A stretch of DNA of 12,773 nucleotides from an archaeon (GTDB lineage: Archaea; Iainarchaeota; Iainarchaeia; Iainarchaeales; CSSED10-239), in assembly GCA_037147375.1 (NCBI GenBank), contig JBAWVI010000020.1, positions 1 through 12,773 of the forward strand, in the 5' to 3' direction. Both the position numbers and the translations under genes were made by a program. Shown in pieces: positions 1 to 12,773 of the stretch. The notes under the pieces were generated by a model. It was not told the origin of the DNA and did not search any database. It saw nothing but the letters and a program-made list of their open reading frames with translations. Position 1 is the first letter of the stretch; the number at the start of each line of letters is the position of its first letter.

Positions 1-3
1 GGA

Positions 4-936
4 ATGAATAATATTATGCAAAAATTAAATTTTATGAATGTTCCAAAGGAATATAATGATAAGAAGAAATCAAAGGTTATTATCATACCAATATCTTATG
101 ATGTTCCTCTTGCTCATGGAACTGGAGCATCTAAGGGCCCAGAAGCAATTATAAAAGCATCAGCTAATATTGATTATTTTGATCTTGAACTCCAAAAGGA
201 ACCATACATTCAAGGAATATACACTGAAGATATTCTTTCTCTTAAGGATAAAGATTTCTTAAAGGTTTCTCCAAAAGTTCTTAATTATCTTTCAAATCTT
301 AAGCTTACAAAAGATAAGTTTCCAATAATTATTGGATCTGATCATTCAAATACTATTCCTGTTATCTCTTCTTTTGAAAAAATATACAAAGAAAAAGATG
401 ATTTTGGGATAATTGTGTTTGATACACATCCTGATTGCTATGAACCATGGGGTAAAGATACTTGGTGGCAAGCATGCACTACACGAATAATTTCAAAAAA
501 TCATAAATCAATGATTGTGGGTGTAAGAACTTCTGATTTTTATGAAAATGAATTTTTAAAAAATAAAGATAATAAAAACATAACTGTTATAAATATGCAA
601 GATTTCTTGGACAGTAAAAGTACATTTTATGATCTTTCAAGAAACAAAAAGTTTCTTGATAACCTAAAGAAACTTCCAAAGAATATATTTATTTCAATTG
701 ATGTTGATGTTCTTGATCCATCAGTAATCAGAAATACAGCAGCACTTGAACCTGGAGGAATGAACTATCTTCAACTTCTTTCTCTCCTTAAAGTAATATT
801 TAAAGAAAAGAATGTAATTGGAGCAGATATAGTTGAATTCACTCCGACAGGAAACGAAGATTATTATTTCCCTGAAAGCTATACCTTAGCAAAATTAGTA
901 TATAAGCTTGTAGGATACAAATATTACCTAAGATAA
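4..936 (+). CDS. speB: Agmatinase/arginase-family ureohydrolase (310 aa). The reading frame is open to the window edge, so the true start could lie upstream.
   Basis: Ureohydrolase Mn-binding motifs are present in the expected order: GSDHS, FDTHPD (DxHxD), SIDVDVLDPS (SxDxDxxDP), EPGG, ADIVEF. The length is typical of agmatinase. Substrate (agmatine, arginine or a guanidino acid) cannot be fixed from motifs alone. Confidence 0.8.
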   Translation: MNNIMQKLNFMNVPKEYNDKKKSKVIIIPISYDVPLAHGTGASKGPEAIIKASANIDYFDLELQKEPYIQGIYTEDILSLKDKDFLKVSPKVLNYLSNLKLTKDKFPIIIGSDHSNTIPVISSFEKIYKEKDDFGIIVFDTHPDCYEPWGKDTWWQACTTRIISKNHKSMIVGVRTSDFYENEFLKNKDNKNITVINMQDFLDSKSTFYDLSRNKKFLDNLKKLPKNIFISIDVDVLDPSVIRNTAALEPGGMNYLQLLSLLKVIFKEKNVIGADIVEFTPTGNEDYYFPESYTLAKLVYKLVGYKYYLR

Positions 937-1015
937 TATATAATATTTATAAAGGTTTAGATGTAATATATATACAATGAGTTCTAATTTTAGAAAAATA
1001 TAAAAAAGATGATTT

Positions 1016-2611
1016 ATGATTTATAAAAATAAAATAATATTATTATTTTCAATTATTTTATTCATGAGTCTATTTGGTGCTGTGCTTTTTGCAGCAAGTG
1101 ATGCAAACACTTGTGATACAAATCAAGTAATTGGATCAGGAGCTTGCTCAATTGATGTAAATCTTCCAAGTGCAGATACATTATTTACAAATAATTCTCC
1201 AAAATTAACTAATTCAGAGATTGGAGATCTAGTTTGTGGAGTTTATTTCACTAAGTTAGGTTGTCCTCATTGTGCAAAGGTTGATCCTGTTCTTTTAGGA
1301 GAAACAGTAAGAAATAAAGATATATTTATTATTGAATATGAAGTTGGAGATAAGCAAATTAATGGTCAACAAATTATCCCATATGTTACAGGTGGTTATA
1401 ATTCAAATTATAATGTTCCACAACTTATCCTAAACCAAAAAGACGTTTTTTTCTTTGAAGAAATAACATCAAAGTTTTCTGATTATCTAGAGAAGAACCA
1501 AGGTTTTGGGAATATTTGTCCTCTTCCAACAGACATTTATTCAAAAGGAGATGTAAATTCATTACAAGATCTAAAAATAAATGAATTATCAGGTCTTCCA
1601 ACTGTTTGGTATAAAGATAGAGCTTTATTTAAAACAGGAGTATCTGAAGTTTCTGATGAAAATTTATATAAACTATTAACTGATGAAAATGTTGATCCAA
1701 TATTACATAGTAGTTATCATAAAATGTTATCAGACACAAGCATAGAAATATCTTATGGTAAAATAAAATTTGATAATGCTGTTGAACTTAAAGGATATAA
1801 TTTTTATTGGAATGGTAAAACAACTATTTCTGCATCTTGTGAAACACAAGACATAAATTTAGATGTAAACACTGATCAAAATTGTACAACTACAATAGGA
1901 TCAAATACAAACCAAAAAAAGATATCTTTGTGGACTGTAGTTTCTTTAGCACTTGTTGATGCAGTTAATCCTTGTGAGTTTGCTGTATTAATATTATTAT
2001 TATTAACAATAATGACTACAAATGTAGGTAAAAGAAGAAAGGTATTATATTCTGGTTTAATGTTTACACTTGCTATATTCCTATTATATTTTGTTTATGG
2101 TTTATTTTTAGTAAATATATTTAAATTAATACCTGGTGTTGATATCATTCGTATAGTTATCTATAAAGTAATTGCTGCATTTGCGTTATTCCTTGCTTTT
2201 ATGCAATTAAAAGATTATTTTAATTATAGACCAGGAACAATTGGTACTGAAATGCCTATGTCATTTAGACCAAAAGTACACAGATTAATTTCAAAGGTAA
2301 CTTCTCCATCAGGTGCATTTGTAGTTGGTGTAGTTGTTTCTTTATTCTTACTCCCATGCACAATTGGACCTTATGTTATTTTAGGTAATCTCTTATCTTA
2401 TGGAAGCTTATTAGCAGCACTACCTGTATTATTATTATATAATGTAATTTTCATCTTACCAATGCTTGCAATCACCTTAATTATTTATTTTGGAGTAACT
2501 GAGGTTCAAAAGGTAGGCGAATGGAAGCAAAAAAATATAAAATATTTCCATTTAATAGCAGGTATAATATTATTTATCTTAGGAATATTAATGTTATTTG
2601 GAATAATATAA
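1016..2611 (+). CDS. Fusion protein (531 aa): signal-anchor, extracytoplasmic thioredoxin-like domain (CPHC), Cys-containing linker, then a six-TM CcdA/DsbD-type thiol-disulfide transporter domain
   Basis: N-terminal hydrophobic helix (IILLFSIILFMSLFGAVLFAA). Trx-like active site GCPHC followed by a cis-Pro-type VPQLIL. About six predicted C-terminal TM helices, with the two conserved membrane-embedded cysteines of the CcdA/DsbD family (VDAVNPCEF in TM1, LLPCTIGPY in TM4). Confidence 0.75.
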   Translation: MIYKNKIILLFSIILFMSLFGAVLFAASDANTCDTNQVIGSGACSIDVNLPSADTLFTNNSPKLTNSEIGDLVCGVYFTKLGCPHCAKVDPVLLGETVRNKDIFIIEYEVGDKQINGQQIIPYVTGGYNSNYNVPQLILNQKDVFFFEEITSKFSDYLEKNQGFGNICPLPTDIYSKGDVNSLQDLKINELSGLPTVWYKDRALFKTGVSEVSDENLYKLLTDENVDPILHSSYHKMLSDTSIEISYGKIKFDNAVELKGYNFYWNGKTTISASCETQDINLDVNTDQNCTTTIGSNTNQKKISLWTVVSLALVDAVNPCEFAVLILLLLTIMTTNVGKRRKVLYSGLMFTLAIFLLYFVYGLFLVNIFKLIPGVDIIRIVIYKVIAAFALFLAFMQLKDYFNYRPGTIGTEMPMSFRPKVHRLISKVTSPSGAFVVGVVVSLFLLPCTIGPYVILGNLLSYGSLLAALPVLLLYNVIFILPMLAITLIIYFGVTEVQKVGEWKQKNIKYFHLIAGIILFILGILMLFGII

Positions 2612-2614
2612 AAT

Positions 2615-2658
2615 AAATCTGTTTATAAATAATATCTTAATGAATATAAACAAGATTT
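2615..2658. repeat. Imperfect inverted repeat in the Trx-CcdA / S2P intergenic region
   Basis: AAATCTGTTTATA (2615-2627) and TATAAACAAGATTT (2645-2658) are reverse complements apart from one extra A, with a 17-nt spacer. The element starts 4 nt after the upstream stop codon. Confidence 0.35.
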
Positions 2659-2699
2659 AGATTAAAATAACTAGAAAATAATAAATGAGTTAGAAAAAT

Positions 2700-4088
2700 A
2701 TGAGTACGATTCTTTGGATTTTATTAATAATCTTAATTATTGGATTATGTGCATTTATTGCAAAAAGATTATTTAAGCTTGATTTATATCTTGGTTTTCT
2801 TATAATGATAAGAACAACTAGATTAATTAAGTATTTAGATGCTCTTGCAAAACACACAAAATTTCTAAATATATTAACTGATATAGGAATTGTTGTTGGT
2901 TTTGGTGCTTTTGGTTTAGACTACGTTATTCGTGATGAAGTAAAAAGTAGATATCAGAGATTTCTAATCTTTGTTGGATCTGGTTTAGTCTTATCTTATT
3001 TAACATATATTTTAACACAAAAAATGTTATTTTCAAGTGCATTAATTCCTGAATGGTTTGCAATAATTATAGTTATATTAACTGGAATCATGGGTTTATC
3101 AGGATTTACTTTAGGTTCACTTATCTTCTCTGCATTTGATATTCTTGCAAAAGTCTCAGTTGGTCAAGGAGGAAGTGCTTGTCCTGGTGTAGGACTTGTT
3201 ATTCCTGGAATACAAATGCCAAAGGTTGATATCTTTATTCCTTGGTATGGTTGGATAATTTTAATAATTGCAGCAATTGTTCATGAAGCATGTCATGGTG
3301 TACTTTTAAGAAAAATGAAAGTTAAAATAAAATCAATGGGTTTTATGTTTGCAGGACTTCTTCCACTTGGTGCATTTGTTGAACCTGATGAAAAAGAAAT
3401 TGAAAAAAAGAATAAAAGAGATATTGCAAGAATGTATTCTGCAGGTCCTATGAGTAATGTAATCTTAGCAATTGTTTTCTTTTTATTATTTTTAGCTTTT
3501 ACTCCAATAATGACTAACTATTCTCATTCAATTGGAACAAGTAAGATGGATTCAGTTTATATTTATGCTATAGATCAAAATACAGATGTTTGTGGAAGTG
3601 TTTTCCCCTCTCCAGCTTACGGAGTTTTAGATGTAAATGATATAATTGTTGCAGTTAACAATAAAGTAATTGTTACTCAAGGTGGATTAAATTCTGCAGT
3701 TAAGTTAAATGTAGATAATAATTTTGTTATTAAGAATCCAACTACAGGAGAAATAAGGACTGTTGTTTTAAGACCAAACGAAATGGGAAGACTTGGGTTT
3801 ACTAGTGCAGTAACTCCTGATCCAAATTTAAAAATTCCATTCCTTTATTATGTGTATAAAACAATCTTTAGTGTTCTTTTATGGTCAGCATTATTAAATT
3901 TCATAATAGCTACTGTTAATTATCTTCCTTCTTTCCCATTCGATGGTGGAGGAATGTCACAGATAATTTTCTCAGATTACCTAAATAAGAAGCATAATGA
4001 AAGAAAAAGAATGAAATGGATTGCAAAGTTCTTTGGAACACTAATAGTTTTATTATTAGTATTAAATGTCTTGCCATATTTTTTATAA
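2700..4088 (+). CDS. Site-2 protease, peptidase family M50 intramembrane metalloprotease with a PDZ-like insertion (462 aa)
   Basis: HExxH (HEACHG) lies in a hydrophobic helix. An NxxPxxxxDG-type motif (NYLPSFPFDGG) lies near the C-terminus. There are multiple TM helices and a soluble insert between them (DVNDIIVAVNNKVI...) that resembles a PDZ domain. Confidence 0.85.
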   Translation: MSTILWILLIILIIGLCAFIAKRLFKLDLYLGFLIMIRTTRLIKYLDALAKHTKFLNILTDIGIVVGFGAFGLDYVIRDEVKSRYQRFLIFVGSGLVLSYLTYILTQKMLFSSALIPEWFAIIIVILTGIMGLSGFTLGSLIFSAFDILAKVSVGQGGSACPGVGLVIPGIQMPKVDIFIPWYGWIILIIAAIVHEACHGVLLRKMKVKIKSMGFMFAGLLPLGAFVEPDEKEIEKKNKRDIARMYSAGPMSNVILAIVFFLLFLAFTPIMTNYSHSIGTSKMDSVYIYAIDQNTDVCGSVFPSPAYGVLDVNDIIVAVNNKVIVTQGGLNSAVKLNVDNNFVIKNPTTGEIRTVVLRPNEMGRLGFTSAVTPDPNLKIPFLYYVYKTIFSVLLWSALLNFIIATVNYLPSFPFDGGGMSQIIFSDYLNKKHNERKRMKWIAKFFGTLIVLLLVLNVLPYFL

Positions 4089-4095
4089 ATTTATA

Positions 4096-4968
4096 TTAAA
4101 TATTACCAAGATATACTTTTTTTATTCCTTCTTTTCTTGCAATCTTTTCAGCAAGCTTTAAAGTTTCAATCTTTGTAGGAATAATCTTTTGCATCTTGTA
4201 GTGTGGAAAGCTTCTTGAAAAATGTAGAGGGATATCTTTTGATATTTTTGCAAGTTCTTTACAAACAAATTCAATTTCTTCTGGTCTTGTATTTTCTCCC
4301 TCAATTAAAAGGTTTGTAACTTCAACATGTATTCCTTTCTTGTGAAAAAAGCTAATGTTTTTAAGAACTTGATTAACTTCTGTTCCATTTATTAATCTTT
4401 TATAAAAATCTTTATCTCCTTTAAGATCTATGTTTACTGCATCTAGATATTTTGTAACTTCTTTTGCAACCTCATTTGTCATGTATCCATTTGTTACCCA
4501 AATGTTTGCAAGACCTGCTTCTTTTGCAAGCTTCATTGTTTCAAGTGCATATTCAATAAATACAGTTGGTTCTGTATATGTGTATGATATGCTTGGACAA
4601 TTATTTTCAAGTGCTAGAGAAATAATATCTTTTGGAGTAGTTTCTTTAATCTTATTCATTTGCTCTTCTTTTTTTGCGTTTGAGATATTGTAATTCTGAC
4701 AGAAATTACAATCAAAGTTACAACCATATGTTCCAAAGCTTAAAGTAAATGTTTTTGGAAGAAAATTAAAAATTGGTTTTTTCTCAATAGGATCAATATT
4801 GATAGTAACTGGCTTACCATAAACTAGAGAATAAAGAGTACCATCTATGTTTTTTCGGACTTTGCAAAACCCAGTACTATCACAAGAGATAATGCATAAC
4901 CTATTGCAAGCTATGCATTGAACTTTTTTATCTTCTTTTAGTTTCTTATAAAAGAGTGCTTCTTTCAT
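4096..4968 (-). CDS. amrS: AmmeMemoRadiSam system radical SAM enzyme (PflA-like activase family, 290 aa)
   Basis: Radical SAM CxxxCxxC cluster motif (GCNFDCNFCQN). N-terminal Cys cluster (VQCIACNRLCIISCDSTGFCKVRKN) typical of this subfamily. Its ATG overlaps the TGA of the upstream Memo/AMMECR1 gene (ATGA at 4965-4968). Confidence 0.85.
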   Translation of the reverse strand: MKEALFYKKLKEDKKVQCIACNRLCIISCDSTGFCKVRKNIDGTLYSLVYGKPVTINIDPIEKKPIFNFLPKTFTLSFGTYGCNFDCNFCQNYNISNAKKEEQMNKIKETTPKDIISLALENNCPSISYTYTEPTVFIEYALETMKLAKEAGLANIWVTNGYMTNEVAKEVTKYLDAVNIDLKGDKDFYKRLINGTEVNQVLKNISFFHKKGIHVEVTNLLIEGENTRPEEIEFVCKELAKISKDIPLHFSRSFPHYKMQKIIPTKIETLKLAEKIARKEGIKKVYLGNI

Positions 4969-6380
4969 TTGATTATCTCCACATTAAACTTCTTGAAAAT
5001 TGTTTTTTCATCTTTGTAACAATTCCATTCAAGACCTGCTTTCTCACAAAGAGATCCAAGAAATTCATCTTTATTTGGAAGTTGTTCCCAAACTTGTGGA
5101 AGATAAATAGCTGAGTTATATCCTTTTTGAAGAATTACTCCATCATTTTTCTTTATGTCAGAAAGAGAACAAGAAGATGGAACAGAAAGAATAGAAACTT
5201 CAATATCTATTTTCTCAAATTCATTTTTTGTAAGCTTATTAAATCTATGATCAGAGAATGCAGCATTCTTTGCATTATCAATAACTCCTTCATAAACTGG
5301 AGAGGTACCAATTATGTTTCCAATACATCCTCTAAGTCTATTATTAATAGTTAAAGTAACAAATACTCCTTTCTTTTCAAGATATTCTTGTGGAATTATT
5401 TCTTTTATCTCTTCCTTATTTGTTTTAAGATTAGATAACTTATCTGATATTGATTTTCTAGCAAGTTTAATTAATATATTTTCAGTTTGTGGATAATAAT
5501 AAGAAAAAGAAGAATATCCAACAACTGATTTTTTATCTCTAGTAACATCTCCTGAATTAGAATAATTTAAAAGCTCTGATTTCCATTTTCTTTCTTTTGA
5601 AATTTCATTTAATATTATAATGCCTTTAACCCCACAAGCATCAATTTCTTTCTTTCCTGTAAGAATATTATTTATACTTGCTTTATCAGTTTCTCTTGCT
5701 TTAGTATCAGTTAAGAAATGAGATAAATCACTTGAAACTATTATAATTGTATTTTCATCTATTTCTTTCTCTATTGCTTTAATTGAATTACTAATATTTG
5801 CATCTCCAACAAGAACAGGAATTATTGAAAAATTCTTACTTGCTTTTGAAAATATATATTGAATAAATGGAAGTTGTACTTCAATTGCATGCTCTCCAAT
5901 AAAAGCAGAGTTATTATTATATTTATCAAGAGAACTTCTTTCTATTTTTAGGTTTCCAGTAGGTATTTGGTAATAAGAACTTGATAAAGTTGATATTTCT
6001 TTAAAATAAACTTTATGAGCTGGAGCTATAACAATAATCTTGTAGTTATCCTTTGTTGATAAGAGAAGATTGTAATATAGTTTTTTATAACCAATCATTG
6101 CTGTAAGTCCAGAATATTTATATCCTGCGTGAGGAACAATAATAGCTTTAATTTCTTCTCCAGAATAATTTATGTTTGCGTCTTTAAAAAAACTATCAAG
6201 TTCTTTAGTTATTCCTTTTTCTGTTCCTGGATAAAAACTATTTGAAACTTGAGAAGTAAATATATTTTCAGATATTTTATTTTTGTCTACCATAATAAAT
6301 CTGTATCCATTTAATATTATGAAAATAATAAGTATTGTAATAATTATATTTTTATATCTTGGTTTCATTAATTTTACCAA
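4965..6380 (-). CDS. amrB-amrA: Fused Memo-like (AmrB) + AMMECR1 (AmrA) protein with an N-terminal hydrophobic helix. It is 471 aa from the TTG at 6380. The ATG at 6368 (MKPRYKN..., 467 aa) is the more likely start.
   Basis: The N-terminal half carries Memo signatures: FYPG, VPHAGYKYSG, GEHAIEVQLPF, SSDLSHF, DACG. The C-terminal half carries AMMECR1 signatures: GVFVTL..LRGCIGN, SDHRF, IYLPQVWE. A hydrophobic segment (IIITILIIFIILNGY) precedes the Memo domain. Confidence 0.85.
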   Translation of the reverse strand: MVKLMKPRYKNIIITILIIFIILNGYRFIMVDKNKISENIFTSQVSNSFYPGTEKGITKELDSFFKDANINYSGEEIKAIIVPHAGYKYSGLTAMIGYKKLYYNLLLSTKDNYKIIVIAPAHKVYFKEISTLSSSYYQIPTGNLKIERSSLDKYNNNSAFIGEHAIEVQLPFIQYIFSKASKNFSIIPVLVGDANISNSIKAIEKEIDENTIIIVSSDLSHFLTDTKARETDKASINNILTGKKEIDACGVKGIIILNEISKERKWKSELLNYSNSGDVTRDKKSVVGYSSFSYYYPQTENILIKLARKSISDKLSNLKTNKEEIKEIIPQEYLEKKGVFVTLTINNRLRGCIGNIIGTSPVYEGVIDNAKNAAFSDHRFNKLTKNEFEKIDIEVSILSVPSSCSLSDIKKNDGVILQKGYNSAIYLPQVWEQLPNKDEFLGSLCEKAGLEWNCYKDEKTIFKKFNVEIIK

Positions 6381-6976
6381 TTAACAATAATGCTTGTTAT
6401 TACTCTTAATGCTTGAGGAATGTCTTTAGGTGGGGTTGATTTAATTATTTTAGTAATCTCAATCATTGCATTTCTTGCAAATATTGGAGCTCTTGGATCA
6501 ACTGTGTTACCTTTTGCATTAACATATGCTTTTGATTTATTATTAAGAACATCTATAATATTAAAATATTGATCAATTAATTTTTGGTCTGCTGTTCTTT
6601 CAAGAATAATCTGCATAACCTTTATTTCTTCTTCTATAGTTTCAAGTTCTGCAAGTTTTGCTTTATTTGTGACCATATCCTTTCTTATAATCTCATTATG
6701 ATCTCTTATTTTTGTTTTTTCTTTAGGTTCCATCTTAAGTTCTTTTAATAGTTTATCAAGTTCTATAACAGACATTCCATGTTTGAAATTTATTTCTTTA
6801 ATTTTATCTAAATACAATAAATATAGTGCTTTTTGTTCACCTAGTCTTATAAGATTAGTTTCTTTTCCCTTATAATTATATTTTTTATTTCTATTAAATT
6901 TAAAATTATGTTTTTCTTCCTTTGGGCTTAATGTTTTTAAACTTTTAAGTAGTTGACTGTTTCTTCTAGGGTTCAT
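6374..6976 (-). CDS. Hypothetical protein, 200 aa, basic N-terminus, predicted helical, no TM segment
   Basis: Long ORF with an ATG start, 6 nt downstream of the HIT gene stop and abutting the amrB-amrA start. I recognise no motif. Confidence 0.6.
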   Translation of the reverse strand: MNPRRNSQLLKSLKTLSPKEEKHNFKFNRNKKYNYKGKETNLIRLGEQKALYLLYLDKIKEINFKHGMSVIELDKLLKELKMEPKEKTKIRDHNEIIRKDMVTNKAKLAELETIEEEIKVMQIILERTADQKLIDQYFNIIDVLNNKSKAYVNAKGNTVDPRAPIFARNAMIEITKIIKSTPPKDIPQALRVITSIIVNW

Positions 6977-6982
6977 TTAATT

Positions 6983-7396
6983 TCACAACCTTAGTTTTTC
7001 TGATAATAAAGTTAGGTCTTCTTTTTGGTATCCTGTTATTGGCCAGGTATTAAATCCATCATTATCAAACCTTGGAACTATATGGATATGTAAATGGAAA
7101 ACAGATTGTTGTCCAGACTTTTCGTTTGCATTTAGAATATTAAATCCTGTGCACCCAAGTTTTTCTTTATAACTTAGCATAATTTTCTTAACAACAGGAA
7201 GCATCTTCTTAAGATATTTATCATCTGCATCTAGAAGGTTTGTAAAATGTTTCTTTGGAATAACTAAAGTATGTCCTTTTGCTATTGGATTAATATCAAG
7301 AAAAGCAAGAAAATCTTTATCTTCATAAACCTTATAGCAAGGAATCTTCCCTTTTATAATTTTACAGAACAAGCAATCTTTATTATATTTAGTCAT
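6983..7396 (-). CDS. HIT-family (histidine triad) nucleotide hydrolase, 137 aa
   Basis: N-terminal CLFCKI motif and a canonical histidine triad, GQQSVFHLHIHIVPR. Confidence 0.9.
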   Translation of the reverse strand: MTKYNKDCLFCKIIKGKIPCYKVYEDKDFLAFLDINPIAKGHTLVIPKKHFTNLLDADDKYLKKMLPVVKKIMLSYKEKLGCTGFNILNANEKSGQQSVFHLHIHIVPRFDNDGFNTWPITGYQKEDLTLLSEKLRL

Positions 7397-7415
7397 AATA
7401 TTTCCCTTTTTATAA

Positions 7416-8594
7416 TTAATTGTATTTTTTAACTAATTTACTTAATTCTCTTTCTATTTTTGCAAGTATAATTGCTTTGTTTCTATTTGTTTTGTATGTT
7501 TCTAAATTTGTTAATTCAATGTGTTCTTTTAAAGGATTTCCAAATCTTATGTTTTCCTTTCTTTCTGGACTTATTTTTTTAGTAATTTCTTCAATCCTTT
7601 GATTTAATTCTTCTTTTGTATGATTTTCTATTGTTGGTAATCTTGTATATATGTTTCTTTGGTTTTCAGCAAGTACTCTAAGTCTTAGTTTATTTTTTTC
7701 AAAATCATATGATTCAATAAGTTCCCTTTCTTTTTTTCTAGTAATTTGACTTTCAGAAATTAGAGATTCTGTTTTCTTTCTTATATTTTCAATTAATTGT
7801 AACTTAATTGAATTTAGAGACCTTCTTACTATTTCTGAATTACCTAAATTCAATCCATACTTGTGATTGTTGATTATTTCTTTTATTCTTCTTTCTTTAA
7901 GAAGTATGTTTTGTTTAGCGTCTTCAACTATTATTGTAGTATCTCTTATTTTAAGTTTAGGAAATGTATTTTGTATTTCGTTTGCAAGAACTAATATTTT
8001 ATTTTCTAAATCATGATATGGTATGGTTTGTGTCTTTTTGTCTTTAGCTAATCTTTCAATTAATTTATTTGTTTTTTCTAAGTCAAATATACGTTTATAT
8101 CTATTTAGAAACATCCTGTATTCATAATTTTTATGAGCAAAATTACTTATTTTATTTAACTCTTCTTTCTTTTCTGTTAATTTTCTATTAATTGTTTCAG
8201 TTTCCTGTTTAATCTCATTATATTTATCAATTTCATCTAGTATTTCTATTAATTTCTTTTTTTCTTTAATAAGTTCTATACCTACATTTAAAGATTCTGT
8301 TTTCTTGTTAAAATTATGTGATCTTTCAATTTCTTTTACATCTGATAGAACTGGATTTTGAGCAAGATCTATTAAATATTTAATTTTTTGTTTATCTTCT
8401 GGATTAATATTTCCTTTTTTACCTAGTTTTTGAAGATGTATTTTTATTTCTTGATTTCTTTCAGAAATTGTTTCATTATTTATTTTATTAAATGAATGTA
8501 AGTTAGGTTCAGTTAATCTCTTTAAATTATTAAGTTCTTCAGGAGTTTTAATTTTAAATCCTTTCTTTTCAATTTTTCTTTTTAATGCAGGCAT
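7416..8594 (-). CDS. Hypothetical K/E/N/I-rich coiled-coil protein, 392 aa
   Basis: Long uninterrupted ORF with an ATG start and heptad-like charged, low-complexity sequence throughout. No TM segment, no catalytic motif. It is the first gene of the tightly spaced minus-strand cluster. Confidence 0.6.
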   Translation of the reverse strand: MPALKRKIEKKGFKIKTPEELNNLKRLTEPNLHSFNKINNETISERNQEIKIHLQKLGKKGNINPEDKQKIKYLIDLAQNPVLSDVKEIERSHNFNKKTESLNVGIELIKEKKKLIEILDEIDKYNEIKQETETINRKLTEKKEELNKISNFAHKNYEYRMFLNRYKRIFDLEKTNKLIERLAKDKKTQTIPYHDLENKILVLANEIQNTFPKLKIRDTTIIVEDAKQNILLKERRIKEIINNHKYGLNLGNSEIVRRSLNSIKLQLIENIRKKTESLISESQITRKKERELIESYDFEKNKLRLRVLAENQRNIYTRLPTIENHTKEELNQRIEEITKKISPERKENIRFGNPLKEHIELTNLETYKTNRNKAIILAKIERELSKLVKKYN

Positions 8595-8612
8595 AGTTAT
8601 AGCACATTTTAG

Positions 8613-8618
8613 TATATA
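8613..8618 (-). promoter_or_regulatory. Candidate TATA box for the minus-strand operon. Its position would imply a leaderless or near-leaderless mRNA.
   Basis: TATATA is centred about 21-24 nt upstream of the ATG at 8594. I saw no SD-like purine motif in between. The AT-rich background makes chance matches likely. Confidence 0.3.
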
Positions 8619-8709
8619 CTTAATAAAATAAGAGTAATTAGATAGTTTTTAATAACCTTCTTTTGTTTGAATTAAATAGAAAATAGATTAAATTAAATAA
8701 AGAAAAGAG

Positions 8710-8781
8710 TGCATCTATCGAGATTCGAACTCGAGTCTAAAGCTTGGAGGGCTCTCATACTAACCACTGTACTATAGATGC
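8710..8781 (-). tRNA. tRNA-Gly (anticodon UCC), 72 nt including discriminator A73, CCA not encoded
   Basis: Manual cloverleaf on the minus strand: GCATCTA / TA / GTAC-AGTGGTTA-GTAT / G / AGAGC-CCTCCAA-GCTTT / AGAC / TCGAG-TTCGAAT-CTCGA / TAGATGC / A. The acceptor and T stems are fully paired, and the D and anticodon stems pair with one G-U each. GG is in the D-loop and the T-loop is canonical TTCGAAT. G1-C72 and C2-G71 fit Gly identity. Position 33 is C rather than U. Confidence 0.85.
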
Positions 8782-8806
8782 TTCTATATAATATAGAATA
8801 AACAAG

Positions 8807-8814
8807 TTTTTAAA
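8807..8814. promoter_or_regulatory. Near-palindromic TATA-like element (TTTTTAAA / TTTAAAAA) positioned for both tRNA-Gly (-) and fen (+)
   Basis: It lies 26-33 nt upstream of the tRNA-Gly 5' end at 8781 on the minus strand. It lies 37-44 nt upstream of the fen ATG at 8851 on the plus strand. An SD-like AGGAGTGGAG sits just before that ATG. Confidence 0.35.
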
Positions 8815-8850
8815 TGCTTTTCTGCATCAAATTATTTTAGGAGTGGAGTT

Positions 8851-9891
8851 ATGGGTATTGCATTTTCTGGTTTAATTGATTCTTGTAAGGTTAAGTTTGA
8901 TTTAAATAACCTAAAGAATAAAAGATTAGGGTTTGATGCATACAATGTTCTATTTCAATTTGTTACAACCATTAGAGGAATTGATGGTGAATCTCTAAAG
9001 AATGAGAGAGGAGAAGTAACAAGTCATTATTCTGGTTTATTTTATAGGCTTATGAATATTTCTAAATATACTACAGATATTACTTTTGTGTTTGATGGGG
9101 TTAGCCATGAGCTTAAAGGTAAAACAAAAGAAGAGAGAAGAGGAAGAAGAGAGGTTGCTAAAGAGAACTATCAAAAAGCTTTTGATGAAGGTAATCTTCA
9201 AGACATGCATAAGTTCGCTCGTCAAGCAGCAACTATTGATTCAAAGATAATTAGTGAATCAAAGGAATTAATTCTTGCTATGGGTTTATCATATATAGAT
9301 GCACCTGGTGAAGCAGAAGCTCAAATATCTTATCTAACACGCAATAATCTACTTGATTATACTATATCTCAAGATTATGATTGTATTCTTTTTGGTTCTC
9401 CTCATCTTTTAAAGAATGTTGCGGTTTCTGGTAAGAAGAAAATACCACACAAGAACGTTTATGTTGAGGTTAATCCAGAAATTATTCATGCTGAATGTAT
9501 ATACACTAAGCTTAATCTAACGTATGATAAGCTTCTTTGGTTATCTCTCTTAATTGGAACAGATTTTAATGAAAAGGTTGAAGGAATCGGACCACAAACT
9601 GCATATAAGCTTGTACAAAAATATAATTCATTTGAAGAAATAGAAGCATACCTTAAAGAAAAAGGAAAAAGTGTTCCATTCAATTATAAAGAAATAGAAG
9701 ATATATTTAGAAATCCAAATATAACTACTTCTCCTGAAATCAAGAAAGGAGTTTTCTCTAGAGACGCTATTGAAAACATATTAATTAATAAAGCAGGTTC
9801 TTCAAGCGATAGAGTAAAGAATCAACTAGATGAATATCTTAAAGAAAGAGAAGAGAGAAATAAACAAAGAACAATAAATAAATGGTTTTAA
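8851..9891 (+). CDS. fen: Flap endonuclease 1 (FEN1), archaeal type, 346 aa
   Basis: XPG-N/XPG-I motifs: FDAYNVLFQF, VFDG, DAPGEAEAQ, SQDYDCILFG. H3TH region GIGPQTAYKLV. A PCNA-interacting PIP box (QRTINKWF) forms the extreme C-terminus. Confidence 0.95.
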   Translation: MGIAFSGLIDSCKVKFDLNNLKNKRLGFDAYNVLFQFVTTIRGIDGESLKNERGEVTSHYSGLFYRLMNISKYTTDITFVFDGVSHELKGKTKEERRGRREVAKENYQKAFDEGNLQDMHKFARQAATIDSKIISESKELILAMGLSYIDAPGEAEAQISYLTRNNLLDYTISQDYDCILFGSPHLLKNVAVSGKKKIPHKNVYVEVNPEIIHAECIYTKLNLTYDKLLWLSLLIGTDFNEKVEGIGPQTAYKLVQKYNSFEEIEAYLKEKGKSVPFNYKEIEDIFRNPNITTSPEIKKGVFSRDAIENILINKAGSSSDRVKNQLDEYLKEREERNKQRTINKWF

Positions 9892-9894
9892 TTT

Positions 9895-10770
9895 ATGGCC
9901 GAGTTTAGAAAACTAACATCCAGAGATATAGTAGAAAGTATTTATTCATTTAATTATTTATATAATAATAAATTTCATATTACTAATAAAGAAGATATTT
10001 TAAGATTATGTAATATAAGCACAAATCAACAAGATGCTGAAAGGTTAGTTAAATTATTTCTTGTTCTTCCAGATAACTTAAGCTTTGAAGAAAGATTAAG
10101 CTCATTAAAATTAAATTATAATTTTTTTAAAAATACAAATATTTCAGAAATAATTAATAAGGATAAGGCGTTTCAAAATATTTCTTCTTCTATCTTTAAA
10201 ACTCATGTTGAATCAATTTACCAATATAATGTGATTGGAAAAGATGGAACTCACTTTGCAAGTTTTGATTTTTATTTTAGTATAAATAAACATAAGAAAG
10301 TTGAATTGATTATTAATAACTTACAAGGAGAAAATATTAAAAGATTAAAAGAAGTTCCAAAGGAATTAAAAACAATTAATTGGAGATTAATAATTACTAA
10401 AAATCTTGCGGATTTTGGTAAGAGGATGGGTGCGACTGTTATTGGTAATTTTCCAAAGCACTATTCTCAAGATGGAGTCACTGATAAAGAATACCTTCGT
10501 CAACTTGAAACTTATCTATTAACTTATTTAAAGGCAGATATCAAACCTGAAAACATTAGTTTAAGAAATATTGAAAATCCAGAATATAAGTTTGAGTTTA
10601 AGAAAACATTAGATTTATTGAAATCTAAACCAGAGTATGAAATCAAAAAAATAACAAGAGCTTTTGAATCTCAAAGGTATAGAGATCAAGTTCCTAAAGA
10701 ACAAACTAAAAAAAGTAATCAATTGGAAATTAAATTTCCAAAAAGAATTATTAAAAATAAGATAAAATAA
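9895..10770 (+). CDS. Hypothetical protein, 291 aa, starting 3 nt after the fen stop codon
   Basis: Long ORF with an ATG start and same-strand tight linkage to fen. I recognise no motif. The C-terminus is lysine-rich. Confidence 0.6.
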   Translation: MAEFRKLTSRDIVESIYSFNYLYNNKFHITNKEDILRLCNISTNQQDAERLVKLFLVLPDNLSFEERLSSLKLNYNFFKNTNISEIINKDKAFQNISSSIFKTHVESIYQYNVIGKDGTHFASFDFYFSINKHKKVELIINNLQGENIKRLKEVPKELKTINWRLIITKNLADFGKRMGATVIGNFPKHYSQDGVTDKEYLRQLETYLLTYLKADIKPENISLRNIENPEYKFEFKKTLDLLKSKPEYEIKKITRAFESQRYRDQVPKEQTKKSNQLEIKFPKRIIKNKIK

Positions 10771-10771
10771 A

Positions 10772-10794
10772 AACAAAGTAAGATTTACTTTGTT
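10772..10794. terminator. Perfect 10-bp hairpin (AACAAAGTAA-gat-TTACTTTGTT) between convergent genes
   Basis: The arms at 10772-10781 and 10785-10794 are exact reverse complements. The 3' arm overlaps the stop codon and last codons of rpl40e. The element sits 1 nt after the stop of the 291-aa gene. Confidence 0.4.
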
Positions 10795-10937
10795 CTCTTT
10801 CCTTTCTTCTTTGCTCTCATTCTAATTGAGCCGCATCTCTTACAAAAAGTTGGTTTAAGCTTAGCACGTGATACTCCATTACATGCCATACAAACCCACA
10901 TGTGTTTTAATCTTCTTTCCTTTGCTAATGTTTCCAT
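10785..10937 (-). CDS. rpl40e: Ribosomal protein eL40 (L40e), 50 aa, not in the supplied ORF track
   Basis: Manual translation: METLAKERRLKHMWVCMACNGVSRAKLKPTFCKRCGSIRMRAKKKGKRTK. It has the CxxC...CxxC zinc-ribbon spacing and the basic tail typical of archaeal L40e (pattern K.IC.RC.A.N......C.KCG...LR.K). Confidence 0.8.
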   Translation of the reverse strand: METLAKERRLKHMWVCMACNGVSRAKLKPTFCKRCGSIRMRAKKKGKRTK

Positions 10938-11074
10938 AAATCTTCACTTTTACTCCACGGTTTTAGGTTGAAATTAATATTAGTCTAAATATAATTAGCT
11001 TACCTTTAATAATATAGAAAACAAATATTATATAAATAAATCGCTTCTTAAATTATAATAGGCTGTTTTTGTAA

Positions 11075-11085
11075 TTTATTAATAT
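11075..11085 (+). promoter_or_regulatory. Candidate TATA box for tRNA-Glu
   Basis: TTTATTAATAT lies at about -32 to -22 relative to the tRNA 5' end at 11107. Specificity is low in this AT-rich context. Confidence 0.3.
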
Positions 11086-11106
11086 TTTACATTAGAGCTA
11101 TTGGTT

Positions 11107-11180
11107 GCCCCGATAGTGTAGCCCGGTAATCACTTTGGCCTTTCAAGCCGACAACATGGGTCCGAATCCCATTCGGGGCA
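11107..11180 (+). tRNA. tRNA-Glu (anticodon UUC), 74 nt including discriminator A73, CCA not encoded
   Basis: Manual cloverleaf: GCCCCGA / TA / GTGT-AGCCCGGTAAT-CAC / T / TTGGC-CTTTCAA-GCCGA / CAAC / ATGGG-TCCGAAT-CCCAT / TCGGGGC / A. The acceptor stem is a perfect 7 bp. The D-arm (GTGTAGCCCGGTAATCAC) resembles the archaeal tRNA-Glu D-arms as I recall them. The T-loop reads TCCGAAT, so position 55 is C. Confidence 0.85.
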
Positions 11181-11186
11181 TGATCC

Positions 11187-11209
11187 CTTTCTTTTTGAAA
11201 AAAAGAAAG
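11187..11209 (+). terminator. Perfect 10-bp hairpin with an internal T5 tract, immediately 3' of tRNA-Glu
   Basis: CTTTCTTTTT-gaa-AAAAAGAAAG: arms 11187-11196 and 11200-11209 are exact reverse complements. The T5 run at 11192-11196 would fit an archaeal oligo-T termination signal. Confidence 0.4.
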
Positions 11210-11337
11210 TGATTCAATTCCCAAAGAAAAATACTTTGGTAAAATAAGGAAAAAGAAACAAAAAATTATTCTCAAAAGAAAGAAAAGTATTCTTTTCCAA
11301 AAATAAATAATAATTAACAAAATGTGAAGTGAAAAAA

Positions 11338-11469
11338 ATGGGTACAAGAAAAAAAGATTCTAGTAGGTTTAAGAAAACCAGATCCAGAGAAAGATGGAAA
11401 TGGAAGAAGAAGAAGATGAGAGAGAAGAAGAGAGAAAGAAAATATTTAAGAAAGAGAGCTGCTTCATAA
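11338..11469 (+). CDS. rpl41e: Ribosomal protein eL41 (L41e)-like, 43 aa, extremely basic, not in the supplied ORF track
   Basis: Manual translation: MGTRKKDSSRFKKTRSRERWKWKKKKMREKKRERKYLRKRAAS. The core RWKWKKKKMR..KRERK..RKR matches the eL41 pattern (KW[KR]KK[KR]MRRLKRKRRK). It is followed by a hairpin plus T-tracts. K/R-rich ORFs can arise by chance in purine-rich DNA, hence the moderate confidence. Confidence 0.65.
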   Translation: MGTRKKDSSRFKKTRSRERWKWKKKKMREKKRERKYLRKRAAS

Positions 11470-11508
11470 ATTTAAATGAAGCAATCCTTCCCTTTTTTCC
11501 TTTTTTTT
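11460..11508 (+). terminator. Hairpin (8 bp, overlapping the rpl41e stop codon) followed by T6 and T8 tracts
   Basis: TGCTTCAT (11460-11467) pairs with ATGAAGCA (11476-11483). T6 lies at 11493-11498 and T8 at 11501-11508. Confidence 0.5.
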
Positions 11509-11557
11509 ATTTTTCTAATTTTTTTAATTAAAAGTATGCTATATTTGTTGGACAACC

Positions 11558-12019
11558 ATGAAGCAAAAATCTGATTGTGTATTTTGCAAGATTGCTAAGA
11601 AAGAACTTGAAGCTGCAATTATATATGAAGATAAAGAGTTTATAGCTATTTTAGATGGACATCCAAATATTAAAGGTGCAACTCTTGTATTAACTAAAGA
11701 ACATTATGGTTCTTACGTTTTTGATTTACAAGATAAAGTATATACTAAGTTACTATTAACTTCAAAGAAGGTTGCAAAGATTCTTGAAAAAGGATTAGGT
11801 GTTAAGAAAGTTGCAATGGTTTTTGAAGGACAAGGAGTAAATCACATTCATACCAAACTATATCCTATGCCTAAGATTAATGATTCTAAATTTGGAGAAT
11901 TATCTGGTAATATCTATTTTAAGAAATATCCAGGATATATCACAACATTAGTTGGGCCTAAAATGGATATCAAGAAAAGGCAAAAGATTGCTAAGGAAAT
12001 ATTATTAAAGAGTAAATAA
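11558..12019 (+). CDS. Divergent HIT-family protein, 153 aa, with the third triad histidine replaced by lysine (HxHxK)
   Basis: It has the N-terminal CVFCKI motif. The motif region EGQGVNHIHTKLYPM aligns to the canonical GQxVxHxHxHxxP, giving H-I-H-T-K. Confidence 0.8.
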   Translation: MKQKSDCVFCKIAKKELEAAIIYEDKEFIAILDGHPNIKGATLVLTKEHYGSYVFDLQDKVYTKLLLTSKKVAKILEKGLGVKKVAMVFEGQGVNHIHTKLYPMPKINDSKFGELSGNIYFKKYPGYITTLVGPKMDIKKRQKIAKEILLKSK

Positions 12020-12022
12020 ATT

Positions 12023-12514
12023 ATGAAGAAAGATTTCAATAAAGCTCTTTTTTTTATTATAGATATATTACATAAGGAAAAAATAAACTATTTTGTATTT
12101 GGTTCATCTTCCTTAAAGATAAGAGGATTAACTAAGATTGTTAAAGATATAGATATTGTTATTTCATATAAAGATCTTAAAAAACTTGACAAAGCAATCT
12201 CTAAATACAAGAATATTACTTTTAACACTAAAGATCATAATTATAGGATTGGTGGATTATTAAATTTTAACGTATTTGGAACAGAAATTGAGGTTATGGC
12301 TTTTAAAAGCAATTCTGAAGACAAGCTTGCTTTATCTGTTCTCAAAGACCCAAAACTTAGAGAAACAGTAGTTTACAAGAAAAAGAAGGTAATTCTTGTT
12401 AAACTAGGAATACTTCTTAAAATGTATAGGTATATATACTTATTAAGAGGAGAGAGAAAACATCTTAAAAGAATAGAACTTCTTGAAAAATTAACTATTA
12501 ATTACGATATATAA
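12023..12514 (+). CDS. Small putative Pol-beta-superfamily nucleotidyltransferase-like protein, 163 aa. Function is tentative.
   Basis: FGSSSLKIRGLTKIVKDIDIV fits the minimal nucleotidyltransferase signature hG[GS]-x(9-13)-DxD. A downstream acidic strand (TEIEVMAF) could supply the third carboxylate. The size is similar to stand-alone ANT/Lnu-like enzymes. It starts 3 nt after the HIT-variant stop. Confidence 0.5.
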   Translation: MKKDFNKALFFIIDILHKEKINYFVFGSSSLKIRGLTKIVKDIDIVISYKDLKKLDKAISKYKNITFNTKDHNYRIGGLLNFNVFGTEIEVMAFKSNSEDKLALSVLKDPKLRETVVYKKKKVILVKLGILLKMYRYIYLLRGERKHLKRIELLEKLTINYDI

Positions 12515-12531
12515 ATAAAATTTGATTTATC

Positions 12532-12773
12532 ATGAGAAAATTAATTTTAGTTTTTGGAATAACATTGATAATTATTGTAATTGTATTAATTTGTGTATTT
12601 TTATTTAAAATGAATACTAGTTTTTATAACGAAACTGATCCAGAAGCAATTTCAGAAAATTGTATTAAACTTGTTGGGGATAATAATTGTTATAAAGCTA
12701 ATGAAATAACTTGCGAACAATTTTGTTTAAAAAATACTTTGGAAGATTATAAATTTACTAAATGGGAATATAC
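12532..12773 (+). CDS. Partial ORF (5' end only, runs off the window): membrane-anchored protein with a Cys-rich extracytoplasmic start
   Basis: An ATG at 12532 opens a frame that stays open to the window end. Translation: MRKLILVFGITLIIIVIVLICVFLF (signal-anchor) followed by ...ENCIKLVGDNNCYKANEITCEQFCLKN (four Cys in 26 aa). Confidence 0.5.
   Translation, partial: MRKLILVFGITLIIIVIVLICVFLFKMNTSFYNETDPEAISENCIKLVGDNNCYKANEITCEQFCLKNTLEDYKFTKWEY

Follow-up and report, generated by a model that had tools for sequence, protein, structure and literature searches.

A predicted Sec-type signal on the Memo-AMMECR1 fusion protein of an archaeal AmmeMemoRadiSam operon

The locus described here, from a low-GC, DPANN-like archaeon with a small genome, is an ordinary AmmeMemoRadiSam operon, and there is nothing unusual in its set of Memo-like, AMMECR1-like, and radical SAM components except the N-terminal export or anchor signal on the fused Memo-AMMECR1 (AmrB-AmrA, or B-A) protein. 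Our preferred explanation overall, to which we assign a probability of roughly 0.55, is that the B-A protein would be Sec-targeted to the outer face of the cytoplasmic membrane, that its radical SAM partner AmrS would be cytoplasmic, and that the substrate would be envelope- or lipid-borne. Localization is the useful clue of this locus: localization signals, and not the fusion, are what it adds, and automatic start-codon choice had concealed the N-terminal signal in the public annotation of the protein. From archaea to humans, Memo and AMMECR1 are conserved proteins with links to disease, and to our knowledge neither has a known reaction or substrate.

Results

The locus encodes all three AmmeMemoRadiSam components

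The window, i.e., the whole stretch of 12,773 nucleotides that was analyzed, encodes the three components together, with B and A fused and amrS adjoining. The features of the locus are as follows.

4965..6368, minus strand: amrB-amrA fused gene, 467 aa, ATG at 6368, stop TGA at 4965-4967 (ORF list, HMMs, AF2, Foldseek)
6294..6368, minus strand: predicted Sec-type signal or anchor segment, codons 1-25 (n-region MKPRYKN, h-region IIITILIIFIIL, then NGYRFI)
6291..6293, minus strand: internal ATG (M26), the NCBI start and a candidate alternative initiation site
5502..6251, minus strand: Memo-like (AmrB) domain, residues 40-289, putative metal ligands H80, H118, D214, H217, and C245
4974..5477, minus strand: AMMECR1 (AmrA) domain, residues 298-465, with RGCIG (C348), DHRF (D373, R375), and LPQVW
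4965..4968, minus strand: ATGA overlap shared by the amrBA stop and amrS start, seen in the sequence; the same 4-nt overlap is found in related loci L002, L003, and L091
4096..4968, minus strand: amrS, AmmeMemoRadiSam radical SAM enzyme, 290 aa, TIGR04337 match
4699..4722, minus strand: radical SAM cluster motif CNFDCNFC, with C83, C87, and C90 (CX3CX2C); Pfam Radical_SAM 74.4 bits

An earlier, sequence-only reading had described a single Memo and AMMECR1 ORF of 467-471 aa, and the ORF list and HMM scores confirmed it on the minus strand. The longer version in the ORF list (4965..6380, minus strand, 471 aa) begins with TTG. This start at 6380 is not conserved, since a stop codon lies immediately 5' of the ATG corresponding to ATG 6368 in relatives L003 and L086, and ATG 6368 is the conserved start. 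The motifs listed earlier were all found (VPHAGYKYSG, GEHAIEVQLPF, SSDLSHF, DACG, LRGCIG, SDHRF, and YLPQVW), and both ORFs scored above the cut-offs of the family models that had been named as a check: TIGR04336 AmrB at 195 bits (cut-off 26, residues 40-289) and TIGR04335 AmrA at 163.8 bits (cut-off 99, residues 298-465) for the fusion, and TIGR04337 AmrS at 266.7 bits (cut-off 220) for the downstream ORF. The fusion also matched Pfam Memo (130.3 bits) and AMMECR1 (146.5 bits), and with E-values of 1e-48 to 1e-79 chance matches can be excluded. Translational coupling of amrS to the fusion, also claimed earlier, is borne out by the 4-nt ATGA overlap and by a GGAG motif 8 nt 5' of the amrS ATG.

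In an alignment of 70 sequences, H80, H118, D214, and H217 do not vary, and C245 is kept in at least 90%. On its modeled fold and conserved His, Asp, and Cys residues, the AmrB domain is a member of the Memo/LigB-type metal enzyme superfamily, with a putative metal site. At the C-terminus of the Memo domain, an invariant VVGY bears a loose resemblance to the glycyl-radical motif, but it is a core beta-strand in the AF2 model. Residues R346-G350 and D373-F376 are likewise invariant in the same alignment and correspond to the RGChG and DxRa motifs, which are the likely AMMECR1 active site on a fold of two RAGNYA domains (PMC2034487). The AF2 model of the fusion (pLDDT 95.4, pTM 0.88) is a compact two-domain structure with a short, well-ordered junction. 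The gene would encode a Memo-like metal enzyme and an AMMECR1 catalytic-Cys enzyme joined as one rigid two-domain protein.

Foldseek matched the fusion model to MEMO1 and archaeal AMMECR1 structures, with E about 1e-21 for 7kq8 and 3bcz. Human MEMO1 (PDB 3bcz; 7kq8 iron-bound; 7l5c copper-bound) has the same fold (TM 0.73-0.75 on target), and its alignment with the window AmrB matches at the PHAGY, H-x-V, EH-x-IE, and SSD-x-x-H motifs with ~22% identity, but MEMO1 is a stand-alone cytosolic protein without an AMMECR1 fusion, signal, or radical SAM partner. The archaeal AMMECR1 proteins PH0010, ST0229, and MM0484 (PDB 1vaj, 1wsc, and 1zq7) share the fold, RGCIG, and DxRF with the window AmrA at 33-39% identity, but they too are stand-alone and cytoplasmic.

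The AmrS match spans profile positions 3-286 of 349, with positions 287-349 absent. Relatives in the clade are 289-294 aa in length, and the AmrS of this clade is ~60 residues shorter than most family members, lacking their C-terminal CxxC...CxxC segment; it also has no N-terminal signal when compared with bacterial AmrS. A twin-arginine (RR) motif was found in neither window protein, and no sequence relative of AmrS was found in the PDB. The nearest characterized radical SAM relatives of AmrS are the glycyl-radical enzyme activases (PflA, TIGR02493), which have the CX3CX2C core in common with it. AmrS is not a member of that group, as it scored 41 bits with TIGR02493 against a cut-off of 231.75, and no glycyl-radical enzyme gene was found near the locus.

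The fusion protein has a conserved N-terminal segment of the Sec type

The window shares with the described AmmeMemoRadiSam system all three models (TIGR04335, TIGR04336, and TIGR04337), adjacent overlapping genes, and the B-A fusion, but its fusion protein bears an N-terminal signal or anchor left out of the public annotation. The hydrophobic helix noted in the sequence-only reading is genuine, although the extension before the Memo core is 39 residues rather than ~45, including MKPRYKN, the h-region, and NGYRF; in the AF2 model a helix covers residues 3-25. The extension is in frame in L001, L084, L086/L003, L002, L088, L091, L092, and L094-L097, and its basic n-region and uninterrupted h-region at the extreme N-terminus form a Sec-type pattern that is conserved across the clade. 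L093 is a relative without the helix. Judged by this conservation, the basic and hydrophobic segment is a real, conserved coding sequence. A secreted thioredoxin/CcdA-like protein encoded nearby in the window has the same style of n- and h-region.

We judged orientation, and cleavage versus anchoring, by the positive-inside rule and homology. Among 33 clade members the mean net charge is +3.2 in the N-flank versus +0.67 in the C-flank, and the N-flank of the window protein carries +3 over seven residues. This charge bias predicts an N-in, C-out orientation or a cleaved signal peptide. In most clade members the last residue of the h-region is small, G or S (..LNG|Y, ..IVG|N, ..WIG|E), with LSGC at this position in L003 and L086. 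Among homologs with 35-40% identity, some have SPase I-like sites (..SVCLA|ENIRKP, ..NFIFA|EENIKQP) and others lipoboxes (LFITGC, LLIGC, ALGC) directly before the Memo core. The catalytic domains are most likely outside the cell, either anchored or cleaved.

Codons 1-25, once translated, would form a Sec-type targeting sequence, with a hydrophobic core of 12-15 residues after the basic n-region, so that the long product would be inserted into the cytoplasmic membrane or carried across it. Most likely, the Memo-AMMECR1 module would then reside on the outer face, anchored or cleaved near ..LNG|Y, and the signal-less AmrS of the clade would remain in the cytoplasm. The radical step would take place inside the cell and the Memo and AMMECR1 steps outside, and from this context the substrate of the pathway would be envelope- or lipid-borne and not RNA. 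The anaerobic sulfatase-maturing enzymes offer a parallel, in which a radical SAM enzyme of the cytoplasm works with a partner protein exported by Sec; the likeness to AmrS and B-A is one of analogy only, without sequence relationship.

Alternative locations and start sites

Three observations run against a location on the outer face. The clade AmrS has no export signal, and the helix-less B-A protein of L093 is accompanied by the same short type of AmrS. In bacteria, AmrS bears an N-terminal extension, Tat-like or hydrophobic in kind, in 11 of 13 loci with a signal-bearing B-A versus 0 of 26 loci without one, as called by a classifier with one probable false positive (L020); this co-variation suggests that the partners need the same compartment, so that the B-A module here would be cytoplasmic.

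Two isoforms from one gene could accommodate both compartments, with M1 giving the exported or anchored form and the conserved M26 a short cytoplasmic form that partners AmrS. Of 33 helix-bearing clade proteins, 31 keep a Met within the 15-25-residue linker, although its flanks have diverged and chance would place a Met there in about one-third, but these sequences are related, so their independence is overstated. The M26 position is also the start of the helix-less relatives L093, P0010, P0020, P0036, and P0039, and gene callers disagree between the two starts; protein P0001 (442 aa) is 100% identical to the fusion from M26 onward. However, no consistent Shine-Dalgarno motif or other initiation signal precedes M26, and the Met may be a relic of an ancestral start. 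Neither BA start has a Shine-Dalgarno motif, and with such motifs at only 3 of the window's 12 genes, they are too rare there to separate the two starts. The retained Met just past the helix hints at a second, cytoplasmic isoform, which we regard as possible but tentative.

The sequence-only reading had proposed a membrane tether, in which the helix holds B-A at the inner membrane face with its catalytic domains in the cytoplasm, where they meet AmrS. The same three observations would fit such a tether, as would the overlap coupling of the signal-less AmrS to B-A. However, an N-out, C-in anchor needs translocation of an N-tail carrying +3, the charge bias in 33 sequences is the opposite, and the N-termini of bacterial orthologs are cleavable-type signal peptides or lipoboxes. 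The hydrophobic segment of that proposal is real, and a signal-less AmrS agrees with it, but its cytoplasm-facing premise finds no support in the charge bias or the bacterial signals, and we consider the tether unlikely.

It is less likely still that the extension is untranslated, with the gene truly starting at M26 and the protein being purely cytoplasmic. The NCBI protein MEI8364209.1 does begin at M26, omitting codons 1-25, and Ile, Leu, and Phe are easily encoded by AT-rich DNA. However, all close relatives keep an open frame and an upstream ATG despite a stop-codon frequency of ~7% per codon, and the canonical layout of n-region and h-region is found in every lineage. Differences among relatives within the extension include an in-frame indel of 6 nt as well as synonymous changes, and its substitutions have the same third-position bias as the remaining gene. 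The upstream HIT gene runs into the fusion gene in L095 and L096, its stop overlapping the long-form start, and for the L002-type protein (P0122) the JGI annotation uses the long form.

The B-A fusion is commonplace

The fusion itself, which the sequence-only reading had highlighted, is neither remarkable nor novel. Of the 120 best homologs in the database, 119 contain both Memo and AMMECR1; the fusion is the prevailing architecture among relatives, both among database homologs and in the matches listed in the profile search, and it occurs in many bacterial phyla. Fusions of AMMECR1 and dioxygenase genes, along with the AmmeMemoRadiSam neighborhood, were already reported in 2007 (Balaji and Aravind, PMC2034487). 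The architecture is common, as that reading had allowed it might be, but it is not characterized. In the profile search of genome contigs, the matches listed were bacterial relatives only, with none from the DPANN clade, and a metagenome scan gave only five close loci; because these scans gave few loci of the clade, we sampled it via contigs encoding homologous proteins. That a frameshift or assembly error joined two separate genes is practically untenable, because the fused ORF recurs in at least 12 independent clade assemblies (L001, L002, L003, L084, L086, L088, and L091-L097) and in nearly all of the best homologs, and the modeled junction is short and well ordered at a pTM of 0.88, even though adjacent separate B and A genes do exist in some bacterial loci (L012, L024, and L032).

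The earlier argument that retention of the module in a minimal-genome archaeon implies a core function is weak, as amrS is absent within 5 kb at three related loci and the helix is missing in one relative (L093). L097 and L095 have no amrS within 5 kb, yet keep the M50 protease neighbor, and L097 also keeps a DsbD-like gene and agmatinase.

Discussion

Signals are present in bacterial relatives as well. In several bacterial phyla, B-A has a Sec signal or lipobox, and AmrS has a Tat-like RRxFL or hydrophobic N-terminus. The Tat assignment for bacterial AmrS rests mainly on the RRxFL-type motifs visible in some of these relatives: all matches to Pfam TAT_signal and UCR_Fe-S_N were below threshold (13-21.6 bits), and NCBIfam TIGR01409 was passed by the L060 AmrS only. 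Bacterial operons of the targeted type also carry a gene for a polytopic membrane protein that contains a spermidine-synthase-like domain. A search of the literature on prokaryotic AmmeMemoRadiSam, and on radical SAM with twin-arginine, turned up no experimental studies of the system in prokaryotes.

RNA base modification, the published prediction for the system (PMC2034487), presumes a cytoplasmic enzyme. From the distribution of signals we tentatively suggest that AmmeMemoRadiSam may instead be an envelope-directed pathway and not a cytoplasmic RNA-modifying one; in the archaeal clade only B-A would be targeted, and the M26 start would place products on both sides of the membrane. This broader proposal is speculative. 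Burroughs et al. (JBC 2019), who treated Memo-AMMECR1 contexts, reportedly linked Memo to the modification of nucleotide bases and isoprenoids.

In prokaryotes the module often bears signals that would target it to or through the membrane, and some bacteria appear to send the radical SAM partner along with it. If this is true, the bacterial AmrS would be the first radical SAM enzyme known to be exported or anchored facing outward. If the localization holds, the substrate should be looked for in the envelope, among lipids, isoprenoid-linked molecules, and surface molecules, and not in RNA.

Identity and structure of the amrBA and amrS products

The fused gene amrBA encodes Memo-like AmrB and AMMECR1 AmrA domains in a single protein (B-A) and is followed by the radical SAM gene amrS; the three parts constitute the AmmeMemoRadiSam system.

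Features of the amrBA-amrS gene pair (residues are those of the 467-aa B-A)
4965..6380, minus strand: amrBA ORF, TTG start, 471 aa
4096..4968, minus strand: amrS ORF, 290 aa, overlaps amrBA
4965-4968, minus strand: ATGA overlap of amrBA stop and amrS start, read from the sequence
Residues 40-289: TIGR04336 (AmrB), 195 bits, cut-off 26
Residues 298-465: TIGR04335 (AmrA), 163.8 bits, cut-off 99
Residues 41-287: Pfam Memo, 130.3 bits, cut-off 27
Residues 301-465: Pfam AMMECR1, 146.5 bits, cut-off 25

Translation from the ATG at 6368, which lies 5 nt beyond the stop codon of the preceding gene (6374..6976), gives a 467 aa protein. A stop codon immediately precedes the equivalent ATG in L003 and L086, two comparison loci from the window's clade of DPANN-like archaea, and therefore ATG 6368, not the TTG, is the conserved start. 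The sequence-only reading had proposed an ORF with Memo and AMMECR1 motifs, coupled through ATGA to a radical SAM gene. All of the quoted motifs were found, the overlap is present, and every AmrA, AmrB, AmrS, Pfam Memo and Pfam AMMECR1 model scored above its cut-off. The window AmrS scores 266.7 bits with TIGR04337 (cut-off 220), and C83, C87, and C90 form its radical SAM motif CNFDCNFC; as PflA it falls far short (41 bits vs a cut-off of 231.75).

The AlphaFold2 model of B-A (70 homologues; pLDDT 95.4, pTM 0.88) consists of a helix spanning residues 3-25, a linker of lower confidence (∼26-35), and two closely packed domains. Foldseek matched the model to human MEMO1 (7kq8, 7l5c, 3bcz; E ∼1e-21; TM 0.73-0.75 on the target) and archaeal AMMECR1 structures (1vaj, 1wsc, 1zq7; E ∼1e-17), and a PDB sequence search returned the same two groups. 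The first four Memo motifs of B-A align with human MEMO1. Across 70 sequences, no substitution occurs at the Memo-site positions H80, H118, D214, and H217, and C245 shows at least 90% conservation; the AMMECR1 motifs RGCIG, DxRF, and LPQVW are likewise conserved. We regard the assignment and fold of each of the three parts, their conserved catalytic residues and the overlap coupling as established.

Distribution of the fused architecture

Both Pfam domains are found in 119 of the 120 best database homologues, the sole exception being a partial sequence; these homologues come from archaea (unclassified, Woesearchaeota, Altiarchaeota), Desulfobacterota, Patescibacteria, TM6, and others, and the JGI annotation of such proteins already reads 'protein B/protein A'. 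Among GTDB species representatives, at least 596 of the 600 candidates listed were relative-encoding stretches, and the fusion is present in most of the 80 loci kept among the matches listed, which include Pseudomonadota, Omnitrophota, Bdellovibrionota, Actinomycetes, Verrucomicrobiota, Acidobacteriota, and more. Balaji and Aravind (2007; PMC2034487) described an AMMECR1/radical SAM/ring-opening-dioxygenase neighbourhood, together with gene fusions involving the dioxygenase, and proposed a role in RNA base modification. The fusion is not remarkable, since it dominates among relatives and gene fusions were published in 2007. An artefactual domain junction was rejected, the same fused ORF being present in at least 12 independent clade assemblies. 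In L031, a Rhodospirillaceae MAG, AmrS and B-A matches share one 914-codon open frame (2620-5360), which may be a triple S-B-A fusion.

The N-terminal hydrophobic segment is coding

The NCBI entry for the identical protein (MEI8364209.1, 442 aa) begins at M26, an internal Met just past the helix, and many clade homologues are also annotated short (441-447 aa). An in-frame upstream start, followed by a Lys/Arg-rich n-region and then a hydrophobic core, is present in the DNA of L001, L084, L086/L003, L002, L088, L091, L092, and L094, and the long form is already annotated in L095-L097. Stop codons make up ∼7% of codons in the window DNA, and repeated open extensions are therefore unexpected by chance. 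In comparisons of the 25 extension codons among the window, L084, and L001, differences are mainly third-position, like the remainder of the gene (synonymous:non-synonymous 4:1, 2:3, and 2:2), and the L086 extension carries a 6-nt in-frame insertion. The open frame in relatives, the in-frame indel and the synonymous-type changes confirm that the hydrophobic segment first noticed in the sequence is a genuine targeting-type segment. In L095 and L096, the stop codon of the HIT gene preceding amrBA shares nucleotides with the long-form start, suggesting that HIT and amrBA form one operon. The 57%-identical L093 protein has no helix, and a stop codon lies just upstream of its start. By a simple rule, a helix-type segment was detected in 33/46 archaeal-clade and 65/75 more distant entries.

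Orientation of B-A and a possible second start

According to the positive-inside rule, the more positive flank of a membrane segment stays inside. The mean net charge in 33 clade sequences is +3.2 for the N-flank and +0.67 for the 15-residue C-flank, so B-A would be either N-in/C-out or made with a cleaved signal peptide. The hydrophobic cores of these sequences span 12-24 residues and usually close with a small residue (..LNG|Y, ..IVG|N, ..WIG|E); L003 and L086 have LILSGC. Bacterial orthologues with 35-40% identity possess textbook signal peptides, such as MKLKTKFIILCATLFLTSFSIASVCLA|ENIRKP and MMRYKSILIFIVFILFSLNFIFA|EENIKQP, that abut the Memo core, and others possess lipoboxes (LFITGC, LLIGC, ALGC, TLGC). 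The charge bias and the bacterial signals speak against the earlier view that the catalytic domains are necessarily cytoplasmic. As judged from sequence, there is moderate support for insertion of the long B-A product into the membrane, or its export, such that the domains lie outside. The substrate of the pathway might conceivably be envelope- or lipid-borne, and AmrS might act in the cytoplasm.

Of 33 clade proteins with the helix, 31 have a Met, amid diverging flanks, in the 15-25-residue linker between helix and Memo core; this count is inflated by relatedness and is to be set against a chance expectation of ∼1 in 3. This Met coincides with the starts of helix-less relatives and of many gene calls. 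Shine-Dalgarno-like motifs precede 3 of 12 window genes and neither of the B-A starts in the window. Dual initiation may perhaps yield a short B-A isoform.

B-A and AmrS N-termini co-vary in bacteria

The comparison covered those listed bacterial loci in which a fused B-A and an AmrS occur together. Of the 13 listed loci with a signal on B-A, 11 encode an AmrS extended by 35-65 residues at its N-terminus; the exceptions are L063, a DPANN-like locus, and L020, which is probably a false positive. Of the 26 loci without a B-A signal, none has the extension.

AmrS with N-terminal extension
L004 4202-5380
L005 7546-8727
L008 7537-8727
L010 7467-8636
L034 5446-6624
Further loci: L060, L083, L041, L042, L047, L070

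Five Desulfobacterota extensions start with Tat-like motifs (MAKITRRAFL, MKTLSRRQFL, MKKVSRRHFL, ..INRRQFL, MTAVNRREFL), two Acidobacteriota proteins have the likewise Tat-like DRRGFL and ERRYFL, all of these being of the RRxFL type, and four Omnitrophota proteins have a plain hydrophobic N-terminal helix. TIGR01409 exceeded its cut-off only for the L060 AmrS, and every Pfam Tat model score on the bacterial AmrS N-termini was sub-threshold. All four extended proteins scanned (L004, L008, L060, L042) are bona fide AmrS (352-387 bits). The co-variation, 11/13 vs 0/26, suggests that B-A and AmrS require the same side of the membrane. We know of no precedent for an exported radical SAM enzyme.

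No signal was found on AmrS of the window's clade. These proteins are short (289-294 aa), end in ..VYLGNI, as does L063 AmrS, and, again like L063, lack the C-terminal ∼50-residue CxxC...CxxC (zinc-ribbon-like) segment of other AmrS; the window protein covers TIGR04337 positions 3-286 of 349. Because the partners co-vary in bacteria while clade AmrS has no signal, one of three arrangements would hold: the two sides of the membrane each host part of the pathway, the anchor has the opposite orientation, or there is a cytoplasmic B-A isoform.

Among the loci listed, only signal-bearing AmmeMemoRadiSam loci are accompanied by a gene for a polytopic membrane protein of ∼700-790 aa that contains a spermidine/spermine-synthase domain (PF01564, 41-45 bits). 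In Desulfobacterota it lies between B-A and AmrS; it is absent from the DPANN loci.

Spermidine-synthase-like membrane protein
L010 5358-7451
L008 5451-7559
Further loci: L004, L005, L034, L077
Opposite strand: L006, L041, L047, L060, L083

Gene neighbourhood

Features around amrBA-amrS in the window
4-936, plus strand: agmatinase-family gene, 3-4 genes from amrBA
1016-2611, plus strand: 531-aa protein with signal peptide, extracytoplasmic CPHC thioredoxin-type motif domain and CcdA/DsbD-like membrane domain
6374-6976, minus strand: Lys/Glu-rich protein, 200 aa
6983-7396, minus strand: HIT-family gene
7416-8594, minus strand: Lys/Glu-rich protein, 392 aa
8709-8781, minus strand: tRNA-Gly(TCC), Rfam
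9895-10770, plus strand: Lys/Glu-rich protein, 291 aa
11106-11181, plus strand: tRNA-Glu(TTC), Rfam
11558-12019, plus strand: HIT-family gene

Besides the two tRNA genes, the window has no Rfam match. amrS adjoins amrBA, and in most cases overlaps it by 4 nt, in the window, L002, L003/L086, L084, L088, L091, L092, L093, and L096. In L001, an 88%-identical relative, two opposite-strand 89-aa genes (3726-4279) separate the pair and break the overlap. In L094, L095, and L097, no amrS was found in the surrounding 5 kb, even though L095 and L097 retain the HIT and M50 protease neighbours and L097 also a DsbD-like gene and agmatinase; this weakens the proposal of a core function in a minimal genome.

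The first HIT gene is upstream of amrBA across the clade, and a gene of 200-213 aa lies between them in the window, L001, L003, L084, L088, and L091. The 200-aa window protein has no Pfam family match; relatives of it and of the 392-aa protein were found in close-relative loci only. The 531-aa gene is syntenic with B-A in L002, L095, and L097, and its product scores 32 bits with SfLAP (cut-off 35); this product might be a source of extracytoplasmic reducing power, or the genes may simply be syntenic. The agmatinase gene is beside arginine decarboxylase in L002 and L097, and, with the spermidine-synthase-like partner, may represent a recurring polyamine theme or a coincidence. The 25-30% GC content, the encoded archaeal FEN1 and the 978-kb length of the contig that bears the 70%-identical homologue fit a DPANN-type archaeon without proving it.

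The window locus is a new member of a known, uncharacterised system, and its fusion is unexceptional; what deserves follow-up is the targeting signal and how it is spread across the family.
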